64,000 nucleotides of DNA from the IMG/VR virus record IMGVR_UViG_3300010399_000031, positions 1-64,000 of that record. The stretch is one strand, 5' to 3'. Position numbers and translations under genes: made by a program. Numbering within the stretch: the stretch's first letter is position 1; every line of letters begins with the position of its first letter. This document shows positions 1 to 64,000 of the stretch, in pieces. The notes under the pieces are model-generated. The model did not search any database and was not told the DNA's origin. It saw only the letters and a list, made by a program, of their open reading frames with translations.

Positions 1-1717
1 GATCGACGCTTATATCCAACAGCTACGCGAGCGCTTAGCAGCGCATGAAGCGATTTTGAACCAAGCGGTGAAAGATCACGCCCAGGTACAAGACACGCTT
101 AAGGTTCTGAAGCAAACAGGAGACGATGGTTTAAAATCATTGTCGGAGAAGCTTAACCGGTTGATCAATGAAAAGCAACAGACGCTTGGCAAGCGTAAGT
201 TTTCGCTAGAGTTTGACAATCCTCGTCAAGCTCTCTTAGCCTTAGAAGCGTCGCGCGATTTGTTGGTTGACGTCTTTTCCAAGTTGCCAGAAAATGAGCA
301 CAAACGATTCAGTCAAGTCAATCGGGAACGCTATCTCGGTGAACAAAAATCACTGCAAGAGACCCTGCACACCTACCGAGGTGGTTTGGATCGACTTCAG
401 GCACAAAAGGATCATCAAGAGCAGCACCTTCAATCCGGACAAGTCGAGTGCCCCACCTGTCACACCCGATTCGCACCAGGTTACTCCGAGCACAAGCTCA
501 AGGAGATTAAGAACGCTATTGAGCGTGGAACAACGAAAAGCGTTGAAGTCGACGGCAAGCTCAAATCCGTTGAATCCAAGCTCGAAGAGATTGACACCTA
601 CGCCAGCTTGTACCGACAATACAGCAACTGCACCAAAGGTTACCCAGCCCTTGGTGCTTTCTGGCGATACCTTGAGCAGGAAAATATTCCGCTATCTGCT
701 CCGCGAATGGTTCTCACGTTAGTAGGGCAAATCGAGCAAGACTTAAAGTACGAGCTTAAAGCCGAGGAGATTCAAGAACAGATCGAATCGACCAAGCAAC
801 TCATGCACCAAGCCACCTTGGTGGGTAATGCAACGCTTTTGGAGACGCAAGAAAAAGCTGCCGAGATCGAGATCACGGTTGAGCAAATTACCCACTACAT
901 GCAGTTTGTGCGGGCAAAAATTGCTGAGCATGTGAATTACCGCCAGCAGTTAAGAGAAGCGTTTGAGTTGGGTGAGAGAATCAAGCAGTTGGAGAAAAAC
1001 TTAACGGGCGTCACCGAGACGATTATCGATACGATGTGGATGGAGACAATCCATCACTGTGTTCGACAATTGCAGTCGCAGCTACTGCGTAAAGAGGAGA
1101 CGCTCAACGAAGTCAAGCAACAACTGCTGCGAGTAAAAGATCTGGAAGAGCAGATCGCCATTGAAATGCAAAAGGAGAAGGCACTTAACATCGTGATCGA
1201 AACGCTTTCACCCAAAGACGGGATGATTGCAGAAGGGTTGCTTGGTTTCATCAAGAACTACGTGAGACAGATGAATAGTCTCATTAAGAAGATCTGGACA
1301 TACCCCTTGATTTTGAAAGAGTGCGGGGTAATGGATGGCAACGGGATTGAGTTGGATTACAAATTTCCGTTGGCTGCATTTGGGGCGAGCCAGATCGTAC
1401 CAGATGTCTCGGAAGGTTCAACCGGACAAACGAGTATCATTGATTTGTCCTTCATGGTGGTGGCCATGAAGTATCTGGGTTTGGCTGAGTCTCCGCTGTA
1501 TCTGGATGAACCTGCTTCCTCGTTTGACAACGAGCACAAAAAGAGCACGATGCTTGCGCTAAAGACTCTGATGGAGACGACAGCGCTTACGCAACTTTTT
1601 CTCATCAGTCACGACTACCAGAATTACTCGTCGTTTGCGAATGTGCAAGTCTGTGTGCTCGATCCGAAAAATATCGTGGTACCTGATACCTATAACGAAC
1701 ATGTGACGATTCAGTAA
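1..1717 (+). CDS. SbcC/Rad50-like SMC-family ATPase, C-terminal part (5' truncated by window)
   Basis: Frame open from nt 2. Coiled coils flank a CPTC zinc hook; SEGSTGQ signature-like motif, LYLDE Walker B, ISH H-loop. Confidence 0.9.
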   Translation, partial: IDAYIQQLRERLAAHEAILNQAVKDHAQVQDTLKVLKQTGDDGLKSLSEKLNRLINEKQQTLGKRKFSLEFDNPRQALLALEASRDLLVDVFSKLPENEHKRFSQVNRERYLGEQKSLQETLHTYRGGLDRLQAQKDHQEQHLQSGQVECPTCHTRFAPGYSEHKLKEIKNAIERGTTKSVEVDGKLKSVESKLEEIDTYASLYRQYSNCTKGYPALGAFWRYLEQENIPLSAPRMVLTLVGQIEQDLKYELKAEEIQEQIESTKQLMHQATLVGNATLLETQEKAAEIEITVEQITHYMQFVRAKIAEHVNYRQQLREAFELGERIKQLEKNLTGVTETIIDTMWMETIHHCVRQLQSQLLRKEETLNEVKQQLLRVKDLEEQIAIEMQKEKALNIVIETLSPKDGMIAEGLLGFIKNYVRQMNSLIKKIWTYPLILKECGVMDGNGIELDYKFPLAAFGASQIVPDVSEGSTGQTSIIDLSFMVVAMKYLGLAESPLYLDEPASSFDNEHKKSTMLALKTLMETTALTQLFLISHDYQNYSSFANVQVCVLDPKNIVVPDTYNEHVTIQ

Positions 1718-1785
1718 AGCATGTATCTCGTTTTCATTGGACCAGATCTCTTCTTTAAACAGTTTTCTAACCAGAAGGAAAAGTC

Positions 1786-2787
1786 ATGCATAAACAACTC
1801 ATCGAGGTTCTGAACAACGTCAACCAGCAACTCACCGACGTTCAAAAAACGGTAGTGACTACGTTGCTTTCGTTGCAAAGGGGGCAACTGAACCTCGACC
1901 AAGAGAACGAGGAGCTGCTTCGCCAGCTGTTCGAAGCAGCTGTACCTTCGCTAAGTCTCATGGCGTTGAATATGCGTCAGCGAGTAGCGATCGTCACAGG
2001 TAATGCCAATAAGTTGGCTACTCAAGCAAACGAATCAGCACCCAGTTTGGCTGAAGTGCAACAGCGGCATGATGCGGTCAAGTTTGATACGCGCTCTTTG
2101 ACACATGAGTTGCGTGAGGCCACCGGTCAACCCACACCCCCGATGTCGGCCGCACGTCAACGAATCGCAGACATCGCCCAAGGGTTGGCTGAAGGTATGT
2201 TGGGTGAAAAGCTGGGGCCGGACTTTGCCAAGGGACTTCAAGCGCACCGTGCGGAGCAAGCTAAATCAGCGATGCAAACCGACATGCCTACGCTTACATC
2301 GACGGCTCCGACTAAAGTCGAACCGAGCGCTGAGGTATTGAAGCGTCAAAACGAACAGGCCGAGCACGAAAACCTCGTCAAGATGATTTGTGGTGAGAAC
2401 GGATTACTCGCGGTGTGGTTCTCCTCGGACGTCTACGGAGGTGGGCAAGGTCCGTTAAAACCCATCGCAGGAGTCAACCACTATATGGAAGACATTTTGA
2501 TGCTGCCGTACGAACGGCTACTTACCTGGCCGGAAGGGTTCTATCGAAACGCTTCATCCTCGGCGTTTCAGTATCTCGTGAAAACCAACGATGTAATTGG
2601 AGTGATGGACTTCGGTTATCTGGTTTCGGACAACACCGCGCGACAACAACAGGCATTGCAATTAATCTTTCACGGTGATTCGGCCAAACCCAAACGCAAG
2701 TTGCCGTTCACGCATCTGGAAAATTCGTTGATGAAAACGGTGATTCGAGACATCAATACTCGACTTAGTGCGATTCACAAGCAGTAA
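1786..2787 (+). CDS. hypothetical protein (333 aa)
   Basis: Long ORF with AAGGA RBS; no recognised motif. Confidence 0.75.
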   Translation: MHKQLIEVLNNVNQQLTDVQKTVVTTLLSLQRGQLNLDQENEELLRQLFEAAVPSLSLMALNMRQRVAIVTGNANKLATQANESAPSLAEVQQRHDAVKFDTRSLTHELREATGQPTPPMSAARQRIADIAQGLAEGMLGEKLGPDFAKGLQAHRAEQAKSAMQTDMPTLTSTAPTKVEPSAEVLKRQNEQAEHENLVKMICGENGLLAVWFSSDVYGGGQGPLKPIAGVNHYMEDILMLPYERLLTWPEGFYRNASSSAFQYLVKTNDVIGVMDFGYLVSDNTARQQQALQLIFHGDSAKPKRKLPFTHLENSLMKTVIRDINTRLSAIHKQ

Positions 2788-2795
2788 GTACAAAC

Positions 2796-2835
2796 GGCAT
2801 AAAACGGGAGAGTCATAAGACTCTCCCTATATGCC
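2796..2835. terminator. bidirectional terminator-like hairpin flanked by GGCATA/TATGCC
   Basis: GGGAGAGTC-ATAA-GACTCTCCC between convergent genes. Confidence 0.75.
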
Positions 2836-2851
2836 CGCGTTAGACGCCGCA

Positions 2852-3664
2852 TTAAGCGGCTTTTTGCACAGATTCGACGTGCTCCATCGTGCGACTGACA
2901 GCGTGCGCGTAAGCTTGAACACGGTAGTACATGATGGAGTAAAACTCCAACTCAGCGGCCACTTGGTATGCGCCGTCGGACAGATCAAGCAACACTTCGG
3001 GACTGACCTTATCGAAGTAGTTCTCGTTCACGAGTCGGCTAATACGATCGAGTAGTTCCGAGCACTCGTTCACTTTCTTGGACAGGTGACTGCGCTCGAT
3101 CAAATTGATCGATTTGGTCAGCCCGTTGGCGGCTTCCAGCGCCGGTTTCCAATCGGCGTTGCGTTTGACCACATCTTCGACTTTGACGGTAGTGCGGGTG
3201 GTGTCGTTAAAGCACGCCTGAATGTCCTTGTTCACCCGTTCACGCTGCAACATCAACTCCGCGTATTGTTTCTTGCGGGTAGCGGTTTCCAGAATCGAGG
3301 AACGGTTGGAGACGAGCATCGCCAAGAAAACGGCGAATTCATCGATCACGGCAACCGAGCCACGAGCATGTTCAACTCCAGGGTACAGAGCCGCGCTGTA
3401 TTCCAGATAGGTGACTTTCAGCCCCTCCGGAACAAAAGCGGTGAGCGGCATCATGTTCGGGTAGCTGCGTTTTTCGACGGTGTTAAGAAAGCTCTTCTCG
3501 TTGCCGGTGAGGGCAACAGCGGGTTCTTGGCTGAACATTCCTTTGAAACCGTCCAACCCACCTTTGACCGAGGGGAAAATACGCTGAATCAGTCCCGAGA
3601 GATCCGATACAACGTACGCTTCGAGTGCGACGAGATCGCGTGCGTGTTTGAGTTGTCTGTCCAT
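2852..3664 (-). CDS. putative virion (head) protein, phiKZ-like core gene next to uvsX
   Basis: 270-aa helical ORF divergent from uvsX; N-terminal ALE motif typical of gp175-protease substrates. Confidence 0.6.
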   Translation of the reverse strand: MDRQLKHARDLVALEAYVVSDLSGLIQRIFPSVKGGLDGFKGMFSQEPAVALTGNEKSFLNTVEKRSYPNMMPLTAFVPEGLKVTYLEYSAALYPGVEHARGSVAVIDEFAVFLAMLVSNRSSILETATRKKQYAELMLQRERVNKDIQACFNDTTRTTVKVEDVVKRNADWKPALEAANGLTKSINLIERSHLSKKVNECSELLDRISRLVNENYFDKVSPEVLLDLSDGAYQVAAELEFYSIMYYRVQAYAHAVSRTMEHVESVQKAA

Positions 3665-3775
3665 TTATGGTTCCATGTAAAAACGAGACTGATTCCTGAT
3701 GAACCTACATAAAAATGTAAGCGTGAGTGGCATTCTTTGAGAAATGCTGGGTTTTCACTTAACGGATAACGACAC

Positions 3776-5239
3776 ATGGAACATCTCATGCCCGGCTTTG
3801 TCCGGATCCCGCTGCACAAAGCCATGATCAATATTGGGGCTGGCTTTGACATCGCTACCGGAACTTTCCTGGAAGGCAAGTATGGTGAAATGATTCTGAA
3901 CGGGGGAGTGGCGAATATCACCGGTATCGCAGGGCCGGGTAACAGCTTTAAGTCAACGCTGATGGATTGGATGCTCTTTACCGCGATGATTCGCATCTGT
4001 GAAGAGTCCACCGGCAGCAAGTATGACACGGAAATGAACGTACACGAATGGCGCCTGAAGATGGTCTGCGCCATGATTCAACACTGGTTGAGTCTGGATG
4101 ACCAGCCGGACGTATTCGATCAGGGTCGCTTTATCATCACCGACAAAACCAAACACACGGGTGATGAATGGTACGAAATTCTTCGCGAGTATCTCACCGA
4201 GACGAAGAAAAAAGCACTCAAGCAATTGATGCGCAATACGCCTTTCCAAGAGCGCGACGGCAGCCTGATGCAAATTCCGGTACCCACGTTCACCGGGGTC
4301 GATTCGTTCTCACAGTTCATCTCGGCCAATGCAATGAAGATCCAGGAAGAAAATCGCATTGGCACGTCCGACACGAACATGTTGAACATGAATCAGGGAC
4401 GCGCCAAAGCGCAGTTCTTGATGGATATTCCGGCGCTGGCGCAGGCTGTGTACAACTACGTGTTTCTTACGGTACATATCGGGGAAGAGTATCAACTCGA
4501 TCCGCGCAATCCGAAGCAAAAGAAGTTGCAGTATCTGAAGCAAGGTCAGAAGATCAAGGGTGCGCCGGAAGGTTTTCTATTTCTCACCAATAATTGCTGG
4601 CTCTCGTCAAGCGCCAGTTTACTTCAAGCTGACGACGGTAATGGTCCGCAGTATCCGCGTGATTCGGACGACAAGCTCAAGAAAGACACCGATCTGAACG
4701 AGGTGACAGTGACGTTGTTGCGGGGTAAGTCAGGTCAATCGGGGTTGCCTTGGCAAGTGGTGGTTTCGCAATCCGAAGGGGTACAACCTTCCTTGACTGA
4801 ATTTCACTACATGCGTGGGGTGAAAGAGTCGGGCGATAAGCGTTGGGGGTTCGAAGGTAATCTTCAGAACTACGCACTCGATTTGCTGCCGAGTGTGCGT
4901 CTGTCGCGCACCACGATCCGTAACAAGATCGATGAAGACGCGCAGCTGCGGCGCGCACTTAATATCTCGTCCGAGATTTGCCAGATGAACGCGCTTTGGC
5001 ACAACATGGACCAGTACATTGTCACCCCTGCTGAATTGTACACCAAACTTAAGGAAAAGGGCTACGACTGGAACACACTGCTCAATACACGGGGTTGGTG
5101 GACCATCGATAACGAGAGCCCCAAACACGCTCAGCCGTTTCTCTCCAGCATGGACTTGTTACGGATGGTCAAGGACGAGTATCACCCATATTTCTTGGAA
5201 ACGGATAAGAAGACCTTGAAAAAGGAATACCAGAAATGA
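3776..5239 (+). CDS. uvsX: UvsX/RecA-like recombinase
   Basis: Walker A GPGNSFKST, YDTE motif, Walker B-like GVDSFS; size and context match the phiKZ-like RecA. Confidence 0.85.
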   Translation: MEHLMPGFVRIPLHKAMINIGAGFDIATGTFLEGKYGEMILNGGVANITGIAGPGNSFKSTLMDWMLFTAMIRICEESTGSKYDTEMNVHEWRLKMVCAMIQHWLSLDDQPDVFDQGRFIITDKTKHTGDEWYEILREYLTETKKKALKQLMRNTPFQERDGSLMQIPVPTFTGVDSFSQFISANAMKIQEENRIGTSDTNMLNMNQGRAKAQFLMDIPALAQAVYNYVFLTVHIGEEYQLDPRNPKQKKLQYLKQGQKIKGAPEGFLFLTNNCWLSSSASLLQADDGNGPQYPRDSDDKLKKDTDLNEVTVTLLRGKSGQSGLPWQVVVSQSEGVQPSLTEFHYMRGVKESGDKRWGFEGNLQNYALDLLPSVRLSRTTIRNKIDEDAQLRRALNISSEICQMNALWHNMDQYIVTPAELYTKLKEKGYDWNTLLNTRGWWTIDNESPKHAQPFLSSMDLLRMVKDEYHPYFLETDKKTLKKEYQK

Positions 5240-5394
5240 AACGACTGCTCTGGGCTTTGTCTGCCTATGCACTTGGAGACAAAGCCTGGCATTATCACGC
5301 TACGGGAGATGCGCTACTGTTGACGATTTTTTTTATCGCTACAGTTTGCGCCATTCAGCAAATATTTGTAAGATACCCGTGGCAACGTGCTTGA
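5236..5394 (+). CDS. small hydrophobic protein (52 aa), not in ORF track
   Basis: ATGA overlap with uvsX stop, AAGGA RBS; MKRLLWALSAY...LLLTIFFIATVCAIQQIF hydrophobic segment. Confidence 0.5.
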   Translation: MKRLLWALSAYALGDKAWHYHATGDALLLTIFFIATVCAIQQIFVRYPWQRA

Positions 5395-5457
5395 TACGGC
5401 GCTAAAGTAATTTGATATGGGAGGTTGTCTCCCGGTTCTTTAGAGGGATTTTTCACA

Positions 5458-5847
5458 ATGGAAGCACCAACCACCGTTGCGGAACAACCAACCAAGGAAG
5501 TTCCCCTACACAAAGCCGCCGAGCACGCACTGGCGAATGCTGGTCACCCCGACCCGGCATTCTGGCATGTGTTCTTACACCCGCATGCACTCGATGAGAA
5601 GTTGGATTTCGATGTGCGGCGATTTCTCATCAACCGTGCATTCGAGATGTCGATCGGCGGGCTCGACCCGCATGCGGTTTTCAGTGAGAAAGTCGCGCAA
5701 GATTACGCGCGCGATCAACTCGACGCCCGCTACTGTCTGCTGCCCAAGGGTGACCAAAAGACGTGGCTGCACTCGTTTCAGCAGCAAGTCGTCCCCTTCA
5801 TCATGAAGTACCAGTTGGGTGTGTCACGCCAAGTGCAAGCCGCGTGA
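5458..5847 (+). CDS. hypothetical protein
   Basis: ATG at 5458 after GAGGGA RBS. Confidence 0.7.
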   Translation: MEAPTTVAEQPTKEVPLHKAAEHALANAGHPDPAFWHVFLHPHALDEKLDFDVRRFLINRAFEMSIGGLDPHAVFSEKVAQDYARDQLDARYCLLPKGDQKTWLHSFQQQVVPFIMKYQLGVSRQVQAA

Positions 5848-5922
5848 AGCCGCATCGGAGGGTGGGATAATTATGCAGACAGTTTAGCAAGATTGTCCCA
5901 CACCCTATGCGGGAGAAAAGTC

Positions 5923-6594
5923 ATGAAAGGTGATCGTAAAGCAGCTACCGCCGAGCTGCTCGCGGGATTGGAAGCCATACTTCCTGGTAGTGAAAATACC
6001 GCGCTCTACAAGGCGAAGTTGGAGTCGATGTCCGATTCCGAATTCGAAGACTGGATCAAAGCGCTGGGGCAAGGCACGCAGCAAATTGCAGTATTTGTGC
6101 CCAATTTCTCCAAGCATCAAATTGACGTCAATCGGAACTTTGACGTGGCCGCTAAATGGGGTCACGATTATTTCCAACGCATCTGGATGATGGGTCCGGA
6201 TGGCTCGTACTACTTGACGCCCAAGAAATATCTGGTCTACGATCTCCCTCTTCGTCGACAGGCACAACACCTGATCAAGAAGATCTCCATTCCCGAGGAT
6301 AACAAATCCGTTGATGATTTGACGGGTCAACCCACGGGTAAATCCAAAGGCAGCAAAGTTTCTTATCCCGAACTACAGGTGTTAGCCGCACTCGGGTTAG
6401 ACCACTCCATTATGGAGATGCTTAAGATTCGTGGCGGTGATACCAAGGCGTTTAACGCTTCGAACACCATCATCGCGAAAACCGGTTCGGTCAGTCAAAA
6501 GGAGATTGAACCGTATGCGGGGGGTGTGGAGTCGACCAAGACACTCGGGATCATACTGACCGCGATGCACCTTTCTAATTCGATTGAAGGATAA
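5923..6594 (+). CDS. virion RNA polymerase beta subunit, C-terminal fragment (phiKZ gp149-like)
   Basis: RRQAQHLIKKIS..DDLTGQPTGKSKGSKVSYPELQVL aligns by eye with the RpoB C-terminal [24 protein letters not shown] region. Confidence 0.85.
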   Translation: MKGDRKAATAELLAGLEAILPGSENTALYKAKLESMSDSEFEDWIKALGQGTQQIAVFVPNFSKHQIDVNRNFDVAAKWGHDYFQRIWMMGPDGSYYLTPKKYLVYDLPLRRQAQHLIKKISIPEDNKSVDDLTGQPTGKSKGSKVSYPELQVLAALGLDHSIMEMLKIRGGDTKAFNASNTIIAKTGSVSQKEIEPYAGGVESTKTLGIILTAMHLSNSIEG

Positions 6595-6597
6595 GAC

Positions 6598-7188
6598 ATG
6601 GGTTTGAGTGCAGAAGAAATGGATCGTGTTGGTGATCTGGTCAATACCGCTGTACTCACAGCTATCTCCACTGCTTCGGAGGCTTTGCGTCCGAAGCTTC
6701 TGGGTTTTAGCATCAGCCTTGTGCTCAGAGAGATACCATATCAACTCTTCTCGGGTCAACTGGAGGGCACTAAGCGCTTGGCTGACTTGATGTATCAGGA
6801 TGACGCCATTCGGGATTTTATCTTGACGGTGACGATGCACATCTTCGCTAAATTTGGCGATACGCAAACTCGTTACCCGGCTTTGGTCGATAACATCGCC
6901 CAAGCCATTGGTTTCATCGATGCACCGGCCCCACGCGATAAGAAAGAGGCCGAAAGTACGCCACTTGTCATTGTTCCGGATGAATTGCAAGAGCGACTCC
7001 CCACGATTGACGATGTGCGCGACATCTTGCTTTACAATCGCTGGGCAACCACTTTGGCATTAATGATTCTGTACCTTATGCCGGTGGATGATTTGAATCA
7101 CATCTGGAACGAGCATCTCGAAAGAAAAGCCAAAGCAGAGAAAATCGCTCGCGCTAAAGAGGCAATAATCACCCAAACACCTGGTTAA
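6598..7188 (+). CDS. hypothetical protein (phiKZ-like core neighbourhood)
   Basis: 196-aa ORF starting 3 nt after the gp149-like gene. Confidence 0.7.
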   Translation: MGLSAEEMDRVGDLVNTAVLTAISTASEALRPKLLGFSISLVLREIPYQLFSGQLEGTKRLADLMYQDDAIRDFILTVTMHIFAKFGDTQTRYPALVDNIAQAIGFIDAPAPRDKKEAESTPLVIVPDELQERLPTIDDVRDILLYNRWATTLALMILYLMPVDDLNHIWNEHLERKAKAEKIARAKEAIITQTPG

Positions 7189-7365
7189 TTGTAACAAAAT
7201 CCTTTGTGGAAATTATAAAAATAAGCCCAGGGGTACTTGTTATGCAGTAAGGGAGAACGGATAAAAAAGCAGCGAAATGCCTGCACGAATAGGTCGTTCA
7301 ACAAGCAATGAATTTCAAAGCTCAAGAACGTATATTAACCTTTTCAATGCCGGGGGTATGGGCAA

Positions 7366-8151
7366 ATGGCTCATGCTAACAAAGTCGAGGGCATTTTGAT
7401 CGGGCTCGATGAGGTGCTCGATACTCGACTGGGGACCATCGGCCTTCTCTCTGGGGAGGCCGCGAAGCAATGCCTTTCCTCGAAACAATATTTCGAACGA
7501 GAGACAGATGAGTTTGACGGCGTGAACATGATCGAATACAAGATCCGATACGCCGAACGGGACCTGGCAGTACTAAAGAACTCGGTGATGACAAGTGCGA
7601 TCTTCCATCTCCGGGATCTACTAAGACAACTGAAGAAACAAGCGGTAACTACGCCGAATCACGATGGCGTTCAAGTAACCGTGAACCTTTATCCCTACCC
7701 TCTGAGTGAGGAAGAAAAAGAGGAATTGCGTAGGGTTTTGTTAGAGCGCTTAAACGGTGGCGCATCTTTAAGGGTAAGTGGAAAGGACCTCGTGTCGATT
7801 GAGTTCATCTACAAGAAGCCAGAGGAACTGACTCCAGCCCACTGCAAAGCGTCTTATGGTGCCATGTACATGTATAACCCATGGACTTGGTTGAACCATT
7901 TTTACAAACCGGAGACCTTCGAAACCGAAGTCAGGTTGCCTGAAGTGATCATCTATGCACCACGTTTATTCCACGACGGAAAACCGGATGCTGATGCTCT
8001 TCGACAATACCAGGCGGAGTTTGTAGGAAAGGCTCCCGACCCCCTTACGTTTGACGAGTTCCGCGTGTCGCCGATAGCCGGGGTGACGCACCTCGACGTA
8101 GGGTATTTCAGCAGTTCTGTGCGCCTTCAGCGTAACCAGGCAACGACATAA
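7366..8151 (+). CDS. hypothetical protein, degenerate HAD-like N-terminus
   Basis: ILIGLDEVLDTRLG resembles a degenerate HAD motif I. Confidence 0.65.
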   Translation: MAHANKVEGILIGLDEVLDTRLGTIGLLSGEAAKQCLSSKQYFERETDEFDGVNMIEYKIRYAERDLAVLKNSVMTSAIFHLRDLLRQLKKQAVTTPNHDGVQVTVNLYPYPLSEEEKEELRRVLLERLNGGASLRVSGKDLVSIEFIYKKPEELTPAHCKASYGAMYMYNPWTWLNHFYKPETFETEVRLPEVIIYAPRLFHDGKPDADALRQYQAEFVGKAPDPLTFDEFRVSPIAGVTHLDVGYFSSSVRLQRNQATT

Positions 8152-8226
8152 ACAGAGTTCGACCCCCACACCCACTCCCGCCTATTATTCAGGTGAGGGA
8201 GGGGTGTGGGGGCGGCTGCTGTGAAC
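8145..8226. terminator. long GC-rich hairpin between convergent genes
   Basis: CCCCCACACCC...GGGTGTGGGGG extended stem; GACATA (TATGTC on minus strand) at its left edge. Confidence 0.6.
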
Positions 8227-8253
8227 GTCCGTTCACTTAGCCAATGGTTACAC

Positions 8254-8724
8254 TTAAGCTTCTCCGGGGTGGGGAAACTTCGACATGAAGGTGTCATAGG
8301 ACTGCTGGGGTAATGTGACCGCAGTTTCCCCTTCCAGCAATGTTGGTTCGGGGACCTCAGGACCCAGTTTTGGGGCTGGTCTATCCACAGCGGGCGCGAC
8401 ATCGCGCTTCGAATTATTACCGTACGTCGTTAAAAGTTTTGCGATAACCGCAGCGGCGCCCGCTGTGATTTCACCGTTATTGGCTTCGATCGCCAAGCGT
8501 TTGCGATTAATCGCCGAAGAATCCATATCTTTTAGAGCCGCCAACATCAAGAGGCGATCTTTTGGATCGTCAGGTATTCGTCCGTCTTTTTGCATCATCT
8601 CTTTGACTAACTGCATTCGACGATGATGAACGAAAGCTTGGATATTATCTTCAGAGGGAAGAGGGGGAATCACTTCGAATTCGTTAGGAACGATCTCGAA
8701 GTTTCCTTGAGTTGTATTGTCCAT
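8254..8724 (-). CDS. hypothetical protein
   Basis: 156-aa ORF divergent from the gene at 8807. Confidence 0.7.
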   Translation of the reverse strand: MDNTTQGNFEIVPNEFEVIPPLPSEDNIQAFVHHRRMQLVKEMMQKDGRIPDDPKDRLLMLAALKDMDSSAINRKRLAIEANNGEITAGAAAVIAKLLTTYGNNSKRDVAPAVDRPAPKLGPEVPEPTLLEGETAVTLPQQSYDTFMSKFPHPGEA

Positions 8725-8752
8725 GATGGAGGTCCCAAAGAAATCTCAGTAC

Positions 8753-8773
8753 TATATCATCTTCTTGAGTAGT
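8753..8773 (+). promoter_or_regulatory. putative early (vRNAP) promoter TATATCAT-N6-GAGTAGT
   Basis: Motif recurs at 33223, 53305 and 59652; resembles the phiKZ early consensus TATATTAC. Confidence 0.6.
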
Positions 8774-8806
8774 TATTCATAAGCTTTGTCAATATAAGGA
8801 GAACTC

Positions 8807-9346
8807 TTGATGTTGTCTCTCTTATCCGGGATTCACCGGAGTTTGAAAAACAAACTGGTGAAAGATCGCAAAACCAGATTGATGAAGTTGATGGAGCAAG
8901 GGGTCCCGCTTGATCGGATGTGGAAACTGTGTGAACAGATTATCGAGGGAATCAACCCCGATGATTACTGCTTAATTCCTGTCTCGTTACTCCAGATGCA
9001 CACACTGCGTACTCCGTACCGCAGTATCGAGACGTATCATAAAACCGTGAATTATATCCGCTATGCACTAAGGGAGGAAAAGAAACTCGATCGAGGTTGG
9101 TCATCGTTTGAGATGCAAATTATCTCGATGGGTGACTTTATGATCGGGGAAGAAAGATATTATTTGACTTCTGGCGCTTTACCTAAGTTTCTTATTTCAA
9201 TCAAAGAGGTGATCGAACTCATGGCGCAAGCGGATGGACAAGAACTTGGGGTCGCCGGTTACAATAATCGTGCATTGATTCCGTTTTTCGTTCGACTGCG
9301 CGATACGCTTTTAGACCTGTATGACTTACAATTGACACTTAAGTAA
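8807..9346 (+). CDS. hypothetical protein
   Basis: AAGGAG RBS, 179 aa. Confidence 0.75.
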   Translation: MMLSLLSGIHRSLKNKLVKDRKTRLMKLMEQGVPLDRMWKLCEQIIEGINPDDYCLIPVSLLQMHTLRTPYRSIETYHKTVNYIRYALREEKKLDRGWSSFEMQIISMGDFMIGEERYYLTSGALPKFLISIKEVIELMAQADGQELGVAGYNNRALIPFFVRLRDTLLDLYDLQLTLK

Positions 9347-9426
9347 AAGCAATACCCATATCGCAGTACCCCCAAATGCGCAGTATAACTTAACCCTCTA
9401 TAGCTGTGGCAGGCTAGAAAGGAACA

Positions 9427-9897
9427 ATGATGGCAAGTAATGATTTATTCCGTCTTTTGACCTCTTCCGATAAAGGAGTAGGTCGCACTTTCGGGACAAA
9501 CGGAACATTGTCGAGACTTTTCCGACAAATCTTACGAGACCGCAGAGTCGGTCCTGAGAAGTTTGGTTCCTTAATGTACGATTATTTGAACGACCCCAGC
9601 AACCGAATCGCGAACAATCGAAAAGATCGCACCAGTGCCCGAGGAAACCTCGGCATGGCGCTCACTCAAGATAAGATGACCTGGAAGGTCTTCTGTAAGG
9701 GGTTGAAGTTTTTGAAGATCGTAAAGATCGATATCGCGATTCGCGCGTATTATGCGAATGGTCAAGAAGAGATTCACCAAACCTCCATGGTCCTCGTCGA
9801 TCGCAAGACACCGGATAAACCGGGTGAAGGTACCCCCACACAACCTCATACTGACGGTACGAATGCAAATGAGGATACTGGAAATGACAAACGATAA
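9427..9897 (+). CDS. hypothetical protein, paralog of 54881..55225
   Basis: LSRLFRQIL..VGPEKFGSLM..MTWKVFCKGLKFLKI pattern shared with the ORF at 54881. Confidence 0.75.
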   Translation: MMASNDLFRLLTSSDKGVGRTFGTNGTLSRLFRQILRDRRVGPEKFGSLMYDYLNDPSNRIANNRKDRTSARGNLGMALTQDKMTWKVFCKGLKFLKIVKIDIAIRAYYANGQEEIHQTSMVLVDRKTPDKPGEGTPTQPHTDGTNANEDTGNDKR

Positions 9898-10441
9898 ATC
9901 CCCTGCGCAAAGTGCGCTGGCGCGATTTACCAAAGCGAGTGACGGGATTGATCACATCAACATTAGTCCCCAAGGTAAGACTGAGTTAGGTGTCTTACTT
10001 GCGCACTTCACGGAAGCACGGTTCACCCATGAATACCTCGGACCGTTCAATTGCATGGAGGGGTACTGGTACTACGTGAAGACAGCCACACCTGACGATA
10101 AGTTACGCTCACTTGTTGGTAAAGCGGCCTATCAATACGGTAAGGGTTTACCCAGCATTCGGCGGCGGTGCTTCCAAGAAATCATCATGGATGGCAATTA
10201 CTTCAAGATCAGTCAGAACCCGAGGATCAAGGAATTGTTCATCGCCTCAACGTTGCCGCTCACGCAGTACTACAACTACGGACCACACGCCATTCCGATC
10301 AACCCAAAGACCGCGCCATGGCTCGTGCAGGATTTTGAAGAGCTTCGCGAGATGTTCAAGGAAGGGATCCAGAAAGAAATCGTCCCTTACAAGGAATATC
10401 AAGAAGTCTTTGCCACGCGCAAGACACCGACGCATAAGTGA
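9884..10441 (+). CDS. divergent NADAR/YbiA-like protein (tentative)
   Basis: ATG at 9884 with GAGGA RBS; LGVLLAHF..FTHEYLGPFNCMEGYWYYVK resembles the NADAR N-terminal LSNF..F.SVEHYYQA.K block. Confidence 0.45.
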   Translation: MTNDKSPAQSALARFTKASDGIDHINISPQGKTELGVLLAHFTEARFTHEYLGPFNCMEGYWYYVKTATPDDKLRSLVGKAAYQYGKGLPSIRRRCFQEIIMDGNYFKISQNPRIKELFIASTLPLTQYYNYGPHAIPINPKTAPWLVQDFEELREMFKEGIQKEIVPYKEYQEVFATRKTPTHK

Positions 10442-10447
10442 AACCGT

Positions 10448-10480
10448 GAGACACCCCAAAGGTGTCTCCTTTCTTTTTTT
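10448..10480 (+). terminator. intrinsic terminator
   Basis: GAGACACC-CCAAA-GGTGTCTC followed by a T-tract. Confidence 0.8.
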
Positions 10481-10490
10481 GTTCTCAATT

Positions 10491-11948
10491 ATGGCAACAA
10501 CTCCGCAATTCACAATGCCGGGTGCGCCGCCTCTTGCGCAACCGACCTTTTTCACTGGGCCGAACGATACATTGGCGGTCCAAAATCCCTATACGGCAGG
10601 TGGCGGTGTTGTCAACGCCATTAAAGATGAACTTAGTAACCTCGGGATTTCTATCCCCGATGTGCTCAAAGGTGGTAAAGCCCTGGCGGGTTTACTCCCG
10701 ATTATCACTGGGTTGAAAAACGGTACTTTACTGACAAACCCGATTAATCTCGTCACCCGTCTTTTAGCATCATCTTCCCAGATTACTTCTGCATTCAAGC
10801 TACTTGGGCCGGATTTGCAAAGTGAATTGACAGCAGGGTTAAAGACGCTTGGTCCTGTTGCCGTGACGCTGGCGGGGGTGACTCAGCAATTAAAAGTTAC
10901 AAATTTTAACAATCTGAATTCGATTGGCAACTTCATTAATAGCTTCACCAATGGTGCAGCAAATTTGGGGATTGTTGATAAAGATTCGATTGCGTCGATC
11001 ATCGGTGGAATTGTCAAGCAAGCCGGGGGATATGGGATCACGGGGACTTTTGGCGCAGTGATGACTGGGATCACTGATTTGGAGGTGATTAATAAGGCAG
11101 CGGGTTTATCTTTGCCTTCGGTTATCTCCAATGGCGACATCGCTTCACTTAGTCAGATTGCATCGTCACTATCTCCTGGTGGGGTGTCGTTGATCAACCC
11201 CTCGGCGCTTTCGCAGTTCGGTTCACTGTACTCGCGTTTAGGATCCATTGGTACAGGTAATGGAAATGCACCGGCCACCGATAGCAGTACGTTTGCCAGC
11301 GTCATGGGTGCGTTTAACAGCGCTAATAGCGCTTGGAATACATGCACCCGCAACGGGTCAACCACGACGGATTTGACGACTTTAACAGGAGTATCGTCAG
11401 ATTTTTCGGATATGATGGGCAACGCCGTGATGACGCTACCTGAGCAAAGTGAACAGCAAGACTACGCGCTGGCTGGCCTTTACGGGGCGCAAGATGTGTC
11501 TTCCTCCATCGCGGAGAACTTCCCAAATGTGGTGCAATCACAAGGGAACTCATCGATCAAAAACACCGGAACGGCTGATCCGCAATCGAACGGATTGCTC
11601 GATAAATTAGCAAGTATCATGCCGGGTTTGTCTTTTGCCAAAGACGGGCAACAAGCCATTGCTCAGCAGCAAGCCACGGATCAGTATTACTCGGCCATGT
11701 CAGAGATCAACAATGGTACGTACGATCCGACCAAATACGGTTTACCCGCTTCACAGTCAAGTAGCAATACAGTCGCCCCGGCTGTACAGACGTCTTCGGC
11801 AAGTACGGTACCAACCGTGACCGATACCTTTGGTAATGAAGTTCCGGTAACAAGTCATATTTTACTTGGGTATACGCCACTGGGTCGTGCCGTCTACTCA
11901 GACGATGGATATATCCCGAAGACGCCGCTCTTTTCTTCACCTCCTTAA
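10491..11948 (+). CDS. putative virion structural protein (G/S/T/A-rich)
   Basis: Likely start ATG 10491 just after the terminator; the track's longer N-terminus overlaps the upstream gene. Confidence 0.65.
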   Translation: MATTPQFTMPGAPPLAQPTFFTGPNDTLAVQNPYTAGGGVVNAIKDELSNLGISIPDVLKGGKALAGLLPIITGLKNGTLLTNPINLVTRLLASSSQITSAFKLLGPDLQSELTAGLKTLGPVAVTLAGVTQQLKVTNFNNLNSIGNFINSFTNGAANLGIVDKDSIASIIGGIVKQAGGYGITGTFGAVMTGITDLEVINKAAGLSLPSVISNGDIASLSQIASSLSPGGVSLINPSALSQFGSLYSRLGSIGTGNGNAPATDSSTFASVMGAFNSANSAWNTCTRNGSTTTDLTTLTGVSSDFSDMMGNAVMTLPEQSEQQDYALAGLYGAQDVSSSIAENFPNVVQSQGNSSIKNTGTADPQSNGLLDKLASIMPGLSFAKDGQQAIAQQQATDQYYSAMSEINNGTYDPTKYGLPASQSSSNTVAPAVQTSSASTVPTVTDTFGNEVPVTSHILLGYTPLGRAVYSDDGYIPKTPLFSSPP

Positions 11949-11953
11949 TTAAT

Positions 11954-11993
11954 GGCATAAATGGGGACTCCTTAAGGAGTCCCCGAATATGCC
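11954..11993. terminator. bidirectional hairpin flanked by GGCATA/TATGCC
   Basis: GGGGACTCC-TTAA-GGAGTCCCC between convergent genes. Confidence 0.75.
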
Positions 11994-11994
11994 G

Positions 11995-14118
11995 TCAGTG
12001 CTCCACACCCTTATAGATCATCGAGGCCAGCCGCGCTGGTGGTGTGTTTCCCATCCAAGAAGCGAAGTGTGCCCACGAAGCCCAGGTTTTAAAGTTGGTC
12101 ATCTGCTTGGTCAAGTTAAGCTTATACTTGCGCCACGGGTAGATTTGATCAGCCAAACCCATTCCACCGAGTACTGCCATGTAATCGGTGAAGATGGTAT
12201 CTTCATCAAACGAGCCTCCTGCAATCGCTCCCAAAGCAAAGCCACCAATCGCACCACCTGCCCCACCAAGTAACCCACCCGCTACAGCCCCGGCAGCAGC
12301 GGCCGAGAAACTGATACCTTGAGTAATTGGCATATGCATGATGCTGGACAAATCCATCACCGTGAACGACACATCGATGGCCATGACGTGACCTTCTCGT
12401 GTAAAACCGAGATTACCTGTTCCTCGGTTAATCGACATATCAGTGACAAGACCCAGCCGGGTCTGACAGCGACCCTTATCGTACAATTCGATAATGAAAG
12501 GAGAAGTGTACGATTGCTTACCCGTGGAAAGCGGCAGCGCCATGGCTAAAAGCATCGCCAACGGGATGTGGATGTTGATCATCTGGCTAAGCGGGTTGCC
12601 ATACGGAGACACCAAATTGATGGTGTAATTCATCCCCTTACCAACACTGGCTGAAGAAGACTCCCAATGTTTCGGGATGTCAATAAAAGCTGCACCCGCC
12701 AAGGCTGCCAACCCCGAAATGTTCAACTGTTCAGCCGCACCCCTTACCACATCCATCGCGCTATTGACCACAGAGCCGAGCAACTTTCCAACTGGTCCAC
12801 CTACGAGATCAAAATTTGCCAAGTCAAACGTAGTCGAGCGAGAAGAACTGGACATCGAATTGATCTTGTTGCCAATTTCCGAATCAGCCACCGAGGAAGA
12901 AAACGATTCCCCAACACTACCCGTTGCATTGACGCGAAAACAAGCGAACTCTGCCCCATCGTCCATTTCAGCTTTAAGAAAAGCACCAAAACCATCATCG
13001 GCTGTCGGAGACGAAACCAGTTGCTCAACGGAGGTATCTGGTTGGGCGGTAAAACCGGTGTTACTGGCGTTGCTTCCGCTATCGCTGTTATCGGTCGCAT
13101 CAGCACTGGAAGCTGGAGGTGAAACCGGTTGGCCTTCTGGGATACCGCCACCTGCAAATTTCCCGTTGGAATCCACGCGCCCGGCAAAACCAGAAAGGTA
13201 GGTACCAAAATCTGGCGGGGTATCTGAGTATGTCTCTTGCATCACTTGCGTAAAAGCTGTGGTCAGGTCCGATTGACCTTCGGAAGCAGCTTGTTCCATG
13301 GCGTTGTAGTAACGATGCTGTAAGCGCATCGCGCGCGTTGCCATGGCATAAACGTTAATTTCGCCGCCCTCGCCAAAGATATTAGGTGAATTTTGCGCAA
13401 ACACCTGACGCGCTTGATCATCCCACTGATAGCCTTGTGACAGATCCAGTAGCGTCGCTTCTTGTGTGGTACCTTGCGAATCAACCGATCCCGTGAAGGT
13501 TTGCGAGCCCGAACCCAGGCGTGGCACAATTCCTCGGTTCACCGCAATCTGGTTGACGATGGTTTGCACCGCGTTCCAGTAAAGCGGCATTGTCGGTTTA
13601 AGGTAATAAAACTTGGAAGCGGGTTTGCCCGCAAAAAAGCGGTATCCCACTCCCAACAAATGGACCGACAAAGGTAGCCAGTTCATCACTGACACTGCAA
13701 AACCAATGGCACGGCCCAGTGCATAGAACGCACCCGTGGCACGCCCTGTGCGTGCCAATTGACCTGCTCCCGTGTTGTAAAAACCGGTGAAGAAGGTGGT
13801 CAAGGAGTTAAACTCCGGCACCCCACAACGAATGAAAATCAACTGACTATTGTCGTCGATGTTTTCACTGTACCAGCGACCCTGTCCTTTACTACCTGTG
13901 AGACGATTGGTTGCAGGGCGCAAATCCGCTGTACGGGTAAATTGAGGCGGGGGGTTAATAGCAAAGTTTCCCCCCAAGGTGGTGTCGGTGAACTTGGTTT
14001 GATTGGTCGAAAAAGTGCGTCTGGCCAAATCACCTGAGGTTGAATCAAGTGCTGAATTGGGAACTGCGAATGATTGACGAATCCAGCTTGTGTCTTTCAC
14101 CATGAATGGGCTAACCAT
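11995..14118 (-). CDS. tail/baseplate protein (phiKZ gp182-like)
   Basis: Directly downstream of the gp181-like gene; GGAG RBS before ATG 14118; DTTLGGNFAINPPPQFT block recalled from phiKZ-like homologues. Confidence 0.75.
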   Translation of the reverse strand: MVSPFMVKDTSWIRQSFAVPNSALDSTSGDLARRTFSTNQTKFTDTTLGGNFAINPPPQFTRTADLRPATNRLTGSKGQGRWYSENIDDNSQLIFIRCGVPEFNSLTTFFTGFYNTGAGQLARTGRATGAFYALGRAIGFAVSVMNWLPLSVHLLGVGYRFFAGKPASKFYYLKPTMPLYWNAVQTIVNQIAVNRGIVPRLGSGSQTFTGSVDSQGTTQEATLLDLSQGYQWDDQARQVFAQNSPNIFGEGGEINVYAMATRAMRLQHRYYNAMEQAASEGQSDLTTAFTQVMQETYSDTPPDFGTYLSGFAGRVDSNGKFAGGGIPEGQPVSPPASSADATDNSDSGSNASNTGFTAQPDTSVEQLVSSPTADDGFGAFLKAEMDDGAEFACFRVNATGSVGESFSSSVADSEIGNKINSMSSSSRSTTFDLANFDLVGGPVGKLLGSVVNSAMDVVRGAAEQLNISGLAALAGAAFIDIPKHWESSSASVGKGMNYTINLVSPYGNPLSQMINIHIPLAMLLAMALPLSTGKQSYTSPFIIELYDKGRCQTRLGLVTDMSINRGTGNLGFTREGHVMAIDVSFTVMDLSSIMHMPITQGISFSAAAAGAVAGGLLGGAGGAIGGFALGAIAGGSFDEDTIFTDYMAVLGGMGLADQIYPWRKYKLNLTKQMTNFKTWASWAHFASWMGNTPPARLASMIYKGVEH

Positions 14119-14199
14119 TTCTTTTTTCTCCAGCGGCATATTTCGAAAAATGAGGAGAATCCCGCCCAATACTTGCGACAGAATTCTCCATTCACACGA

Positions 14200-17100
14200 T
14201 TAAGCGTTAAAGTTAGGCTTAGCCATGGAAACAGGAGAGCGCTTCATCGGTTGCGGCTGAGAAGACGCGGCTTTTCTCGATGCAATGGTGTTTTGCATGC
14301 TATCCGAATCATTACCCGTCGACACTTGTGATGCCCCGGTTTTCTGATCTTGATTCACCGATTGAGCTGCGTACTTCACCAACAGCTGCAATTGCGCCAA
14401 CATCTCTTTCGAGACGCTAAGTTGTTGAGCAGCTAATCCACCATCGGGTAACGTTGCTTGACTGGAGGCTTGCTGAGCACGGCGGGTGGCTAAGAGGTCT
14501 GTTGCACTGCGTGCTGCATCTGGGGAAAATCCTGTCCCCATGGCAGCGCCTGGACCCATCTCCGGAATAGCAAACGGATCTTTCGCACCTGCACCAGTTG
14601 TCCCAGTGCTGGATGAAGAAAGCGGTTTACCATTTCCACCCATTGCATCGAACACCGTGTTCCCGGCACCCAATGCAGCAGCAGCGGCCACCGGCGGCCC
14701 GCTAGAGCCTCCAAAACCCATGGGAGAGCCCGTTCCAACGGACGAACCCACAGGTCTTGAGCCCGGTGCATTAAAGCGATCTGCACCATTATTATCCTTG
14801 GTACTCACCGCTCCTACCGGAGCTGCACCTACACCTGAAGGCGGCTTCCCAGTCGTGCTTCCAGCATCCGAGGCTGTCAACTGCTCCCCACCAGCGGTAC
14901 CAATACCGAATTGTCGACCCTTGTTGGCAACCAACGCATTCAAGTACTGAACCACTTCACCGACGGTACGCTCCCGCTGACCTTCGTAGAAGATATTGCG
15001 GTTCTTTGCAGCTTGTTCTGGTAGAAGTTGGGCGGCGACCTGATTGGGGTTGCCTTTAAGCAGTTTAAGAGCGGTGCCTGCACCAAAGAAGTGCGCTGCG
15101 TACACCTCACCTGCGGTGGGTTGGCGACCCAACCCACGTGACAAGATGTTGATGTTATCTTTGGTGAACTCCGCCCCCATCAGAGCGTTAGCTTTCGGGT
15201 TGGTTCGAGGTGTACCAGGTAAGATGCCATACTTCGATCCATACTTCTTGATCACCTCGTTCCAAGTGCTTGTGATAAACTGATACAACCCCGTTGCCGT
15301 AGAAGTACCCGCTTTCACCGTGGCTTTGAAACCCGATTCAATAGCTGCCATTGTTGCCATCAGCTTCGGATCGACCCCTACCATTTTAGCTGCCGCCAAA
15401 ATGAGATCTTTCAAGGCCGCCCAACTACCGTCACCTTTCGGATCAGGTAAGCTATTGACGCTCCCGCCCGTACCAGAGGAGCTGGCTTGAATTGCTATCC
15501 CTTGCGAGGCTCCAAAGGCTCCTGCACCGGCTGCGTCACTGTAGGACTTACCTACCCCACCGAACGCGTTACCAACCGCATCAGCGGCTCGCCCTAACCA
15601 GTTCTTCTTCCCATCAGCCCCGGTGGTCAACTCGCTCCACTTCTTCGAGAGCCACGACTGCTGAGCGCTTCCCGCTGCACTACCCTTACTGCTATCGCTC
15701 TCGCCTGCCCCTGGTGTGCCTTTAATCTCATCGAGTTTCGTTCTCGTGGCCCGATCTTGCAAGCCCGCGTAGTTTTCATCCGTCGAGGAGACATCAACAT
15801 TGGCCTCATACTTCGGCCACGGCATCTGTGCAACTGACCAGACGCTACCACTCTTACCGCTGGAGGTTCGAATGGCGGCAGCCACATCCAACATTTGGTC
15901 AGCTTTAAGCGCCAGCACCGCTGCACGCGGATCGGTTTTCTTCGCTGTACTGCACACCGCGCTTAGGTAATTCAAGAACGTGGGCAAAAAGCGCAGATTA
16001 AACCAAGCGATCCAACTGTACGCATCAGTTGATGACGGACCATTGACACCAAAAGCTGGGGCTTGCTCCGCAAAGGTTCGTTTAATGTCACCCTTATACG
16101 TCGCGTGGAAATTACTTCCGATGTCAATATCCTTCATGACAGCGTTTTCCAACACGAGCAAAGTTTTCACCTTCTCGATATTCATGTCTTTTAACCCGTA
16201 GGTCTTAAACCGAATCGTCGAGAGACCATCAAGCGTAGCGCCCGTGGTCAGGTGAGCGGCATCAAAATTACCCTTCATGGTGATAAGCGAACCCGCAGCG
16301 GATGCACCCGCTTGAGCACCGGCAGCCGTACCAGCCAAATCTTTCAGCGGTTGCCAGTTGGTACTCTTACCTTTAAGTCCCAGTCCTTGCGCCGTGGTGG
16401 CCTCGGCTTGAACTTCAGCCACCGTTTTAACCTTAGGCATGGAGGCAGGCTCTTTGGCAGCATCGGGATCGCTTTTGACTTTCGACTCGATAGAAGCCAT
16501 GAGGGTTTTGGCGTACTGCGCGACATCCGCATCGCTGGTCTCTAGACCATCCATGTGGGGAAAAGGCGCCGTCATGTACTTATACGGTCCACCCGGATAG
16601 CTTGCCACTTGCACATACATCTTCTTTTGCGCAGGTTTAAAGCTCTCCACATCGCGCAAGCTTTTGGCTTGCTCAGACACGCGCCGCATCGCTTGCATGT
16701 GTACCAAGAACACCGGTTTAAAGCGCAGGCTAAACCATTGCAACCATTTAGTCTTTTGCTCCTTATCGCCGATATCCACCCCAAAAGGAGAAAGCAAATC
16801 CTCTTCCTTTAACCCTTTGTTGGTGAGTGTAGGAACACCACTGACGTGGAACTGAACATTGGGTTCCAGCATGTCTTCGAGTTTGAAGATCGCGTCGGCA
16901 TGAGCCTCGTCTTTCGGCGAGAAGCCGTACTGGATATAGCGCAGGTTAGAAAGCTCGGTTAGCTTTTTGCGCTTAGCGTACTTATAGAGCTTGTAAGCTC
17001 CGTAAGCACCGGCTGCCAGCAAACCTGCCCCGATCAGAACCGGTGCGCCAACTGCACCCAAAATCGCACCACCCAAACCCAGTGCACCACCTTCAATCCC

Positions 17101-20100
17101 CATCAACCCAGCTGCGGTAGACGCTAGACCATAGCCCGTGATCGCGGTGCCAGCCGTGTTTAAGGCCGAACCGATCCCGTGGTGTCCATGGGTGTTAGCA
17201 TAGTGGGCAGCCAAATCGACACCTAAACCCAACCCCAGACCACCACCGGCTTTAGCCAACCCGAGTGCACCACGACCGAGCATACTACCAAACCTTAGGC
17301 CGTTTTTGGTCAGATCCCGAGCAAGCCAAGGTACACCCTTGGTGACACCCAACTTAGTGGCACCCCAAAGTCCGCGAGCACCCAGTCTCAAACCAGCCCC
17401 CAAGCCGCGACCCAGCATCCCAAAACCACGACCGGCCAAGCGAGCGGTAGAGACGTTTCCGGCTCGGTTCAACTCGTAAAGACTACCTGCACCCTTCCAC
17501 GCGGCGCTCCCGCCTCTTTTCAGAAGTGACAAAATACGACCGCGTACCTGTTTGCCCAACCCCACCGCTTCAGCCGCTTTCCCTCCATGCAGGGCGTCAG
17601 CTGCCAATGCTTCGGCTTCTTCAGCTGAGAGGCCCGCTGCGCGCGCTGCTTGCAAAATCTCTTCCGCCTCATGGGCGGCTTTGATTCCTTTGGCTGCACG
17701 CATCGCCTCCATGGTGCCAACTAATCCACCTTGACCGGCCATGCGGGCGGCATTAGCGGCTTTGAGCAGATCACCACTGGCTTCCAAACCTTTACCAGCA
17801 AGTCGACCACCGCCACGCAATGCTCCCCATATGCCGCGACCTGCACCGCGCAAAAGCTTTCCTCCTGGAATCAGCGTCAAAGCATCCAAAGCGTAACCGC
17901 CGTAGTTGGCCAGAGTCGAACCCAAACCCCCAGCTTTTTCCTCAGCAGTAGCGCCTGCTTTACGCTGACGCCATGCGTCTCGCAGTGCTTTAAGACCAGC
18001 AGCGCCGGCTCCAAAGATCGAAAACCCGCTCGCACCGAGCTTTTGCTCAGCAGCACGCTCCGCATCAGCGGCGGATTCTCCGTGCGCCACTGTCCCGGCT
18101 ACGCCGTGTTTAACTTCATCCTCGTAGCTGCCTTCTCGGATGCCGTCCCCGTTGACATCACCCAAAGTACGGCGTCGTCTTGGCAGCCGTTCTTTAAGCA
18201 AATCACGGATCTCGGTCAAGCGCTCGATGATGGTTTTACCACCTGAGAATGCAATCCCATCAACCTTAAACCAGTTCTTAAAGCCCGCCCATTTGCCAGA
18301 GAGAAACTCTTTGGCCATGTTCCAACCGTTTTGCACCTTTTGGAACGCCATTTGCATGGTATCCTTCCCAAACTGCATCAGGCGCAACTTACCGGTAAGG
18401 AGCGGGCGACCGAAGCGATCGCACAAACCAACCCGCAGGTGATTGTCAGTGAGGACTTGCTCGCCTTTCAGATCCATCACAGGACCATCGATATCGGCCG
18501 GCGTCATGACGTATTTATCCGGACGGTGAACCGAACGATACCCTTTTGCCCGCATCACAATGGCTTGGAGTTTCGGGTTCTTAAGATCATCCAGGGTGAA
18601 CACATCTTGAGCGTCTAAGTATTCTTGAGCTTTATGCAAACCCGTACGCACCGCCCCGTAAGCCGAGAGGGTGCCAGAACGCGCTTGGGTGAAAAGTTCT
18701 TTACCCTTATCGAGGAGCCAGTTTTTGGCGGCGAGCAACTTCTTTCCAGCCGTGGTGCGAATAAACGCTTTAGCGGCTTGTTGGGGGTCAAGGATGATGT
18801 TACCCAATTCATCGTAGACGGCACCCTTAATCTCTTTCCACGAATGAATCACCTTGCGCTTGGCATCAGTGATGGGGCCATCGTAGTAAAGACCCGCTTT
18901 AAATCCCCACGCTGTTAAGCGTGGTTTCAGCTCGCCGTCGATATAGACTTCTTTCATGTCCTCCCATTTGTCTTTAGCCGATTGCCACCAGCTTCCGACT
19001 TTGTTGGTTATATTGTCCCAGTGCTCATGACGCTTACCCCATTGGGCGGTACCCCAACCCGGTTGCTTCCACCACTGCCAAGCGCGCTGACCCAACCCTT
19101 TGAGATGCTCTTGCCCCATACGCCAATTCTGACGCAGTGAACGATCCAACACACCGGGACCACCCGGACCCCCAGGGCGAGGTTCACCCATCATTCCCAT
19201 CCCGCCGACGTCACCACCGTTATAGACGAGGACGCCGCGTTGGATTTCTTCTTCGATACGCAAAAGCGTTTGATTGACCTTCTCTAACATCGAGAGGCTA
19301 TTGTTCGCCTTAATCGCATCGATCACTTCGGTGAAGTTTTGTCCACCAGCCGTGCTACGATCGTAACTAGCTTCGTAAGAAGGCGCTGCGTTAAAAACAT
19401 TGGTGGTAGCGTGACGCGTGCCTGCTCCACGCATTCCTGCTTGAGCCGCACCGCCGCGTTTGCGAGACGCGCGCCGCAAGGCACTGCGCATACCTTGCTC
19501 AGGGCTGTACTGGTTATCCAGGTGATAGTTGGCAATCCGATCGATGTCGATATTGCCGAACTTGTCCACAAGACCTAAACTCTTTACTTCGTCAAGCAGC
19601 CCGGCGTTGACGAGGTCTTGAATATCCTCGCGTGCCAGTTTAATGCCTTGGCCAATGGCGGTGTGTTTAGTAGCAAACTGAACACGCTTGCTGTAGTCTC
19701 GATCACTGTCTTTACCATAGCGCCCGGCGAAGTGATTGGCCAATTCAGTGCTGTGACCAAAGTGATGGTTAAACGCATCGGTATATTGCTCAGTGGAACC
19801 CGAGCGGTTGTACAGATTGTCACGCAACAGTTGCTTGCGCAACGCTGCCCGTGCACCAACAGAGAGCTTTTTGTCAGGATCAATTTCGTTAAGCAACCCC
19901 TCCATGTCGGAGTTCAGCATCTGGCTACTGCTCTTATCGATCACGGTTTCAAAGAGCTTTTTACGCACCGCACTTTTGGCACTGAACTTATTGGACATAA
20001 AGTCGTAGTGCGTCAGTTCAATGCCTTCGTTACCAGTTCGCATCACCTGCAATTCGCGAAAGATCCGAGCGAGGTAGCCCGGAATGACTTCCGTGATCGA

Positions 20101-21492
20101 CTTGGCCACTTGTCGACTAAAGATTGCCGGACCTTGCATGTCTTTGAGTCGATCTTTCTGAATGGTGCGGTCAAGTCCGCCATTCATCATGATCGCATCG
20201 CGCAACATATCCTGGATGGGGCCGGGGACATAGCGTAACCAACCGGGCAGGTTGTCAAAGCCTTGTGCCCAATCTTTCGCTTTACCAGGCAAGTTCGTTG
20301 CGTGATATTGCACCATGTTACCGATGCGTCCGCCCCGGCGCAAAAACTCCGCGATTTTTCCATCTTTCGGAAGTCGCTTTTTGATCCACTTGATCGCATG
20401 CGTACCGGCAGCTTGAGCGGCCATCCCCGATGCACCTTGCATCAAGATTTCTTCCGGCCGCATCCCCGTCATCTCAGCTAAGCTGACGATGTCCGCTGTA
20501 CTCTCCAGCCCTTGCAACCCCTGGGAGGCGCCCCATGCAAAGTCTTTAACGCGCTGACCCATCACCTTACGCAGATTTTCACCCGTCTTACGAATGAAAT
20601 CTGCCCGCGCACCGAGTAGGCCACTGCCGAACGAATCGACTGCGCCCATGAACTTATTGCGCGCCATCTGCTTAAGCCGTTCCGATTCGGTAATCTTCAC
20701 GTACTCAGGCAGTGCTGTGTTCTTGATGATCTTCTGGTAAGCCTCGGTGGCTACCTCGTTCATACGGCGTTGCTCAACAACGATGTCACGCAGCGCGTAG
20801 AACGAACGGAATTGCAACTCCAAAGACTTACGATGATAAGCCGAGGTGACGTTATTTTGATACGCCGCCAATTGCGCTACCGACAACCGGATCTGGTTAA
20901 GCTGACCCATGCTGTCTTTGTGACGGATCTGATCGATCCCTTCGCGAATTTTACTGCGCGAGTCTTCCGATTGCTGACGCTTCGCTTCGCTAATGACCTG
21001 GTGCTTAAGTACCTCTGCCACTTGCGCTTGCAGCATCGATTCACGCTGCGCTTCGGCATCAACGTAAGATGCGCCCGGTTCAATCGAGCGGCCAAACTTC
21101 TTCAGTTTTTCTGCCAGTCCTTTGGGCAGATATTTATCAATCGGTTCTTCCATTCGCTGAACAACGCGCTTCATGTCGTTCAGCAAAGGCTTCATTTCCC
21201 GTGAGGTCTCATCGTATAGACTCTTCAGGGTGCTCGACGCTTCATCAGCAATGTCGAGTGCCGTGCCGTAACCTTTGGGTAAATCACTACGAATGGTGCG
21301 GCGCCAGTAATTGTTATCCAAGAGACCTTGACTACCAACTGCACCTTTGAGCGCCGTCTTTGAAAGACTTAATGCCGCTTGACGAGCGCTGCGCTTATCG
21401 TCACGTTCTCCGAATGCTTTAAACTCGGGAATGTCCAGCGAATCATCGAAGCTGAAATCATTTCCGGTTTCAAACTTAATTTTCCCAGCCAT
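14200..21492 (-). CDS. giant tail protein with lytic transglycosylase domain (phiKZ gp181-like, tape-measure/cell-puncturing)
   Basis: 2430 aa; SLT motifs AAIESGF, GLYQFITSTW, VYAAHFFG near the C-terminus; Gly/Ala-rich hydrophobic middle region. Confidence 0.92.
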   Translation of the reverse strand: MAGKIKFETGNDFSFDDSLDIPEFKAFGERDDKRSARQAALSLSKTALKGAVGSQGLLDNNYWRRTIRSDLPKGYGTALDIADEASSTLKSLYDETSREMKPLLNDMKRVVQRMEEPIDKYLPKGLAEKLKKFGRSIEPGASYVDAEAQRESMLQAQVAEVLKHQVISEAKRQQSEDSRSKIREGIDQIRHKDSMGQLNQIRLSVAQLAAYQNNVTSAYHRKSLELQFRSFYALRDIVVEQRRMNEVATEAYQKIIKNTALPEYVKITESERLKQMARNKFMGAVDSFGSGLLGARADFIRKTGENLRKVMGQRVKDFAWGASQGLQGLESTADIVSLAEMTGMRPEEILMQGASGMAAQAAGTHAIKWIKKRLPKDGKIAEFLRRGGRIGNMVQYHATNLPGKAKDWAQGFDNLPGWLRYVPGPIQDMLRDAIMMNGGLDRTIQKDRLKDMQGPAIFSRQVAKSITEVIPGYLARIFRELQVMRTGNEGIELTHYDFMSNKFSAKSAVRKKLFETVIDKSSSQMLNSDMEGLLNEIDPDKKLSVGARAALRKQLLRDNLYNRSGSTEQYTDAFNHHFGHSTELANHFAGRYGKDSDRDYSKRVQFATKHTAIGQGIKLAREDIQDLVNAGLLDEVKSLGLVDKFGNIDIDRIANYHLDNQYSPEQGMRSALRRASRKRGGAAQAGMRGAGTRHATTNVFNAAPSYEASYDRSTAGGQNFTEVIDAIKANNSLSMLEKVNQTLLRIEEEIQRGVLVYNGGDVGGMGMMGEPRPGGPGGPGVLDRSLRQNWRMGQEHLKGLGQRAWQWWKQPGWGTAQWGKRHEHWDNITNKVGSWWQSAKDKWEDMKEVYIDGELKPRLTAWGFKAGLYYDGPITDAKRKVIHSWKEIKGAVYDELGNIILDPQQAAKAFIRTTAGKKLLAAKNWLLDKGKELFTQARSGTLSAYGAVRTGLHKAQEYLDAQDVFTLDDLKNPKLQAIVMRAKGYRSVHRPDKYVMTPADIDGPVMDLKGEQVLTDNHLRVGLCDRFGRPLLTGKLRLMQFGKDTMQMAFQKVQNGWNMAKEFLSGKWAGFKNWFKVDGIAFSGGKTIIERLTEIRDLLKERLPRRRRTLGDVNGDGIREGSYEDEVKHGVAGTVAHGESAADAERAAEQKLGASGFSIFGAGAAGLKALRDAWRQRKAGATAEEKAGGLGSTLANYGGYALDALTLIPGGKLLRGAGRGIWGALRGGGRLAGKGLEASGDLLKAANAARMAGQGGLVGTMEAMRAAKGIKAAHEAEEILQAARAAGLSAEEAEALAADALHGGKAAEAVGLGKQVRGRILSLLKRGGSAAWKGAGSLYELNRAGNVSTARLAGRGFGMLGRGLGAGLRLGARGLWGATKLGVTKGVPWLARDLTKNGLRFGSMLGRGALGLAKAGGGLGLGLGVDLAAHYANTHGHHGIGSALNTAGTAITGYGLASTAAGLMGIEGGALGLGGAILGAVGAPVLIGAGLLAAGAYGAYKLYKYAKRKKLTELSNLRYIQYGFSPKDEAHADAIFKLEDMLEPNVQFHVSGVPTLTNKGLKEEDLLSPFGVDIGDKEQKTKWLQWFSLRFKPVFLVHMQAMRRVSEQAKSLRDVESFKPAQKKMYVQVASYPGGPYKYMTAPFPHMDGLETSDADVAQYAKTLMASIESKVKSDPDAAKEPASMPKVKTVAEVQAEATTAQGLGLKGKSTNWQPLKDLAGTAAGAQAGASAAGSLITMKGNFDAAHLTTGATLDGLSTIRFKTYGLKDMNIEKVKTLLVLENAVMKDIDIGSNFHATYKGDIKRTFAEQAPAFGVNGPSSTDAYSWIAWFNLRFLPTFLNYLSAVCSTAKKTDPRAAVLALKADQMLDVAAAIRTSSGKSGSVWSVAQMPWPKYEANVDVSSTDENYAGLQDRATRTKLDEIKGTPGAGESDSSKGSAAGSAQQSWLSKKWSELTTGADGKKNWLGRAADAVGNAFGGVGKSYSDAAGAGAFGASQGIAIQASSSGTGGSVNSLPDPKGDGSWAALKDLILAAAKMVGVDPKLMATMAAIESGFKATVKAGTSTATGLYQFITSTWNEVIKKYGSKYGILPGTPRTNPKANALMGAEFTKDNINILSRGLGRQPTAGEVYAAHFFGAGTALKLLKGNPNQVAAQLLPEQAAKNRNIFYEGQRERTVGEVVQYLNALVANKGRQFGIGTAGGEQLTASDAGSTTGKPPSGVGAAPVGAVSTKDNNGADRFNAPGSRPVGSSVGTGSPMGFGGSSGPPVAAAAALGAGNTVFDAMGGNGKPLSSSSTGTTGAGAKDPFAIPEMGPGAAMGTGFSPDAARSATDLLATRRAQQASSQATLPDGGLAAQQLSVSKEMLAQLQLLVKYAAQSVNQDQKTGASQVSTGNDSDSMQNTIASRKAASSQPQPMKRSPVSMAKPNFNA

Positions 21493-21562
21493 AACTGTGG
21501 CTCCGTATATTGCTGAGGGAAACGTCCCTCACTCATAAGTTTTCGATTCAAAAAGGATAGCG

Positions 21563-23194
21563 ATGAGCGCGAAACTCGATATCCCGTTCAATTTGACACT
21601 CTTGCAACTGACTCCGGCTAAGCTGCACCTGATGCGGCCGGTGAAAGTGCTTGACAGTTTCGATGGTACGGGCAGCAATTTTCATCCCGATGGGTTGTTC
21701 AGTACCGAGATTTTTGGCCGGGTCGGAGACGAGCTGCGTTCGCGCCGCTTTTCCTACATCGACATCAAGATCTCGATTTTCCACCCGATCATTTATCGCG
21801 CACTGGCGGATTTGAAACAGCTGTACATGGGCATTATCGCTGGCACTGAATATGCCGTGTTCGATGATGAGGAAAAGGACTTCGCTCGGTCGGACTCAGT
21901 GCATGGGAAAACGGGGTTTCAGTTCTTTGTCTCCAACTGGAAACGTATCGAGTGGAAGGACACCAAATCGGTATCACGTGAACACAACATCAAGCTTATT
22001 CAGATGTATCAGGATAAGTGCATGATTGACCATGTGGTGGTCTTGCCCGCTGGTTTGCGCGATATGGAGATTTTGGCAGACGGTCGCCCGCAGGAAGACG
22101 AAGTCAATTCGCTCTATCGGCGACTACTGATGGTGGCCAATACGATCAGCGACGCTTCGATTGCGCATAACCCTGAGGTGATCAACAATACGCGCTTCAC
22201 ACTTCAAAAGAGCTTCAATCAGATTTACTCGACCTACGAGGAGATGATTGCGGGTCGCCGTAAGTTGATTCAAAACCGTTGGGTCTCGCGCCGTATCTTT
22301 AACGGCACGCGAAATGTGATTACCGCAGCGGACACGGCAGTTGCGTACCTAGGTGCACCAGGTGGTATGAGTATCAACGATACGGGTGTTGGCTTGTATC
22401 AGACACTTAAGATGCTGCTACCGGTATCGAAGTATTTGCTGCGCACAAGCTTTCTATCCACGGTTTTTGTAGCAGCCGATCAACCGGCGCAATTGGTGAA
22501 CAAAAAGACTCTCAAAGCTGAACCGGTAACCCTCAAACCGACAATGTACGATCGCTGGATGACCGATGAAGGGCTTGAAAAAGTCATCGCAGCTTTTGCC
22601 CATGAGGACAATCGCCACAAACACTTGGAGTTAGAGAACCACTATCTGGGTCTGATTTACAAGGGACCCGATGGCACATTTCGTTTGATGCACGATATCG
22701 ATGAAGTGCCGCAAGGGCGCGAGAAGAAAGACGTTCACCCCCTCACCTTTTGTGAGTTGCTGTACTGCTCAACGTATTTTGCGCTCAATAAATATCCAGT
22801 CTTTGTGACGCGTTACCCGGTCACAGGAATTGGCTCGATCTATCCGTCGATGGTTTTCTGTCAGACGACGATCAAATACGAAAAGCGCCACGAGTTATCC
22901 CTCAACTGGGATCCGATGGGTGAGGAGCGTACCGCTTATCAATTTCCCATCACAGGAAGCGCATTTGTCAACACATTGATTCCTCATCCAGCTAAACTCG
23001 TGGGTCTGGGTGCTGACTTTGATGGAGATACGTGTTCAGGTAACTCGATCTACACGAAAGAAGCGGTCGATGAAGTACATCGCTTTTTACAGACCGTGCG
23101 CGCTTATGTCAACACCAATGGCGAGTTTATGGCCTCCACCTCTACCGATACGGTAGAACTCGTCTTGCACAATTTCACTGGGGTTAAAGAATGA
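21563..23194 (+). CDS. virion RNA polymerase beta' subunit (phiKZ gp180-like)
   Basis: GLFSTEIFG, RYP and the catalytic GADFDGD motif. Confidence 0.95.
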   Translation: MSAKLDIPFNLTLLQLTPAKLHLMRPVKVLDSFDGTGSNFHPDGLFSTEIFGRVGDELRSRRFSYIDIKISIFHPIIYRALADLKQLYMGIIAGTEYAVFDDEEKDFARSDSVHGKTGFQFFVSNWKRIEWKDTKSVSREHNIKLIQMYQDKCMIDHVVVLPAGLRDMEILADGRPQEDEVNSLYRRLLMVANTISDASIAHNPEVINNTRFTLQKSFNQIYSTYEEMIAGRRKLIQNRWVSRRIFNGTRNVITAADTAVAYLGAPGGMSINDTGVGLYQTLKMLLPVSKYLLRTSFLSTVFVAADQPAQLVNKKTLKAEPVTLKPTMYDRWMTDEGLEKVIAAFAHEDNRHKHLELENHYLGLIYKGPDGTFRLMHDIDEVPQGREKKDVHPLTFCELLYCSTYFALNKYPVFVTRYPVTGIGSIYPSMVFCQTTIKYEKRHELSLNWDPMGEERTAYQFPITGSAFVNTLIPHPAKLVGLGADFDGDTCSGNSIYTKEAVDEVHRFLQTVRAYVNTNGEFMASTSTDTVELVLHNFTGVKE

Positions 23195-26100
23195 TTTATT
23201 ACGACCTCTTTTTCCGTAAGTTCGGCATTCGACGTGTCGATAAGTTGCTCTCTCCGCCGCTGGCCGCGACGCGTCTGATGGAGTTACCGCTGCTTTCGAT
23301 CTACCACTATCTGGGATCGAACACCGGGGTCGATGTGGCGCCTTCCTCGAACGAATACCTCTTTCGCAACATCACGCGCTCGATCGCCATTCAACACATC
23401 ACGGAGCCAGGGGCCCGTCTTGGCTTGCCGCAAAAGCACGTGGTGAGTTGGCCCCAGGTCATTCGTCACTACCAGTCGCGCAATCGTCGTTTTCAACAAA
23501 TCAGTAAGCTCGCGCAGTATGAAAACACACCGATGACATTGGTGGTGCAAAACTACGGATTTATTCCGTTGGGGTTAAAGTACCAGCGTAACGTGCTCAG
23601 TGCGTATTACCAATGGCATAATCAGCAAGCGGCATTGTGGGATCGAGTAGCAATGTTAGCTGGTGAGAGTGTGCGTAATCAGTTTGTTAAGTTTAACTTA
23701 CCGACAACATTGCCGTCGGTGGGCGACTTGCAACAAGCACAAGCGAAGATGAATGCCACCACCATTCATCATGTCTACGAACCCGATGCTTTTGTGATCT
23801 TGGAGCTGTGGAAGTGGTTGGGCGATTACCGCTCTGAGTCGCTGCTTGCACGAGTGCCGGAAGACAAACTCTCGAAAGTGAACATCATCTTCGAGGAGTC
23901 AGGCCGCTGGTTGATGCTTAACCTGGGTTTGCTCAATAGCTGGCGCAACACCCCGAAGGTGGAGTTGACCAAACTGGCTGAAGGACAAAACCCGAACCAC
24001 TCGGGTATCGATTCGCACCAGTTGCAACGTCGTTTTCTTGGGATGCTGATGCGGCTTTTCCAAGCGCGTTCGGTTTCGAATAAGGATCTCGGAGAAGACG
24101 TCGTCAATGAGGATAGCGACGGAAAAAAATCCGACGGTAGTGAAGAAGCTACACTGACCGCTCCGGTGTCTTCGCTACCAAAGGTCAACCCGGTAACCGG
24201 CAGCACAAGCACGGCGTTGGTCGACACGCAAGTGCGCACCAACCCGCTCGACATTCTCAACCCGAATCGGGATGAGCAGCAAACGCAGACACAGCTGCAT
24301 TTGAGCGTTGAGCAAGAGCGTCAACTCGAAGCGGATCTGTTGGAGCTGGATCGTATCAGTAAGGCGGTGATTCAGCGGCGCAAAGAGATGATGGAGTTCA
24401 TGGTCGAAAACGACGAAGAACCCCTATCTGCCACGCAAGGGATGCGTTTGGGTCAGACGCAAGTATCAAACCCGATACAAGCGCCGCGTAAGCTACCCGA
24501 GCTTAAACCAATCGATCCGAAACCAGAGGTAAGTGCAACCACCCATGATTACACCTCAGGGGTGCAAAAGCTTATCGATCGGCACGCTGAGCAAGGTATG
24601 CTCTCGGCTGCTGAAGTGCGGCGTTATCAGGAATTGGCACGCAAGCATGAATCGATCACGGCGCCCGATGGTAAGGGTAGCATGAAAGATTTCGTGGTGG
24701 TGCACCCGGAGGCGGTGAAGGTAGAGGCGAAAACCATCCCGGATAAGCCGTCGATTTTCGACAAGAGCATGCTTGCCTCGACGCTACACGAGTTCACCCC
24801 GAAGTATGTGGAAAACGTGTTGCAAAAAGACGTCGCGGCGATGGTGCTGAAGATTCAAGATGCTGGCTACTGCGTGACCGATTACGAAGTCGAACATGTG
24901 GAACAGATCACGGGTGATTACGACATGTACACCTGTCGCGTGACGCCGGTGGAGGGTTCCGCATCCACACTGCGCTGGAAACTGCCGTCGGTGCGAGCCG
25001 ATGGTGTGTTTGTTGCCAATAACGTACCTTACCGGATGCGCACGCAACGCGGGGACTTGCCGATTCGAAAGATCGAAACTTCCCGCGTGGGTCTGACCTC
25101 TTACTACGGGAAAGTGTTTGTCACCCGTAGTGAAAAGAAGGTGAACGACTACGGTGACTGGCTAAGGCGTAACATCATGGCGGCTGGCTTGGACCTGGAT
25201 AACCCGCACGTCAGTGCACTTCACCCAGCTAACGTGTTTGATCATCTCTTTCAAGCACCGCGCCTTTACAGCATCTGTGCCATGGGTTTTCGCGGCTTTA
25301 CGGTGAAACCTGGTGCTTGGCCTGAGAAGGTGAAGTTCAGTAGCCTGGAGTTTAACTTTGACCACACCAAGCGTGAGCAGCTTTACGGTAAAGACGTATT
25401 AGCGCGGGTGGAAAAAGAAGGGGCGTTGATGGTGGGAACCACCGATAAGCGCGATCCGATGATCATGACCGCCGATGGTGGGATCTCGGTGATCGCCGAT
25501 GGTAAGATGATCAATCTCGCCTCGTTCGATGAGTTGTGCGGTTTTGATCCGATGAAAGCGCCGGTCGATTTTGCGGTGGTCTCGGTCTTCGGTCAGAACA
25601 TCCCGCTGGGTGTGGTGCTTGCCTACGAGATGGGACTCTCGTCTTTGCTCAAACACCTTGGGGTAGAACCCAGACGTGTTCCGGCAGGTAAGCGGGTAGG
25701 ATTAACCGGTGAAGAGTACTCGATCGCGTTTGCCGATGAGACGCTTGTGTTTCGCAAGAAAGACAAGTTGCCTGCGATTATCTTGGCAGGCTTTAACGAG
25801 TACTGGAAAGCGGTCAAGCAGTATAGCGTCTACGAGTTCGATAAGCGTGGCGTGTACCTGAATGTGTTGGAAGCATCAGGCGTTGGTTCGCGTTACCTGC
25901 GAGAAATCGATTTACTCTATCAACTCTGGGTAGATCCGATTACCCGTGAGCTGTTGGTGGAGCTGCACGAACCCACTCAGTTCCAGGACATCTTGCTGCG
26001 TGCGGCGGAGTTACTCCTTACCGATACGCACCCGCGCACGCTTGACACCTCTTACCAACGTTTTAAGGGCTATGAGCGTTTTGCAGGGGCCGTTTATACG

Positions 26101-26520
26101 GAACTTGTCAACGCGATTCGTACGCACAATGGGCGTCCGGGTAAGAGCAAGCAGCCGCTCGATTTGAACCCGTTCGAAGTCTGGAAAGCGATCTCTGAAG
26201 ACCCATCGAAGTTGACGGTCAAGGATATCAACCCGATTGAGAACTTGAAACAACAGGAGTCTGTTACCTACTCAGGAACCGGTGGACGCAATTCACGGTC
26301 GATGACGAAAAACACCCGCGCGTACGATGAGAACGACATGGGGGTAATTTCTGAATCCACGGTGGACTCGTCCGATGTGGCGGTGAACACTTACATGAGT
26401 GCGAACCCGCAGTTTGTCTCTTTGCGTGGCTTGACCAAACGCTATGATCTGCACAAAACTGGCGCTACGTCTTTGCTCTCCACCTCGGCCTTGCTCTCCG
26501 TCGCCGCTGACAAAGATGAT
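23191..26520 (+). CDS. virion RNA polymerase beta subunit (gp178-like), exon 1
   Basis: 1110 codons ending ..AADKDD; joined to exon 2 it restores DDPKRVNF (RpoB HDDANRAL equivalent). Predicted spliced product 1494 aa. Confidence 0.9.
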
Positions 26521-27913
26521 TAAAGGAATGTTGTGAATAGCAATGAAATCTACTCTTCATCCTATGTTAATCGCTTTTGGGGTGAAGACGTATGGAAAAG
26601 ATCGAACCGGTTGAATCAATTGGTTTTCCAGGTTATTACGAAATTCCGGGGTTTAGTTTTCGATACGCAATTGATCGAGAAGGACGTGTAATTAACAAAT
26701 TGACTCGGAAAGTTCTTTCTGGAAGTGTCAATTCAAAAGGTTACTGCCATTATCGATTAATTGCTAACGATCTTCTGGTCTTAACGATCGGGAGACATAG
26801 GCTCCTGGCTTTCGTATTCAAACACCCTGGTGTTTCGTTAAAAGGTCTTGTGGTTAATCACCTGAACGGGATTCCAGGAGATGATCGTTTGAATAACTTG
26901 GAATGGACAACGCACAAAGGGAACATTGAACACGCAGGTATGTTGGGTCTTACGACCAAATGCATACCGGTATCTGTTCGAGACATCGATACGGGTGTCG
27001 TTATAAAGTTTCCGAGTATCGTTGAGTGTGCTCGTCATTTTGGGGTTACCAAAGATACGATCAATTGGCGTGTAAAAGTAGGTGAGGCGAAACTGTTTCC
27101 AGATCGGAAACAATATCGAACCACACGCGCTGATGATCCGTGGATTTCCCCCGGTAATATGGTGGATGAGAAAGTTGAGTTTGGAAGATCGAGATGCATC
27201 CTACTTCGGTACTTGGATAGCGAAACGGTTGTGGTGTTTCCTCAACTCCAACAATTGGCATCGCATCTCGGTGTCTCACCCGCAACCATCACACTCTGGC
27301 TTAACCAGCCCAATCAACCAGTACTCCCTGGTTGCATCCAGATAAAATTGGCAAGTGATCAGACTCCATGGAGAACGATTGCTGATCCTCGTCTGGAACT
27401 TGAAAACTATACGGGTAAAAAATCCGTCGTGGTGACCAAGACAGCAACCGGAGAATCTAAGATCTTTGATTCAGCTGTGGAATGTGCAAGAAGCATGGGA
27501 ATATTGCCAACCACCCTGAATCTCCGACTGAAATCGAAGGGAACAAAAACTTTCTCTGATGGTTTTAGTTATTGCTACTATTCAGATATTCCAAGGTCCT
27601 ACTCGACGGTAACGTTGAGATAGAATGCTCTCTAATTGCTGGAACCCCCTTAGAGCTGATTCACCAAAGCGAAGTGCGAAAGCACAGACGTTACGGTTGG
27701 AAAACGAATCAGATTGGGCAATCAGCAGCCAAGCCTCCCTGCGCAAGCGAGAGGAAGGTTCAACGACTAACCGCTTATCACGGTGTACCTGACCAAGTGG
27801 CAGGGAAATGGGAGCCGTCCTAAATGGACGAAGATATAGTCTGGACATTCAGGGAAATCCTGAAGCAGCACGTAATGGTGCGGCCTAGAATAACGACCTA
27901 GGTGAACATCTCG
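26521..27913 (+). mobile_element. group I intron (1393 nt) with homing endonuclease ORF
   Basis: P AATTGCTGGAA 27634-44, Q AATCAGCAGCC 27720-30, R GTTCAACGACTAA 27758-70, S AAGATATAGTCT 27831-42. P3 GCTCTC/GGGAGC, P7 GACTA/TAGTC. Exon 1 ends in T, intron ends in G. Confidence 0.92.
26592..27623 (+). CDS. intron-encoded HNH homing endonuclease (NUMOD4-HNH-NUMOD1 repeats, I-HmuI-like)
   Basis: HRLLAFVF..VVNHLNGIPGDDRLNNLEWTTHKGNIEHA; three repeats FPSIVECARHFGV, FPQLQQLASHLGV, FDSAVECARSMGI. Confidence 0.9.
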   Translation: MEKIEPVESIGFPGYYEIPGFSFRYAIDREGRVINKLTRKVLSGSVNSKGYCHYRLIANDLLVLTIGRHRLLAFVFKHPGVSLKGLVVNHLNGIPGDDRLNNLEWTTHKGNIEHAGMLGLTTKCIPVSVRDIDTGVVIKFPSIVECARHFGVTKDTINWRVKVGEAKLFPDRKQYRTTRADDPWISPGNMVDEKVEFGRSRCILLRYLDSETVVVFPQLQQLASHLGVSPATITLWLNQPNQPVLPGCIQIKLASDQTPWRTIADPRLELENYTGKKSVVVTKTATGESKIFDSAVECARSMGILPTTLNLRLKSKGTKTFSDGFSYCYYSDIPRSYSTVTLR

Positions 27914-29068
27914 CCCAAGCGTGTCAACTTCATCGCCATCCAGCACGGACACGGCGTTGCCTGTGCCGGCTACCACGCCAGCGCCGTTCGCACAGGCTAT
28001 GAGCAAGTCATTGCGCATCGCACAAGCGACCTCTATGCAACGACGGCGAAAAAACCTGGTAAGGTGATTTCACTCGATGAGCGGGGGATGATTGTCGAGT
28101 ACGATGACGGCAGCAAACAAGGCATTGAGTTGGGGCGACGCTTTGGTACGGCAGAAGGCTCAACCATCCCGCACGATGTGCGCGCTGCGGTTAAACCTGG
28201 GGCGAAGTTTAAAGTCGGGGATGTACTCGCTTACAACGAGGGGTTCTTTGAACCTGACTTTATCGACCCTTCTCAGGTGGTATGGAAGCCCGGTGTCACG
28301 GTCAAAGTGGCGCTCATGGAGAGCCCTCTGACGCTGGAGGACTCTTCCGCCATTAGTGCTCCGACAGCTAACCTTTTACGCACCAAAACGACTAAAGAAC
28401 GCGAGATTATCGTGAACTTTAAGCAGACGGTGCGGGAGATGGTGAAGGTCGGTCAAGCGGTCTCGTCCGAGGATATTTTATGCGTGATCGAAGACGAAAC
28501 CACGGCACGCAACGAACTCTTTGACAAAGAGTCGCTGGACACGCTACGCGTGCTTTCAGCGCAAACGCCTCAAGCCAAAGTCAATGGCATCGTGGAGCGC
28601 ATCGAGGTGTACTATCACGGTGAAAAAGAGGATATGTCGGATTCGTTGCGGCTACTGGCCAATGCATCAGATCGGGAGTTTGCAGCGCGTCACCGCTCAG
28701 TAGGACGCACGGTGATGACAGGTCAGGCGGGCGACAGCTACCGCAGCGATGGCGATCCGCTGCTACTGGACACTCTTGCAATCAAGATTTACATCACTGC
28801 CGAGGTCCCGGCCGGGGTGGGTGATAAGGGGGTGTTTGGTAACCAGATGAAGACGGTGTTCGGAACAGTGTTGGAGCACGAGGTGACGACCGAGTCGGGT
28901 GAGAAAATCGGTGCGATCTTTGGCGCGAAGAGTATTCAAGCGCGGATCGTACACTCTCCTGATCAGATCGGAACTACGACGACCAATCTGAACCTATTGG
29001 CCGCGCGCGTGGTGCGAACCTATCACCGACAGCCGCAACCTGCGCCGCTTAAGTCGCATAAAGACTGA
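27914..29068 (+). CDS. virion RNA polymerase beta subunit (gp178-like), exon 2
   Basis: Starts PKRVNFIAIQH; contains LEDSSAIS and GVGDKGVFGNQMKTV (RpoB GDKMAGRHGNKGV equivalent). Confidence 0.9.
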   Translation, partial: PKRVNFIAIQHGHGVACAGYHASAVRTGYEQVIAHRTSDLYATTAKKPGKVISLDERGMIVEYDDGSKQGIELGRRFGTAEGSTIPHDVRAAVKPGAKFKVGDVLAYNEGFFEPDFIDPSQVVWKPGVTVKVALMESPLTLEDSSAISAPTANLLRTKTTKEREIIVNFKQTVREMVKVGQAVSSEDILCVIEDETTARNELFDKESLDTLRVLSAQTPQAKVNGIVERIEVYYHGEKEDMSDSLRLLANASDREFAARHRSVGRTVMTGQAGDSYRSDGDPLLLDTLAIKIYITAEVPAGVGDKGVFGNQMKTVFGTVLEHEVTTESGEKIGAIFGAKSIQARIVHSPDQIGTTTTNLNLLAARVVRTYHRQPQPAPLKSHKD

Positions 29069-29151
29069 CCGCATCGCTCGGGTGACGGGCAATCCTGTAA
29101 GGGGGTTGCCCGTACTCCTTATTTTTTACCAATCCTGCAATAGGACTTTCC

Positions 29152-29352
29152 ATGAAAAACCGTGAATCCGAACGGACACTGGTGACGCTGGCGAACGCGG
29201 AAGAACTCGTGGCGCTCGTGACCAAGAATGTCGTGGGTGAAGAGGTGGCTGACATGTACGACGGCACTCCGCTCACGCTCGATGTGGTGCGTCGTCTGGC
29301 TTTGGTGAAATTCCAAGGTCAACTCTCGAACTTCATCCCTGTGGGGAACTGA
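29152..29352 (+). CDS. small hypothetical protein
   Basis: AGGA RBS, 66 aa, ends 2 nt before the next gene. Confidence 0.7.
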   Translation: MKNRESERTLVTLANAEELVALVTKNVVGEEVADMYDGTPLTLDVVRRLALVKFQGQLSNFIPVGN

Positions 29353-29354
29353 AC

Positions 29355-30827
29355 ATGTTGAGTCTTAACTCTTTGAACGCGGCCATCCCGCTTGCCGAAA
29401 TTATGGACCGCAGCAACCAGATGTTGCTGCCGGTGCCGGGTACGCCGCTCGAACAACTGGTGAATGCCACGCGCAGCAACACGCAGTTTGCACTCCCGGT
29501 GAACAACAAACAAGGGGAGTTCCAACCGAGCACTTACGACATCGAATACATCGCCAACAAGCGCAGTGAGGCAGGTGTATGCGAACATGACGTGGTGCAA
29601 GATGAAATCGTCGATATGGCGGCGCGCGCAGTGCGCGGGCATTTGGTGGTGATTCGTAATGCCGTGATTCCGGCAATCGTCGAGTTGCACGATAACGTGG
29701 CCAAAGCCATGAGTGCACTGCCGGTTTCGCGTATGCTAGGAATGGAGGTGAAGATCTACGATTTGCCGCAACCGCTAAAGTCACCGGCCATCGAAAATCT
29801 CATCTCCAAGTACGAAGGAGTGCCGCACGAGTCACCGGCGCTACGCATGAAGTGTCCGGACATCCAGATGGAGGATCTGTGCGCACTCATGAAAACGAGT
29901 GCGGGTGGTTTCGACAGTGAAGTCGATAAGTGGGTCGCCGTAGAGGGTGATTCGTTTTTCCTGCAACTGTGGGAAGACGTGTTCCAGACGAAGAACAATC
30001 ACTTCGATAAGTTCAGTCAAGCGATCGACGATCGCGAGCAAGGGATCAATCGCGCTTTGGCAATCTTTCTGATTGCTCGTAAGCTCTACGAAGATCCAGT
30101 TGAGGGGATCTCCATGTCCCTGCCCTCGTTCAAATCACTCGCGGCTCAATTTCGTGATCAAGCGGCGGCTAAGATTCGCCGAGCTTTGGGTGAGTGGGAA
30201 CTCGTCAAGCGTCGTCAGCTGCTCGTGAAGAAAGTCGACGACAAGTGCATCATCGTCAACGAAGTGGTCTACCGTCCGTGGATCATGGAAGGTAAGGGCG
30301 ACAATGACGTGCTCTTTGGTAACCTCGTGAAACAAACGGGGTACACGACGGTTGAGCAGTTGACGGAAAACGCGGGTGAGTTGAAAGCGACTTGGAATCG
30401 CACCGCAGCAGCTTCGGCCACAGGCGATCGCGCCGCGCGCTTTTTGCAACTCAAAGAGCTACTCTTCTCGGAGTTTCGTAAATCGATTCACGATTTAAAG
30501 GGTGACGTTGAAGGTCCCGACACGGCTGCTCAAGAGCGAGAGGATGTCCTTCTACGCTTTAAGACCGAGTTGGCAAAGCTGCGCGACACCGATGTGGAGT
30601 CGGTCGAACAGTTTTACCCGCTGTGCCTGAAGCTCGTGTGTCGCTCGCGTTTTTACAAGGTACCCGATGCGGAGAACTTCATCTGCCAGATGATGAAGAT
30701 CGAGAAGGATAACCCCGGCATCACCCCCCGCGAAGCTTCGACGATCGCCACAGTCGACTACATTGCCGGCTGGGTAGCTGAGATGTTCAAGGTTGTGGCC
30801 GTCGGTAGTGCTGCCGCCCGACGTTAA
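29355..30827 (+). CDS. phiKZ gp177-like core protein
   Basis: 490 aa; synteny between vRNAP beta and the head protease. Confidence 0.65.
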   Translation: MLSLNSLNAAIPLAEIMDRSNQMLLPVPGTPLEQLVNATRSNTQFALPVNNKQGEFQPSTYDIEYIANKRSEAGVCEHDVVQDEIVDMAARAVRGHLVVIRNAVIPAIVELHDNVAKAMSALPVSRMLGMEVKIYDLPQPLKSPAIENLISKYEGVPHESPALRMKCPDIQMEDLCALMKTSAGGFDSEVDKWVAVEGDSFFLQLWEDVFQTKNNHFDKFSQAIDDREQGINRALAIFLIARKLYEDPVEGISMSLPSFKSLAAQFRDQAAAKIRRALGEWELVKRRQLLVKKVDDKCIIVNEVVYRPWIMEGKGDNDVLFGNLVKQTGYTTVEQLTENAGELKATWNRTAAASATGDRAARFLQLKELLFSEFRKSIHDLKGDVEGPDTAAQEREDVLLRFKTELAKLRDTDVESVEQFYPLCLKLVCRSRFYKVPDAENFICQMMKIEKDNPGITPREASTIATVDYIAGWVAEMFKVVAVGSAAARR

Positions 30828-30839
30828 TAAGGAGGCGAC

Positions 30840-31565
30840 ATGGACCCGCGTAAATTGATTCATGACGCCGCCAAGGTTCAGTCGCATCTGAGAGAATTAC
30901 CCGATGAGCGACTGGTCGCCGTCAAACCGGTGAAGATTTACATCCCAAGCCGGTTTGCCGAGCGTAACCTCGCCACGATTGGTATCGAGACACGCATTTG
31001 TGGGATTGCGGGTGTAGTTGTGGAAGATCGCTACTACGGGCTTTTCCTCGTGAACGCCATGATGCAGATCGATCCGACCAGTACGCTCAAAGTCATGGTT
31101 GAGGAAGACGAGTATTACGAGTTCTCGTTTGATGCGGGAGCCACCGTCATGCCGACCACCCAGTTGGTGAAACAAGATACTCTGGTGTTTCGTATCTATG
31201 ACGAATTTATCGCCAAAGGACGGGTACCGTGGTACATGGGTTATGACGAGTTGGGTAAGCTCTTTGATACGGCGAAAACCTTCGCGGGGGCGAACATCGG
31301 TCAGAACCACGAAGTCACGGAGTTACTGGTTTCGATGATTGCGCGCGATCCGAGTGATCGTTCGAAGTATTATCGGCAGACCGTTAAGTCACGTGAAGAC
31401 CTCATCAAGCATCCCCCCGCGATTATTCCGTTGCGCAGTGTGCAGTACTCAGCGACCAATACGGTGAACAAGTTGGCCGGATCGTATTTCCAGGACGCTT
31501 TAACCTCAGCCTTAGTAAGCCCTGGCTCGCGCACTGAGCGAATTGAAAAACTACTCCGAACCTAA
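30840..31565 (+). CDS. phiKZ gp176-like core protein
   Basis: AAGGAGG RBS; synteny. Confidence 0.65.
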   Translation: MDPRKLIHDAAKVQSHLRELPDERLVAVKPVKIYIPSRFAERNLATIGIETRICGIAGVVVEDRYYGLFLVNAMMQIDPTSTLKVMVEEDEYYEFSFDAGATVMPTTQLVKQDTLVFRIYDEFIAKGRVPWYMGYDELGKLFDTAKTFAGANIGQNHEVTELLVSMIARDPSDRSKYYRQTVKSREDLIKHPPAIIPLRSVQYSATNTVNKLAGSYFQDALTSALVSPGSRTERIEKLLRT

Positions 31566-31612
31566 TTGGTTACATATCACTCTAAAGTGATGCCAATTAG
31601 TACGGAGTTTTC

Positions 31613-32380
31613 ATGGACCATGAAGAGAAGTTTTGTATCAGGTGCGGCGAATCGAAGCCGTTGGCTAGATTCGCCGTTCATCCTGGAAGTGGCAATCTAA
31701 GAAACGTTTGCAAAGATTGTCGAAATATATCTAACAGGGAAAGGTATAGAAATGGTGGTAGCACTTATCACGAGGAGTACCGTAAAAGAAACAAGAAAAA
31801 ATTGACGAAGTATTTCAGGGAATATGAAGAGAAAAATTACGACGGCAGAAGAAAGAAAAGAAAAGAGCGTTACCTTCTTGATAAAAGAACCGGGTTACCG
31901 CTTCATACTCGCCGGCGAAGAAGTCAACCAGGAAAACTTCACGCGAACGCTACCGTTAGAGATGCAATTTCATCCGGGGTTTTGATTCGCCCAGAATCGT
32001 GTTCAAATTGCCCGCGTAAAGACCACATTCACGGGCACCATGATTCCTATCTAAAGAAAGATCGGTTGAATGTTCGTTGGTTGTGCGCTAGATGTCATCG
32101 CGCATTTCATCTGAAATATCATCTTGTAGTTATTCTTTTGGATGAAGCTGAGGTTATCCACCCGTACACACCAGATGGCGTGTATATCGGTGTGTTTTCC
32201 CAAGCGATCCAGCATTATCCCGAAAGGAAGATTCCCGCTGAGTTAAATGATGTAGAAGTTAAGATTTATCAAAAGGTATTTCAGTACCTTGAACATTTAG
32301 GTGGAAACTTCACCAAGATGGAGTATGGAGAAATCGCGGGAGGTTTATTCGGGATCTCGGCGATTGCTCTTAAAGAATGA
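31613..32380 (+). CDS. free-standing Zn-finger/HNH endonuclease
   Basis: CIRC..CKDC finger, basic linker, CSNC..IHGHHDSY..VRWLCARCHRAFH; visibly more AT-rich than neighbours. Confidence 0.8.
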   Translation: MDHEEKFCIRCGESKPLARFAVHPGSGNLRNVCKDCRNISNRERYRNGGSTYHEEYRKRNKKKLTKYFREYEEKNYDGRRKKRKERYLLDKRTGLPLHTRRRRSQPGKLHANATVRDAISSGVLIRPESCSNCPRKDHIHGHHDSYLKKDRLNVRWLCARCHRAFHLKYHLVVILLDEAEVIHPYTPDGVYIGVFSQAIQHYPERKIPAELNDVEVKIYQKVFQYLEHLGGNFTKMEYGEIAGGLFGISAIALKE

Positions 32381-32407
32381 CCAGCATTGTTGTCAAGGAC
32401 AAACACC

Positions 32408-33160
32408 ATGTCTGTTAATAGCGTGCGTTACTCTTGTACGTCCTTGCAAGGGACGAACAAGGCCGGGTTGCTCAAACCCGATGCCAACGGTTACCGACCG
32501 ATGGTGGTCGGGGCGTTGAATATGTTCAACTCAGCTGGTGAGTTTTACGACTACGAGCGAGCCAAAAGCTTGTTCGAAGGATCGAGCCAATTGCAGCGTC
32601 GCGTTCAGCGTGGAGTGCTGAAAGGCGAATACGGGCATCCAAAGTTCGAAGTTGGGATGCGGCCCGACCAATTTGCTCACCGAGTACTCACCATCGATGA
32701 GCGAAACATTTGCTGTCACTTTCGTGAGTTGTGGTTGGATTTTAACAACTTGAAGGACAAAGACGGCAAAGCAGTCGTGGGGATCATGGCCTGGGTCAAA
32801 CCGTCGGGGCCGTTTGGCGGGTATCTGAAGGACTCGCTGGAAAACCCTGACGAGAACGTGTGTTTTTCAATTCGTGCGTTCACCGACGATAAGTACGTTG
32901 CAGGGGTAAAGCAGCGTTACCTGAAGACGGTGGTCACGTTCGACTATGTCCTGGAGCCGGGCATGGCGGTGGCTGAGAAGTATAAGGCTCCGGCACTCGA
33001 ATCGTACGACGAGCAGATCATCACACGTGGTTCATTGGAGCTGGCGATGAAAGCCACGGCAGACGTCGCTATGGAATCGGCTTCGCTTGCAAGTGATCTC
33101 TTTCAAGTCATGGGGTGGCACCTGCCGAAAGGGATCACACCCATCTTCACCCGCTGGTAA
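32408..33160 (+). CDS. head maturation protease (phiKZ gp175-like)
   Basis: LKGEYGHP (His), CFSIRA (Ser), VTFDYVLEPG motifs of the T4 gp21/phiKZ gp175 family. Confidence 0.88.
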   Translation: MSVNSVRYSCTSLQGTNKAGLLKPDANGYRPMVVGALNMFNSAGEFYDYERAKSLFEGSSQLQRRVQRGVLKGEYGHPKFEVGMRPDQFAHRVLTIDERNICCHFRELWLDFNNLKDKDGKAVVGIMAWVKPSGPFGGYLKDSLENPDENVCFSIRAFTDDKYVAGVKQRYLKTVVTFDYVLEPGMAVAEKYKAPALESYDEQIITRGSLELAMKATADVAMESASLASDLFQVMGWHLPKGITPIFTRW

Positions 33161-33170
33161 CAGCATTTGG

Positions 33171-33200
33171 CCCTAGGGGAAACCCTAGGGTTATTATGCC
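33171..33200 (+). terminator. hairpin + TATGCC
   Basis: CCCTAGGG-GAAA-CCCTAGGG-TTATTATGCC. Confidence 0.7.
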
Positions 33201-33222
33201 AGAATCAAACATTTTTTGGCAA

Positions 33223-33243
33223 TATATCACGATCCAGAGTAGT
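33223..33243 (+). promoter_or_regulatory. putative early promoter TATATCAC-N6-GAGTAGT
   Basis: Near-identical to the motif at 8753. Confidence 0.6.
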
Positions 33244-33334
33244 CAAGGGATTGGAAATTTATCTAATCCATGGTTGCTATAGCCTAAGTTATTTAGCTTA
33301 GGTTTTCCTTCTCTAAACACATCGAGACGAATCA

Positions 33335-33943
33335 ATGGAACAAAACGCGCAGCCCCGTCTGATTGTAGCCGGTACCGCTTACCATTTGGATCGTGCGTTG
33401 ACACATTCGCACACTATGCCCAAGATTGAGTTGAAGACAAGTGAGCTTCAACCTTTCGATAAGGTGGAAGTTGCGACGATTGAACCAACTGATCCGAAGA
33501 TGAATCACGGAGAAGTGACAGTGTTCAAACGTGAAGGTAAATGGATGCTACTCTGGGGTCGGGAGACGGCTCGCCGTGCCATTGAAAACGGCATCATGCA
33601 TCTGAGGGTTACCCTCATGTCCTCGCAGGCTCTAAAGCGCTGTAAAGTGGAAACCTTTACGCATCCCGATCATGGGAAACCTGCGCCGGCTCCGCTGTAC
33701 AGTGACGAGTTTCGCAATACACCGCGCTTTGTCGATAAGCGTCCGGCGCGGGAACATTCGTTAAGTGCGATCTTGGCGGAAAAACACGGTTATCACAACG
33801 GGGATTCGGCGGGTGTGAAAAGGGTAATTGACTCCCATACACCCGGTCCCCGAGGTGATCAAGAAAATCGCTCTGGTCGAACCCTTCGCACCCCCTATGG
33901 TAACAGCGCAGCATCGTATCGCAAGCCGTATCGGGATAAGTAA
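33335..33943 (+). CDS. phiKZ gp174-like hypothetical protein
   Basis: Synteny after the protease; 202 aa with a low-complexity basic tail. Confidence 0.6.
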   Translation: MEQNAQPRLIVAGTAYHLDRALTHSHTMPKIELKTSELQPFDKVEVATIEPTDPKMNHGEVTVFKREGKWMLLWGRETARRAIENGIMHLRVTLMSSQALKRCKVETFTHPDHGKPAPAPLYSDEFRNTPRFVDKRPAREHSLSAILAEKHGYHNGDSAGVKRVIDSHTPGPRGDQENRSGRTLRTPYGNSAASYRKPYRDK

Positions 33944-34020
33944 TAGTTTTTCATGTAGTCGTAACAAGATTGTGACTGAAGACACGGTCACATGTTCAAC
34001 CCCAAGGAAAGGAAAGTATC

Positions 34021-34482
34021 ATGACGGAAATCAAGAAAGAAGTCCTTGACATGTCGGAGAAGATCGGTAAAGGTCTGACTCTGGATGGCAATGTCGTATC
34101 GGCTTCGGATGGACTGTACGAGTCCTTGCTGCCCGAAGGCGTCTCCATGGATCTGCTCGAACGCGTGCAGGCACACGACACGGAAGTGCTCGCCGCCACC
34201 GCGCTCGCCGTCGGTAAGATGGGCAATCACGCCATGAAGAAAGACGAAACGCTGAACAAGATTTCGCTCGTCATGCCCACGGTTGGTAAGGATACCTTCA
34301 GTTTCGCCTACGATCGTTCGCGTCAAGTGCGTGACGGCGCACCCGGCGACAAGGATGCCGGCATGAAGACCAAATACGGCATCATGACGCTCGGTGTGGA
34401 CAAGTACGGCGCAGGTAATCGCGGTGAAGTCGGCGCGGTCAAATCGTTCCTGTCCGCCGAAGCGGCCGAAATGCTCAAGTGA
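34021..34482 (+). CDS. hypothetical protein (possible UGA read-through to 34662)
   Basis: AAGGA RBS; the same frame stays open for 59 codons past the TGA. Confidence 0.75.
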   Translation: MTEIKKEVLDMSEKIGKGLTLDGNVVSASDGLYESLLPEGVSMDLLERVQAHDTEVLAATALAVGKMGNHAMKKDETLNKISLVMPTVGKDTFSFAYDRSRQVRDGAPGDKDAGMKTKYGIMTLGVDKYGAGNRGEVGAVKSFLSAEAAEMLK

Positions 34483-34690
34483 GCCGGCCGGTGTAACGAA
34501 CCTGGGGGCTTACTAGCCACAGTGCCCCAGGGTTCCCCGCCAATTCCTCATCTCACCGAGATTGACGAGGAACGCATCATGAGACGCATCGCCCGTGGTG
34601 AAGCAGCGCAAATGGCGCGTGACTTGGCAGAAGAAGAAGGCGAAGGGCCCACGGGTAAGTAGTAAGTGGTACTCGTTTCGAAGGCGAGTG

Positions 34691-34718
34691 AGGCGAGGGG
34701 GTAAATCCCTCGCCTTTT
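34691..34718 (+). terminator. intrinsic terminator
   Basis: AGGCGAGGG..CCCTCGCCT-TTT with downstream T-tracts. Confidence 0.7.
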
Positions 34719-34750
34719 CCACGTCCATTCTTTTTTGTCTTTTTTTTGTC

Positions 34751-35119
34751 ATGATTCACATTTACACGCTTCAATTATCAAAGTGGAGACTGGTACAGCG
34801 ACAAGATATTCACATCCTGAACATCACCGCTAAGTCTGGTCTTCAGTGTTTCGCACCTGATAAGGAAAATCTCTGGGCGTATAAAGCAGGTGAAATGACT
34901 GAGGACGAATACACGAAGCGGTACTTGGAGAAGATGCGACGCTGTTACGTACAGTACCGTAACGAATGGAATCGCTTAGAGGGGTTTGAGAAAATGGCGA
35001 TCGCCTGCTACTGCCCAGCAGGCGAATATTGCCATCGTCATCTTTTCAAAGATTGCCTCACCAAGTACTTTGATGCCAAAAACATCGGGTACGAAGACCA
35101 CGGAGAACTTACGACATGA
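34751..35119 (+). CDS. DUF488-like small protein
   Basis: FAP..W.YK.G....EY..RY and ACYCPAGEYCHRH motifs; ATG 34751 follows the terminator. Confidence 0.6.
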   Translation: MIHIYTLQLSKWRLVQRQDIHILNITAKSGLQCFAPDKENLWAYKAGEMTEDEYTKRYLEKMRRCYVQYRNEWNRLEGFEKMAIACYCPAGEYCHRHLFKDCLTKYFDAKNIGYEDHGELTT

Positions 35120-35523
35120 ATATTCAAGATGTGATGACGCGCGTCAATGCTGCACTGGGTCCACGCAAGATTGACTGCATGGGGATTGGTACGGGTGGAT
35201 CTGCCCATGCCATCGGTCGCGAAGAAGCCAACACGAAAAGGACCCTTTACGGAGTGATCTGGGTCAGTGAAGAACAAGAGGAACTGGCCAAGAAGAACAA
35301 CTTTGTGTGGTTCATCGACATCAAGGTAGTTCATGAAGGTCGACTGGAAGATCGTCCGCCTGCAATACAAGCGCTACCAGCACAAATCAGCATCTACGCC
35401 CACGATCCGAGGTTGATCTTCGACGAATTGCTGGGTGCGTTATCCTCGGACTGGAGTTACAATAAGCGATTTAAGACGCAACAGAAATGGTTTCATCCGG
35501 GAACGTACGTTAAAGGGAAATAA
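35116..35523 (+). CDS. hypothetical protein, paralog of next gene
   Basis: ATGA overlap; LGP..IWVSEEQEELAKKNNFVW. Confidence 0.7.
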   Translation: MNIQDVMTRVNAALGPRKIDCMGIGTGGSAHAIGREEANTKRTLYGVIWVSEEQEELAKKNNFVWFIDIKVVHEGRLEDRPPAIQALPAQISIYAHDPRLIFDELLGALSSDWSYNKRFKTQQKWFHPGTYVKGK

Positions 35524-35526
35524 CAG

Positions 35527-35829
35527 ATGAACGTTGTCGATAAGGTTTTAAAGATTCTGGGTCCTCAACCGGGCGATTTAGAGTATCATTTGTCCAGAAA
35601 CACGCTTGAATATATCTTCGGCGAGGATCGACGTCAGGATCTTGACTTCCACGATATTTGGATGAGCGATACGGATAAAGCGCTGGCTGAAAAAGACGAT
35701 TGTGCTTGGATGCTTTCCGTCTACCAGGCCCGATGCGAAATAAGCGACCCGCACATTCAAGTATTGGCTTATAGCGCCTACGCGCTTATCAAGTACGTAC
35801 TTGATCCGTTAGTTGAAACGGTAAAGTAG
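35527..35829 (+). CDS. hypothetical protein, paralog of previous gene
   Basis: LGP..IWMSDTDKALAEKDDCAW. Confidence 0.7.
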   Translation: MNVVDKVLKILGPQPGDLEYHLSRNTLEYIFGEDRRQDLDFHDIWMSDTDKALAEKDDCAWMLSVYQARCEISDPHIQVLAYSAYALIKYVLDPLVETVK

Positions 35830-35846
35830 CGTCATGATTTTTTGAC

Positions 35847-35885
35847 GGCATAAAGGGAGAGCCAACCGGCTCTCCCCAATATGCC
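35847..35885. terminator. bidirectional hairpin flanked by GGCATA/TATGCC
   Basis: GGGAGAGCC-AACC-GGCTCTCCC between convergent genes. Confidence 0.75.
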
Positions 35886-35906
35886 CTCGAAACCATCCAG
35901 CAATGC

Positions 35907-36770
35907 TTACACCTTGATGGCGTTTGCACCCAGGTCTTGCACACCCTGTGCATAGCCGCGCGAGGTGGCCAGCACGTTCGCGTCGATCGAGTTGACGAAC
36001 GACTGTTGCATTTGCGGGTTGGCACCGGTCAGACTGATGCCCGAGAGGATCGACTGTGCGAAGAGATCGACCCCCGCACCGTACTGGAACACACCCGTGA
36101 ACGGGATGTCTTCCGTGCGGGTTTCACCCGGAGCGGTGATGTCACGGCGACCCGTGATGGCGCCCGTATTGGTCGGATACATGTTCGTACCCAGCCACGA
36201 CTGCACCACCTGTGTGCCCGAGGGATCCGGTTCGATGAACAGGATCGTTGCCGCGTACATATCCGCCAGCAGGTCCGTGACGCCAGCGCCATAGGTGGCG
36301 ATGTTGGCGAACTTGCTGTTTTCGTCCATGATCAGATTGTTGATCCAAGCACGGAAGAAGGCGGCGCACGGCATGCCGTATTTCTCGTTAAAACGCATGA
36401 CGACGTTGGAGACTTCCATCGTCACGTTGGTGGGGTCTTGTTGCCGTTGACCCGCACCGCCAACCGGGGTGTCCGCCGTCTCCACTTGCAGACCAGCGTT
36501 CAGACCCGTGATCGAGATCGCGTGCAACTCGATAAGTGCACGCAGCGTCTTAATGTACGAATCTCCATTGGGTAGCAGCGAAAAACCGCGTGGCGCTTCG
36601 ACGAGAATCGGGATGAGGTTGTGTTGAACGTATTGCTGGTTGCTGACCCATTCAGCGAGGACGGGCGAATAGCCCATCTGTCCGCCGTACTGAAGGTCGA
36701 GCATCACGTTCTGATGACCGGCAGCGTAAGAGGTGCCGTTCTGCAAGATGGCGTCGGTAATGCGGCCCAT
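35907..36770 (-). CDS. tail tube protein (phiKZ gp30-like)
   Basis: Follows the sheath gene; LFIEPDP..WLGTNMYP block; 287 aa. Confidence 0.85.
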   Translation of the reverse strand: MGRITDAILQNGTSYAAGHQNVMLDLQYGGQMGYSPVLAEWVSNQQYVQHNLIPILVEAPRGFSLLPNGDSYIKTLRALIELHAISITGLNAGLQVETADTPVGGAGQRQQDPTNVTMEVSNVVMRFNEKYGMPCAAFFRAWINNLIMDENSKFANIATYGAGVTDLLADMYAATILFIEPDPSGTQVVQSWLGTNMYPTNTGAITGRRDITAPGETRTEDIPFTGVFQYGAGVDLFAQSILSGISLTGANPQMQQSFVNSIDANVLATSRGYAQGVQDLGANAIKV

Positions 36771-36856
36771 TGCATCAGTCCTTTAAAATCAGATTTGAGG
36801 TGAGCGAGGGGAACAACGTTCCCCTGCGCCTGAGCTTTGAGGCTAACCAGAATGCG

Positions 36857-38983
36857 TTAGGCCGTCGTTTGCGTGCTTTGCAGGTTCTGCTGGAGCTGCG
36901 CCATGCGCAACGAGTTGATCGTGACAGAACCCACGGTCTTCATGTTGTTCGCATACAGATTGATCACCGTCGTCCAGGTGTAGCCACGTTGCTGGTCGTA
37001 GCCGGTCACCGTCGTCACCGGTTCGATCACGACCCGACCATCGAACCGACCCTTCACGGCATCACTGATGAAGGTATCGACGCCGTCAGCCAGCTGGAGA
37101 TCGGTCAGACTCGATTCACCCGAGTACTCGCGCCAGCTACGTTCGCCGATTTTCTCCAACTCGCAGCAGATCATCGCCGTGAAGTAGGAGTTAAGCACCG
37201 AAGTATCATCGTTGTACACCGTCTTCAGTGCCGGGAAGAAATACGCCCGGCGTGAATACGATTGTACCCAGACAAGACCTGTGGCCCAATCCTTCTGCCG
37301 CTGCGAGACTGGCGTGAAGGTTACATTGATGTCGCTGAAGTACTGTACGACAGAACCCGGTGCGTGGTCGAAATTCTTCGTGCTCTTCCACACGCCATTA
37401 CCTGCACCCATGTATTGCGCGCTCTTGATCAGTATTTCGATCGTCAGCGGCAGTCGCTTGGTGTATTGCGAACCGATGAAGGTTCCCGAGCGACCCACAA
37501 TCATGGCGCGCACCACCGGTGTGCCATAGACTTCCGATTCCGCGTAAAGCGAAACCTGCGTCTTAAGCGAAAGCGCCACCGACGATTCCTGATCGGCCGT
37601 GAGCGCCGGTCCGTTCACGGTGTGGGTTGCGAGTACCAGGAACGTATCCTTGCGATTCGCGATGAACGCCGAGAGCGCCTTTTTGGTCGCAAGCGAGAAC
37701 CCCGTATCGTAGAAGCTCGACTCGGGATTGGCTGCCGTATCCATCTTGACACTATTCGGATCACTGTAATCAGCAGCGATCTGAGCACCCACCAGAGTAT
37801 CGAACAGCGTCTCGTTCATCGTCCCGTCGCCACCGTTAAGTGCGTACAGGTTCGTATTAGGGGTGAGTTTCACCGCGTTAGCGTCGGTCGTGTTAAACAC
37901 GTACGAGCTGTATGGTACCCCTGTGGAGGTCGTACCCCCTACGAAGTTGAACAGATTTTGTTCGCCAGCAGCACCCGTGAAATCGGTGAATGTTGGCGTT
38001 GCTGCCACTTCTGCCGTATAAAACTGTTCGACAAGTGTCGCGATTTCGCTGTCGTAGCTGAAGAACTTACCGAACGGCCCGTACACGTTGGGGGTGAGAT
38101 TCGGGTTGTTCAGATCCTGCCACGCCGAAGGTACGTTTGCACCCACGTAAAGCTGCTGATCGGTGTTCTTATCGATCACTCCCGACACGAAACACACATC
38201 CATGTACTGGCTACCCGCTAACGTGGGGGTCACCGTTGAGCTGGTGTTAGCATCAGGTCGCGTAGCGAATTGGATCCGATACGGATAGACAAGCTCATCG
38301 GCGAGGATACGCGTATCGAGCGGCACCGGCGAGATCGTCGTCGGAGCATAAAAACGGATCGCGTTGTTATTACCAGCCGAACCGAAACTGGAAACTTCTG
38401 CATCCCAGATCGGATACTTCTTGGACTGCGTGGAGGTGGTCGTATCGGTCTGATCGCCAGCTATTTGCGTACCCTGGCCGAATAGATCGTTACCGTCCAC
38501 ATCGGCACCGATCGGGTCGACGACGAATTTCACCTTGTAACCTTGCACCGTCTGGCCGGTGGTCACGGGTAAACCAGTAACACCATCGAGTTGGAACGAA
38601 CCATCCGAATTGCGAGCGTACGTAGGTACTTGGATCGGACCGAGTACATCCAACGACAAACGAATCGCGGCGGGTTTGGGTGCATCGGCCGGTTGCAGTC
38701 GACGGAAAATACAGGAATTGGCGTTGGCGAGTGCGGCGTTAGCCGCGACGGTGGCGTGCGTGGCGAACTTGTCGCGCAAATCGAACGTGCGCGAACCATA
38801 CATCTGGGCGGCGGCAGCGCCGTCCACCAATTGCTCACTGAGCGGGCCTTGAGCTGCGTAGAGGTAAAAGAAAGGAAGATGGCTCGGCAATTGCTCGGGA
38901 GCGATCACGGGAGCAGTTTCGCTGCTGTCCTGAAGTCCCGTCAGATTCACCATCGGTGCAGCATTGACGAAAGTTGCCTGCAT
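36857..38983 (-). CDS. tail sheath protein (phiKZ gp29-like)
   Basis: Start MQATFVNAAP at 38983 with AGGA RBS; LNGGDGT, YDTGFS and RFDGR sheath-type motifs. Confidence 0.9.
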   Translation of the reverse strand: MQATFVNAAPMVNLTGLQDSSETAPVIAPEQLPSHLPFFYLYAAQGPLSEQLVDGAAAAQMYGSRTFDLRDKFATHATVAANAALANANSCIFRRLQPADAPKPAAIRLSLDVLGPIQVPTYARNSDGSFQLDGVTGLPVTTGQTVQGYKVKFVVDPIGADVDGNDLFGQGTQIAGDQTDTTTSTQSKKYPIWDAEVSSFGSAGNNNAIRFYAPTTISPVPLDTRILADELVYPYRIQFATRPDANTSSTVTPTLAGSQYMDVCFVSGVIDKNTDQQLYVGANVPSAWQDLNNPNLTPNVYGPFGKFFSYDSEIATLVEQFYTAEVAATPTFTDFTGAAGEQNLFNFVGGTTSTGVPYSSYVFNTTDANAVKLTPNTNLYALNGGDGTMNETLFDTLVGAQIAADYSDPNSVKMDTAANPESSFYDTGFSLATKKALSAFIANRKDTFLVLATHTVNGPALTADQESSVALSLKTQVSLYAESEVYGTPVVRAMIVGRSGTFIGSQYTKRLPLTIEILIKSAQYMGAGNGVWKSTKNFDHAPGSVVQYFSDINVTFTPVSQRQKDWATGLVWVQSYSRRAYFFPALKTVYNDDTSVLNSYFTAMICCELEKIGERSWREYSGESSLTDLQLADGVDTFISDAVKGRFDGRVVIEPVTTVTGYDQQRGYTWTTVINLYANNMKTVGSVTINSLRMAQLQQNLQSTQTTA

Positions 38984-39175
38984 GATGTATTCCTGAGTTA
39001 ATGGTATAGTTTCGAAGGCGATGGCAAGCATCATACTTATTTGAAATTTTACCGGGAACACCCATCAGGTCACCGGACAATTTCTATAAAATTAGATGAA
39101 ACTTGTCATCGAGAAAGAATATGGTGGTCCAGCAAGCGGCTGGACCCGTGACACTCCATTCAGGATGTACTTGCG

Positions 39176-40105
39176 ATGACCATCTATAAAACAGCTTACG
39201 ACACGTTCGCTTGCCATACCTTTGTGATGTCGAGGGTGAAGCACGCTCTGGATGCGGTGTATCACACTGGTCAGCTGCAAAACATTCCTCGCTCATCGGC
39301 ATACCAATTGCAGGGGGGGTTCCCACTCGCTAACGAAGTGCCGGCTTTTGCCCATCCGATTCAGTTGGATAAGGGCCATGATCACGATGAAGTGGCACCC
39401 GTCGCCATGGATGCGCGCGCCTTTGGTAAATACGACAGCCATGTCGGTGGCTTTGTCGTGCGCAATAAAACGGAGTACGATTTTCTAGTTTTGCGCACAC
39501 GTTTGACCAATTGCTGGGTGCGGGAAGCACCCAGTTTGTTATTGAATGTCGGTACTCTGGCAATGAAGATGTATGCCCAGTGGATCGAACAGAACGTGTC
39601 AAAGAAGTTCTTGCTCGATCCACGCGAGCAACTCGTGTTTCGTATTTATGCAGCTTTTTTCTATTGGTCGCTTTTTCAAGAACACGATCATCCGTTAAGC
39701 GCAGTCGATAAACACCGCGCCATGGCGACCATTTTGAAGTCCACTGGTGCTGTCGCCAAAGAAGTCACCGAAGTGGTGGAACACTTCGAAAAACCGATCA
39801 ACGGGATCGAAGAGTTCTGTGAGTTGGCCAGTGAGGTGGTCAGTTCGATCCGACTAAAGGCGCTGAACGTCGGTGTGTTGTACGCGATTTTGGGCAACAC
39901 CTGGTTTAACAGCAACGGCAAAGAAATCGTCGCAGTTGCACTGGAACATCCTCCGACTTGGATTGCCATGATTACAATGGCTTCACAAGATCGGTCATAC
40001 AAAAACTCGGCTGTCAATCATTTGCTGGAGAAAGTCGATCGGCGTGATAAGGGAGTGTCCTTCATGCGCGCTGTTACCGTCGCTCTGGATGCAGCCCAAG
40101 CATGA
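39176..40105 (+). CDS. virion protein (phiKZ gp28-like)
   Basis: Divergent from sheath; VALEHPPTW motif; synteny. Confidence 0.7.
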   Translation: MTIYKTAYDTFACHTFVMSRVKHALDAVYHTGQLQNIPRSSAYQLQGGFPLANEVPAFAHPIQLDKGHDHDEVAPVAMDARAFGKYDSHVGGFVVRNKTEYDFLVLRTRLTNCWVREAPSLLLNVGTLAMKMYAQWIEQNVSKKFLLDPREQLVFRIYAAFFYWSLFQEHDHPLSAVDKHRAMATILKSTGAVAKEVTEVVEHFEKPINGIEEFCELASEVVSSIRLKALNVGVLYAILGNTWFNSNGKEIVAVALEHPPTWIAMITMASQDRSYKNSAVNHLLEKVDRRDKGVSFMRAVTVALDAAQA

Positions 40106-40198
40106 TTTCCATGTGGGTGAGTGAGGCACCTTCCATTTGAAGCCTAAGGGGTTTCAAGTGGGGTGCCTCATTTGCTTATTTTCGCAAAAGGGATTTTC

Positions 40199-42811
40199 AT
40201 GGCTTTCGATTATATTGTCGACCACGCGCAGAAAAACGTGTGGTGCGTGCCAAGCCAAGATAAGCAATCCATCTTGAAGCTGGCGAAGATTACACCATTA
40301 GGCGGTGTGTGGAACACTGTCCGTGTGCAATGGCGTACGATTAATTTGCCGTTGCAGAACACGCATTTTGCGGTTTATCAAATTGGTCAACTCAATACGT
40401 CCTTCTTAGGTTTGCCCGATAGCCTGGGTAAATGGACAAGCTTTCAAGCGGCAATGAATGTGTTGCCCCTGATTGTCGATCTATTTGGTGTTCAAGGTGT
40501 ACAGCTGCCGCGTTACAGCTGCTGGTACATGACGACTTGGGATCGTAATTTGATTGTTGCAATTCAGTTTCAACCGACGATCAAGATCGATCTGGATACC
40601 GACGATGTATACTTACGAGTGTACACGAACGCCTATTATCAGAGCGCGGCCTCCTCTAAGGTGGCGGACTTTATCAAGTCCAATGGTCAGACCTGTCTGA
40701 ACTCCACTTCGATCGTTAGTTTGCAAAACGAATACGAAGCGCTGCAAAGTCAGATGAGTGCAGGTCAAATCCCCACTGGAGAAGTCTACGCTTTTGTGAA
40801 TGGTTATCGAGTTTCAACGATCGATTTGTTCACTGCGCAAGTAGGTGATTGCGTGGAGTACATTTACGACAGCTCCATTTACGAGGTGGTGGACTTAAAT
40901 GTCTCGGATCTGGTTTCTTTTGCTTCAACCCTTGATGCTGAACAAAAGTATTTGATCCACTATTCACAACCAGGGGACAATCAGATTAACTATGTCGATG
41001 ACATCGATGTGTTTCTCTATCTACCGGGGAGCGATCCGCAAGGGCGTTGGAAGGGTCTCTTTTATATCCGCAACACCCCTGACTCTTTGCGTCAGGTCAC
41101 GCACAAAGACTACGCTATCCCAGTGGCATATGTCACAGCTTACGCTCAACAACAAGATTGGGATGCCTCGCAAATCGTAGTGCGTTTACATGTGCGTAAA
41201 AGCGGCATGAGCCGGGCCTTAGTATTTGAAAACAATCGTATCGAGGAGTTGTATAAACTACCCGACGCAGAACTCGTCCAGGCAATGGTGGGGGTGAATG
41301 CTACGGTGCCAAATTGGCAAGCAGCTGTATTAGAGGCAGCGGCTTATACCGAGATCATGCGGCAGCCCGTGGCCAATGGTATCACCAACCTCATGGTGCA
41401 AAACGCCTATGGTTACAATGCTCTCTCAAAGGTCATCGGTGATACGCCCACTTTCTCGCGAGTGTATTCCGGACAGACGATTGCGGATATCCCGTATGCA
41501 TTGGAAGCGAACTGCACTGCATTTGAATACGATGTCAACGGTTTGTTGATCGGGTTTTTCCAGCACAAATTTGGGCAGACCTACTCATGCTCGACTTCTT
41601 TTGCTAACCTAGTGGAGTTTATCTCTGGGCAAGGTGGGCAATTGCTTGATGAGACCTACGGGCAAAAGCAAGTAGCGATTATCCCCGGAACCAATTATCG
41701 CTACTATATCTGTCCGATTGATCAAGTTACAGGTAACCCCACTTATCAGTGGCAAGATGTCACCGGAAGTTCGAAGTATGCGATCTCGAACAACATGGTT
41801 ACCTGGTTGATTGACACCACCCAGTATTACACGTTAGTGCGAGGTGACCAAAAGTTCCTAGCGTATGAAATGAACCTGATGGCGCAAGCAGGGGTGTTGG
41901 AATTTACACTCACGCAGCAAGCAGTGCGTAACTTACAAATTCAAACCATCGAGATGGAAATTCCGATGGGTGAGTTGCAAGTGTGGCTCAATCAACAAGC
42001 ATTGATTGAAGGAGTTGACTACTTTGTTCAGTTTCCGAAAGTGGTCATCACCAACAAGAACTACTTGCAAAATGTGGCCACTCAGGAGCAAAACATCTTC
42101 GTACGGTTCACAGGTTTTTGCAATAGCGACTTGACGCGTGATGCGGTCCAAGATGTGGGTTGGGTAAAATACGGCAGACTCTCGGACAATAACCGCTACG
42201 ATATTCGCGACGACAAAGTACTTTCGATTTTAGTGGGTGGGCGTACCTACGATCGTTCGCAATTGACGTTCCAGGAAAGCAATGGAGCGGCGTTGCCGCA
42301 AGATGCCCGTAATGGGGAGCCGTATCAGATCCGTGACATTGTGGTACCGCTGGAAGGTTTGGTGGCAGCGGACACCTATAGCTTGCGGTCGCAGTCAGGC
42401 GTCATCGATAAAGTAGTGTCCGATTACCTCACCTCACGATTGCAAGAAAGTGACCCTGACATCCCTTCAGTGATTCCGAATCTGTGGGCGGTGTATAGTC
42501 CCTTTTGCAGTCGGATTTTGAACGACCTGATCAGTGGGGTGTTTGCGCCGTCCTTTCTTACCAGCAACTACAGCGACCAGGATGTCGTGAACGCCTGCGT
42601 TTCGTATGAGTGGTTGCTTGCGTTTGATCAAACGCAAGATGCGATCGAGGCTGACCCGCAGTACATGGTCGTTCACCCGCACAACCTTAATGCACCAATG
42701 ACGGTATCCATCTACGTCTACAAGTTCATCTCCCGGATCGTGAATCTGTACTTGCATAACCGGGTGGATTTGTCGGTGTGGCTGAACATCCAACAAATTG
42801 CTGCCGCATAA
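40199..42811 (+). CDS. virion/baseplate protein (phiKZ gp27-like)
   Basis: Start MAFDYIV at 40199; NVWCVPSQD and AYGYNA blocks; synteny. Confidence 0.75.
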   Translation: MAFDYIVDHAQKNVWCVPSQDKQSILKLAKITPLGGVWNTVRVQWRTINLPLQNTHFAVYQIGQLNTSFLGLPDSLGKWTSFQAAMNVLPLIVDLFGVQGVQLPRYSCWYMTTWDRNLIVAIQFQPTIKIDLDTDDVYLRVYTNAYYQSAASSKVADFIKSNGQTCLNSTSIVSLQNEYEALQSQMSAGQIPTGEVYAFVNGYRVSTIDLFTAQVGDCVEYIYDSSIYEVVDLNVSDLVSFASTLDAEQKYLIHYSQPGDNQINYVDDIDVFLYLPGSDPQGRWKGLFYIRNTPDSLRQVTHKDYAIPVAYVTAYAQQQDWDASQIVVRLHVRKSGMSRALVFENNRIEELYKLPDAELVQAMVGVNATVPNWQAAVLEAAAYTEIMRQPVANGITNLMVQNAYGYNALSKVIGDTPTFSRVYSGQTIADIPYALEANCTAFEYDVNGLLIGFFQHKFGQTYSCSTSFANLVEFISGQGGQLLDETYGQKQVAIIPGTNYRYYICPIDQVTGNPTYQWQDVTGSSKYAISNNMVTWLIDTTQYYTLVRGDQKFLAYEMNLMAQAGVLEFTLTQQAVRNLQIQTIEMEIPMGELQVWLNQQALIEGVDYFVQFPKVVITNKNYLQNVATQEQNIFVRFTGFCNSDLTRDAVQDVGWVKYGRLSDNNRYDIRDDKVLSILVGGRTYDRSQLTFQESNGAALPQDARNGEPYQIRDIVVPLEGLVAADTYSLRSQSGVIDKVVSDYLTSRLQESDPDIPSVIPNLWAVYSPFCSRILNDLISGVFAPSFLTSNYSDQDVVNACVSYEWLLAFDQTQDAIEADPQYMVVHPHNLNAPMTVSIYVYKFISRIVNLYLHNRVDLSVWLNIQQIAAA

Positions 42812-42824
42812 CGGAGAACATTGA

Positions 42825-44501
42825 ATGTCAACCCCCATTACCACACAGCCGCCTGCTGGCAGTGATGGCGTCGTCCCGCTTTGGCCCAAGAACCAAACGT
42901 GGAAGATCTGGAATGTCAGCGAACTCTACATGGGTCCGCTCACCCCTGGGACCAACCACTACATTCCCAATGTTGGAGATTGGGCTGTCGATACCACACT
43001 CGACCAGTTCTACAAGGTGACGGCGATCGATCCGACCACCTTTATTTCAACGCTCTTGCAGATCCAAGCCGCCGTACCGGTGGATAACTTCAGCAATACG
43101 GATCGCTTGATTTCGCCGGGACCAGGTCCGCGTCCGAACACATTCATCATGTATGCCAACCGTTCGGTTAAACCGACGGTGGCACGCATTGATGGTCGCC
43201 TCAGTATGTACGGTCAGGATGTAACTAGTTTCATCATCGCACTTGGTAGTGAGATCGATGGTACACAAAAGATCATCAGTGCGGTGTATGATCAATCGGG
43301 TACTCTGATAGGTCAGGAAGTGGCAATGGAGTTAGTGGATGGTACGTCGGGTAAAATGGCGCCGATGCCTTTTAACCTCACCGAAAATGTCGATAACGGT
43401 ACCGTGGTCACTGCCATTTTTCTATCCAGTGCCGGTGTCACGGCTTCGCAATCTCAACTGCGGGTCTGGAACACGGCATTCGTGGGTGAACTCGATCAAG
43501 GTACGAAGTACATTACCAGTATCGGCTTGGCTACACCGTTCCTTTCCTCGGCAGATCCCTCCAAGATCCTCTACCCGCTCAATGTTCCGCTGCGTGGGTT
43601 GAATCTAATGGGAATGGTGAACTATTCGGATGGCTCCTCAGTGGAGCTGCCAGTAGATGGAACCAAATTCCAGCTCTTTGGCTTTAATACCGGATTTGTC
43701 GCCACGGTGATCGGACAACAAGTACCGCTGGTTCTGAAGTACAATCTTTCCAGCGATGAAGTGGCGATGGGTGTGTCGGTCAATCAAGGAAACTTCCTCA
43801 CAAAGGAGTTCACCGCGATCACGATCGACGCCGATGGTCAATTCACGGTCAAACTCTTTGCCTACCCGATTTGGGTGGACGCCGTAAATGGTTACAGACT
43901 TCGCTGGTTCATGTTTAACCTGGATCGCGATTTGTGGTATGATGTCACAGCCAATGTTTCGTATCTGACCGGTTATAGTCCAACCACATATGGGGTGCAG
44001 CAAAAGATCCAGGTGCAGCTTAACCTGCAAAGTGTGAACGGTACGTTTAAGAACTACACATTCACGCAGACGCTGTGGCTCACATTGCTCGATCAAGGTA
44101 CGGAGCGCACCACGAATTGGACGATTGCGTTCACGCCGGGACAGACGCCCCAGTTTGGTCCGAATAACTACGCCGCGACCACGTTTATCAACCAGAATCT
44201 GTGGAAAGTTAACCTGGCTATGGGAGAAACTGATCTCGATGTATGGTTGCAGCGTACGTACTACGCCACACAACCGCTTTACGATACACAACAAGAAAGC
44301 GGGCCGCTCGTACCCGATCACTTCTCGCTACTCATCGGTGACACAGAGGTGGCTTTCCCGATTTCGCAATGGAATCAGGATCTCACGGTCACGCAGGCTT
44401 TACCTGACTCGGGTACACTCTTTGTCCGGTTCTACCAGCAAACGAGTGATAACCAATTGCAACTGGCAATTGCGGGATTCCCCTGTTATCAACAGAACTG
44501 A
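42825..44501 (+). CDS. virion/baseplate protein (phiKZ gp26-like)
   Basis: GGAG RBS, beta-rich 558 aa; synteny upstream of terminase. Confidence 0.7.
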   Translation: MSTPITTQPPAGSDGVVPLWPKNQTWKIWNVSELYMGPLTPGTNHYIPNVGDWAVDTTLDQFYKVTAIDPTTFISTLLQIQAAVPVDNFSNTDRLISPGPGPRPNTFIMYANRSVKPTVARIDGRLSMYGQDVTSFIIALGSEIDGTQKIISAVYDQSGTLIGQEVAMELVDGTSGKMAPMPFNLTENVDNGTVVTAIFLSSAGVTASQSQLRVWNTAFVGELDQGTKYITSIGLATPFLSSADPSKILYPLNVPLRGLNLMGMVNYSDGSSVELPVDGTKFQLFGFNTGFVATVIGQQVPLVLKYNLSSDEVAMGVSVNQGNFLTKEFTAITIDADGQFTVKLFAYPIWVDAVNGYRLRWFMFNLDRDLWYDVTANVSYLTGYSPTTYGVQQKIQVQLNLQSVNGTFKNYTFTQTLWLTLLDQGTERTTNWTIAFTPGQTPQFGPNNYAATTFINQNLWKVNLAMGETDLDVWLQRTYYATQPLYDTQQESGPLVPDHFSLLIGDTEVAFPISQWNQDLTVTQALPDSGTLFVRFYQQTSDNQLQLAIAGFPCYQQN

Positions 44502-44598
44502 CGGTCGGTTCCAACTACGTCTTTTCACACTGCTCGTTATGGGTGTGGAAGGGCGTAGTCTTTTTTATGACCTATCCATAACGTCTACAGGACCAGCC

Positions 44599-45132
44599 AT
44601 GTCTGATCTGTTGCAAGCTGCTATTCACCCGCCCGTAATCGTCATGCGGGCCGCCTGGTACACCGAACTCGCCGGACAAGAGTCCGTGTACTACCCTCTT
44701 GTTGTGGGAACCAAATCCTGGAGCGCACCACCATCTGCAATGAATCTTGGGAGCTGGGTAAAAATTCGCCAAGGAGTGATGGTGCGTAGCAGTTGGGGAT
44801 TGATTAACCTTGCGGTGAAATACGACGGTACTCCCTGGTTGTTGGGTCAGCAACCTTTGTTACCAGAAGATGCGCAACCTGTGAGTTGGACGGCGGATGA
44901 TACAAACTTTTGTTCTATTCATTCAGCTGTCTCTTATGGTAAAACAAGTGTTTATCCGGATGCGCAAACAGTGTCAGTGATTGCCCCGAATCCGCCAGTA
45001 CCCGACCCCTCAGAGCCGAAGATCAAAGGTAATCTGGGACGATCCCTTTTGATTACCGCCACGTTTGCCGATGGTACCTCGATTAGCGATGCATTACTCA
45101 TGTATCCGCAACCGGTACCGACAACGACTTAA
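44599..45132 (+). CDS. hypothetical protein (177 aa)
   Basis: ATG 44599 with AGGA RBS after a hairpin; the track's longer start overlaps the previous gene. Confidence 0.65.
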   Translation: MSDLLQAAIHPPVIVMRAAWYTELAGQESVYYPLVVGTKSWSAPPSAMNLGSWVKIRQGVMVRSSWGLINLAVKYDGTPWLLGQQPLLPEDAQPVSWTADDTNFCSIHSAVSYGKTSVYPDAQTVSVIAPNPPVPDPSEPKIKGNLGRSLLITATFADGTSISDALLMYPQPVPTTT

Positions 45133-45146
45133 GAGTCGAGGTTAGC

Positions 45147-45254
45147 ATGATACTGTTTGAAGAAGAAGTGGCTAATAATCAATGCGCTCGTTATGGTTGG
45201 TCTCGTCCTTACCAAGGATGGACCTTTTTACCCCTAGAGAATAACCAAGTGTAG
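45147..45254 (+). pseudogene. 35-codon upstream ORF beginning like the terminase N-terminus (possible homing-endonuclease remnant)
   Basis: GAGG RBS; MILFEEEVANNQCARYGWSRPYQGWTFLPLENNQV*; its TAG overlaps the AGGAGGT in front of the terminase frame. Confidence 0.5.
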
Positions 45255-45264
45255 GAGGTGTATC

Positions 45265-47505
45265 ATTATCCTCTTTGAATCTGACTGGGGCAAATACCCA
45301 GAAGCTATCGCAGACTTCACGACGAAGAATACCAGTTTTCTGCGCATGGCTCAAGTACTTCGCCACATGGGAATTTCAAACCATACTTTCATGTTGGCGC
45401 TGCATAACCCCGAATTGCAAGGGGTCGACCCGTTTGACTACGAGAATTTAACACTCGAAATGCAGGGGGCGATCGCGCTGGAATGTAAGGTCAATCCCTG
45501 GTACTTCTTTCGAGAGTGCGCGCGTGCGCCGGTGCAAGGTACGATGGAGCCGGCTCAGGTTGAAGCTAACCGTGGCAATCTGTGTTTGTGGTGGTGTTTC
45601 TTTAACCACCTGTTTATTATCTTGATTCAGATTCGCCAGACGGGTAAATCCTTTTCAACTGATTTGCTCTGGGTGCTCTGTTTGGAGTTGATGTGTGAAC
45701 ATACCACGATCAACTTGTTGACGAAAGACGATATGCTACGCAAAGATAACGTCGAACGGATCAAGAACATTATGCTGGATCTACCGCGCTATTTGGATTT
45801 GCGCACACGGGGGGACGCCGATAATACGGAAATGATTACCGTTAATCGGATGGGTAATAAATGGAAAGCGCACGTACCACAGGCTCAGGAAAAGCTGGCT
45901 AATAACTTAGGTCGCGGGATGACTTCTCCGATCTTCCAGATCGATGAGGGTCCCTTCCAACGCAATATCGCCATTGCTTTGCCGGCGGCGCTGGCCGCTT
46001 CCGCCAAAGCGGTGACCCAAGCCATTGAAAACGACACGCCTTACGGTACCATCATGACCACCACCGCTGGCAAAAAGAATGACCCAGACGGTGCATACGT
46101 CTACGAGATGATTGAAGAGTCAGCACAGTGGACGGAAAAGCTTTACGACTGTAAAAATCGGGAAGAGTTGGAGCGTGTGGTGCGCGGCAGTAGTCGAAAA
46201 AAGCTCTACCAGATTCACGCCAACTTTAACCACATTCAGTTGGGTAAAGACGATCAGTGGCTCTACGAGACGATTCAACGGGTCAAATCTAAAGGGGAAG
46301 CAGCAGATCGCGACTTCTTTAACCGCTGGACGAGTGGTTCGAAGTCCATGCCGTTTTCGATTGAGTTGGCCGAGCGCGCCGCTAAGTCAGAGATGGAGCC
46401 GCTTTATGTGGATATCAGCAAACCCGATGGGTATGTGACGCGTTGGTTTATTCCGGAGTCGCAAATCGAACACCGGATGCAGTCAAGTAAGTTTGTGATG
46501 GGTAAGGATACCTCGGATGCGTCCAATGGCGATGATATCTCCATGATCATTGTCGACATCGAGACAGGTGAAACGGTCGCGGCTGGTACGTTTAATAACA
46601 CGAACCTCACGCCGTATTTCCGTTGGGTGGCTTCCATCTTAGTCAACTACAAGAACGTCACTGCGATCATTGAGCGACGTAGTACCGGTGCAGCTTTGCT
46701 TGACGCCTTGCTTTGGATTTTGCCTCAGCATGGGGAAGATCCTTTCAAGCGCATCTTTAACTTTGTTGTCAATGATTACTTGGAGTATCCAGATCGGTAT
46801 AAAGAAATCAACATGCACGTCAATCGGCGCCCCAGCGATATTTACGTGCGATACAAGAAAACCTTTGGTTTCCCCACTTCAGCTTCGGGTGTGACGTCTC
46901 GTACGGCGCTTTACTCGGAGACACTGACTTCTGCCATGCAGCGTTCGTCCGGGAAGATGCGGGATGCCACCTTAATTAAGCAAACGCTGGGTCTGGTGGT
47001 TAAAGATGGACGGGTCGATCACATGCCGGGTGAACACGATGACATGGTCATCGGTTGGTTGCTCTGTCACTGGTTTATGACTAAAGCAACCAATCTGGCT
47101 TACTACGGAATTGATTCGCGCACCATTCTTGCTAAAGCTCAGCCAGTGAGGATTCTCACTCAAGCCGAACAACATGCTTTGAAAGAGCAAGAGCGTGTGC
47201 GTGCTGAGATTGAAACACTTTATAAACGTCTTCAACGGGAGAATGACGACTTCGTTTGTATGCGTATCGAACACATGCTCAAATCGTTATCGATGAAAAT
47301 CGAGAGTAAAGATGAAGACGCGGTGTCGATGGATGAATTGATTCGTCAAGCTCGGGAAAGCAGACGCGAGCGCAAGCGCTCTCCGCTTGGACAAAAAGGA
47401 CAGTCGATCTATCAGAACTCAGGCTACGCAGGTTCAGCCCACCAAGGTGAATTTTCTGATCGACCCATGTCTGCTAATGAAATCTACCGAAAAAGATATG
47501 GTTGA
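45265..47505 (+). CDS. terL: terminase large subunit (phiKZ gp25-like), proposed ATT start
   Basis: RQTGKS Walker A, FQIDE Walker B, MGKDTS and HDDMV nuclease motifs. Frame extends upstream of ATG 45346 as ILFESDWGKYPEAIADFTTKNTSFLR; exact start uncertain. Confidence 0.88.
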   Translation: MILFESDWGKYPEAIADFTTKNTSFLRMAQVLRHMGISNHTFMLALHNPELQGVDPFDYENLTLEMQGAIALECKVNPWYFFRECARAPVQGTMEPAQVEANRGNLCLWWCFFNHLFIILIQIRQTGKSFSTDLLWVLCLELMCEHTTINLLTKDDMLRKDNVERIKNIMLDLPRYLDLRTRGDADNTEMITVNRMGNKWKAHVPQAQEKLANNLGRGMTSPIFQIDEGPFQRNIAIALPAALAASAKAVTQAIENDTPYGTIMTTTAGKKNDPDGAYVYEMIEESAQWTEKLYDCKNREELERVVRGSSRKKLYQIHANFNHIQLGKDDQWLYETIQRVKSKGEAADRDFFNRWTSGSKSMPFSIELAERAAKSEMEPLYVDISKPDGYVTRWFIPESQIEHRMQSSKFVMGKDTSDASNGDDISMIIVDIETGETVAAGTFNNTNLTPYFRWVASILVNYKNVTAIIERRSTGAALLDALLWILPQHGEDPFKRIFNFVVNDYLEYPDRYKEINMHVNRRPSDIYVRYKKTFGFPTSASGVTSRTALYSETLTSAMQRSSGKMRDATLIKQTLGLVVKDGRVDHMPGEHDDMVIGWLLCHWFMTKATNLAYYGIDSRTILAKAQPVRILTQAEQHALKEQERVRAEIETLYKRLQRENDDFVCMRIEHMLKSLSMKIESKDEDAVSMDELIRQARESRRERKRSPLGQKGQSIYQNSGYAGSAHQGEFSDRPMSANEIYRKRYG

Positions 47506-47541
47506 ACCATTATCTTGTGGTTATAACTGAAGGAGTACCGA

Positions 47542-48048
47542 ATGTCACGTATATTCAAACGAGCGTTGGAGGCTTACGACGACCAATCCACAGGCGGTGA
47601 GAAAGACGTTGTGGTCATGAAAGGTCCGCTCTCTGAGCTTTACACTGAGGCTCTGAATAAAGCGTATGCCAAACCAAACGCCTTAGACGGAGTGGCCGTT
47701 GAATCGCAAGCAAACGATGTGTTGATGATGCAGGCACTCGCCAGCGACTTCAGTAATCCACCTGAGGAAGAAAACTCTGCGAACACGACGGTCTATGGTG
47801 TATCGGCTCAAAATCCGACCAACGATGATTTTGTCAATATCTCGAAAGAGTTCGAAGGTGAAGACAAACTCGTTCTTATCATCGACGGTACCGATGCAGG
47901 ACCTAACAGTCCTGAGGACTCGATTCCGGCTGAGAAAGCGCAGATGCTCACTGGAGCATTGGAATCGTTCGTTATCGCCAACGGTGGGATAGTGTTCCAT
48001 TCGCTGCAAGAGTTTGCCAACGCGCGTGGTAACAAACAAGCAGGTTAA
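47542..48048 (+). CDS. putative head protein, acidic
   Basis: AAGGAG RBS; ALE, AVE and ALE candidate maturation sites. Confidence 0.65.
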   Translation: MSRIFKRALEAYDDQSTGGEKDVVVMKGPLSELYTEALNKAYAKPNALDGVAVESQANDVLMMQALASDFSNPPEEENSANTTVYGVSAQNPTNDDFVNISKEFEGEDKLVLIIDGTDAGPNSPEDSIPAEKAQMLTGALESFVIANGGIVFHSLQEFANARGNKQAG

Positions 48049-48145
48049 ATCCTGTGAGCTAGGGGAGCCTTAGGGCTTTCCTAGCTTTTATGTCGTTAAT
48101 TTTGTGTAAGTATCTTAACGACACGCATTCAAAGGGTTTTCCCAA

Positions 48146-49372
48146 ATGAACGGACTCATTAAAGGAGTCTTTGAGGAAGTTTGTCACACACTTCTTCTGG
48201 ACTCCACTCTTGTCAAACGCCTGCGCGTGTATGAAAGTAGTTTCGTGGGTCGGAATGCGGATCACATCGAGTTTTTTGGTGGGCACCTCCTGGGGGTGAA
48301 TCCAGTTAAGTTTCTGCCTTCTGATCAGATGCGTTGGTTCGATGAAATCATCCGGGCAGATGAATTGATTCTGGAAGAAAAACTCTTGGCGCTACCCAGT
48401 GTAAATCGAGATTGGAAAATCTCCTCGAATACGATGAACCTCTCGTGCGCCTGGTTGATTCATGCGATCAACACCTCAAAAGCGATAAGCGCGGAGCAGC
48501 GCAAGCAAGCCATGATGGATGTACTGCTCATCTTGCAGTACAAGTTTTTCACCTCTTTGCTCTTTCACTACTTTCGCTACCCTGCTAAACGGGAAGTGGC
48601 AGAAGCGACTTACGCCGCACTCTCCGATAAGTTCACCTTGCGACAAGTGGGAACATGGTCTGCGCTTTTTCATGATCGGGCAGAAACCATTCTCTCCAAG
48701 GACAGCCCCCATTACGAGACGATTCAAAAGCTTGACTCAGACGAAGGCGTCATCTATTTTCTCAACGACGTGCAAGGGCGTATTCGCGACGTGATGAAAA
48801 ACATCTACGCCGTGTATGACCGGGTTCACAACTCGGGCGTTGCGATCCAAAGCACCTCTGCGGTGGTGGATCATGATGGAGAGAAAATTCTAAAAGACAA
48901 GTCCAAGAACTTGCTGGCCTACACTCGATACCTGAACAGCATCGTTACGGATCAGAACTCCTTTATCCGGGAAGAACTCGTTCGGGTGATTTTGCAACTG
49001 ATGCACACGGCTCCTCCGAGCGTCTTTGAGCAGACACTGCAATGGATGAGTCAACACTATCGACAGAGCAATTACGGGATCATCGAGCAAGTCCTTAACG
49101 AGACGCTCATCCATTCCTTTGCCTACTTCGATGAACATCGCGAGTATGTCCGAGGTGAGCCGAACTTGACGAGCCTACTCGGTCGTCTAAAAGGTGTATA
49201 CACGTCGAGTCGCTCCACGGACCCTGTACTCATGAAGCTGCGTGAAAACGCAGAGAAGCTGGTCGAGATGGCAACTAAGAATAAGAATGAGTCGACGCTT
49301 GCAAGCGTACGCACAGCCTTGTTGCTGTACTTGGTTGCTCGTGCTTTGACCATGACCCACTACGCAGGTTAG
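48146..49372 (+). CDS. phiKZ-like conserved (probable virion) protein
   Basis: 408-aa helical ORF with FFGGHLLGV and YTSSRS blocks. Confidence 0.7.
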   Translation: MNGLIKGVFEEVCHTLLLDSTLVKRLRVYESSFVGRNADHIEFFGGHLLGVNPVKFLPSDQMRWFDEIIRADELILEEKLLALPSVNRDWKISSNTMNLSCAWLIHAINTSKAISAEQRKQAMMDVLLILQYKFFTSLLFHYFRYPAKREVAEATYAALSDKFTLRQVGTWSALFHDRAETILSKDSPHYETIQKLDSDEGVIYFLNDVQGRIRDVMKNIYAVYDRVHNSGVAIQSTSAVVDHDGEKILKDKSKNLLAYTRYLNSIVTDQNSFIREELVRVILQLMHTAPPSVFEQTLQWMSQHYRQSNYGIIEQVLNETLIHSFAYFDEHREYVRGEPNLTSLLGRLKGVYTSSRSTDPVLMKLRENAEKLVEMATKNKNESTLASVRTALLLYLVARALTMTHYAG

Positions 49373-49435
49373 TTGCGACGCACGGTGAGCTTATCGCGAG
49401 GGTAGGTAAGCTCTACCGTACCTAGGTGGTCAATC

Positions 49436-49849
49436 ATGCACTTCATCAGACGTATTTTGTCTCGATGTTTCCTGTTTGTGGAGAAACGATTAAAAGGAAA
49501 CAAGTCATTCACCAATATCACCATCCCGGAAGATCATGACTTGGTCGGTTGGCTTGAAGGGTACTCTGTTACAGGTTACCGAATCAAGATCTTCTGTAGT
49601 AAGGTACGCTACCGCAAGCAGTACTCACGCTGGTATGTGCCTGCCAGTAACATCGATCTCTACCACGTCTACAGTGTCGTCAGTCCCGACGCACCAGCGG
49701 CGTTAAAACAAGCCTGCTCATTGGAGATCACGATTCCTCCCCCGCATCCTGAGTTTCTCAATACCGAGTTCCAAAAAGACGCAGCGATTGAATGGTACTT
49801 GGATTTGTTGATTCAACGGATTCCTAACGAGGATCGGTTTAACGGGTAA
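49436..49849 (+). CDS. hypothetical protein
   Basis: 137-aa ORF with AGGTGG RBS. Confidence 0.65.
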   Translation: MHFIRRILSRCFLFVEKRLKGNKSFTNITIPEDHDLVGWLEGYSVTGYRIKIFCSKVRYRKQYSRWYVPASNIDLYHVYSVVSPDAPAALKQACSLEITIPPPHPEFLNTEFQKDAAIEWYLDLLIQRIPNEDRFNG

Positions 49850-49859
49850 TGGTTCCAGG

Positions 49860-49916
49860 AGAGGGGGTTCACACCCCCTCTTTATGCCAGCGACATAAAG
49901 GAGGGCTAAGCCCTCC
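49860..49916. terminator. back-to-back hairpins, each followed by TATGYC on its own strand
   Basis: GAGGGGGT/ACCCCCTC-TTTATGCC, then GACATAAA-GGAGGGC/GCCCTCC. Confidence 0.7.
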
Positions 49917-49979
49917 TGACCTTAATTCATTCTTTCTCCAAAAGTAGTTGATCTACAGCTCTGGGTGGTTAATTTACGC

Positions 49980-50486
49980 TCACTTACCGATTCGTCTCCA
50001 CCGAGACCATTGTTGCATTCGACTATCTAATCTTCGAATCAACTCTTCCATGTTCAATTGAAGAATTTGTGCAGCTTCGGTTAAAGTTTCATATCGACGA
50101 CCATTAATCGATACCGGTCGCTTCTGAGCAATTTTATCCAATGGGATTTTGATGTGATCCAAGTAGTTCACGCATTGAGGATTTTCTCTGTGTTCCTCGT
50201 ATAAATTCTTTTCTGCAACATAGGCGTCTGCTCGATCTTCTGTGATAAGGAATGTAAAATGAAATGAAGGATCGTCATCGTAAAGTTTTTGAAGCCACGC
50301 ATTGGGATGTCGGTGGCGTTTTAGACAACTTAGGTGCTGGTAACGCCGCCGAAGTATATCACCAGAACTCCCGATATAAAAATTACCACTTTTGACATGT
50401 GTCATCACGTACGCGGCGTTCAATTTTGGAACCCGACCTATCAGTTTCTTACTCGCCATTGTCCAAGCATCCATTGTTACCTCCAA
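49980..50486 (-). CDS. GIY-YIG homing endonuclease with C-terminal NUMOD1-like domain
   Basis: AAYVMTH..FYIGSS..RRRYQH..HPNAWLQ..E; C-terminal PVSINGRRYETLTEAAQIL; AT-rich. Confidence 0.85.
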   Translation of the reverse strand: MEVTMDAWTMASKKLIGRVPKLNAAYVMTHVKSGNFYIGSSGDILRRRYQHLSCLKRHRHPNAWLQKLYDDDPSFHFTFLITEDRADAYVAEKNLYEEHRENPQCVNYLDHIKIPLDKIAQKRPVSINGRRYETLTEAAQILQLNMEELIRRLDSRMQQWSRWRRIGK

Positions 50487-50489
50487 ATA

Positions 50490-50950
50490 TATCTACACAA
50501 TCTTTGGAGTGTATTATTTTTCAAAATACTGTAACAATTGTAACAGCGCGCCCATCAGTATTCTTTTAAACCCAGTTCTCCCTCCGGGGGAAGCTACTCG
50601 CTTCCCCCGGACTATGTGTACTGTGTTTGGTGGTTTTCTCCTCTAGGAAATTCCTTTCCAAGGAGTTGATCTGAAAGAAATCTTCTTCAAAAAGAAAAAT
50701 CTCTTTAAAATCAATTACTTACAGAGGAGCTTAACGCTCCTCTGATTTAAGTTTCACTAATTTTTTTTATGACGTTCAGTCAATTTTAGGACCACCCCCC
50801 GAGCGAGCGATAGCAAAGCGAGCAGACGACTTTAATGAGAGAGCTATGCCCTCAATAAGAGGGCCTAGCGAGCGAATGACTCCTTCTTCTGAGCCGAGCT
50901 TTTAAGCTCGGCGATCTATTCTTTATAAAGAGAACGAGCCATGTGAGACT
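50490..50950. other. non-coding AT-rich region with perfect hairpins, IHF-consensus match and short repeats (origin/packaging candidate)
   Basis: See finding at the same coordinates. Confidence 0.4.
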
Positions 50951-51036
50951 CACCCTTGTGGGGTGAGGATCAAATAAGGGACAGAACAAACCATTGCGCG
51001 AACTATGGCTTTCTGGTCTTTTTCAAGGAAATTACA

Positions 51037-51294
51037 ATGAGTACTGTTGCAGAGCATCTTGCTATGGTGGAGTTTTATCAAGTAACAGAGAACAAAGAAA
51101 ACTTCGATATAGAAGCGAACCTATTGGTGAGGGTCCACTTAAAAGAGTTGATTGAAAGTATCAACTCTGAAGAGATGAAGTATGCTCGCAAGCATGTCAG
51201 ACAAGCTCTACTCGATATCAGTCCTTCACTTATCCCACTCATTGAACAGTGGGAGAAAACACTAGTGAGTAACTCACCCAGTCAGGTAAGTTGA
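51037..51294 (+). CDS. hypothetical protein
   Basis: ATG 51037 with AAGGA RBS. Confidence 0.65.
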   Translation: MSTVAEHLAMVEFYQVTENKENFDIEANLLVRVHLKELIESINSEEMKYARKHVRQALLDISPSLIPLIEQWEKTLVSNSPSQVS

Positions 51295-51477
51295 AAATGT
51301 TCTTTTCCCCAAGGAATCTCCTTGGGGATTTATGCCCTCAGTCATGTGGCTTAACGCACATAAGGGGTGACAATGAAAACCTAGAGTTATTACTTATCCT
51401 CTAGAGCAATAACAATAAACTATTTTAACCACAATCTTTCCCTTTCAAGAAACGGGTAAAAAAGAAAGGATAAAGCC

Positions 51478-51969
51478 GTGACAGACGAACGTATAAAGGA
51501 CCGGGCAGATTGGATCCATAACGGTTTGCTCTGGTGGCTAAGATTGATTCATGGAGAACAAACGCAGTGGTATCGAAATGCGGCAGCCAGCGCATCTCAG
51601 ATCCAGCGCTTGGAGCACCATTGGGTCAATTTAGGTCACCAGATTTGGGAGAGAGCAGAACTTTCGCTCTATCAAAACGCCCCGAATGTTAGTAACTGGA
51701 CCAATGTTCGGGAATTTCAACGGGACATCATGACATGGGTGAAGGTCTGGCATGACTGCGTCTATCGAGTGCCGGGAAACCCGGTAGTTCGTATGAGTTC
51801 TTTATTGGATGCGCTCATCACTACGTTACACAGTTTTGGTGGTGTGACTGAAGTTGCAGTGGTGGATCCCAATGATGAACTCATCCACATTTGGATTAGG
51901 TTGAAAAACTATCCAGGCTCGTACGCGTGCATGATTAGTCTACCTAAACTTATGGACAACGCTTTTTAA
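51478..51969 (+). CDS. hypothetical protein
   Basis: GTG start with AAGGA RBS. Confidence 0.65.
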   Translation: MTDERIKDRADWIHNGLLWWLRLIHGEQTQWYRNAAASASQIQRLEHHWVNLGHQIWERAELSLYQNAPNVSNWTNVREFQRDIMTWVKVWHDCVYRVPGNPVVRMSSLLDALITTLHSFGGVTEVAVVDPNDELIHIWIRLKNYPGSYACMISLPKLMDNAF

Positions 51970-51987
51970 GAACAGGACTTAGGTAAA

Positions 51988-52647
51988 ATGTCAGCTATTT
52001 GGCATGAACAAGAATTCACGTATCGCACCTCGCAATACACACCACAGGCGCCCGTGGCGGGGTTTATTAACTTCCTCTCTAAGCAGTACTATCAAGAAAG
52101 GGATGAAGAGACAATCGAGATGGTTCGACAAGCGATCGGAGAATTCACCAACGACCCGCAAGTGAGACTCGCATCTTCAGTGTTTTCAAACAAACAACAC
52201 GGCAAGCACGAGAGCCTCATGAACGAGCAGTACGTAGCTTACACCAACGCAGGGGTAAAGATGTTTTCCCTTTCGATCGTCTCGGGCGATGATTTGGAGT
52301 TTCCCAGTGCAGTAGAGATGCCGACGACGGGACTACACATCGTCAAGCGCGCCAATGAACGCGGCTACGCGTGTTCGATGTGTTGGGATGGACAGAGCAG
52401 CAAGCAACTCGCCTTGCAGTTCGTCTCGATCTACCACCAGTTGCGTAATCTGGTGTGTTTTCTTTCGGATCGCTGTAAGTTCTACATCCATTACGACCCG
52501 AAAAGCGAGAAGTACTTCGTCTTTGGTCGTCCCTTAGATCAGGCGACTAAGAAGGACGAAGCAGGACAACCCAAGGAAGAGGATCGGTTTCAGGTGCTGA
52601 TCTCGATTATCATTCCTGCGGTACTCACCGATGTCAACGTTTCCTGA
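51988..52647 (+). CDS. hypothetical protein
   Basis: AGGT RBS; part of a three-gene run. Confidence 0.7.
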   Translation: MSAIWHEQEFTYRTSQYTPQAPVAGFINFLSKQYYQERDEETIEMVRQAIGEFTNDPQVRLASSVFSNKQHGKHESLMNEQYVAYTNAGVKMFSLSIVSGDDLEFPSAVEMPTTGLHIVKRANERGYACSMCWDGQSSKQLALQFVSIYHQLRNLVCFLSDRCKFYIHYDPKSEKYFVFGRPLDQATKKDEAGQPKEEDRFQVLISIIIPAVLTDVNVS

Positions 52648-53224
52648 CGAGGAACAAATCGTCGAGAGGTTATTGATCCGACCCTTTAGCTTTACGCCGC
52701 AAGAGTTTGGACAATGTCATCGCTTCATGTGGCATCGTTACGATGAAGACACGTATTTTCGTTTTCTAGCGATGCGCTCGCAGTTAGAGCAATTGTGGGA
52801 TGAGCTTGAATTTAAAGCGATCGATACCACATGTCAACAGCATCTCATGAACGACGGGAATCGAGAGATTTACACGATGATTCGTTTGCATGAATTGTAC
52901 GTGACAACCTCGATGCAAAATAACTTCTCGATGGTGGTGTGGACGAACCAAAGGGCGATGGCGCGTTACTCAGAGGAGATTGACCGATTCAATCGGTTAA
53001 TCTCCTGGTATCGCACTCGCGCGCGTGAGCGGGGGGCTTACGTGGTAGACCGAGGGTTGAGAGCCGTGATGAAGTTGATCATGAATCTACCTGACAGCCC
53101 ATCGGTGTGGATCGTTCCAGATTCTTCACAAAACATCTTGGCTTTACAAGTGGTTTGGAAAAAGAGAGTCGATCGAAGTGCTTTGACTTTTACGATTTGC
53201 GATCCGACCCATAAGACGTTTTGA
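52631..53224 (+). CDS. hypothetical protein
   Basis: Overlaps the previous stop; followed by hairpin+TATGCC (53234-53271). Confidence 0.7.
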   Translation: MSTFPDEEQIVERLLIRPFSFTPQEFGQCHRFMWHRYDEDTYFRFLAMRSQLEQLWDELEFKAIDTTCQQHLMNDGNREIYTMIRLHELYVTTSMQNNFSMVVWTNQRAMARYSEEIDRFNRLISWYRTRARERGAYVVDRGLRAVMKLIMNLPDSPSVWIVPDSSQNILALQVVWKKRVDRSALTFTICDPTHKTF

Positions 53225-53304
53225 ACAACTAAGGGCCGATGGGGAGAAACATTTCCCATCGGCTTTATGCCGTAAGAAAAAGCGAATCTAGATAATTTCA
53301 GACA

Positions 53305-53325
53305 TATATAACTCTCGCGAATAGG
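53305..53325 (+). promoter_or_regulatory. putative early promoter TATATAAC-N6-GAATAG
   Basis: Variant of the 8753/33223 motif at the head of an accessory operon. Confidence 0.5.
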
Positions 53326-53356
53326 TAACGTAATCAATTCAATTCGGGGAACTATC

Positions 53357-53821
53357 ATGAGTTTCACACCGTTCATGAATCAAAGTGACGCTATCCGTTT
53401 CGCTGCGTTGATGGAAAGCTTTAATGCATTTGCTAAAAACGATCCCCAAGAAAACTGGGCGCGTCTGTATGACCAGCGCTGCGAGCAACTGGGTAATAAA
53501 AAGGCAATCCGCTTGGTGAACTTGGCCTCTTTTTACATCACCTGTATCAGCACCGAGTTGGATATCATTCGCCGTGAATACCGGCAAGGTAAGATCACGG
53601 AGGAGCAGTTCCAACTTATCAGTAAGTTCGCGGCGCGTCGCTTTCAGGGTAATTTCTCAGTGGACCAAGTCGAGGAGATGGAGTGGCGTTTTCACTGTTT
53701 GAAAGAGCGCGCCATTCCGACGACCAAACCGTTCGAGGATGTGATCGCACATCGCTGCATATTGCGTAATCTGCAAGAATTGAATCGCAAGATTCAACAG
53801 TCAAAAGGTAAAGGAGAGTAA
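53357..53821 (+). CDS. hypothetical protein
   Basis: GGGGA RBS, 154 aa. Confidence 0.7.
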   Translation: MSFTPFMNQSDAIRFAALMESFNAFAKNDPQENWARLYDQRCEQLGNKKAIRLVNLASFYITCISTELDIIRREYRQGKITEEQFQLISKFAARRFQGNFSVDQVEEMEWRFHCLKERAIPTTKPFEDVIAHRCILRNLQELNRKIQQSKGKGE

Positions 53822-53822
53822 A

Positions 53823-54011
53823 ATGCATCAAAACGATTGCCCGGTCGGTAAGGTGGTTATTCCGATGCGCAGAAGCCTCGCGATAATTCGACCGATTAAG
53901 CGCGATGCGCCGTTGATTGACTTTTCTGCAATCATCAGTCAATATCGGCCCGAGCCGTTGTGGTCCAAGTGTCTGCGTCGCATCGCGCGGTTGGTGACGT
54001 ATTTCTGGTAA
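53823..54011 (+). CDS. small hypothetical protein
   Basis: AGGAG RBS, starts 1 nt after the previous stop. Confidence 0.55.
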   Translation: MHQNDCPVGKVVIPMRRSLAIIRPIKRDAPLIDFSAIISQYRPEPLWSKCLRRIARLVTYFW

Positions 54012-54070
54012 ATAGTTTTAAGATGTAACAAACAATCTATTTCAAGAACTAATAAGCAGGAGTAAAGAAA

Positions 54071-54856
54071 ATGACGACGATTTGTTTTGACGGGAAAGAA
54101 CTGGTGGCCGACTCGCGTATGTGTGTGGCGGATGTCGACGAGAACAAACGCATTCTTCCGATTCACTCGCTGGAACAAGTGAAGGTGCGCAATAATGACG
54201 CCGTGAAGATCATCGAGCCCAAGCACTTCACGCTCGACGGAGAACCGGTGTTGGCTGTGGCTGTGGCTGGGGATGGTCGTTTGATGGCGAGCCTGACGCA
54301 CATCGATGAGCACGACGAGATCAACGGGAAGGTGGTCGTTCGTGAGTTTTACAGTGACGCCTTTTTCGGTCAGTATAGCGACCTTTCGTGCGAGTCGGAA
54401 CTGATCGTGGTGGCCAAGAGTAAATGGGCGGCGATCAAGATGAACCCGCACCCGGCTGACTCGTTGGTCGATTACGATTATACCATCAACCTCTTTGAAC
54501 GGGATGATGCTCTTCAATGGACGATGAGTGGTTCCGGGTACGCGGCAACGATGGAGGCGATCAAGCATCCGAACTTCAGTACAACTGGTATTACGGCTGA
54601 ATCGCTCAAACGCAAAAACGCGCGTAAGTGCGTGACCTTGGGGATCATCTGTGACCCGTTCTCGGGTGGTCCTTTGCGGGTGTGGTCGGAAGACAGCGGT
54701 GTCAGCGTCGTGGAAATTGACGCCGGCGCCCAGGTGCTCAAAGAGTACATGGAAGCAAACCAGTACAAAGAGGGCACCCCTCCGATTGATGAGGTAAGCG
54801 CCCTAAAACGACGCGATGAGATTCTTGCTGAGCGTGCGGCCCGGCAAGCCGCTTAA
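54071..54856 (+). CDS. Ntn-hydrolase, HslV/proteasome-beta-like
   Basis: M-TTI..VADSR N-terminus, conserved K, SGSG motif, DPFSGG. Confidence 0.8.
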   Translation: MTTICFDGKELVADSRMCVADVDENKRILPIHSLEQVKVRNNDAVKIIEPKHFTLDGEPVLAVAVAGDGRLMASLTHIDEHDEINGKVVVREFYSDAFFGQYSDLSCESELIVVAKSKWAAIKMNPHPADSLVDYDYTINLFERDDALQWTMSGSGYAATMEAIKHPNFSTTGITAESLKRKNARKCVTLGIICDPFSGGPLRVWSEDSGVSVVEIDAGAQVLKEYMEANQYKEGTPPIDEVSALKRRDEILAERAARQAA

Positions 54857-54880
54857 AAACCTTTTCTGAGAGAAAACAAG

Positions 54881-55225
54881 ATGTCAAGATACCGCACTCG
54901 TTTGGTTTCTATCTTCAGTGACCCCGAGAAGGGTATTGCTAAGCTTAAAACGGCTAACACCATCGAGTGTCAGCTCGCTCGTAAGTTTCGGGAGATTTTG
55001 CAGGAACACCGAATCGGTTTGGAGCGCTTTGAGTTCCTTTTGAATAAGTATTGCCAAGAGGAAGTCATCAGCGAAACTAAACCGCTCACGCAGGATCAGA
55101 TCATCTTTCAGTTGCTCAAAAGCGAGATGAGTCTGGGGGTGTTTCGCATGGCGCTACGCATTCTCGGGATTCACCGCGTAGCTATTCCGACTTCGACCGG
55201 ATCGATTTATCTGTCCTGTCATTAA
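54881..55225 (+). CDS. hypothetical protein, paralog of 9427..9897
   Basis: LARKFREIL..IGLERFEFLL..MSLGVFRMALRILGI. Confidence 0.7.
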   Translation: MSRYRTRLVSIFSDPEKGIAKLKTANTIECQLARKFREILQEHRIGLERFEFLLNKYCQEEVISETKPLTQDQIIFQLLKSEMSLGVFRMALRILGIHRVAIPTSTGSIYLSCH

Positions 55226-55307
55226 GTTTCACGTTTGACCCAAGCAAGGGGGTAATTACCCCCACTTCAATTCTTGTTGTTTTTCTAAGAAATAAAGGAG
55301 CATTACC

Positions 55308-56180
55308 ATGAGCCTGATCTCGAACCTCGACGCAATGATCGCCCTTCGTCGCGAAGTGTACGAAGCCCAGAAGCAGAATGACCAAAGCAAGTACTGGAAT
55401 TTGATTTACAACAGCGATGTGTTGGTGGAGTCAACCGTTGAATACGACGCCAACTGGGCCAACGGTACTGGCTACCTTAACGGCGCCGTCAACGCGAAGC
55501 TGCCCGGCGAAATCGGTGCCGTCATCCGCTGCCGCGTCACCGAACCAAATAACCGCCGGATTCTGATGGTGAAAACCACATTCGGCAACGTGGTGGTGTT
55601 CGAGCGCTATACGCCGGGTGAAGACGCCACGGTGAAAGGACCCATCACGATGAACATTCCTGCTGTAGTGGGAACCTCGGAGATGATCGGCTCAGAAGGT
55701 GCTCTTTCGTTCGAGCAACTGAACAGCATCTTCGGTTTCGACGGCTATACGGGTAACGTCGGGGTTCGTCTTCAGCGCTTTGCTGAAAGTGTGGCCGATG
55801 GTGGTTGTCACCAGACCTTGCGTCGGAAACTGCGCCGCTGTGAAGCGATGTTGATTTTGTCCGTCAACGCCTCGCGTATCTTCGAGATTCTTCGTGAGTC
55901 GGCGACGCCGGAATATGCACGCGCTGAGTTAATGTTGACTGCCTGGTATGCGGACAGTGTTGCGCTGATGTACAAAGGAAAGGGTGTCAAATACGAGAAG
56001 TTCGGCATCCAACCCGATGGTTATTACAAGCTTACGGCGACTCAAGCCGACACCATCATCAACACCTCTTTCACCCAACTCACCGCCATGAATTCCGATA
56101 AGGAGTTGAACAACTACTACGGATTGTTCGAGCGAGTGCAAGACGTCAGCTTTCAAGAACACGAAGTTGACGAAGTGTAA
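55308..56180 (+). CDS. hypothetical protein
   Basis: AAGGAG RBS, 290 aa. Confidence 0.75.
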   Translation: MSLISNLDAMIALRREVYEAQKQNDQSKYWNLIYNSDVLVESTVEYDANWANGTGYLNGAVNAKLPGEIGAVIRCRVTEPNNRRILMVKTTFGNVVVFERYTPGEDATVKGPITMNIPAVVGTSEMIGSEGALSFEQLNSIFGFDGYTGNVGVRLQRFAESVADGGCHQTLRRKLRRCEAMLILSVNASRIFEILRESATPEYARAELMLTAWYADSVALMYKGKGVKYEKFGIQPDGYYKLTATQADTIINTSFTQLTAMNSDKELNNYYGLFERVQDVSFQEHEVDEV

Positions 56181-56207
56181 TTTAACCCAGTAAGAAAGGA
56201 GCAGCAA

Positions 56208-56630
56208 ATGGATCAAGCACTCATCATCCTCTTGCGAGGTGTGGACGTCGCAGCAAACGATCAGTTCGCCGCGTTCAACCGCGACGGCACCATCGACATC
56301 GAAGCGTTGATGCAGCTTTTCGTGGCCGACACGTTCGAAGACTTCGACTTCATGTCGCAGGCGTTTGGCGACGCGATCGAAATCCTCGTGGCGATCTACA
56401 ACGGGGTGAAGCAGTTCGGCGAATTCGACTACGGTGGTCTGCCGCACTATCTCGTGGATGACTTCACCCGCTACGGTTTCACCTTCGAAGATCGTGTCAT
56501 CAACCTCGAAGACCACGTACGTGTCGTCCAGATGCAAAGCGTGACGCTGGTTGTCGAGCGCTTTAACGAGGACGAAGACGCCATCGGTGTGGGCGATGGT
56601 AGCAGCGAGGAAGAAGACGAAGACGATTAA
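56208..56630 (+). CDS. highly acidic protein
   Basis: AAGGAG RBS; about 33 D/E vs 7 K/R in 140 aa by manual count. Confidence 0.75.
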   Translation: MDQALIILLRGVDVAANDQFAAFNRDGTIDIEALMQLFVADTFEDFDFMSQAFGDAIEILVAIYNGVKQFGEFDYGGLPHYLVDDFTRYGFTFEDRVINLEDHVRVVQMQSVTLVVERFNEDEDAIGVGDGSSEEEDEDD

Positions 56631-56698
56631 GTCTTCGATTGATGGTTCAGAAAAGAGAGGGTTTAGCCTCTCTTTTCTTTTTTGTTTGCGAGGTTAAA

Positions 56699-57289
56699 AT
56701 GAAACTAAAAGAGCTGGCGCTACGACGCTGGACGGTGGAATTTGCCGATAAGGAAAAAACCAATCCGGTACTCTTAATCGGCAACAAGGATTTACCACGC
56801 GGCAGCATCCAGATGTACCAGATCAAAAGGATCGATTCAACACCACCGTGGTGGTTTGAAATCGAGGTGCTTGACCATACGCCCGAGGGTAGGTTAAGTG
56901 GGGGAGTGTCCCGTTTTACGACCCGCAATGTCGAAGAGTGGCCCAATCTCGACGTGGAAGTTTTCAAACACTTCGAGGTTGATCCGAAGTTGTATCCGGA
57001 GGATATCGAATACAAAAGCTGGCTCGTTCAACCACTTGTCTGCGAATCGACATTTAATCGGGAACAGACAAACTTCGGCCAGCAATGTGAGACACTTCAT
57101 CCTCCGGAGCCATTACTCTATTCAAACCAGGCAAAAGAAAAGATGTTTGTCATGATTCATCCTGGTACGCCTTGGGATGTGACCGAGTGGATCAACAAGC
57201 ATGGTTTGGCTGAGCGTGTAGTCTCGATTGTCGCAACGTCGCTAGGGAACTTTAACATCTTCTATCGCAACGACGTCGAAGTGAAGTAA
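56699..57289 (+). CDS. hypothetical protein
   Basis: ATG 56699 with GAGGT RBS after a terminator-like hairpin and T-tract. Confidence 0.7.
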   Translation: MKLKELALRRWTVEFADKEKTNPVLLIGNKDLPRGSIQMYQIKRIDSTPPWWFEIEVLDHTPEGRLSGGVSRFTTRNVEEWPNLDVEVFKHFEVDPKLYPEDIEYKSWLVQPLVCESTFNREQTNFGQQCETLHPPEPLLYSNQAKEKMFVMIHPGTPWDVTEWINKHGLAERVVSIVATSLGNFNIFYRNDVEVK

Positions 57290-57317
57290 TCGCGAAGTAT
57301 TTCTAGGGAGTCAAGCA

Positions 57318-57761
57318 ATGTCAAAAAGTAACCCAGATAGCGGCCAGACGTTTTCTGAATTCTTCATGGAGTGCATGTGGGAGGAATTCAACGTGAAGGC
57401 CAAAGCTCCCGATCAGTTCAACGGACCCGGCACCGGATTGCAATTCCAATTCGATGGTCGCGCTTTGCGCATTCAAGCTACCGACTTCAAATTGCTCGAC
57501 ATGATGCTCGACGCTTTCCAGAAAGAACTCGATTCGGCTTTCAAGACGGACGAGGCTGCGGCTGCACTGCCGAAATTCATCAACGAACTCTGGAACATGT
57601 ACGATCCGAATCCGGATCCCGTAGAGAAGGGCGAGAAGCTCACGCGCTGGACGATCGAATACGATCATCGGTCGTTTATCGACGTGAAGTGTTTCCACAA
57701 CACTTTCCAAGGCTACGACACTATCGGCCTGCGAGTTGCAGTTTTATTCGGAGAAGAATAA
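57318..57761 (+). CDS. hypothetical protein
   Basis: GGGAG RBS. Confidence 0.7.
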   Translation: MSKSNPDSGQTFSEFFMECMWEEFNVKAKAPDQFNGPGTGLQFQFDGRALRIQATDFKLLDMMLDAFQKELDSAFKTDEAAAALPKFINELWNMYDPNPDPVEKGEKLTRWTIEYDHRSFIDVKCFHNTFQGYDTIGLRVAVLFGEE

Positions 57762-58033
57762 TGTCGCAAAACATCATCCCGGCTAATCCGGTCGAAGGCG
57801 GGCCGTATCCTTTTGCAAGAGGGATGTCGGTCAAGGAGTTGAAGGAACTCATCAAGGACTGGCCGGAAGTCAATCATGAGGGTGAACCGACGGAAGTCTG
57901 GATCGAAACAGGTTTCTGCTTGTCCTCGCCAGTCGTTGTCGCAATGGCGCTCAATTATCGTACGATGGAAGACGGCACGAAGACAGCTGACCTCGTCCTT
58001 GAAAGCAACGCATTCGAGAACAAGTTCGAGTGA
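57761..58033 (+). CDS. hypothetical protein (90 aa)
   Basis: TAATG coupling; real start at MSQNIIP. Confidence 0.7.
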   Translation: MSQNIIPANPVEGGPYPFARGMSVKELKELIKDWPEVNHEGEPTEVWIETGFCLSSPVVVAMALNYRTMEDGTKTADLVLESNAFENKFE

Positions 58034-58034
58034 C

Positions 58035-58073
58035 GGCATAGAGGAGGCTTTCGCCTCCTCCTTCTTTTTTTTT
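58035..58073. terminator. dual terminator: T-tract on + strand, TATGCC on - strand
   Basis: GGCATA-GAGGAGGC-TTTC-GCCTCCTC-CTTCTTTTTTTTT. Confidence 0.75.
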
Positions 58074-58186
58074 GTTTTAAAAGTGACCCGTTACGAGTCG
58101 ATGTATTACTTCGAAGACTGCGCCACCAATCACGACAATGGTAATGAAAGGTGGTATCCACCATCCGCTTGGAAACATAGGTCCTC

Positions 58187-58468
58187 CTAACACCACTCGA
58201 TTTTGTTTTCCTTGATCCAGTAGTGAGAGTGACAAGGAAAGTTCTGATTACCGATCGAAGGCCAAAGCGTCACGCGATCTTGCGCATCACGCGTGTACTT
58301 CCAACCACGCTCGTTGTCTCGAAAAGGTGTTACCGTTTTGATCCCACATGTTCCGCAAGCGCACAGATGGATCGCGGTTTGAAACTTCTCCGAGACATAC
58401 AGCACTCCTTGCTCCAACTCACCGGTGATGGTCTCCACAAAGACCGGTCGAAGTTCCATGGTTCTCAT
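58187..58468 (-). CDS. DUF6527-like Cys/His metal-binding protein
   Basis: LEQGVLYVS..AIHLCACGTCG..VTP..W..VTLWPSIGN..CHSHYWI pattern. Confidence 0.7.
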   Translation of the reverse strand: MRTMELRPVFVETITGELEQGVLYVSEKFQTAIHLCACGTCGIKTVTPFRDNERGWKYTRDAQDRVTLWPSIGNQNFPCHSHYWIKENKIEWC

Positions 58469-58495
58469 GATCGCTCTTTATTTCAGTGGTGCGAG

Positions 58496-58684
58496 CTACC
58501 AGATTCCGTGGGTAAATCCCAACGCGGGACCAAACACCGAAAGCAGGATCAGCAAGCAGATGATGACGAAGATGATTCGTACTGCCAACGCGAAGGGTGC
58601 AGGAATGGGTAAGGTGCTGATCAACCAATACACTAAACCTAGAATGATCAACACAATCAGCAGATGAACCAATAATGCTGTCAT
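58496..58684 (-). CDS. two-TM membrane protein, Thivi_2564-like
   Basis: AGGAGG RBS; two hydrophobic helices separated by LPIPAP. Confidence 0.7.
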   Translation of the reverse strand: MTALLVHLLIVLIILGLVYWLISTLPIPAPFALAVRIIFVIICLLILLSVFGPALGFTHGIW

Positions 58685-58821
58685 AGCAACCTCCTAAAAA
58701 AGATGCTGAGCAAACACCCAGTGTCGAAAACGAACCGAATCAATTCACTCAGCATTATTACCCCTTGCCGTTGGTCGCAATTACCATGACCATTGACACG
58801 GGAATTTCTTTTCCTGTTTTT

Positions 58822-59625
58822 TTATCTGTTTCCACCCATGTTCATCCGGATAAGTCGAGTCCAGCTTTCCCGATCGTTCATGAGGGCGGTCTTGGCCCAC
58901 TTCTCGGTCAGGTGGGTTTGATACAATTCTTCAGCATCGGCCCAACCATCGACGATCTCACGAAAACGCCCTAGGTTTTGACCACCGTAGAGTTGCCCCT
59001 TATCCATCTGAATGGTGTATTGGCTGAAGATAAAAGACTTCACCGCCAACTCCACCAATTTGGCAAACGAGCGGTATGAGCGCAGCTGGATGTGCGACAT
59101 ATTCTCGTCATTGGCCAAAATACAGCGCAGATAGATGTTAGCGGGCAACACCACCGTGTCACGCACCATCACCACGTTCTCGCCGATCAGTTGCACATAA
59201 GCGGTGGATGTAACCGGCATCGAACCCATCGCATCCATCACTGCTTGCGTACCTTGCAGCATGAAGGTGTTCTGATCCCCTGCGGCTACGCCATAGGAGG
59301 AGACTTTGGTCGGATCCGAGAACGTGATGTTCATCACACTCATGATCGAGCGACCCTGAGTCTTGTCTTTCGGAATCCGATAGATCGAAGTGTAATCATT
59401 CTGACGGTATGCCGGAATCCCATCGAGCGGAATGAACACTTCCGTGCCACCTACCAAATTGCAGTCGACCAACACGTGCGGGCGCACCACAAGAGACATC
59501 AACTGCTCATCGAGATCCATGAACGCGTCGCGATAACCCTGCTCCACGGGAGTAAAGACGGTGCGCAGGATGTCCATGGGAATGATGCGCTTCACATTGG
59601 CAAGCGCGTAGCGTACGCAATCCAT
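58822..59625 (-). CDS. phiKZ-like conserved virion protein
   Basis: GAGGG RBS; YAL..VK..IP..IL N-terminus and VLVDCNLVGG block. Confidence 0.7.
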   Translation of the reverse strand: MDCVRYALANVKRIIPMDILRTVFTPVEQGYRDAFMDLDEQLMSLVVRPHVLVDCNLVGGTEVFIPLDGIPAYRQNDYTSIYRIPKDKTQGRSIMSVMNITFSDPTKVSSYGVAAGDQNTFMLQGTQAVMDAMGSMPVTSTAYVQLIGENVVMVRDTVVLPANIYLRCILANDENMSHIQLRSYRSFAKLVELAVKSFIFSQYTIQMDKGQLYGGQNLGRFREIVDGWADAEELYQTHLTEKWAKTALMNDRESWTRLIRMNMGGNR

Positions 59626-59651
59626 GTTATCCCTCTAAAGAAATTTGAACA

Positions 59652-59669
59652 TATATCATCTACCTGAGG
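59652..59669 (+). promoter_or_regulatory. putative early promoter TATATCAT-N6-GAGG
   Basis: Same motif family as 8753. Confidence 0.55.
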
Positions 59670-59705
59670 TCAGGCATCCATACAATCCTTTGATAGAGGT
59701 CAAGC

Positions 59706-60020
59706 GTGATACAAGCCAGTCATTTCGATCGAACCAAGGCATTGATATCGGCCAATATCGGCATTTGCGAGCGTCGATTGAAGTTGTTGTTGTCATTTCC
59801 CGACGAAGAGTCCATTCAGTATGTCGCACCACTTGCGTCGTTGGTTCAGCAGTCACTTGAAAAATTAAAAGAGTGCGCCGATAAAGGTAAGCGTCTTCAA
59901 TCAGAAAGTTCTAAAGAAAAATACATCGGGGAGTCTTTGATCCTACTGGAAAATCTTTCGAATCAACTGGATGCATTTGACGACGCTCTTAAGCGAACCA
60001 AATGGGGACGCGTCGAATGA
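59706..60020 (+). CDS. hypothetical protein
   Basis: GTG start with GAGGT RBS. Confidence 0.6.
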   Translation: MIQASHFDRTKALISANIGICERRLKLLLSFPDEESIQYVAPLASLVQQSLEKLKECADKGKRLQSESSKEKYIGESLILLENLSNQLDAFDDALKRTKWGRVE

Positions 60021-60051
60021 AAAAGTTAAACAAGAGGACGAAGTAACAATC

Positions 60052-60699
60052 ATGAACCGTGTCTTCCGTATGGCCTTGGAGAATTTGTCTCCAGACATGA
60101 AGTTGTACCATTACGCAGCTCAAAAACACGAGGTGTTAAAAACCGTTGAAGTTCGCAGCAAGATTTCCAAGACTAAGCAAGCCGATGCGTTTGAGGACAT
60201 GAAGATCCACAAAGATCCTGGTACGTATCTCCAGCATATCTCGTTTTTCCTTGAATCGGTTCCCCTGGATGTAGTGGGTCGTGTCTTCGGAAAAGATCAT
60301 CCGTTCTGGTATCCCGGACACGATATTTTCGAACACGTGGTCAGTCTTGATCGCATGTCGGATTTTAAGTACCGAATTGTTGAGTCCCCGCTGGCGAATA
60401 AGATGTTCTACGATACGGATTGGGATGAACTCGACGACAACGACAAGTTGGTGTTTTTCCGCAAACTCGCCGAAGCGCAGAAAGCTGCCGGGGAAATCGG
60501 TAAAGGAGCCAGCCAATTCCATAACGCAGCTATTAAACTAATTGGTTCGACTCGGCGCGCATTTGAGGAGCTACCCAAACAACCTAATTGGGATGAGATC
60601 AAAAAACAGTATGCTGCGACCGTTCCGCATGTGATGTTGTATCCAGAAGGCGGTGAAGTAAAAGTCGATGAAATTCATGAAGTGAAAATCCCGCACTAG
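60052..60699 (+). CDS. putative head protein
   Basis: Start MNRVFRMALE (ALE maturation motif); HISFFLE and YAATVPH blocks. Confidence 0.6.
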   Translation: MNRVFRMALENLSPDMKLYHYAAQKHEVLKTVEVRSKISKTKQADAFEDMKIHKDPGTYLQHISFFLESVPLDVVGRVFGKDHPFWYPGHDIFEHVVSLDRMSDFKYRIVESPLANKMFYDTDWDELDDNDKLVFFRKLAEAQKAAGEIGKGASQFHNAAIKLIGSTRRAFEELPKQPNWDEIKKQYAATVPHVMLYPEGGEVKVDEIHEVKIPH

Positions 60700-60757
60700 G
60701 TTTTTAGTGGGCGATCTCCTTCCTATGTGAAGATCTGCTAACAAGGAGTTTAAAGAA

Positions 60758-61759
60758 ATGACTCAGGAACTGAATACCCGTGGCAAAGTGCGCATCTACG
60801 CCTGCGGCGGCTGCGGCGTGAACATCGGTTCGATGTTGGAAAAATGGCGACCCGATCCTTCGCCGACGATTGCTCAACTAGACATCGCCTACATCGACAC
60901 CTCGCGCTCGAACCTCAAACACGTGAACGCGCCGGCCGATCGCATCTACCTGTTCGAAGGTTTGGACGGCTCGGGTCAGATTCGCAAGGAAAACGTCAAG
61001 GACATCTCGGTGAAAGTGGCCGACATTCTGGACACGTTCGAACCGCAAGACCTCGCGATCGTGCTGCACTCGGCCTGTGGCGGTTCGGGTTCAGTCATCG
61101 GCCCCTCGATCGTCTCGGCACTGCTCGAAGCGAAGAAAGCCGTGATCGTGCTCATGGTCGGTTCAGCCGACACGCGACTCGATGCGCTGAACACGATGAA
61201 TACCCTGAAATCGTACGACTCGATCGCCAAGATGCGGGGTCTACCGGTGGTGCTCTCGTACCAGCAAAACAGTCGTGAAAACAAACGCGAAGCGGTCGAC
61301 GAACAGATGGTTGGCACTGCCGTGTCGCTCGCGATTCTGTGGTCGGCGAACAATCGGGAACTGGATTCGAAGGATCTGTACAACTTCCTGAACTTCCACA
61401 TCCCGACCACGTTCGAGGCGCAGGTGGCACACCTCACCTTGCTGCAACCGGACGACACGCTCAGCGAAGACGTCGGTCAAGTCATCTCCGTGGCAACCCT
61501 CGCAAAACGTGGGCAAGACACGGCGCTCGACCCGGCCCCTGAAGTGCAGTATCGCGGCTTTCTCGCCGACGACGCCCCCGATCGACTGCTGGCGGCCATG
61601 CCGACGCATTTCTTCGTGACCGACGGCATCCTCGACGAAGTGAACATGATGCTCAAAACCACCCTCAAGCAACACGAGGTCCAACAACAATCGAGGACAA
61701 CCAAGGAGGGATTCCTCACCGATGCTGACAAGCCTACGCATTCTGGCTTGGTTCTTTAA
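60758..61759 (+). CDS. phuZ: PhuZ phage tubulin
   Basis: ACGGCGVNIG, IDTS, GSG and SACGGSGSVIG tubulin/FtsZ signatures; ELDSKD T7-like loop. Confidence 0.93.
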   Translation: MTQELNTRGKVRIYACGGCGVNIGSMLEKWRPDPSPTIAQLDIAYIDTSRSNLKHVNAPADRIYLFEGLDGSGQIRKENVKDISVKVADILDTFEPQDLAIVLHSACGGSGSVIGPSIVSALLEAKKAVIVLMVGSADTRLDALNTMNTLKSYDSIAKMRGLPVVLSYQQNSRENKREAVDEQMVGTAVSLAILWSANNRELDSKDLYNFLNFHIPTTFEAQVAHLTLLQPDDTLSEDVGQVISVATLAKRGQDTALDPAPEVQYRGFLADDAPDRLLAAMPTHFFVTDGILDEVNMMLKTTLKQHEVQQQSRTTKEGFLTDADKPTHSGLVL

Positions 61760-61774
61760 ACAGACCAAGTTCAG

Positions 61775-62221
61775 TTGGCTGGTTCATCAGTTAGCATGGG
61801 TTAAACGAGTCCGTCAGGTGTGGCCAAGAGCGGTCTTGGCTACGCTATTTAAAGTGACCGCTAGACAACGCCGAAGGCGCCTACCGCGCATTAAGAGGAT
61901 GCGTATGGACACGCCTTTTGCGCAAGTCTTGGGGATTGCTAAATCCTGACGGAATTCGCCCCCTGGACTAACTACCCTGATCCAGTCGATCTTTCGTTAA
62001 AACTTGTCAAAATCTGTCAAGTTGGGCATAGCACATGAGAGAGTTGAAGACGCACTCGATACCAAGAGATCATCGGGGTTTGATCACCCTGACTTGATCG
62101 TATGAGTGGTAAATACGTCTACACCATGTCGCACGATACGCCCTGAGGGGCCGCCTTGAGAGCTAACCCGAACTCCCGCCCTAAGGGGCGCATCGGTGCG
62201 TAGTCGGCGGGCCCCTCACCA
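61775..62221 (+). ncRNA. candidate structured non-coding RNA (three domains)
   Basis: Nested long-range helices with G-U pairs consistent with the + strand; see findings. Confidence 0.5.
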
Positions 62222-62242
62222 CCACCCTTTTGGAGGAACCTG

Positions 62243-62344
62243 ATGTTTAGGAGACTAAGAGAATGGTGGGAGTTTTGGATGGATTTTCGAGCTTTCATGA
62301 AAGAACTTAAAGAAGTCAAGAACTCAACCACACTATCCAAATAG
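62243..62344 (+). CDS. 33-aa peptide, not in ORF track
   Basis: GGAGGA RBS; MFRRLREWWEFWMDFRAFMKELKEVKNSTTLSK*; stop overlaps the RBS of the next gene. Confidence 0.6.
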   Translation: MFRRLREWWEFWMDFRAFMKELKEVKNSTTLSK

Positions 62345-62353
62345 GAGACCAAC

Positions 62354-62599
62354 ATGTTTGGCCGGTTCTTTAACTGGCTCTTCAGAAAAGAAATTGCAGC
62401 TACGAAAAACGTATTTAGCGATGCGTCGTGTTCGTACTGTGAAAGTCGAGGTTTTTACCAGTACTCGATCGATGAAGTAGCCGTCTACAGTTGCACCCAC
62501 TGCCGCAACGCTTTCACGTTGCCGCGCAACATCTGTACGCTAAGTGATGCAGATCAGGCATTGCCCGAGAAACAGAACACACCCCTTGGCGCGCTTTAG
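62354..62599 (+). CDS. small zinc-ribbon protein
   Basis: AGGAG RBS; CSYC..CTHC. Confidence 0.7.
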   Translation: MFGRFFNWLFRKEIAATKNVFSDASCSYCESRGFYQYSIDEVAVYSCTHCRNAFTLPRNICTLSDADQALPEKQNTPLGAL

Positions 62600-62605
62600 C
62601 GCGAT

Positions 62606-62664
62606 TGAGTCAGTTTTGCTATCTGTCTTCTATCCAGGAGGCGATAGCAAAACTGACTTATGCC
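62606..62664 (+). terminator. long hairpin + TATGCC
   Basis: TGAGTCAGTTTTGCTATC/GATAGCAAAACTGACTTA stem plus inner stem. Confidence 0.65.
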
Positions 62665-62809
62665 GTTATACGGGATAGTCCTTGGAACAAAGTGAAAGAC
62701 AATTCAGCTTTAAACATAGCTCTAAAACGCACCAGAACGGGCGTAGAGCGGCTCCTTTATCCTTTTTTATACGCACCACGTATCTTGTGGTACAAAGCCG
62801 GGAAAACCG

Positions 62810-63193
62810 ATGCCGAAATACAATGCGACACTCATCCAAGATGCTGGTGAGTTGATTGCGTATCTAGAACAACCACTGTGGGTAATTCTCATGAAGTATG
62901 ATCCGAGACATTACCTCAGTATAAAACACGTCTACGAGTGGTTAATCCGCGAGGAGATCGAAGTTGTCTACGGGCTATCGTGTATCGGACACAGACACCG
63001 ACTCGATCCTTACCGTAAGATACGGAACAAGCTTACCAGAGCCATACCAGTCCCGCTGGAGAAGTTAATTCCAGCCTACATCAAGGCCCCTCGAATTTAC
63101 GATAATCCATTTGTCCAAGTTGATCTGATGGAAGGCACCGACCTTTACATCCAGTACTTTCAACACGGGACTCAATCAGCACTGACTTTCTGA
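62810..63193 (+). CDS. hypothetical protein (phiKZ-like core neighbourhood)
   Basis: 127-aa ORF at the head of an operon. Confidence 0.7.
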   Translation: MPKYNATLIQDAGELIAYLEQPLWVILMKYDPRHYLSIKHVYEWLIREEIEVVYGLSCIGHRHRLDPYRKIRNKLTRAIPVPLEKLIPAYIKAPRIYDNPFVQVDLMEGTDLYIQYFQHGTQSALTF

Positions 63194-63200
63194 AGAAAAA

Positions 63201-63923
63201 ATGGACCTTGCGCTTTTGGAAGCACTCACCGCTGAAGAGCATAGCGGTCGAAGACTTTATCTGGATATTCTTGAAGTTGCGTCACGACTGGAGCGCAACT
63301 ACGGTCATTACTTCAAACCCTATTTAGGAGAGCAGCTGTATTTTGATGGCGTAAGTCGCCCGATCCTGGATTTCGAAAAGAACACCTATCACTCGATGGT
63401 GGAGAAAGATCCACTAAGACCGGGTGAACTCGTGAGTGTGTCGATCCGCGACGCCAATGCGCTGCGTGAGGCGGATGTGTACGATCAACACGAGCGGCTG
63501 GTGGTGCGGGGTAAAGATGTGGTCAAATTGCGGGTGCAGCCAAGTGATCCTGTGCGCATGATGGATTTCATCGTGGAGTACGTCTCGGACTACTGCCACT
63601 CACGCATTCCCGCATTTGAAAAGAAAGGGCGAGGTCTTAATGAGATCTTCGAAAGTTTTCTCTCACCCGAGATGCTCGATGACTTTGAGGTCTTAAAGAA
63701 AAAGGACCCCAATGATGCGGAATACTTTGTCTCAGAAATCTTCTACTTGATCGATCCCTTGTTAGCCGAAGTGCGCGAATTCATGGGGCCGAACAAGTGG
63801 ATGATTTTCCTGGTCAGGCGCCAAGCGTTTGATTTGGTGCTCGACGCCTATCTAGACTACCGCATCTACGTCTATCATGAGCGACTCAAGCAAGAGCAGG
63901 ACGATACCTCATGCGAGTCGTAA
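63201..63923 (+). CDS. hypothetical protein (phiKZ-like core neighbourhood)
   Basis: 240 aa, ends in a DYRI-containing block. Confidence 0.75.
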   Translation: MDLALLEALTAEEHSGRRLYLDILEVASRLERNYGHYFKPYLGEQLYFDGVSRPILDFEKNTYHSMVEKDPLRPGELVSVSIRDANALREADVYDQHERLVVRGKDVVKLRVQPSDPVRMMDFIVEYVSDYCHSRIPAFEKKGRGLNEIFESFLSPEMLDDFEVLKKKDPNDAEYFVSEIFYLIDPLLAEVREFMGPNKWMIFLVRRQAFDLVLDAYLDYRIYVYHERLKQEQDDTSCES

Positions 63924-64000
63924 ATCAAGTATTTGTCATCTCGCTACAAGAGCCGGCGCTACTGGTCAAAGACTACATGCGCAAGTTCTACAGTCAGAGT
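63911..64000 (+). CDS. next gene, 3' truncated by window
   Basis: ATG 63911 overlaps the previous gene, AGGA RBS, frame open to window end (MRVVNQVFVISLQEP...). Confidence 0.55.
   Translation, partial: MRVVNQVFVISLQEPALLVKDYMRKFYSQS

What the first reader, a model, noticed from the sequence alone, without database searches (positions are those of the whole stretch)
26521..27913. Intact group I intron with HNH endonuclease splitting the virion RNAP beta gene
Seen: exon 1 ends GAT-GAT then TAA, and the intron ends ..CATCTCG before CCC-AAG. Splicing restores DKDD/PKRVNF in frame. All four core elements (P, Q, R, S), plus P2 (CTCGACG-GTAA-CGTTGAG, overlapping the endonuclease's last codons), P3, P7, P8 and P9 lie 3' of the ORF, so the ORF occupies the 5' (P1-P2) region. 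Known from memory: the phiPA3 intron endonuclease gp210 cuts the intron-less phiKZ gp178 gene and mediates phage-phage interference. Inference: a similar weapon against co-infecting relatives. I could not place the internal guide sequence with confidence.
Basis: partly seen in the sequence, partly recalled or inferred. Interest (0 to 1): 0.6.

Follow-up and report, generated by a model that had tools for sequence, protein, structure and literature searches.

The report
HNH-bearing group I intron in phage RNAP
A soil jumbo phage carries a structurally intact self-splicing group I intron, with its own HNH homing endonuclease, at the same codon of the virion RNA polymerase beta gene as the published PhiPA3 gp210 "weapon" intron, so it is a new member of a known kind.

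Summary
Window 26521-27913 (1393 nt) is a group I intron (Rfam RF00028, 70.5 bits, E 7e-16). It follows U26520 and ends in G27913. It splits the orthologue of the phiKZ gp178 virion RNAP beta gene right after two conserved Asp codons.

Intron-less relatives read ADKDD|PKRVNFI without a break. A roughly 82%-identical phage in a rhizosphere run skips the intron exactly.

The 343-aa ORF (26592-27623) is an I-HmuI-like HNH/NUMOD endonuclease. It is 44% identical over its full length to PhiPA3 gp210, and the catalytic His is kept.

It is an invariant GUC (27596-27598), just 5' of P2, that pairs with exon GAU. An extended P1 (26518-26532 with 27585-27598) covaries across 11 same-site introns (p<1e-5). 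The ORF therefore sits in the P1 loop.

A conserved hairpin buries the ORF's ribosome-binding site.

About 13-18% of the best 120 relatives are interrupted at or near this site. The closest relatives are not.

Splicing, nicking and interference are inferred, because no RNA data exist.

Verdict: real, intact, a new member of a known kind, of moderate interest.

The parts
23191..26520 (+). Exon 1 of the virion RNAP beta gene (1110 codons, ending ...A-A-D-K-D-D). The in-frame TAA that follows is the first three bases of the intron.
   Evidence: Matches PHROG 3148 positions 1-1050 of 1424, E 0. 65% aa identity to Burkholderia phage FLC9 and Ralstonia phage RP12, and 47-49% to phiKZ-like phages.
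26521..27913 (+). Group I intron, subgroup IA type, 1393 nt. U26520 precedes the 5' splice site and G27913 is the terminal (omega) G.
   Evidence: Rfam RF00028 at 70.5 bits. The boundaries are fixed by intron-less homologues and by an intron-less contig in run X4.
26518..26532 (+). P1 5' strand. Exon G-A-U (26518-20), then the splice site, then U26521, an internal loop AAA (26522-24), and the P1 extension GGAAUGUU (26525-32).
   Evidence: Duplex prediction and a cross-pairing covariation test on 11 same-site introns.
26554..26588 (+). Hairpin whose 3' arm holds the ribosome-binding site of the endonuclease ORF. Arms are 26554-62 and 26580-88 (9 bp). The loop begins with TATG at 26563-66.
   Evidence: RNAfold gives -15.7 kcal/mol, z -2.5. 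An equivalent hairpin, with a different sequence, is present in all 10 ORF-bearing relatives. The TATG motif is compared with the phiKZ late-promoter consensus (PMC7598289).
26592..27623 (+). Intron ORF of 343 aa: an I-HmuI-like HNH homing endonuclease with NUMOD1 and HTH DNA-binding modules. The catalytic His is H90.
   Evidence: Pfam HNH_3 and NUMOD1 both above their cut-offs. PHROG 59. 44% identity to PhiPA3 gp210, and 45-53% to other same-site ORFs. PDB 1U3E (I-HmuI) at E 5.8e-5.
27585..27598 (+). P1 3' strand. 27585-92 pairs with 26525-32. AA (27593-94) is the internal loop. G27595 pairs with U26521. The internal guide sequence G27596-U27597-C27598 pairs with exon U26520-A26519-G26518.
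   Evidence: GUC is invariant in all 11 same-site introns and always lies 1-3 nt 5' of P2. Cognate duplexes average -7.0 kcal/mol against -3.0 for non-cognate ones, with 0 of 100,000 permutations as good.
27602..27619 (+). P2 hairpin (7 bp, GUAA tetraloop), inside the last codons of the ORF.
   Evidence: RNAalifold shows compensatory changes at every variable pair, and most relatives have GNRA loops.
27627..27865 (+). Catalytic core.
- P3: 27627-32 / 27810-15
- P4: 27637-42 / 27722-27
- P5: 27647-49 / 27716-18
- P5a: 27656-61 / 27706-12
- P6 and P6a: 27728-37 / 27751-59
- P7: about 27765-69 / 27837-41
- P7.1: 27770-73 / 27781-84
- P7.2: 27788-94 / 27799-804
- P8: 27816-20 / 27826-30
- P9: 27848-53 / 27859-64
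   Evidence: Rfam alignment. RNAalifold on 8 cores gives 68 pairs, 44 of them with compensatory changes. Coordinates were mapped. P7 and P9 were read directly from the sequence.
27868..27913 (+). Peripheral 3' region. P9.1 is 27868-71 / 27878-81 and P9.2 is 27884-88 / 27898-902. The tail UGAACAUCUCG ends in the omega G at 27913.
   Evidence: Both hairpins covary among relatives. A G precedes exon 2 in all same-site introns.
27914..29068 (+). Exon 2 of the virion RNAP beta gene (PKRVNFIAIQ..., 384 codons plus stop).
   Evidence: Matches PHROG 3148 positions 1051-1422, E 5e-154. tblastn hits abut the exon 1 hits in intron-less phages.

Best explanation
**What it is.** This is a mobile group I intron of subgroup IA type (P7.1 and P7.2 are present). 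It sits in the gene for the beta subunit of the virion-packaged RNA polymerase of a soil jumbo phage. That phage is related to Burkholderia phage FLC9 and Ralstonia phage RP12.

**Splicing (inferred).** In the pre-mRNA, the last three exon bases GAU (26518-20) pair with the guide GUC (27596-98). This gives the U-G wobble pair at the splice site. An 8-bp extension (26525-32 with 27585-92) closes P1 around a loop of about 1050 nt that holds the endonuclease gene. The core P3-P9 then folds. Guanosine attacks after U26520. The freed exon attacks after G27913. The result is one reading frame, ...ADKDD-PKRVNF..., for an essential polymerase subunit.

**The endonuclease (inferred).** The intron ORF encodes an I-HmuI/gp210-type HNH nicking endonuclease. 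It should recognise the uninterrupted DD-PKR site in related phages, nick it, and so drive gene conversion (homing). As shown for PhiPA3 gp210, the same nick could cripple production of the virion polymerase in a co-infecting intron-less relative. Translation of the ORF is probably held back by a conserved hairpin that buries its ribosome-binding site.

**Shown here:**
- the sequence anatomy;
- homology;
- covariation;
- exact boundaries;
- natural intron-less alleles.

**Inferred:**
- splicing;
- nicking;
- homing;
- interference;
- timing of expression.
For: - **Ribozyme match.** Rfam RF00028 matches at full length, 70.5 bits. This is comparable to the same-site introns of the cultured phages PhiPA3 (67.8), HPP-Temi (70.5) and 201phi2-1 (87.4).
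- **Covariation in the core.** RNAalifold finds 68 pairs, 44 with compensatory changes, across 8 relatives.
- **P1 and guide sequence.** P1 is supported by the invariant GUC and by covariation, with 0 of 100,000 permutations as good.
- **Splice-site bases.** U at -1 and G at the 3' end occur in all same-site introns.
- **Boundaries.** They are confirmed by profile continuity 1050|1051, by abutting tblastn hits, by 92 full-length relatives, by intron-less DNA alleles L105-L107, and by the X4 contig joint.
- **Endonuclease.** Pfam HNH_3 and NUMOD1 are both above their cut-offs. It is 44% identical over 325 aa to gp210, with H82 matched by H90, and it resembles I-HmuI, PDB 1U3E.
- **Published precedent.** gp210 nicks phiKZ gp178 and lowers phiKZ yield 3.7-fold in co-infection (PMC11620839).
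- **Co-occurrence.** Run X4 holds 100%-identical pieces of this phage, including its exon-intron junction. It also holds an intron-less relative about 82% identical.
- **RBS hairpin.** It is present in all 10 ORF-bearing relatives.
Against: - No RNA run holds this phage, so splicing is unobserved.
- The exon part of P1 is only 3 bp, and I found no convincing P10.
- Rfam's own alignment upstream of P3 is poor.
- The recognition sequence and activity of the endonuclease are untested.
- At 44% identity, its specificity may differ from that of gp210.
- In PhiPA3, interference needed import of gp210 into the rival's phage nucleus. Nothing is known about that here, and I did not check whether this genome encodes a nuclear shell protein.
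- The closest intron-less relatives differ from the window at the third positions of the Asp codons (GAC for GAT). This could affect cleavage in either direction.
Confidence: 0.8

Rival explanations
1. The element is purely selfish. The intron splices and the endonuclease homes into intron-less alleles, but it gives the carrier phage no measurable competitive advantage. This differs from the best explanation only in the 'weapon' part.
For: The distribution is patchy. About 15-22 of the 120 best relatives are interrupted at or near the site, and all the closest relatives (66-78% identity) are intron-less. That pattern is what horizontal homing alone predicts. In PhiPA3 the advantage appeared only in co-infection with mixed nuclei.
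Against: The homologous gp210 does reduce a rival's progeny. An intron-less relative shares a sample with this phage, so the opportunity exists.
Confidence: 0.35
2. The ribozyme still splices, but the endonuclease is inactive or retargeted. It would be a decaying passenger that no longer cuts the DD-PKR site.
For: ORF-less derivatives of the same intron exist: HPP-Temi at 348 nt, 201phi2-1 at 336 nt (which keeps a remnant of the ORF's 3' end), and L113. ORF loss is therefore common in this family.
Against: The ORF is full length at 343 aa with no frame breaks. More than 100 columns are invariant in the three-way alignment, including the HNH motif residues. Pfam HNH_3 and NUMOD1 are above their cut-offs. 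The regulatory hairpin and the ribosome-binding site are kept.
Confidence: 0.12
3. The intron is dead and the gene is expressed as two polypeptides. Exon 1 would stop at TAA 26521 and exon 2 would start at GTG 27902. The two pieces would assemble as a split beta subunit, as split RNAP genes in jumbo phages do.
For: Jumbo-phage RNAP subunits are naturally split (PMC7598289). An in-frame GTG lies 12 nt before exon 2. GenBank annotates PhiPA3 gp211 and gp209 as separate genes.
Against: - All core helices are intact and covary, which is not expected of a dead intron.
- The equivalent triplet 12 nt upstream is CTG in 5 of 11 relatives.
- No ribosome-binding site precedes 27902.
- The split would fall between conserved catalytic-region residues that are contiguous in 92 relatives.
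Confidence: 0.05

Closest known systems
Pseudomonas phage PhiPA3 gp210 intron (Birkholz et al., Science 2024; PMC11620839)
   Same: - Same host gene, the orthologue of phiKZ gp178 vRNAP beta.
- Same insertion point, after the two conserved Asp codons.
- Same order: ORF first, then ribozyme core.
- The ribozyme core is about 74-75% identical in DNA.
- The endonuclease is 44% identical over its full length and keeps the catalytic His.
- Same GUC guide, P2 with a GNRA loop, and RBS hairpin.
   Different: - The carrier phage is a different lineage: a soil metagenome phage nearest to Burkholderia and Ralstonia jumbo phages, with only 47-49% aa identity in the exons to the Pseudomonas phages.
- The P1 extension has a different sequence.
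- The hairpin loop has TATG where PhiPA3 has AATG.
- No functional data exist for this copy.
ORF-less same-site introns of Pseudomonas phages 201phi2-1 (gp273/274) and HPP-Temi
   Same: Same site, same core, same GUC guide and same P2.
   Different: They have lost the endonuclease ORF and are 336 and 348 nt long. The window copy keeps a complete ORF in the P1 loop.
I-HmuI and I-BasI introns of Bacillus phages SPO1/SP82 and Bastille (nicking HNH endonucleases in group I introns of DNA polymerase genes)
   Same: The endonuclease architecture is the same, HNH plus NUMOD/HTH. PDB 1U3E matches at E 5.8e-5 and Pfam I-HmuI_NUMOD-like gives a sub-threshold hit. All are phage group I introns in an essential polymerase gene.
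   Different: The host gene and target site differ. The sequence relationship is distant, about 30% over the HNH domain only.
T4 td intron / I-TevI expression control
   Same: The ribosome-binding site of the intron endonuclease is buried in a hairpin of the precursor RNA. A late-promoter-like motif sits where a transcript start would leave out the 5' arm of the hairpin.
   Different: I-TevI is a GIY-YIG enzyme and its ORF lies in a different loop. Here the promoter idea rests only on a 4-nt motif and is untested.

Membership tests
Group I intron (Rfam RF00028), subgroup IA type | Conserved core P3-P9 with the P, Q, R and S elements | tested here: met
   Full-length model match at 70.5 bits against a gathering score of 50. 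68 consensus pairs, 44 with compensatory changes.
Group I intron (Rfam RF00028), subgroup IA type | P1 formed by the 5' exon end and an internal guide sequence, with a U-G wobble pair at the splice site | tested here: met
   U26520 pairs with G27596. GUC is invariant in 11 same-site introns. The P1 extension covaries, with 0 of 100,000 permutations as good. This is structure prediction only, not chemical probing.
Group I intron (Rfam RF00028), subgroup IA type | Terminal guanosine (omega G) at the 3' splice site | tested here: met
   G27913. A G stands at this position in all same-site relatives.
Group I intron (Rfam RF00028), subgroup IA type | P7.1 and P7.2 hairpins between the P7 5' strand and the P3 3' strand (subgroup IA) | tested here: met
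   27770-84 and 27788-804, both covarying.
Group I intron (Rfam RF00028), subgroup IA type | P10 pairing between the guide region and the start of exon 2 | tested here: inconclusive
   At most 1-2 bp can be drawn in the window (G27595 with C27914). No consistent P10 appears across relatives (reading).
Group I intron (Rfam RF00028), subgroup IA type | Guanosine-dependent self-splicing | not testable with these tools
   No RNA run holds this phage.
gp210 / I-HmuI-type HNH intron homing endonuclease | HNH catalytic motif with the general-base His (gp210 H82, whose H82R mutant is dead) | tested here: met
   Pfam HNH_3 at 26.4 bits against a cut-off of 24.8. H90 aligns with gp210 H82 and with the D-H of I-HmuI.
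gp210 / I-HmuI-type HNH intron homing endonuclease | C-terminal NUMOD/HTH DNA-binding modules | tested here: met
   NUMOD1 at 33.8 bits against a cut-off of 22.8. There are sub-threshold I-HmuI_NUMOD-like, HTH_36 and I-TevI_DNA-bd hits. The internal repeat of the module is visible in BLASTP.
gp210 / I-HmuI-type HNH intron homing endonuclease | Encoded inside the intron at the DD site of the vRNAP beta gene | tested here: met
gp210 / I-HmuI-type HNH intron homing endonuclease | Site-specific nicking of the intron-less allele; interference with a co-infecting phage | not testable with these tools
   Only the precedent in PMC11620839 and co-occurrence with an intron-less relative.
Chimallivirus virion RNAP beta subunit (phiKZ gp178 orthologue) | Full-length homology to gp178 / 201phi2-1 gp273-274, and synteny with the gp180-like gene upstream | tested here: met
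   PHROG 3148 is covered 1-1422 by the two exons. tblastn hits fall on PHIKZ178. The same 540-aa upstream gene is present in relatives.
Chimallivirus virion RNAP beta subunit (phiKZ gp178 orthologue) | Packaged in the virion | not testable with these tools
   Known only for the orthologues: mass-spectrometry notes in the 201phi2-1 record, and vRNAP as stated in PMC11620839.

The most novel reading that the evidence does not exclude
gp210-type introns share a built-in timing switch. The ribosome-binding site of the endonuclease is locked in a hairpin in transcripts that read through from the polymerase gene. A late-promoter-like [T/A/C]ATG sits at the junction of the 5' arm and the loop (TATG 26563-66 here, compared with the phiKZ late consensus T-3 A T G+1). 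It would start late transcripts that lack the 5' arm and so free the site. The endonuclease would then be made only late in infection. That parallels T4 I-TevI control, but arises in a different phage family and uses the phage's own non-virion RNAP. Combined with the co-occurrence of intron-plus and intron-less relatives in soil, this would make the element a regulated inter-phage weapon that is widespread beyond Pseudomonas phages.
Probability: 0.25. Interest if true: 0.55.

Novelty: new member of a known kind. Interest (0 to 1): 0.4.

Why it matters
- **Reach of the gp210 intron.** The only intron endonuclease shown to give a virus a competitive edge (PhiPA3 gp210) is not a Pseudomonas-phage oddity. 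Homologous HNH-bearing introns occupy the same codon of the virion polymerase gene in soil jumbo phages of the Burkholderia/Ralstonia-type lineage. Roughly one in six of the nearest 120 homologues is interrupted at or near this site.
- **A candidate natural conflict pair.** An intron-less relative shares a sample with this carrier.
- **An RNA model to test.** The analysis gives the family a concrete structure: a GUC guide, an extended P1 with the ORF in its loop, and a hairpin over the ribosome-binding site. Each feature can be tested directly. The model explains why the C-terminal tails of these endonucleases are not conserved.
- **Annotation.** Exon 1, the HNH gene and exon 2 should not be called as three independent genes.

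Tried and rejected
**Guide-sequence candidates near the 5' end of the intron.** I rejected three:
- GUUGU at 26530-34 (5 weak pairs);
- GUUAA in the hairpin loop at 26566-70;
- the conserved UAUUG/UGAAU motif of the Pseudomonas copies.

None keeps a U-G pair or a common register across relatives (reading).

**Rfam's alignment of its first hairpin to 27560-27582.** It is flagged with mismatches and treats the true P2 as an insertion. I did not use it.

**P10.** No consistent pairing was found.

**RNA evidence.** No RNA run holds the stretch, so splicing could not be observed. The single read-laying run was used on DNA contigs.

**The search for related loci with the single ORF.** It found only partial relatives. 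An alignment query was needed.

**L111.** It turned out to be the same element as L006 and was left out of the covariation test.

**L027-type place for P0027.** It returned no DNA.

- Exons were searched separately by reference, and exon ends are shown only side by side.
- No structure prediction or complex prediction was run, because the family assignments were already clear.
- I did not check for a nuclear-shell (chimallin) gene.
Full report
**What the window is.** The 64-kb window is the first quarter of a 243,403-bp IMG/VR virus record. That record was assembled from soil metagenomes. Its nearest named relatives in this gene are Burkholderia phage FLC9 and Ralstonia phages RP12 and RP31, at 56-65% aa identity. 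The phiKZ-like Pseudomonas phages are at 47-49%. Related contigs of 280-490 kb occur in assemblies of Paraburkholderia isolates. This hints at the host group.

**Checking the observation.**
- Exon 1 ends GAT GAT at 26515-26520, and TAA follows.
- The intron ends ...CATCTCG at 27913, and exon 2 begins CCC AAG at 27914.
- Rfam finds one family in the whole window: a full-length group I match at 27556-27865, 70.5 bits, E 7e-16.
- PHROG 3148 (RNAP beta) is matched up to profile position 1050 by exon 1 and from 1051 by exon 2.
- In intron-less phages the tblastn hits of the two exon ends abut to the base: RP12 40516|40515, RTH11 258764|258765, Xoo-sp14 161404|161405.

I searched the exons separately by reference. 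I did not build or search the joined coding sequence.

**Natural intron-less alleles.** A protein search with exon 1 returned 120 best relatives.
- 92 are full length (1360-1514 aa) and read ..DD PKRVNF.. . Five read exactly ADKDDPKRVNFI.
- 15 stop exactly after DD, as the window does.
- A few stop 3-7 residues later.
- The closest relatives (66-78% identity) are all uninterrupted.

Their DNA at the site differs from the window only at synonymous positions:

| Source | Sequence at the site |
|---|---|
| L105 / L106 | GACAAAGACGAT\|CCCAAGCGAGTC |
| L107 | GACAAGGACGAC\|CCCAAG |
| Window | GACAAAGATGAT ... CCCAAGCGTGTC |

I laid public contigs on 25000-29500. A 111-kb contig in rhizosphere run X4, about 82% identical in the exons, skips 26517-27913 and has CGAC in between. 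That is GAC GAC followed directly by exon 2. The same run also holds 100%-identical pieces of the window phage, including 26412-26699 across the exon-intron junction. An intron-carrying phage and an intron-less relative therefore occur in one sample.

**The same intron elsewhere.** The core is about 74-79% identical in DNA to introns at the same codon in Pseudomonas phages PhiPA3, HPP-Temi and 201phi2-1. More same-site copies came from viral and metagenome contigs: L006 (the same element as L111), L013, L094, L095, L096, L097, L098, L112 and L113.
- All follow GAY GAU. All but L095 begin with U; L095 begins with C.
- All whose 3' end could be read end in G before the codon for P, M or G of xKR.NF. 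L095's exon 2 is divergent and its 3' junction is less certain. L097 and L098 hold only the 5' part.
- HPP-Temi (348 nt), 201phi2-1 (336 nt) and L113 lack the ORF.
- 201phi2-1 still keeps the last 40 nt or so of the PhiPA3-type ORF.

**The endonuclease.** ORF 26592-27623 (343 aa) matches several models:
- Pfam HNH_3 and NUMOD1, both above their cut-offs, plus sub-threshold I-HmuI-NUMOD-like and HTH hits;
- PHROG 59;
- the I-HmuI crystal structure sequence 1U3E.

It is 44% identical over 325 residues to PhiPA3 gp210 (E 3e-93). It is 45% identical to the L006 ORF and 53% to L094. His90 aligns with gp210 His82, whose H82R change abolishes nicking. The C-terminal 12 residues or so are not conserved among homologues. 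That fits the finding below that this stretch is dictated by RNA structure.

**Ribozyme structure.** RNAalifold on eight cores gives 68 pairs, 44 of them with compensatory changes. It covers P2, P3, P4, P5/P5a, P6, P7.1, P7.2, P8, P9.1 and P9.2. Window coordinates are listed under parts. P7.1 and P7.2 place the intron in subgroup IA. Every relative has a 7-8 bp stem of different sequence there, mostly with a GNRA loop.

**The guide sequence.** In all 11 same-site introns an invariant GUC lies 1-3 nt 5' of P2. This holds even though it falls in different reading frames of the ORF. In the window it is 27596-27598.
- GUC pairs with the invariant exon end GAU, which gives the U26520-G27596 wobble pair.
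- The next base, G27595, pairs with intron base 1.
- After a small internal loop (usually 3 x 2 nt), the first 14 intron bases or so pair with the bases just 5' of the guide. In the window this is GGAAUGUU (26525-32) with 27585-92.
- L112 has GGAAAUUG/CAAUUUCC. L113 has GUUUAUUAA/UUAAUAAAC. L013 has AUGGAUA/UAUCCAU.

In an all-against-all duplex test of these variable strands, cognate pairs average -7.0 kcal/mol and non-cognate pairs -3.0. Seven of 11 cognates are the best in their row. None of 100,000 permutations does as well (an earlier nine-sequence version is).

P1 therefore closes around everything from 26533 to 27584. The ORF lies in the P1 loop. Its last codons run through the 3' strand of P1 and through P2. 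In the ORF-less L113 and HPP-Temi the same helix closes a loop of only 20-35 nt. I found no convincing P10.

**Control of the ORF.** In all ten ORF-bearing copies, a hairpin just upstream of the start codon carries the purine-rich ribosome-binding site in its 3' arm. The arm sequences differ between copies. In the window the arms are 26554-62 and 26580-88, at -15.7 kcal/mol.

A [T/A/C]ATG sits at the boundary of the 5' arm and the loop in nine of the ten. It is TATG in six of them, including the window at 26563-66. The phiKZ late promoter consensus is T-3 A T G+1 (PMC7598289). A start there would omit the 5' arm and free the ribosome-binding site. This is a hypothesis only. The motif is short, PhiPA3 itself has AATG, and the promoters of this phage are unknown.

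**Mechanism and comparison.** The best reading has three parts:
- the intron is a self-splicing IA-type intron that restores an essential polymerase gene;
- it carries a gp210/I-HmuI-type nicking homing endonuclease;
- that endonuclease targets the uninterrupted DD-PKR site of relatives.

For PhiPA3, published work shows nicking of phiKZ gp178, escape mutations in the second Asp codon, loss of virion assembly, and a 3.7-fold drop in phiKZ yield in co-infection (PMC11620839; review PMC12908238). The window copy meets every sequence-level criterion of that family. Activity, import into a rival's phage nucleus and any fitness effect remain untested.

Rivals are scored in their own section. They are a purely selfish element, a decayed endonuclease, and a dead intron with a split gene.

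**Verdict.** It is a new member of a known kind, in a different phage lineage and habitat. Two modest additions come from this work:
- the P1/guide architecture with the ORF in the P1 loop;
- the conserved hairpin over the ribosome-binding site.

Interest is 0.4.

Noticed in passing
Same genome, outside the window: G000 about 88,860-90,120 (L007; ORF 88897-89814, Rfam hit 89785-90086): A second group I intron (92.2 bits) has the same layout, an HNH ORF followed by the ribozyme core. It splits another RNAP beta-like gene: PHROG 3295 is matched to position 403 by the upstream piece and from 404 by the downstream piece. This is probably the non-virion polymerase. The phage therefore carries HNH introns in two RNAP beta genes.
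   Followed up: partly
Same genome, outside the window: G000 102605-103516 and 157133-157358: A third HNH paralogue (31% identity to the window ORF, PHROG 59) has no strong group I match next to it. Elsewhere there is a weak group I match (26 bits, below the cut-off).
   Followed up: no
L094 3508-4245 (metagenome contig JFJP01037707.1): The same-site intron in this relative is 2152 nt long. It holds a second ORF of 245 aa inserted after the P4/P5 5' strands. The only hit is a sub-threshold one to DUF559 (Vsr-like endonuclease fold). This may be a two-ORF intron.
   Followed up: partly
Proteins P0014, P0052, P0074, P0085, P0091, P0098: Some exon-1-length relatives end 3-7 residues after the DD (DDPKRV, DDPKRVN, DDQQVV, DDYYGPINQ, DEGKRVNT). 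This suggests other insertions a few codons downstream. The stretch may be a hot spot for mobile elements.
   Followed up: no
window 27902-27913: An in-frame GTG 12 nt before the 3' splice site lets ORF finders extend exon 2 into the intron (MNIS-PKRVNF). The equivalent triplet is GTG or TTG in some relatives and CTG in five of eleven, so it belongs to the conserved UGRA tail of the ribozyme and is not a start codon. It explains why such genes are annotated as separate CDSs.
   Followed up: yes
window 26533-26552, with the equivalent positions in relatives: A conserved U(G/U)AAUAG...GAAAU/GAAGU motif sits at the distal end of the P1 extension in almost all copies, including the ORF-less ones. 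Its role is unexplained. It could be a tertiary contact, or part of a promoter.
   Followed up: no
L006 = L111 (GCA_900996245.1 contig CAAJGK010000011.1, 286 kb); P0048, P0053, P0056: Relatives of this jumbo phage are present as 280-490 kb contigs in assemblies of cultured Paraburkholderia strains. One of them carries the same-site HNH intron. This gives a host hint, and possibly a carrier state.
   Followed up: no
Place for P0027, gene at 847-1503 of that place: In one relative a GIY-YIG/NUMOD3-like ORF (faint hits) sits two genes upstream of the vRNAP beta gene. It may be another homing endonuclease in the same polymerase gene cluster. No DNA was available.
   Followed up: no

What the first reader, a model, noticed from the sequence alone, without database searches (positions are those of the whole stretch)
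45135..45350. Terminase N-terminus occurs twice: captured ATG, and a recoded copy that appears to start at ATT
Seen: ATG-ATA-CTG-TTT-GAA (MILFE, 45147) opens a 35-codon ORF in a different frame. 118 nt later ATT-ATC-CTC-TTT-GAA-TCT-GAC-TGG (IILFESDW, 45265) begins the terminase frame, 5 nt after a perfect AGGAGGT that overlaps the upstream ORF's TAG. An in-frame TAG at 45235 and no ATG/GTG/TTG before 45346 leave these 27 residues without a canonical start. The insert has a hairpin (GGTC-T-CGTCCTT-ACC-AAGGATG-GACC), and its end RPYQGWTF resembles the tail of NUMOD1-type endonuclease domains. From memory, phiKZ-like terminases begin MILF..DW. Inference: a homing element took over the native start and supplied a recoded 5' end, then was mostly deleted, leaving TerL dependent on coupled AUU initiation. 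Alternative: ribosomal bypass or splicing between the matched TTT-GAA codon pairs (45156-61 and 45274-79).
Basis: partly seen in the sequence, partly recalled or inferred. Interest (0 to 1): 0.7.

Follow-up and report, generated by a model that had tools for sequence, protein, structure and literature searches.

The report
Homing endonuclease scar at terminase start
Ten codons into the DNA-packaging (large terminase) gene of a soil jumbo phage lies the 118-base leftover of a selfish endonuclease gene that brought its own replacement gene start, so the enzyme apparently has to be made from an unusual ATT start codon.

Summary
The window is the start of a 243-kb phiKZ-like jumbo phage. TerL homologues begin M-ILFE.DW.

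At 45147 the native ribosome site, ATG and first 10 TerL codons survive as a decayed stub. The stub is fused in frame to the last ~26 codons of an I-HmuI-like HNH homing endonuclease gene (45177-45254; tail HMM E=3.5e-5). The stop codon of that gene overlaps a perfect AGGAGGT. Five bases later, ATT 45265 opens a second, recoded copy of codons 1-10 and the rest of TerL.

Full-length copies of this endonuclease sit at the same spot in seven IMG/VR loci (five lineages) and in cultured Xanthomonas phage RTH11. A 99%-identical pair with and without the gene puts the cassette's right edge at the end of codon 10.

ATT or ATC at the Met-1 position recurs in about nine TerL lineages. Contigs from four public runs carry the identical sequence. 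No ribozyme was found here, although a group I intron elsewhere in the same genome was detected, so bypass or splicing is unlikely.

AUU initiation, and any coupling to the 35-codon upstream ORF, are inferred and not shown.

The parts
44599..45132 (+). Upstream gene (177 aa, function unknown). It is also present directly before TerL in the closest relatives.
   Evidence: ORF and start position. The 3' end is collinear with L006-L008 upstream of their TerL ATG. No PHROG match.
45138..45142 (+). Native TerL Shine-Dalgarno sequence (GAGGT). It now serves the 35-codon upstream ORF.
   Evidence: Read directly. It aligns with the GAGG before the TerL ATG of L011/L012.
45147..45176 (+). Stub: the native TerL start codon and codons 1-10 (MILFEEEVAN). 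It is decayed: the family-invariant D7 and W8 have become E and V.
   Evidence: 23/30 nt identical to the L011 TerL 5' end, in the native context after the upstream gene's stop. Leader plus stub align over about 50 nt with the downstream copy, 1 of 500 shuffles. Invariant residues come from alignment A2.
45147..45254 (+). 35-codon upstream ORF: an in-frame fusion of the stub to the endonuclease tail. It ends in TAG 45252-45254, 10 nt before the ATT.
45177..45254 (+). 3' remnant (about 25 codons plus the stop) of an I-HmuI-like HNH homing endonuclease gene. The catalytic domain is gone.
   Evidence: HMM of six endonuclease C-termini, E=3.5e-5. tblastn of full-length relatives against the phage's own genome hits 45168-45236 at the last residues of the queries. 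0 of 5000 shuffles.
45199..45229 (+). 11-bp hairpin (45199-45224) followed by five T. It looks like a terminator and lies inside the endonuclease remnant.
   Evidence: -14.2 kcal/mol, z=-2.5. Its function is not established.
45235..45237 (+). TAG in the TerL frame. It closes the frame 10 codons upstream of the ATT.
45253..45259 (+). Perfect Shine-Dalgarno AGGAGGT, 5 nt before ATT 45265. It overlaps the stop of the upstream ORF.
   Evidence: Read directly. Anti-SD pairing of -11.5 kcal/mol, the strongest of 75 TerL leaders. One of only 10 AGGAGGT sites in the 243-kb genome.
45265..45294 (+). Replacement copy of TerL codons 1-10 brought by the cassette (ATT ATC CTC TTT GAA TCT GAC TGG GGC AAA). 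ATT 45265 is the inferred start codon.
   Evidence: The right edge at the end of codon 10 comes from L028 versus L027 and from the extent of the stubs in the window and in L048. It aligns with Met1-residue 10 of homologues.
45265..47505 (+). Large terminase subunit gene (746 codons counted from the ATT).
   Evidence: PHROG phrog_2 and phrog_32359, terminase large subunit. tblastn finds 315 phage records, and homology starts at residue 1 of the ATT-initiated frame.
45346..45348 (+). First canonical start codon in the TerL frame (codon 28). It has no Shine-Dalgarno sequence and is the rival start.

Best explanation
The 118 nt at 45177-45294 are the remains of a mobile cassette that invades the large terminase gene of phiKZ-like jumbo phages between codons 10 and 11.

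**The intact cassette.** It consists of an I-HmuI-like HNH homing endonuclease gene, followed by its own copy of the TerL leader, ribosome-binding site and first 10 codons. The cassette therefore rebuilds the gene it interrupts without needing an intron or an intein. The host's original start and first 10 codons are left upstream as a useless stub.

**What remains in this phage.** Nearly all of the endonuclease gene has been lost, by deletion or by incomplete copying. The stub is joined in frame to the last ~25 endonuclease codons, giving a 35-codon ORF.

**How TerL is made now (inferred).**
- Ribosomes start at the old native site (GAGGT, ATG 45147).
- They translate the 35-codon ORF and stop at UAG 45252, inside a perfect AGGAGGU.
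- TerL is then initiated at AUU 45265, 5 nt after that Shine-Dalgarno sequence, by fresh initiation, by re-initiation, or both. With fMet at AUU the product has the family's normal N-terminus, M-ILFESDW.

**Shown:** the anatomy, the homology of the remnant, the existence and position of full cassettes in relatives, and the right edge of the cassette.

**Inferred:** AUU initiation, the contribution of coupling, and that the endonuclease targets the TerL 5' end of alleles that lack it.
For: **Anatomy.** Confirmed by direct reading.

**The N-terminal 27 codons are part of TerL.**
- Homologues match from residue 1 of the ATT-initiated frame.
- I2 L3 F4 D7 W8 P12 A14 D17 T20 N22 are invariant in seven TerLs that share 40-78% identity, and all are intact in the window.

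**The closest relatives (77-80% aa) lack the insert.** They have the ATG directly after the same upstream gene.

**Full-length endonuclease genes sit at the same place elsewhere.**
- Genes of 261-272 aa, with HNH_3 and the I-HmuI NUMOD-like domain, end 3-10 nt before the TerL start in L023-25, L028, L038, L048, L070 and RTH11.
- Their close relatives L027, L018, L045 and LucasX lack them. That sporadic distribution is what a mobile gene shows.

**The remnant is homologous to those genes.** E=3.5e-5; 0 of 5000 shuffles.

**Cassette edge.** L028 versus L027: 17/30 identical in the first 30 nt of TerL, then 30/30 in each of the next eight windows. Leader plus codons 1-10 are duplicated in the window and in L048.

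**AUU start.**
- ATT or ATC occupies the Met1 position, with a nearby in-frame stop and no canonical start, in the window, L018/19/62, L023-25, L027/29 and L035. L013/46, L048, L017 and RTH11 also carry ATT or ATC there.
- These leaders pair more strongly with the anti-SD than ATG leaders do (p=0.02). The window's pairing is the strongest of all.
- Reporter work in E. coli gives AUU about 6-8 fold less output than AUG, and reports roughly equal de novo and re-initiation contributions when stop and start are close (PMC3592434).

**The sequence is stable in nature.** Four runs from four studies carry it.
Against: - There is no transcript, ribosome-profiling or protein data for this phage; no RNA run was listed.
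- AUU is a poor initiator in model bacteria, and the host is unknown.
- Three cassette-bearing loci (L028, L038, L070) start TerL with ATG. Several loci without the cassette (L017, L018, L027) use ATT. ATT is therefore not a strict property of the cassette.
- An unbiased scan for self-duplication of the TerL 5' end ranks the window first of 75 loci, but only at p about 0.02. The stub rests mainly on its native context.
- The left junction between stub and endonuclease tail is only defined to within about 2 codons.
- No donor with a near-identical tail was found.
- AGGAGGT is not enriched in this genome: 10 sites, of which at most 4 precede plausible genes.
Confidence: 0.78

Rival explanations
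1. Ribosomal bypass (hopping) or RNA splicing joins the upstream MILFE to the downstream SDW. The 118 nt would then be a coding gap or a tiny intron, and TerL would start at ATG 45147.
For: - Removing any 118 nt between the repeats gives a perfect MILFESDW... frame.
- The GAA codons match at 45159 and 45277.
- A Shine-Dalgarno-like element precedes the landing region, as in T4 gene 60.
- An HNH endonuclease cassette travels with the gene 60 bypass (bioRxiv 10.1101/2022.08.31.505936).
Against: - There is no stop or obviously slow codon after the take-off codon, and no stem-loop containing it. The hairpin starts 38 nt downstream.
- The nascent chain is only 5 residues, and the gap is 115-118 nt against 50 nt (features as listed).
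- No Rfam family matches at E up to 10. Nothing intron-like was found in six loci with the full cassette, while the same search found a group I intron at 92 bits elsewhere in this genome.
- 118 nt is well below the size of known group I introns.
- Exon 1 would end in G, not U.
- Relatives have the same SD-plus-ATT/ATC layout with about 850 nt of endonuclease gene in between. Their stubs are decayed or frameshifted: MISFES.., MITFTED.., MNSIY...
Confidence: 0.03
2. TerL starts at ATG 45346, and the 27 upstream codons are a dispensable, untranslated relic.
For: It is the first canonical start in the frame. ORF callers would pick it.
Against: - There is no Shine-Dalgarno sequence before it.
- The 27 codons hold 10 positions that are invariant across TerLs sharing 40-78% identity, and all are intact.
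- 22 of 27 residues are identical to L011 despite about 13 synonymous differences.
- PHROG 32359 has 21 profile positions before this Met.
- The strongest Shine-Dalgarno sequence of 75 loci sits before the ATT.
Confidence: 0.08
3. A plain mosaic joint: illegitimate recombination with a relative whose TerL had a long intergenic leader. No endonuclease was involved, and the insert is foreign intergenic DNA (terminator plus Shine-Dalgarno sequence).
For: Many relatives have a hairpin terminator, a TTTATGC motif and a Shine-Dalgarno sequence before TerL. The insert contains a terminator-like hairpin.
Against: - The insert reads, in the frame that ends at the SD-overlapping stop, as the C-terminus of the endonuclease family found at exactly this position in relatives.
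- The hairpin lies in the P-Y-Q-G-W coding stretch. That stretch is partly palindromic in the intact genes too.
Confidence: 0.05
4. A programmed +1 frameshift or read-through at the end of the 35-codon ORF makes an ORF35-TerL fusion.
For: The TerL frame is +1 relative to the upstream ORF. A stop codon lies next to a Shine-Dalgarno-like sequence, which is reminiscent of prfB.
Against: - GUG-UAG is not a slippery context.
- The stimulatory Shine-Dalgarno sequence would have to lie upstream of the shift site, but here it is at and after it.
- The frame relation between the upstream ORF and TerL differs among relatives: in frame in L024, +1 in L048, +2 in RTH11.
Confidence: 0.02
5. An assembly or sequencing artefact.
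For: The record is a metagenome assembly.
Against: An identical region appears in independent contigs from four runs in four studies, 2017-2023, including a distinct strain.
Confidence: 0.01

Closest known systems
MobA element of T4-like phages (HNH homing endonuclease inserted in the topoisomerase gene, splitting it into genes 39 and 60, with the 50-nt bypass cassette)
   Same: - It is an HNH endonuclease cassette that always lands at one site inside an essential ORF.
- It carries a diverged replacement copy ('HomR') of the host codons it displaces.
- It shows sporadic presence between near-identical phages.
- Decay and 'hit-and-run' loss of the endonuclease leave scars (bioRxiv 10.1101/2022.08.31.505936; PMC2988022).
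   Different: - Here the site is codon 10/11, so the upstream piece is simply discarded instead of being kept as a second subunit.
- The cassette supplies a whole translation start (leader, SD, start codon, 10 codons).
- No bypass signals are present.
- The restored gene often starts with ATT or ATC.
- The endonucleases were not compared directly.
Free-standing homing endonucleases that split phage genes (mobE in Aeh1 nrdA; seg43 in phage 25 gene 43); 'intronless homing'
   Same: The endonuclease gene sits inside or next to its target gene without an intron. It spreads by break repair with co-conversion of flanks. Small RNA hairpins around ribosome sites are common (PMC2988022).
   Different: Those insertions yield two polypeptides that reassemble. 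Here a full-length protein is restored by duplicating the 5' end. Cleavage was not tested here.
I-HmuI (Bacillus phage SPO1) and PhiPA3 gp210, intron-encoded HNH endonucleases
   Same: The domain make-up is the same: HNH_3 plus the I-HmuI NUMOD-like domain. PhiPA3 gp210 is a detectable homologue at 29% identity. A paralogue in this same genome sits in a group I intron of an RNA polymerase beta-like gene.
   Different: No ribozyme was found at the TerL locus in the window or in six loci with the full cassette.
AUU initiation with close stop-start coupling, as in E. coli infC
   Same: A non-canonical AUU sits a few nucleotides after the preceding ORF's stop and behind a Shine-Dalgarno sequence. 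In reporters, output comes from both de novo initiation and re-initiation (PMC3592434).
   Different: There is no evidence here for autoregulation by IF3. The gene is a phage late enzyme. Initiation has not been demonstrated.
Integrating elements that carry a replacement end of the gene they enter (e14 and phage 21 in icd; tRNA-gene integration). This comparison is from the author's own knowledge.
   Same: The mobile DNA restores the interrupted gene with its own diverged copy of the displaced end. A duplicated, decaying fragment is left behind.
   Different: Those elements use integrases and replace 3' ends. Here a homing endonuclease is involved and the 5' end, including the translation start, is replaced.

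Membership tests
HNH (I-HmuI-like) homing endonuclease gene | Intact ORF with the HNH catalytic motif (Pfam HNH_3) | tested here: not met
   The window ORF has 35 codons and no Pfam hit. Only the last ~25 residues align with the family. The full relatives do have HNH_3. The window therefore holds a relic, not a gene.
HNH (I-HmuI-like) homing endonuclease gene | C-terminal NUMOD-like DNA-binding tail | tested here: met
   Tail HMM E=3.5e-5. 0 of 5000 shuffles against L024, L028, L038 and L048. In L024 the Pfam I-HmuI NUMOD-like match lies at residues 226-245, just before the aligned tail.
Mobile homing cassette (intronless homing) | Present or absent between close relatives, at one fixed site in diverged genomes | tested here: met
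   With/without pairs and their TerL aa identity: L028/L027 99%, L024/L018 98%, L048/L045 93%, RTH11/LucasX 78%. The gene always ends 3-10 nt before the TerL start.
Mobile homing cassette (intronless homing) | Co-conversion tract or replaced flank next to the endonuclease gene | tested here: met
   L028 versus L027: 99% identical on the left, an 876-nt segment in place of a 99-nt one, 17/30 identity in TerL codons 1-10, then 100% for 240 nt.
Mobile homing cassette (intronless homing) | The endonuclease cuts or nicks alleles that lack it and spares its own | not testable with these tools
   The only lead is that the D7 codon is GAC in cassette or scar alleles and GAT in their partners in 4 of 5 pairs.
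Group I intron | Ribozyme core detectable by covariance model | tested here: not met
   No match at E up to 10 in 44800-45700. No intron match in six loci with the full cassette. Positive control: Intron_gpI at 92 bits at genome 89786-90087.
Group I intron | Exon 1 ends in U, the intron ends in G, and size is roughly 200 nt or more (established knowledge) | tested here: not met
   The only G-terminated 118-nt removal puts a G at the end of exon 1. The removed segment is only 118 nt.
Programmed translational bypass (T4 gene 60 type) | Matched take-off and landing codons | tested here: met
   GAA 45159-61 and GAA 45277-79.
Programmed translational bypass (T4 gene 60 type) | A stop or hungry codon after take-off, a take-off stem-loop containing the codon, and a nascent-peptide signal in the exit tunnel | tested here: not met
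   The next codons are GAA GAA GTG. The hairpin starts at 45199. The nascent chain is 5 residues.
Non-AUG (AUU) initiation site | Shine-Dalgarno sequence at 5-9 nt, no canonical start in the open frame upstream, and conserved codons immediately downstream | tested here: met
   AGGAGGT lies 5 nt upstream. The in-frame TAG is at -30 with no ATG, GTG or TTG between. Invariant residues 2-22 are intact.
Non-AUG (AUU) initiation site | Experimentally mapped N-terminus or initiating ribosome | not testable with these tools
   No RNA run was listed. The phage is uncultured.
Large terminase subunit (phiKZ-like) | Sequence membership | tested here: met
   phrog_2 E=8e-36 and phrog_32359 E=2e-25. 315 phage records by tblastn, the best being FLC9 at 58%.

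The most novel reading that the evidence does not exclude
phiKZ-like jumbo phages host a family of intron-free, intein-free homing cassettes. These enter the coding sequence of the essential terminase gene at codon 10/11 and stay harmless by bringing a complete replacement translation start. In that context TerL is routinely initiated at AUU or AUC, with its synthesis tied to translation of the upstream endonuclease gene or, after that gene decays, of a leftover mini-ORF. The parasite and its scar would then set the dose of the packaging enzyme and would be hard to delete cleanly.
Probability: 0.3. Interest if true: 0.75.

Novelty: new variant of a known kind. Interest (0 to 1): 0.6.

Why it matters
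- **A third way for a homing endonuclease to live inside an essential coding sequence.** Besides introns and inteins, it can sit a few codons in and carry a spare start for the gene. The nearest precedent, the MobA/gene 60 cassette, needs ribosome hopping; this one needs only a ribosome-binding site.
- **Annotation.** In this phage, and in roughly one in eight related TerL loci sampled, a standard gene caller will truncate TerL by about 27 conserved residues or pick a spurious GTG. The cultured phage RTH11 is an example: its endonuclease gene is also unannotated.
- **Non-AUG initiation.** Recurrent AUU/AUC starts on a late essential enzyme would be an unusual natural data set. They may point to dosage control of the packaging motor.
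- **Phage competition.** Endonucleases of this family have been shown to act as weapons between co-infecting nucleus-forming phages (PMC12908238). A terminase-targeting one would hit genome packaging directly.

Tried and rejected
- **Copies of the insert elsewhere in the genome.** None found by blastn-short or tblastn, so it is not a repeat or a miniature transposable element.
- **tblastn of the 35-aa peptide against 50,697 phage records.** Only chance hits at E>=2. The query is too short; the link appeared only once related TerL loci were read.
- **Exact and back-translated pattern scans of IMG/VR for the hairpin or for PYQGWTF(LP).** Either nothing or unrelated short frames. No donor was identified.
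- **Metagenome scan with TerL.** It returned only the phage's own contig and one relative at 77% identity. No closer relative, with or without the cassette, was found.
- **Identity profile against the 77% relative.** It is too diverged to show a co-conversion tract in the window itself.
- **Whole-region RNA fold (45130-45290).** No better than shuffles, z=0.18. The small SD-sequestering hairpins in the window, L024, RTH11 and L028 are individually not significant.
- **Is the ~95-nt region before the TerL leader in FLC9, L017, L018 and L027 a further endonuclease scar?** Not supported.
- **Is ATT a cassette-specific immunity change?** Rejected as a rule. Three cassettes have ATG, and three alleles without a cassette have ATT.
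- **AGGAGGT as a genome-wide start marker.** It is too rare and not enriched.
- **Literature searches.** No paper describing an endonuclease at the TerL 5' end or ATT-initiated terminases was found in the held library.
Full report
**What the window is.** The 64-kb window is the first part of a 243,403-bp IMG/VR virus record with an estimated completeness of 81%. The ORF that runs to 47505 is a large terminase subunit (TerL). It matches phrog_2 and phrog_32359. tblastn finds it in 315 phage records, all phiKZ-like jumbo phages; the best are Burkholderia FLC9 at 58%, Ralstonia RP12/RP31 at 55% and PhiPA3 at 46%. The gene two positions upstream is the conserved virion structural protein that precedes TerL in those phages.

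**Checking the observation.**
- ATG 45147 opens a 35-codon ORF that ends in TAG 45252-45254.
- AGGAGGT occupies 45253-45259.
- ATT 45265 is in the TerL frame, 118 nt after the ATG.
- That frame is closed by TAG 45235-45237 and has no ATG, GTG or TTG before codon 28 (45346).

Homologues match from residue 1 of the ATT-initiated translation, and they do begin M-ILFE.DW. In an alignment of seven TerLs sharing 40-78% identity, ten of the first 22 positions are invariant, and all ten are intact in the window.

The sequence is not an artefact. Contigs from four public runs in four studies contain it. One is a 2023 strain with eight differences in 2 kb, none of those listed in the region; another is a rhizosphere contig covering 45071-45290 without a difference.

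**What the upstream copy is.** The closest relatives (L006-L008, L010-L012, L091; 77-80% aa) have the same small upstream gene, a 21-nt spacer with GAGG, and then ATG ATT CTG TTC GAA GAA GAT TGG, with nothing in between. The window's upstream copy occupies exactly that native context. It matches that sequence in 23 of its first 30 nt. So the copy is about ten codons long (MILFEEEVAN, 45147-45176), not five, and it has lost the invariant D7 and W8. Leader plus stub align with the downstream leader plus codons 1-10 over about 50 nt; 1 of 500 shuffles scores as well. In an unbiased scan of 75 loci for such self-duplication, the window ranks first and L048 third, although the individual p values are only about 0.02.

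**What the insert is.** The 80 related TerL loci from IMG/VR gave the key.
- In L048 and L023-25, the ORF immediately upstream of TerL ends ...PYQGWIFTPL... or ...PYKGWLFSPLTE. The window ORF ends ...RPYQGWTFLPLENNQV.
- Those ORFs are 261-272 aa proteins with Pfam HNH_3 and the I-HmuI NUMOD-like domain, and they match PHROG HNH endonuclease families.
- The same family lies directly before TerL in L028, L038 and L070, and in the cultured Xanthomonas phage RTH11. In the RTH11 record it is not annotated; instead there is a minus-strand hypothetical ORF and a 204-nt fragment.
- A profile of six such C-termini, searched against three-frame translations of the 240 nt upstream of about 95 TerL starts, hits the eight loci with the full gene and then the window at E=3.5e-5. 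Nothing else scores below E=1.
- Shuffling the window peptide never reached the observed score against four of the tails (0 of 5000).
- tblastn of the full proteins against the phage's own genome places the hit at 45168-45236, opposite the last residues of the queries.

So 45177-45254 is the 3' end of an HNH homing endonuclease gene, fused in frame to the stub.

**Where the cassette ends.**
- L028 (with the gene) and L027 (without it) have TerLs that are 99% identical. On the left they are 99% identical up to a TTTATGCCG motif.
- An 876-nt segment in L028 then replaces a 99-nt one in L027.
- Inside TerL the first 30 nt are only 17/30 identical, and the next 240 nt are 100% identical.
- The right edge of the mobile segment is therefore the end of codon 10. 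This is the same point at which the stubs of the window and of L048 stop resembling TerL.

The intact element is thus: decayed stub, endonuclease gene, TerL leader with Shine-Dalgarno sequence, codons 1-10. In the window the element's remains are 45177-45294, exactly 118 nt.

Presence and absence in close pairs (L028/L027 99%, L024/L018 98%, L048/L045 93%, RTH11/LucasX 78%), together with one fixed position in TerLs that are only 45-60% identical to each other, are the signature of a homing element. Cleavage itself was not tested. One lead: the D7 codon is GAC in cassette or scar alleles and GAT in their partners in four of five pairs.

**How TerL is made.** The conserved N-terminus has to be translated, and the only open stretch upstream of it is 45238-45264, which has no canonical start. 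ATT 45265 lies 5 nt after a perfect AGGAGGT. That gives the strongest anti-SD pairing of 75 TerL leaders, -11.5 kcal/mol. If fMet is inserted at AUU, the product is M-ILFESDW, the family's normal N-terminus.

The same solution recurs.
- ATT or ATC sits at the Met-1 codon, with an in-frame stop 12-33 nt upstream and no canonical start, in L018/19/62, L023-25, L027/29 and L035.
- ATT or ATC is also at that codon in L013/46, L048, L017 and RTH11.
- As a group, these leaders pair more strongly with the anti-SD than ATG leaders do (Mann-Whitney p=0.02).
- ATT is not a strict property of the cassette. L028, L038 and L070 have ATG, and the cassette-free L017, L018 and L027 have ATT.

In every full cassette the endonuclease stop lies 3-10 nt before the TerL start. 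The window keeps that geometry: UAG, 10 nt, AUU. Here, however, the upstream ORF is driven by the native TerL ribosome site. In E. coli reporters AUU gives 6-8 fold less output than AUG, and with closely spaced stop and start about half of the output comes from re-initiation (PMC3592434). I therefore infer de novo initiation plus re-initiation at AUU. The share of each is unknown.

**Rivals.**
- *Bypass or splicing.* Both fail on several counts.
  - None of the gene 60 signals is present apart from the matched codons (criteria).
  - No RNA family matches.
  - No intron was found in six loci with the full cassette. The same tool found a 92-bit group I intron next to a paralogous endonuclease in this phage's RNA polymerase beta-like gene.
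  - In relatives the stubs are decayed or frameshifted and lie about 850 nt away.
- *A frameshift fusion.* This is unlikely because the frame relation between the upstream ORF and TerL differs among relatives.
- *A start at ATG 45346.* It has no ribosome site, and it would remove ten invariant residues.
- *No RNA data.* No RNA run was listed for this phage.

**Comparison with known systems.** The nearest precedent is the MobA element of T4-like phages. That is an HNH endonuclease cassette that always enters the topoisomerase ORF at one site, carries a diverged replacement of the displaced codons, decays, and is sometimes lost leaving scars (review PMC2988022). The present element differs in three ways. 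It enters ten codons from the start, so the upstream fragment is thrown away. It carries a complete translation start. It needs no ribosome hopping.

The enzyme family is that of I-HmuI and PhiPA3 gp210. The latter was shown to act in competition between nucleus-forming phages (PMC12908238). In the library I could search, I found no description of an endonuclease at the TerL 5' end or of ATT-initiated terminases.

**Verdict.** The finding is real. The window holds a relic rather than an active element. The relic exposes a cassette type and a start-codon habit that appear undescribed: a new variant of a known kind, of moderate to high interest.

Noticed in passing
L098:1898-3087 (genome 88897-90087, outside the window): A paralogous HNH endonuclease gene (305 aa) is followed by a group I intron (Rfam RF00028, 92 bits). 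Both lie between two ORFs, the second of which is an RNA polymerase Rpb2 domain-6 (beta-like) fragment. The arrangement resembles the PhiPA3 gp210 mobile intron.
   Followed up: partly
window 26592-27623 (+): Another intact member of the same endonuclease family (343 aa; HNH_3, NUMOD1, I-HmuI NUMOD-like). It sits between a 1110-aa ORF and the next gene. A third paralogue lies at genome 102575-103591.
   Followed up: partly
L013, L017, L018, L019, L023-25, L027, L029, L035, L046, L048, L062, L097 (TerL start positions as): ATT or ATC occupies the Met-1 codon of TerL in about nine of 75 distinct phiKZ-like TerL 5' regions. Some of these loci have the endonuclease and some do not. Gene callers would truncate these genes or choose a spurious GTG, as in the RTH11 record.
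   Followed up: partly
L097:1587-2373 (Xanthomonas phage RTH11, OQ790161.1 about 279586-280372): A full-length HNH endonuclease ORF directly upstream of TerL is not annotated in the deposited record. The record instead has a minus-strand hypothetical ORF and a 204-nt ORF there.
   Followed up: yes
upstream of TerL in L002, L003, L004, L013, L017, L018, L024, L027, L028, L037, L045, L048, L097; window 44563-44571: A GC-rich hairpin followed by (T)TTATGC/G recurs between the preceding gene and TerL. It looks like a terminator plus a conserved promoter-like motif. In the window a similar TTTTATGAC precedes gene 44599 rather than TerL.
   Followed up: no
TerL codon 7 in the window (45283-45285) and in L011, L018, L024, L027, L028, L045, L048: The Asp-7 codon is GAC in alleles with the cassette or its scar, and GAT in their close cassette-free partners, in four of five pairs. 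It may mark the endonuclease's recognition site or the basis of immunity.
   Followed up: no
L038:1-300 and L070:1485-1742: These loci carry a second, partial endonuclease-like stretch just upstream of the full one. This suggests tandem or nested invasions.
   Followed up: no

Follow-up and report, generated by a model that had tools for sequence, protein, structure and literature searches.

What fills the roughly 480 nt that follow the phage tubulin gene phuZ in a giant phage from soil, where no credible ORF precedes the next start codon with a ribosome binding site (at position 62243)? The DNA analyzed here, referred to as the window, is a stretch of 64,000 nt at the start of an IMG/VR virus record of 243 kb, which is 81% complete and was assembled from soil metagenomes. 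Besides PhuZ it encodes the beta subunit of a split multisubunit RNA polymerase, and it was therefore attributed to a phiKZ-like giant phage. Among cultured phages, the closest PhuZ relatives are found in Burkholderia phage FLC9 (42%) and in giant phages of Xanthomonas and Ralstonia. A preliminary description, made from the sequence alone, had proposed an undescribed RNA domain of about 215 nt directly after phuZ. According to our analysis, the gap holds a new RNA family, a non-coding RNA of about 450 nt directly after phuZ without any known relative. That it is a real and conserved structured RNA, we consider very likely.

Genomic context of the post-phuZ RNA

The phuZ gene is complete before the RNA begins, with PhuZ residues 8-333 aligning to positions 3-323 of the 323 positions of the PHROG profile, and only 15 nt separate its stop codon from the RNA start in the window. 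The RNA is present as a single copy in the 243-kb genome, in which ARAGORN found no tRNA genes. In every lineage that has the RNA, phuZ is invariably located upstream on the same strand, and the downstream neighbor varies among relatives: a 33-aa ORF, ORFs of 70-80 aa, tRNA-Thr plus tRNA-Ser, or nothing. The two tRNA genes occur in loci L001 and L002, beginning 25 nt past the RNA (ARAGORN), and in relatives the RNA and the next gene can be separated by 60 to ~190 nt of unrelated sequence. Neither a sigma-70-type promoter nor a + strand intrinsic terminator was found within 60500-62700, in a scan that is blind to phage-specific signals.

Folding energy and absence of coding

The + strand of 61775-61990 folds with a minimum free energy (MFE) of -95.4 kcal/mol, compared with -66.6 +/- 4.8 kcal/mol for 200 dinucleotide shuffles, none of which folded as well (z -5.97). 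The refuting condition named in the preliminary description, folding no better than shuffled sequence, was thus not fulfilled. All complementary segments listed in the preliminary description were confirmed at the positions it gave, and nearly all of them are paired in the MFE fold. The whole gap (61760-62245) reached a z of -5.31, and domain 1, the part of the RNA covered by the preliminary description, ranged from -1.7 to -6.6 in 12 other distinct homologues. Folding energy alone leaves the strand undecided, because good folding was obtained for the minus strand too (z -4.78). The frequent G-U pairs, which become A-C mismatches on the opposite strand, place the RNA on the + strand, and their reading as a + strand sign in the preliminary description held.

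No conserved ORF was detected, the longest stop-free frame differing from homologue to homologue, so the earlier statement that the region contains no credible ORF also held. A micro-ORF starting at the AUG of a GUAUGG motif was considered and rejected; this AUG is missing in 7 of 20 members, and the resulting peptides vary in both length and sequence.

Conservation and covariation

A protein search with PhuZ returned graded relatives ranging from 94% to 51% identity. An RNA homologue of 430-510 nt follows the phuZ stop codon in all 13 of these loci for which DNA was available (nhmmer E 1e-28 to 1e-126), and we refer to them as group A, a clade of phiKZ-like giant phages from soil that are uncultured and carry PhuZ and a split multisubunit RNA polymerase. 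A covariance model (R1) was built from seven sequences on an RNAalifold consensus of 28 pairs. It matched 14 of 14 loci at full length and on the + strand only, the seven sequences outside its training set obtaining E-values from 1e-20 to 4e-4. In the window, the R1 score is 134 bits, and the best minus-strand match does not exceed 11.8 bits.

In the alignment fitted to R1, 90.7% of cells pair, compared with 37-44% when the partners are slid by 1-3 columns. Changes on both sides are found in 22 of the 28 modelled pairs, and none of 500 shuffles reached any of five measures. Pairing is kept by compensatory change across sequences that are only 55-75% identical. As the R1-fitted alignment leans toward the model, alignment-free swap tests were also run, in which the duplex energy of a sequence's own two strands is compared with that of strands exchanged between sequences. 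Own strands paired better than swapped ones (p < 5e-5 each) for helix P4 (-13.2 vs. -6.4 kcal/mol), helix P7 (-9.0 vs. -5.4 kcal/mol) and the rod P5-P6 (-23.3 vs. -17.7 kcal/mol). MAFFT brought P3, P7 and, in half of the set, P4 into register and misaligned P4, P5 and P6, for which reason covariance-model realignment and the swap tests were used. Due to kinship among the sequences and the small size of the family (14 + 5 + 1 loci), the shuffle statistics overstate independence.

Architecture of domain 1

The coordinates of all features are given in Table 1. The core of domain 1 (61810-61953) is a three-way junction consisting of the closing helix P3, hairpin P4 placed directly on P3, and the rod P5-P6 with P7. 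One plan recurs in the folds of individual homologues, with the order outer closure, P3, P4, A-rich linker, knot strand, rod and P7. The multiloop, the rod, the pseudoknot, the + strand and the position directly after phuZ had all been claimed beforehand, and each of these claims held. The proposed domain of about 215 nt likewise held as domain 1 of a larger RNA of ~450 nt, as the title of the preliminary description had implied.

Table 1. Features of the phuZ locus and of the RNA that follows it, in window positions.
Feature	Position	Strand	Evidence or remark
phuZ (phage tubulin), 333 aa	60758..61759	+	phrog_4733 'tubulin PhuZ', E 2.7e-81, full length
Complete conserved non-coding RNA, ~450 nt, comprising domain 1, hairpin H and domains 2 and 3	61774..62225 (approx.)	+	Ends inferred from conservation
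Outer helix strands overall	5' 61774..61794, 3' 61968..61990	+	MFE fold
Outer helix pair GTTGGCTGG / CCAGTCGAT	61774-61782 / 61982-61990	+	MFE fold, window-specific
Outer helix pair ATCA / TGAT	61786-89 / 61978-81	+	MFE fold, window-specific
Outer helix pair AGTTAG / CTAACT	61789-94 / 61968-73	+	MFE fold, window-specific
P3 TCCGTCAGG / CCTGACGGA, closing the three-way junction	61810..61818 / 61945..61953	+	Covariation
Hairpin P4 of 12 bp with loop GCGG (61830-33)	61818..61845	+	Covariation, swap test
Pseudoknot strand 1 AGCGGTC, apex of P4	61829..61835	+	Pairs with 61856-62
A-rich linker TATTTAAAGT between P4 and pseudoknot target	61846..61855	+	Target offset mostly 9-12 nt in group A
Pseudoknot strand 2 GACCGCT	61856..61862	+	Compensatory versions in relatives
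Rod 5' strand: P5 CTAGAC, P5a CGC, P6 GAAGGCG	61861..61883	+	MFE fold, swap test
P7 hairpin with purine-rich Shine-Dalgarno-like loop motif TTAAGAGGA (61891-61899) and GTATGG bulge	61884..61908	+	Covariation
P7 stem CGCAT / ATGCG	61887-91 / 61899-61903	+	Sequence
Rod 3' strand CGCCTTT, GCG, GTCTTG, then conserved GGGGATTGC.AAAT	61909..61944	+	MFE fold, swap test
Hairpin H, AACTTG / CAAGTT, loop TCAAAATCTGT	62001..62023	+	8 pairs, several compensatory
Domain 2, closed by GGGC / GCCC and ACATG / CATGT	62024..62143	+	Alignment A4, model R2
Domain 3, long GC stem GAGGGGCCGCC / GGCGGGCCCCTC around hairpin CGCCC-TAAG-GGGCG (62177-62190)	62145..62218	+	16 consensus pairs, 9 compensatory
Tail ACCACCA after domain 3 stem	62219..62225	+	Alignment A8
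Small ORF, 33 aa, strong GGAGG site	62243..62344	+	Variable downstream neighbor, outside the RNA

P3 is paired in 98% of cells across 14 sequences, with compensatory changes in five of its eight modelled pairs, and takes the form UCCGUCAGG / CCUGACGGA in the recurring plan of the homologues. At the place of P4, all 14 homologues have a hairpin with differing letters, and all seven modelled pairs covary. Immediately after the knot strand comes the rod, which is long and irregular, with P5 (CUAGAC/GUCUUG as RNA) and P6 (GAAGGCG/CGCCUUU), from which the conserved GGGGAUUGC.AAAU runs back into P3, AAAT preceding the P3 3' strand in the window. P7, which ends the rod, reads CC..GCGCAUU-AAGAG-GAUGCGU..GG in this plan. 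Compensatory changes are found in five of its seven apical pairs, and its loop motif is also kept in the more distant group B and in FLC9 (see below).

Two of the earlier structural claims held only in part. A separate CGCC-GAA-GGCG hairpin is locally possible, and the better reading makes it an element of the rod: it competes with P6, in which GAAGGCG (61873-79) pairs with CGCCTTT (61912-18) in the MFE fold and in the homologues, and both the MFE folds and the covarying strand pairs favor P6. The three outer helices are present in the window's own fold, yet neither their sequence nor their register is conserved, and the test of cognate against swapped strands gave p = 0.06 for the outer closure. 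In L014, the nearest relative of the window, domain 1 is closed by GUGGAAGU/ACUUCCAC, and in most other relatives by a helix of the GGAAGUUCUGGG / CCCAGAACUUCC type. Between the closure and P3 lies a conserved GGGU that is able to pair with RCCC.

The pseudoknot

The loop of P4 is complementary to a strand 3' of the same hairpin, and this complementarity is maintained by compensatory change, which fulfils the comparative criterion for an H-type pseudoknot. The cognate knot duplex has an energy of -8.4 kcal/mol, compared with -6.0 kcal/mol for swapped strands (permutation p ~0.0009). Complementarity is found in 13 of 13 distinct group A sequences, with the target lying 9-12 nt past P4 in nine of them (range 1-12). 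The letters change together, from AGCGGUC/GACCGCU in the window to UGGAC/GUCCA in L017, UGGGU/ACCCA in L019, GGUUG/UAACC in L022 and AGCC/GGCU in L025. The five sequences of group B and FLC9 keep the knot with yet other letters (GUGCA/UGCAC, CGCGU/ACGCG) and a target offset of 11-15 nt.

The length and the A-richness of the linker fit loop 3 of an intramolecular H-type knot; that the knot forms within one molecule together with P4 and P5, and that the linker has a role in a triplex, are inferences. The knot and the two apical pairs of P4 overlap in the window. A further overlap concerns the weak proximal part of P5; in L025 and L026 this part of P5 is the stronger of the two pairings, and knot and P5 may alternate as a switch.

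Hairpin H, domains 2 and 3 and the tail

Over the whole RNA, alignment A4 contains 45 consensus pairs, 26 of them with compensatory changes. The stem of hairpin H covaries around an invariant loop, one of its pairs being, for example, GC:7, AU:5. Domain 2 carries the conserved GAGAGARYTGAAGACGCACT and AATACGTCTGGACC on either side of a variable arm, and its closing 5-bp helix covaries. A model of domain 2 (R2) found no match in the whole genomes of FLC9, RTH11 and LucasX or in 78 other phuZ loci (described below), and since R2 matches only in group A, domains 2 and 3 are specific to this group. ACCA stands directly behind the domain 3 stem in five of 13 lineages and at a shifted position in one more; seven lineages lack it. 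The tail beyond domain 3 is pyrimidine-rich. Between the window and L014, DNA identity is 81-91% in phuZ, 76% in the domain 1 core, 61% in the variable arms and 86% in domain 3.

Distribution beyond group A

A profile scan of IMG/VR yielded 78 more phuZ loci with 30-47% identity. R1 matches three of these (L170, L172 and L180) at full length on the + strand, ~70 nt past the phuZ stop, with E-values of 0.03-0.2. Together with the related L181 and L168 they form group B (PhuZ 42-47%), whose shared consensus of 49 pairs follows the same plan and includes the P7 motif GAUACCGC...AAAGAGGA...GGUAUGGAC. Reciprocally, a model built from the five group B sequences only (R3) matches the window at 61809-61954 with 18 bits (E 0.26 in 485 kb), the boundaries lying within one base of those of R1 at each end. 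As the reciprocal matches fall on the same address, homology of the group A and group B cores is likely. In group B, the ~650 nt that follow phuZ surpass phuZ itself in conservation without codon periodicity, and they lack the third-position substitution excess that is seen in the flanking phuZ and in the next ORF. The contig of L170 (143.7 kb) is filed by NCBI under Caballeronia arationis, which hints at a possible Burkholderiaceae host.

In the cultured phage FLC9 (LC667451; host Burkholderia glumae), an unannotated gap of 770 nt follows phuZ (record positions 7020-7789, minus strand of the record; z -7.06). R1 matches weakly in this gap, with 9.4 bits (E 0.011 in 901 nt), and the P3-P4-knot-rod-P7 layout is present there, which is suggestive of the same module without being conclusive. 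The PhuZ phages RTH11, LucasX, RSL2 and RP31 have a gap of only ~55-240 nt after phuZ.

Searches of phage records and IMG/VR by DNA and motif yielded two relatives only. Blastn against 50,697 phage records gave no match to the window RNA, and the FLC9 gap matched only itself. Exact-motif scans of IMG/VR recovered two known relatives only, three further loci from the motif scans being dismissed as sharing 17 nt by chance. A PhuZ-based scan of JGI metagenomes returned the window's own contig and one known relative only. A gapped motif of hairpin H plus GCACG hit 13 loci in IMG/VR and more than 120 in GTDB genomes; none of these matched R2, and the hits were therefore regarded as chance.

Relation to known RNA families

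Scanning the window with Rfam 15 (4227 models), only the group I intron model RF00028 passed, at 27556-27865 and thus outside the region. Within 61600-62450 the best hits were Mu-gpT-DE (E 2) and sR44 (E 7.8), both meaningless, and no model matched the corresponding region in 10 homologues, in L001 or in FLC9. ARAGORN called no tRNA or tmRNA in the window, its genome or 12 loci, except for the genuine tRNA genes that follow the RNA in L001 and L002. A literature search found no report of a post-phuZ RNA. An IMG/VR catalogue (PMC10690425) contains motifs of 29-151 nt only, and the listing of a fragment in its supplements is not excluded. The preliminary description had named an Rfam scan and a covariation analysis of homologues downstream of phuZ as checks; both were run, the latter by covariance models and swap tests, with no family match in the region and strong covariation. 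Its claim of an undescribed RNA domain consequently held, as there is no Rfam 15 match and both structure and pseudoknot covary.

Several specific identities were considered and rejected. For a group I intron, there is no RF00028 match at this position, PhuZ is unsplit, and the 3' neighbors differ between relatives. A tRNA, tmRNA or tRNA-like end lacks an ARAGORN call, and ACCA occurs in only five to six of 13 lineages. Regarding a CsrA/RsmA sponge, GGA is no commoner than composition predicts (hand count), and the P7 loop of three lineages lacks it. A hammerhead-like CUGAAGA in domain 2 has unfit flanking helices and no Rfam match.

Proposed role

The functions named in the preliminary description (decoy, scaffold or phuZ 3' element) remain guesses, as there are no functional data. 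On balance, we lean toward a trans-acting stable RNA, probably a scaffold; its transcription and function are inferred, since only DNA sequencing runs contain the sequence. Because no sigma-70-type promoter or intrinsic terminator was recognized between phuZ and the RNA, it would probably arise as the 3' portion of the phuZ transcript. Its ends, both closed by helices, would shield it from nucleases, so that it would probably endure as a discrete and stable molecule, and in L001 and L002 RNase P cutting of the following tRNAs would free its 3' end. Acting in trans, it would probably serve as a compact scaffold for a protein, for the ribosome or for further copies of itself rather than as a switch of a single neighboring gene. 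The most concrete lead is the Shine-Dalgarno-like loop of P7, the one element that all three lineages keep and that is also displayed at the rod's tip; a contact with ribosome or protein is inferred from it. The variable downstream gene, the constant phuZ and the absence of a conserved ORF make a free-standing RNA likely in preference to a leader.

The alternative that survives best is a cis-acting 3' UTR of the phuZ mRNA, which would serve stability against 3' exonucleases, localization, export from the phage compartment or translation of PhuZ, without a role of its own. It is supported by the position of the RNA, always directly after phuZ on the same strand and without a recognizable promoter in between, and the phuZ 3' regulatory element suggested in the preliminary description agrees with it. 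Against it, ~450 nt with three closed domains, a covarying knot and many invariant unpaired motifs exceed what known bacterial 3' stabilizers need, and the PhuZ phages with short gaps (RTH11, LucasX, RSL2 and RP31) manage without the RNA. Furthermore, tRNA genes adjoin the RNA in two relatives, so that it would be cut from its 3' flank. We therefore consider this alternative unlikely. As limits of the present analysis, nothing separates a trans-acting RNA from a cis-acting phuZ 3' UTR, and the outer closing helices are poorly conserved.

A leader or riboswitch-like sensor, in which junction and knot bind a ligand or protein and control the downstream genes, appears very improbable. Junction-plus-pseudoknot aptamers of 100-200 nt are common, which speaks for it, and the pyrimidine-rich tail could pair with the GGAGG of the next small ORF in the window, L014 and L023. 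Against it, the following gene differs among relatives, being a tRNA in L001 and L002, and the unrelated spacer can reach 60 to ~190 nt. There is also no expression platform such as an intrinsic terminator, and no Rfam riboswitch match.

We regard as similarly remote a ribozyme or what is left of a mobile RNA element (group I or II intron, RNase P-like or tmRNA-like). Size and complexity are in the range of ribozymes, a group I intron is present elsewhere in the genome, and in several lineages the ...CUC-ACCA that ends domain 3 recalls a tRNA acceptor end. However, no intron, RNase P, tmRNA or small ribozyme of Rfam matches at E up to 10, there is no ARAGORN call, PhuZ is complete without a split gene, and ACCA is absent from seven or eight of 13 lineages. 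Lastly, a functionless GC-rich spacer with incidental folding, or a DNA-level signal, for which it can be said that good folding extends to the minus strand (z -4.78) and that the sequence is found in DNA runs only, is all but excluded by the compensatory changes at 55-75% identity, by G-U tolerance and model matches on the + strand only, and by a group B region that is more conserved than neighboring coding sequence, unlike the pattern of a DNA signal.

A bolder version of the preferred scaffold reading would make the P3-P4-pseudoknot-rod-P7 module a new phage effector RNA that docks on the anti-Shine-Dalgarno of the host 30S subunit or self-assembles like the large phage RNAs ROOL and GOLLD. 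The tip of P7 is near the Shine-Dalgarno consensus (UAAGAGGA in the window, AAAAGGAGGU in L172), and 13 of 20 members carry an AUG five to six bases further on, in an unpaired bulge. Docking through the P7 loop might turn the RNA into a decoy or a recruiting platform during takeover. Both binding and assembly are inferred, and we think this version unlikely.

If the bolder version were true, giant-phage infection would involve this RNA as a trans-acting factor, produced along with the tubulin by which the phage compartment is positioned. Large non-coding RNAs with an intricate fold are a rarity, and almost all classes that are understood have turned out to have a fundamental role. The phiKZ-like giant phages that carry PhuZ attract much research, on their cell biology and with a view to phage therapy, and are, to our knowledge, not known to possess a large folded non-coding RNA. 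The RNA is new as a family, and novelty of its function cannot be read from sequence. Its fixed genomic address and the probable relative in the cultured phage FLC9 make it experimentally accessible.

Comparison with known structured RNAs

Like the xrRNAs of flaviviruses and the tRNA-like ends of plant viruses, the post-phuZ RNA follows a coding region and combines a three-way junction and pseudoknot with a closed 3' stem. The ACCA after this stem in some lineages further recalls the 3' UTR blocks of RNA viruses. It differs from these in that it belongs to a DNA phage, has no Rfam match and does not carry ACCA universally.

The arrangement of RNA and tRNA genes in L001 and L002 resembles that of the stable RNAs C and D (species 1 and 2) of phage T4, whose function is unknown and which are co-transcribed and processed with tRNAs. 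The T4 RNAs are much smaller (~120-140 nt), the window's genome is without tRNA, and the two are not known to be similar.

Some H-type pseudoknots have a third loop rich in A, among them those of viral frameshift signals, telomerase RNA and the SAM-II and preQ1-II aptamers. As in these, a loop pairs just 3' of its hairpin across an A-rich linker of 9-15 nt, whose length would suffice to follow the minor groove of stem 1. Unlike these examples, the knot described here is located within a junction of 145 nt and stacked on the rod, and there is no slippery site or coding context.

The pRNA of phage phi29 is a structured phage RNA in which complementarity between loops is kept by covariation as the letters change, and the P4 loop and its target behave in the same way. 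The phi29 loops pair between molecules, whereas the P4 target, ~10 nt past the hairpin via an A-rich linker, fits an intramolecular knot. In further contrast to pRNA, there is no link to packaging genes and no Rfam match.

Also comparable are GOLLD (RF01998) and ROOL (RF03087), although neither model matches at E up to 10 in the window or 5 in the homologues. They likewise comprise several hundred nt with many conserved helices and pseudoknots, are phage-borne and have no known function, and they build RNA-only multimers (bioRxiv 10.1101/2024.12.08.627333). GOLLD and ROOL often adjoin tRNA genes, as does the post-phuZ RNA in the two relatives with tRNAs 25 nt downstream. Unlike GOLLD and ROOL, the post-phuZ RNA is smaller, tied to phuZ and found only in giant phages that encode PhuZ.

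Ribosome-binding-site-like elements in the RNA

The loop of P7, the hairpin that ends the rod of domain 1, resembles a ribosome-binding site (window 61891-61907, same place in relatives), reading UAAGAGGA in the window and AAAAGGAGGU in L172, a member of group B. An AUG lies 5-6 nt beyond this motif, inside the unpaired bulge GU-AU-GG, in 13 of the 20 members. The peptides that would start there are short and their sequence is not kept among the members.

The tail that follows domain 3 (window 62219-62260; ACCACCACCC) is complementary to the GGAGG of a 33-aa ORF at 62243. Since both the ORF start and this tail are common to the window and the group A relatives L014 and L023, we posit that in these three phages only, the ORF's ribosome-binding site might be masked by the 3' end of the RNA.

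Surroundings of phuZ in related phages

In the cultured Burkholderia phage FLC9 (LC667451), phuZ is followed by 770 nt without annotation (positions 3985-4754 of the fetched locus L005; folding z -7.06), which contain a domain-1-like module and several more long helices that bear no relation to the window RNA's domains 2-3. This gap may represent a second form of the RNA that is larger. In the group A relatives L001 and L002 (5479-5645), genes for tRNA-Thr(UGU) and tRNA-Ser(UGA) start 25 nt 3' of the RNA; the window's own 243-kb genome lacks tRNA genes altogether. On the other side of phuZ, the divergent phrog_3179/DUF7484 gene is present in all related loci fetched, and its length is very constant.

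The group B RNA is also present on L170 (IMGVR_UViG_2724679462_000002), a giant-phage contig of 143,740 nt whose source assembly is filed as that of Caballeronia arationis, a bacterium in culture (protein name AWB81_01853). The phage may therefore have been carried in that culture, and on the basis of this filing C. arationis is a possible host for the clade.

Split RNA polymerase gene

The gene for the phage RNA polymerase beta subunit (window 23191-29068, +) is in two pieces. As inferred from sequence alone, the interruption has the appearance of a homing-endonuclease-bearing intron within an essential polymerase gene. An intron with a homing endonuclease in a polymerase gene has been reported for other phiKZ-like phages.

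Protein-coding and intron features of the window
Feature	Position	Strand	Remark
phrog_3148 residues 1-1050	23191-26523	+	first piece, beta-subunit gene
HNH endonuclease ORF	26592-27623		between the two pieces
Group I intron match RF00028	27556-27865		70.5 bits; between the two pieces
phrog_3148 residues 1050-1424	27902-29068	+	second piece, beta-subunit gene
267-aa protein, phrog_3179, Pfam DUF7484	58822-59625	-	function unknown; divergent, upstream of phuZ

Follow-up and report, generated by a model that had tools for sequence, protein, structure and literature searches.

A large structured RNA downstream of the tubulin gene in phiKZ-like jumbo phages

We found that a tRNA-sized hairpin located downstream of the phage tubulin gene phuZ is the 3'-terminal domain, the last ~20%, of a structured RNA of about 475 nt that a group of giant (jumbo) phages keeps directly after phuZ, and to which no function has been assigned. 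The analysis was carried out on a stretch of 64,000 nt (positions 1 to 64,000 of the 243-kb contig IMGVR_UViG_3300010399_000031), hereafter called the window. At least 14 divergent lineages, with PhuZ proteins 51-94% identical to that of the window, keep the RNA in the same place, and its helices are maintained by compensatory changes. The features of the locus are collected in Table 1.

Table 1. Coordinates of the tubulin gene, the structured RNA and neighboring features in the window.
Position	Strand	Feature	Details
27556-27865		Group I intron	The only true Rfam hit in the window
60758-61759	+	phuZ, phage tubulin gene	phrog_4733 "tubulin PhuZ", 2.7e-81; Pfam Tubulin, 3.2e-07; immediately upstream of the RNA in every lineage
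61722-61949		75-aa ORF	Protein-coding reading rejected
61757-62232	+	Whole conserved structured RNA, about 475 nt	From the phuZ stop codon to the end of the G-free tail
61811-61952	+	5' domain	Long-range helix H1 (61811-18 with 61945-52), hairpin H2 (61819-29/61834-44) and hairpin H4 (61884-61908, loop UAAGAGG at 61892-98)
61926-61968	+	Pseudoknot	Strand M (61926-34) with strand D (61960-68), crossing the 3' strand of H1; M is also complementary to strand U (about 61850-66)
62001-62023	+	Hairpin H6	Conserved loop GUCA..CUGUC; followed by the conserved GGGCAUAGC (62024-32)
62048-62120	+	Helix H7	62048-62 with 62100-20; conserved asymmetric internal loop; encloses a variable hairpin
62130-62144	+	Joining strand CGCACGAUACGCCCU	Nearly invariant in 13 lineages; 5' arm of the proposed crossing pairing
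62145-62217	+	Terminal rod-like hairpin	Pa 62145-55/62206-17 (bulged G62210), internal loop UUGAGA, Pa2 62162-65/62201-04, Pb 62168-71/62193-96, Pc 62177-81/62186-90 (loop UAAG)
62218-62231	+	Single-stranded, G-free, C/A/U-rich tail	Begins with ACCA (62218-21)
62232-62236		RBS of the 33-aa ORF	GGAGG
62243-62599	+	Variable cargo, not part of the RNA family	33-aa Trp/Phe-rich ORF (62243-62344, ATG at 62243) and 81-aa Cys-rich ORF (62354-62599)
62608-62665	+	Terminator-like hairpin, probable end of the transcription unit	16-bp perfect hairpin (62608-23 with 62643-58) followed by TATGCCG

To confirm the element, we first examined the sequence directly. All of the features described in the original prediction are present. 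GAGGGGC (62145-51) pairs perfectly with GCCCCTC (62211-17), the stem is extended by CGCC (62152-55) with GGCG (62206-09), ACCA follows the stem, the inner hairpin CGCCC-TAAG-GGGCG is present, and there is no TTCGA-type T-loop. In addition, GCACGATACGCCC (62131-43) is complementary to GGGCGCATCGGTGC (62186-99), giving 12 pairs with one bulge and one mismatch. As had been anticipated, ARAGORN called no tRNA, and likewise no tmRNA, anywhere in the window. The 77-nt piece (62145-62221) folds at -39.1 kcal/mol (z = -2.4, with 4 of 200 shuffles as good), so that on its own it is only mildly unusual; what puts it beyond chance is its conservation in relatives. Motif searches found a single copy in the window, and a search for a second copy elsewhere in the window gave only a noise hit at 32798-32876 (E 0.2-0.6).

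The window carries split multisubunit RNA polymerase beta-type genes, a tail sheath gene and a terminase gene in addition to phuZ, and it therefore belongs to a phiKZ-like jumbo phage. BLAST of the region, and of 9 kb around it, against 50,697 phage records found no DNA match to any GenBank phage, and the nearest cultured PhuZ, that of Burkholderia phage FLC9, is 42% identical. Exact-motif scans of IMG/VR recovered only the window's own contig and two relatives. In two IMG/VR contigs (L003 and L002, with 72% identical PhuZ), the entire ~470 nt after the phuZ stop is conserved at the nucleotide level, and not just the hairpin. We therefore gathered further relatives through PhuZ homologues and their contigs; a metagenome scan with a PhuZ alignment added almost nothing for the close clade, and for one homologue (P0004) no DNA was recovered. 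This gave 14 distinct lineages, which we denote by L-numbers: the window, L007, L122, L003, L009, L120, L010, L012, L014, L015, L121, L016, L017 and L123. All have the same gene order, with a DUF7484 gene, phuZ, a gap of 450-650 nt and a gene of 127-130 aa. The gaps align from the phuZ stop to just past the hairpin, and the RNA was alignable across 13 lineages in a single alignment.

To determine whether the gap is maintained as RNA, we examined the 5' domain with a covariance model (R1). Sequences not used for training scored 121, 92, 68 and 62 bits. In the R1 alignment, 92% of cells were paired and 21 of 26 pairs were changed on both sides, which 0 of 500 shuffles reached, and sliding the partners reduced pairing to 30-44%. 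The alignment is fitted to the model and leans towards its own structure, and alignments in the variable parts are imperfect; neither a full-length covariance model nor R-scape was used, the joining strand was not compared with all other columns, and the close-clade phuZ-downstream regions in Logan and SRA assemblies, of which dozens exist, were not all harvested. However, helix H1 was also predicted independently by RNAalifold, with AU-to-GC exchanges in four lineages. In the middle part, H6 was 99% paired with four pairs changed on both sides, and H7 was 75-83% paired, also with four such pairs, although H7 aligned less well in L010, L012, L014 and L015. The M-D pseudoknot formed duplexes of 9-11 bp with different sequences in 9 of 12 lineages. 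Cognate M-D duplexes were more stable than non-cognate ones (-15.6 versus -11.4 kcal/mol), as were U-M duplexes (-12.9 versus -9.3 kcal/mol), and the U-M and M-D helices are mutually exclusive. The whole 476-nt sequence folded at -181.3 kcal/mol (z = -5.7, 0 of 100 shuffles as good), and this single-sequence fold reproduced the comparative helices. The signal is specific to the + strand: G-U pairs are frequent, and reverse-strand hits reached only 9-11 bits against 127-130 bits on the + strand. Stops occur in all frames, and divergence in the 75-aa ORF was equal at the three codon positions (0.52/0.46/0.47 at positions 1/2/3). Overall, the region satisfies the criteria for a structured non-coding RNA, namely helices kept by compensatory changes, strand specificity and no coding signal.

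We next analyzed the terminal hairpin in 13 sequences. It is a single unbranched, irregular hairpin, in which helix Pa has 11 bp and a conserved bulged purine on its 3' strand, followed by the invariant 6-nt loop UUGAGA, Pa2 (GCUA/UAGU), Pb (CCGA/UCGG, which becomes CUGG/CCAG or CUGGAU/AUUCAG in L121 and L017) and Pc (CGYCC/GGGCG). In this alignment 82.7% of cells were paired, 14 of 24 pairs were changed on both sides, 0 of 500 shuffles reached this, and slid controls gave 40-51%. The single-sequence minimum free energy structure gave the same fold, and a model of this domain (R2) found the unseen L123 at 63 bits. In L015 the whole interior is replaced by a plain hairpin. On the other hand, the crossing pairing showed 0 compensatory pairs and was no better than shuffles (347 of 500 as good); the complementarity is conserved only because both strands are nearly invariant, and its 5' arm is kept even in L015, which lacks the proposed partner. 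The crossing pairing is thus not supported, but it is not disproved either. We also tested pairing of the 3' tail with the interior of the hairpin. It was not significant (z from -1.1 to +1.6) except in L012, where ACCAUUA in the tail matches UAAUGGU in the changed Pc loop (z = -2.1), which is a lead only.

The four bases after Pa vary by lineage. They are ACCA in the window, L007, L122, L010, L012 and L016, CCCC in L014, TTCA in L015 and L121, AATT in L017, TTCC or CCCT-type in the L003/L009/L120 clade, and TCAC in L123. In a more distant clade (PhuZ about 47%), the closing stem has a completely different sequence and is followed by ACCA in L029 and L037 and by ACCC in L027. ACCA therefore follows the stem in 8 of 17 lineages. 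On the PhuZ tree, the ACCA lineages surround the others, so ACCA is probably ancestral and was replaced about four times by other G-free tails. Across the lineages of the 13-lineage alignment the tail is G-free for about 9-11 nt, whereas in FLC9-type relatives the terminator-like hairpin follows with no single-stranded tail. These observations leave undecided whether NCCA counts as a conserved feature directly after the terminal helix. ACCA appears to be under some constraint but dispensable, which fits a preferred start of a single-stranded tail better than an obligatory tRNA end, though it does not exclude a tRNA-end-like role.

The sequence downstream of the RNA differs between lineages. 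In L009, L010, L017, L120 and L121 the tail runs straight into a long hairpin followed by (A)UUUAUGCC; in relatives without cargo the sequence following this hairpin reads (A)TTTATGCC(G), and in FLC9-type phages the hairpin carries a run of seven U. Between the tail and this hairpin, the 33-aa ORF is conserved at the amino-acid level in L007 and L122, the 81-aa ORF has a homologue in L123, and an 80-aa ORF sits at the same place in L007. The slot holds tRNA-Thr plus tRNA-Ser in L003 and L002, and another ORF in L012. The hairpin is the likely end of the phuZ transcription unit, which is an inference.

To examine how far the RNA extends, we searched the PhuZ 42-47% clades with R1 with filters off. 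The nine best hits in nine loci all lay just downstream of phuZ on the + strand; the match was full-length in L026, L027, L029 and L037, whereas in L018 (FLC9), L032, L035, L036 and L039 only the H4 hairpin matched. These phages have gaps of 580-850 nt at this position. R2 did not detect these clades, and the similarity of their closing stems was seen by eye only. Other PhuZ phages, such as RSL2 and RTH11, have short gaps and gave no hit. Related contigs occur in assemblies labelled Sulfuriferula, Caballeronia arationis and Paraburkholderia, and FLC9 infects Burkholderia glumae, which points to betaproteobacterial hosts.

The RNA matched no known family. We searched all 4227 Rfam 15 families at the gathering threshold on the window, at E<=10 on 61700-62700 and at E<=1 on five relatives including FLC9, and found nothing at the RNA, including for GOLLD, ROOL, RNase P, group I/II introns, OLE, HEARO and raiA. 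There was no tRNA, tmRNA or tRNA-like hit, although both Rfam and ARAGORN found the true tRNAs of L003. Resemblances to RNase P RNA conserved regions, SRP RNA and the two halves of the 11-nt tetraloop receptor (UAUGG ... CCUAAG) were considered, but none was supported by Rfam, and the two receptor halves are not in one helix. Literature searches on jumbo phage non-coding RNAs, on GOLLD and ROOL, and on FLC9, which did not extend to subscription-only literature, returned no description of this RNA, and a 2026 jumbo-phage review mentions only unspecified phiKZ non-coding RNAs.

The interpretation that accompanied the original prediction is partly supported by these results. It was correct that the element is a conserved, functional RNA structure rather than chance. 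The condition set in advance for rejecting it was the absence of an RNA end at the CCA together with a lack of conservation of the 7-bp stem plus NCCA in relatives; the stem is conserved with covariation, while NCCA is kept in only 8 of 17 lineages. However, the element is not tRNA-shaped, the crossing pairing gained no support, it is not a dedicated translational switch for the 33-aa ORF because most lineages with the RNA lack that ORF, and the larger RNA had been missed.

The comparative data establish that 62145-62221 is the last domain of a multi-domain, pseudoknotted RNA lying between the phuZ stop codon and a conserved terminator-like hairpin, that divergent lineages keep this RNA at the same place with its helices maintained by compensatory substitutions, and that the proposed acceptor stem is helix Pa, closing one irregular hairpin. 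What we infer beyond this is that the RNA is made as the 3' part of the phuZ transcription unit, since no recognizable promoter or terminator lies between them, and that it acts as an autonomously folded non-coding RNA, either a protein-binding scaffold or a catalytic RNA, rather than as a leader for the variable downstream genes. There are no expression data, so that transcript ends, co-transcription with phuZ and stability are all inferred; the promoter scan does not cover promoters of the phage's own polymerases, and in L015 and L016 the hairpin just after the phuZ stop is followed by U-rich sequence, so phuZ might terminate there in some lineages. In this view, the GC-rich terminal helix with its conserved purine bulge, plus the G-free tail, would be the 3'-end module: a stable helix would stop 3'-to-5' exonucleases or define the processing site, so that a discrete stable RNA would accumulate whatever cargo follows, and ACCA would be an ancestral but dispensable beginning of the tail. 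The size, the pseudoknot, the invariant unpaired strands (for example CGCACGAYACGCC and UUGAGA) and two Shine-Dalgarno-like loops (UAAGAGG, UAAGGGG; in relatives the first reads AAGGAGG or AUGGAGG) argue for a scaffold or catalytic RNA rather than a simple stabilizer. We are highly confident that the hairpin is a domain of a new large structured RNA and not a tRNA mimic, whereas the 3'-end-module mechanism, which is an argument from anatomy only, is tentative; for the statement as a whole our confidence is moderate.

Two alternative explanations are unlikely but deserve weight. In one, which was the main idea of the original prediction, Pa plus ACCA works as a tRNA-like minihelix recognized by RNase P (cutting before G62145), by the CCA-adding enzyme or by a synthetase, and either releases a 77-nt RNA or matures the upstream RNA, as RNase P does at the mascRNA of MALAT1. 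An 11-bp GC-rich helix does carry U at -1, G at +1 and a 3' ACCA, and real tRNA-Thr and tRNA-Ser genes were inserted a few bases downstream in L003 and L002. ACCA persists across long branches and reappears after an unrelated closing stem in L029 and L037, which is more than a featureless spacer would predict; moreover, many tRNA genes do not encode CCA, so its loss is not decisive. However, there is no cloverleaf, covariation supports one rod without D, anticodon or T arm, and no T-loop (UUCRANY) exists in 62145-62217. The helix is interrupted on its 3' strand by the bulge at G62210, the opposite of the acceptor/T-stem stack of a tRNA, and ACCA was replaced by CCCC, TTCA, TTCC, CCCT, AATT or TCAC in 9 lineages. 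The strand just 5' of the putative cleavage site is among the most conserved parts of the RNA, which argues for one continuous functional molecule. The 3' end of the RNA and its behavior as a substrate for these enzymes were not measured here. The other alternative, considered slightly less unlikely, is that the region is purely a cis-acting 3' UTR that controls stability, translation or localization of the tubulin message. In agreement with this, it always lies directly downstream of phuZ on the same strand, starts at the stop codon and is followed by the terminator-like hairpin, and no data separate this reading from the one we favor. Against it, about 475 nt with roughly 10 covarying helices, a pseudoknot and several invariant unpaired strands is far more elaborate than known bacterial or phage 3'-end stabilizers, and many other PhuZ-encoding phages, for example RSL2 and RTH11, have only short gaps here.

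The remaining readings are very unlikely. A leader or translational switch for the 33-aa ORF is suggested by the end of the element 10 nt before the GGAGG and by the presence of mutually exclusive pairings, though these lie elsewhere, between U, M and D. However, that ORF exists only in the window, L007 and L122, the riboswitch-like requirement of a constant downstream gene fails, and neither alternative pairing involves the RBS. An intrinsic terminator of phuZ is suggested by the GC-rich stem and a TTTT run 10 nt after it in the window, but the stem encloses a 50-nt structured interior, the tail is C/A-rich, the T run is not conserved, and a terminator scan found no + strand site in 60500-64000, while a separate conserved hairpin with a U-rich tail lies further downstream. 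Finally, the region might not act as RNA at all, but as a protein-coding region or as a DNA-level site such as an origin or a centromere-like site for PhuZ. Gene callers place 66-77-aa ORFs here in four lineages, and their translations share short motifs. These motifs are simply the conserved helix strands, there is no excess of third-position change, the other nine lineages examined have no called ORF here, every + frame is interrupted by stops, and compensatory changes with frequent G-U pairs are strand-specific signatures of RNA.

Among known systems, the RNA works most like GOLLD and ROOL, large ornate RNAs of phages and prophages of unknown function that form RNA-only cages (bioRxiv 10.1101/2024.12.08.627333). 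It resembles them in its length of several hundred nucleotides, its many covarying helices with a pseudoknot and invariant unpaired strands, its phage origin, its non-coding nature, its unknown function and, in the L002/L003 sub-lineage, its position next to tRNA genes. It differs in its helices and motifs, in its fixed position after phuZ in jumbo phages and in that tRNA adjacency is the exception; multimer formation was not examined. With tRNA and tRNA-like structures (the TYMV/BMV 3' TLS, mascRNA, tmRNA) it shares a helix followed by a single-stranded ACCA, an overall length of 77 nt and a position at the 3' end of a larger RNA, but it is a rod-like hairpin rather than an L-shape mimic, without a D-arm or pseudoknotted acceptor. 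It also has no tag reading frame, and its stem is local rather than formed from the RNA ends as in tmRNA. Like 3'-terminal stabilizer hairpins and processed 3'-UTR-derived small RNAs of bacteria and phages, it has a stable GC-rich helix at the end of a transcript segment that would block 3' exonucleases and define a discrete RNA end downstream of a coding gene; those are simple hairpins of 20-40 nt, whereas here the helix closes a conserved 50-nt interior with covarying sub-helices. The phage T4 stable RNAs C and D (species 1 and 2) are also phage-encoded stable RNAs of unknown function with tRNA-like ends, but they are much smaller, sit inside a tRNA operon and depend on RNase P processing; homology to them was neither tested nor seen.

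A further possibility, to which we give somewhat less than even chances, is that this is a previously undescribed class of large (0.45-0.7 kb) ornate RNA specific to PhuZ-encoding jumbo phages of Betaproteobacteria with its own biochemical activity. It would be a ribozyme, a ribosome- or protein-engaging scaffold (two hairpin loops display Shine-Dalgarno-like UAAGRGG) or a self-assembling RNA like ROOL and GOLLD, with a built-in conformational switch in which strand M pairs with either U or D, and a terminal domain that ends in a tRNA-like ACCA.

Large, intricately folded non-coding RNAs are rare, and those whose function was eventually worked out turned out to be ribozymes, ribonucleoprotein cores or self-assembling RNA cages. 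We found none described for the phiKZ-like jumbo phages, which build a nucleus-like compartment and a tubulin spindle. Although large phage RNAs of unknown function are known as a general kind, this family, its position and its architecture are not. The conservation of an RNA of about 475 nt next to the tubulin gene across phages whose tubulins are only about 50% identical, with more remote versions reaching a cultured Burkholderia phage (FLC9), gives a concrete, testable new component of jumbo-phage biology and a new target for RNA structure work.

In the region immediately downstream of phuZ, we found that a hairpin with a variable stem and the conserved loop UGGAAGUNCUGGG directly follows the phuZ stop codon, in the window as well as in its relatives. 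In two of these lineages, L015 and L016, the hairpin is followed by a U-rich stretch, which suggests that it might act either as a partial terminator or as the first helix of the RNA. Further into the RNA, strand M is complementary both to an upstream strand, U, and to a downstream strand, D. Both pairings follow the sequence changes between lineages: the energies of cognate versus non-cognate duplexes were −12.9 and −9.3 kcal/mol for U-M, and −15.6 and −11.4 kcal/mol for M-D. The two helices cannot coexist, and this finding suggests a built-in conformational switch or a folding intermediate. In addition, two hairpin loops display Shine-Dalgarno-like purine runs, UAAGAGG and UAAGGGG, respectively, and in the H4 loops of the distant relatives L027 and L029 the first of these reads AUGGAGG or AAGGAGG. 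The runs could reflect contact with the 3′ end of the 16S rRNA or simply tertiary contacts, neither of which was tested. In one lineage, L012, the loop of Pc, the innermost helix of the terminal hairpin, changed from UAAGGGG to UAAUGGU, while the tail reads ACCAUUA, a perfect 7-base complement. This hints at a loop-tail pseudoknot involving the ACCA, although other lineages do not support it.

Positions of the individual features in the window and in one relative
Feature	Sequence	Position
RNA polymerase beta-type gene (phrog_3148), whole split locus	window	23191-29068
RNA polymerase beta-type gene, first part	window	23191-26523
HNH endonuclease ORF (phrog_59)	window	26592-27623
Group I intron (Rfam RF00028)	window	27556-27865
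RNA polymerase beta-type gene, second part	window	27902-29068
Hairpin directly after the phuZ stop codon	window	61765-61800
Region containing strands U, M and D	window	61850-61968
Strand U	window	about 61850-66
Strand M	window	61926-34
Strand D	window	61960-68
Loop UAAGAGG	window	61892-61898
Loop UAAGGGG	window	62182-62188
33-aa ORF	window	62243-62344
81-aa ORF	window	62354-62599
16-bp hairpin with TATGCCG	window	62608-62665
Motif before the next gene	window	62775-62810
Pc loop and complementary tail	L012	5339-5435

Beyond the tail of the RNA lies a 16-bp perfect hairpin that is followed by TATGCCG in the window, by UUUAUGCC in relatives, and by a run of seven U in FLC9-type phages; equivalents are present in the lineages L009, L010, L017, L120, L121, L018, L032 and L035. 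This hairpin is probably the terminator of the phuZ unit, and the slot between it and the RNA tail is an insertion hot spot for small ORFs or tRNAs. In the window, this slot holds two ORFs. The 33-aa ORF, which is rich in Trp and Phe, is conserved at the amino-acid level in the relatives L007 and L122, with conservative replacements. The 81-aa ORF has four Cys residues in a zinc-ribbon-like arrangement and a homologue in L123, and an 80-aa ORF sits at the same place in L007. Both look like real small genes of unknown function. Further downstream, a conserved motif, TTGTRGTA(N)2-4AAGCCSGGA, lies just before the start codon of the next gene, and it is also found upstream of the 127-130-aa gene in L009, L010 and L012. 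We consider it a candidate promoter or 5′ UTR element for the phage's own polymerase.

Elsewhere in the window, a multisubunit RNA polymerase beta-type gene is split into two parts. The interruption is a group I intron, identified by its Rfam match at 70.5 bits, that carries an HNH endonuclease ORF, and it resembles the intron/endonuclease arrangement reported for other phiKZ-like phages. As to the hosts, related jumbo-phage contigs of 143-286 kb (L123, L124 and L125) sit in assemblies labelled Sulfuriferula sp. (a MAG), Caballeronia arationis LMG 29324 and Paraburkholderia sp. BCC1886. The two isolate assemblies may reflect carried (pseudolysogenic) phage, and these labels are host clues that point to Betaproteobacteria.
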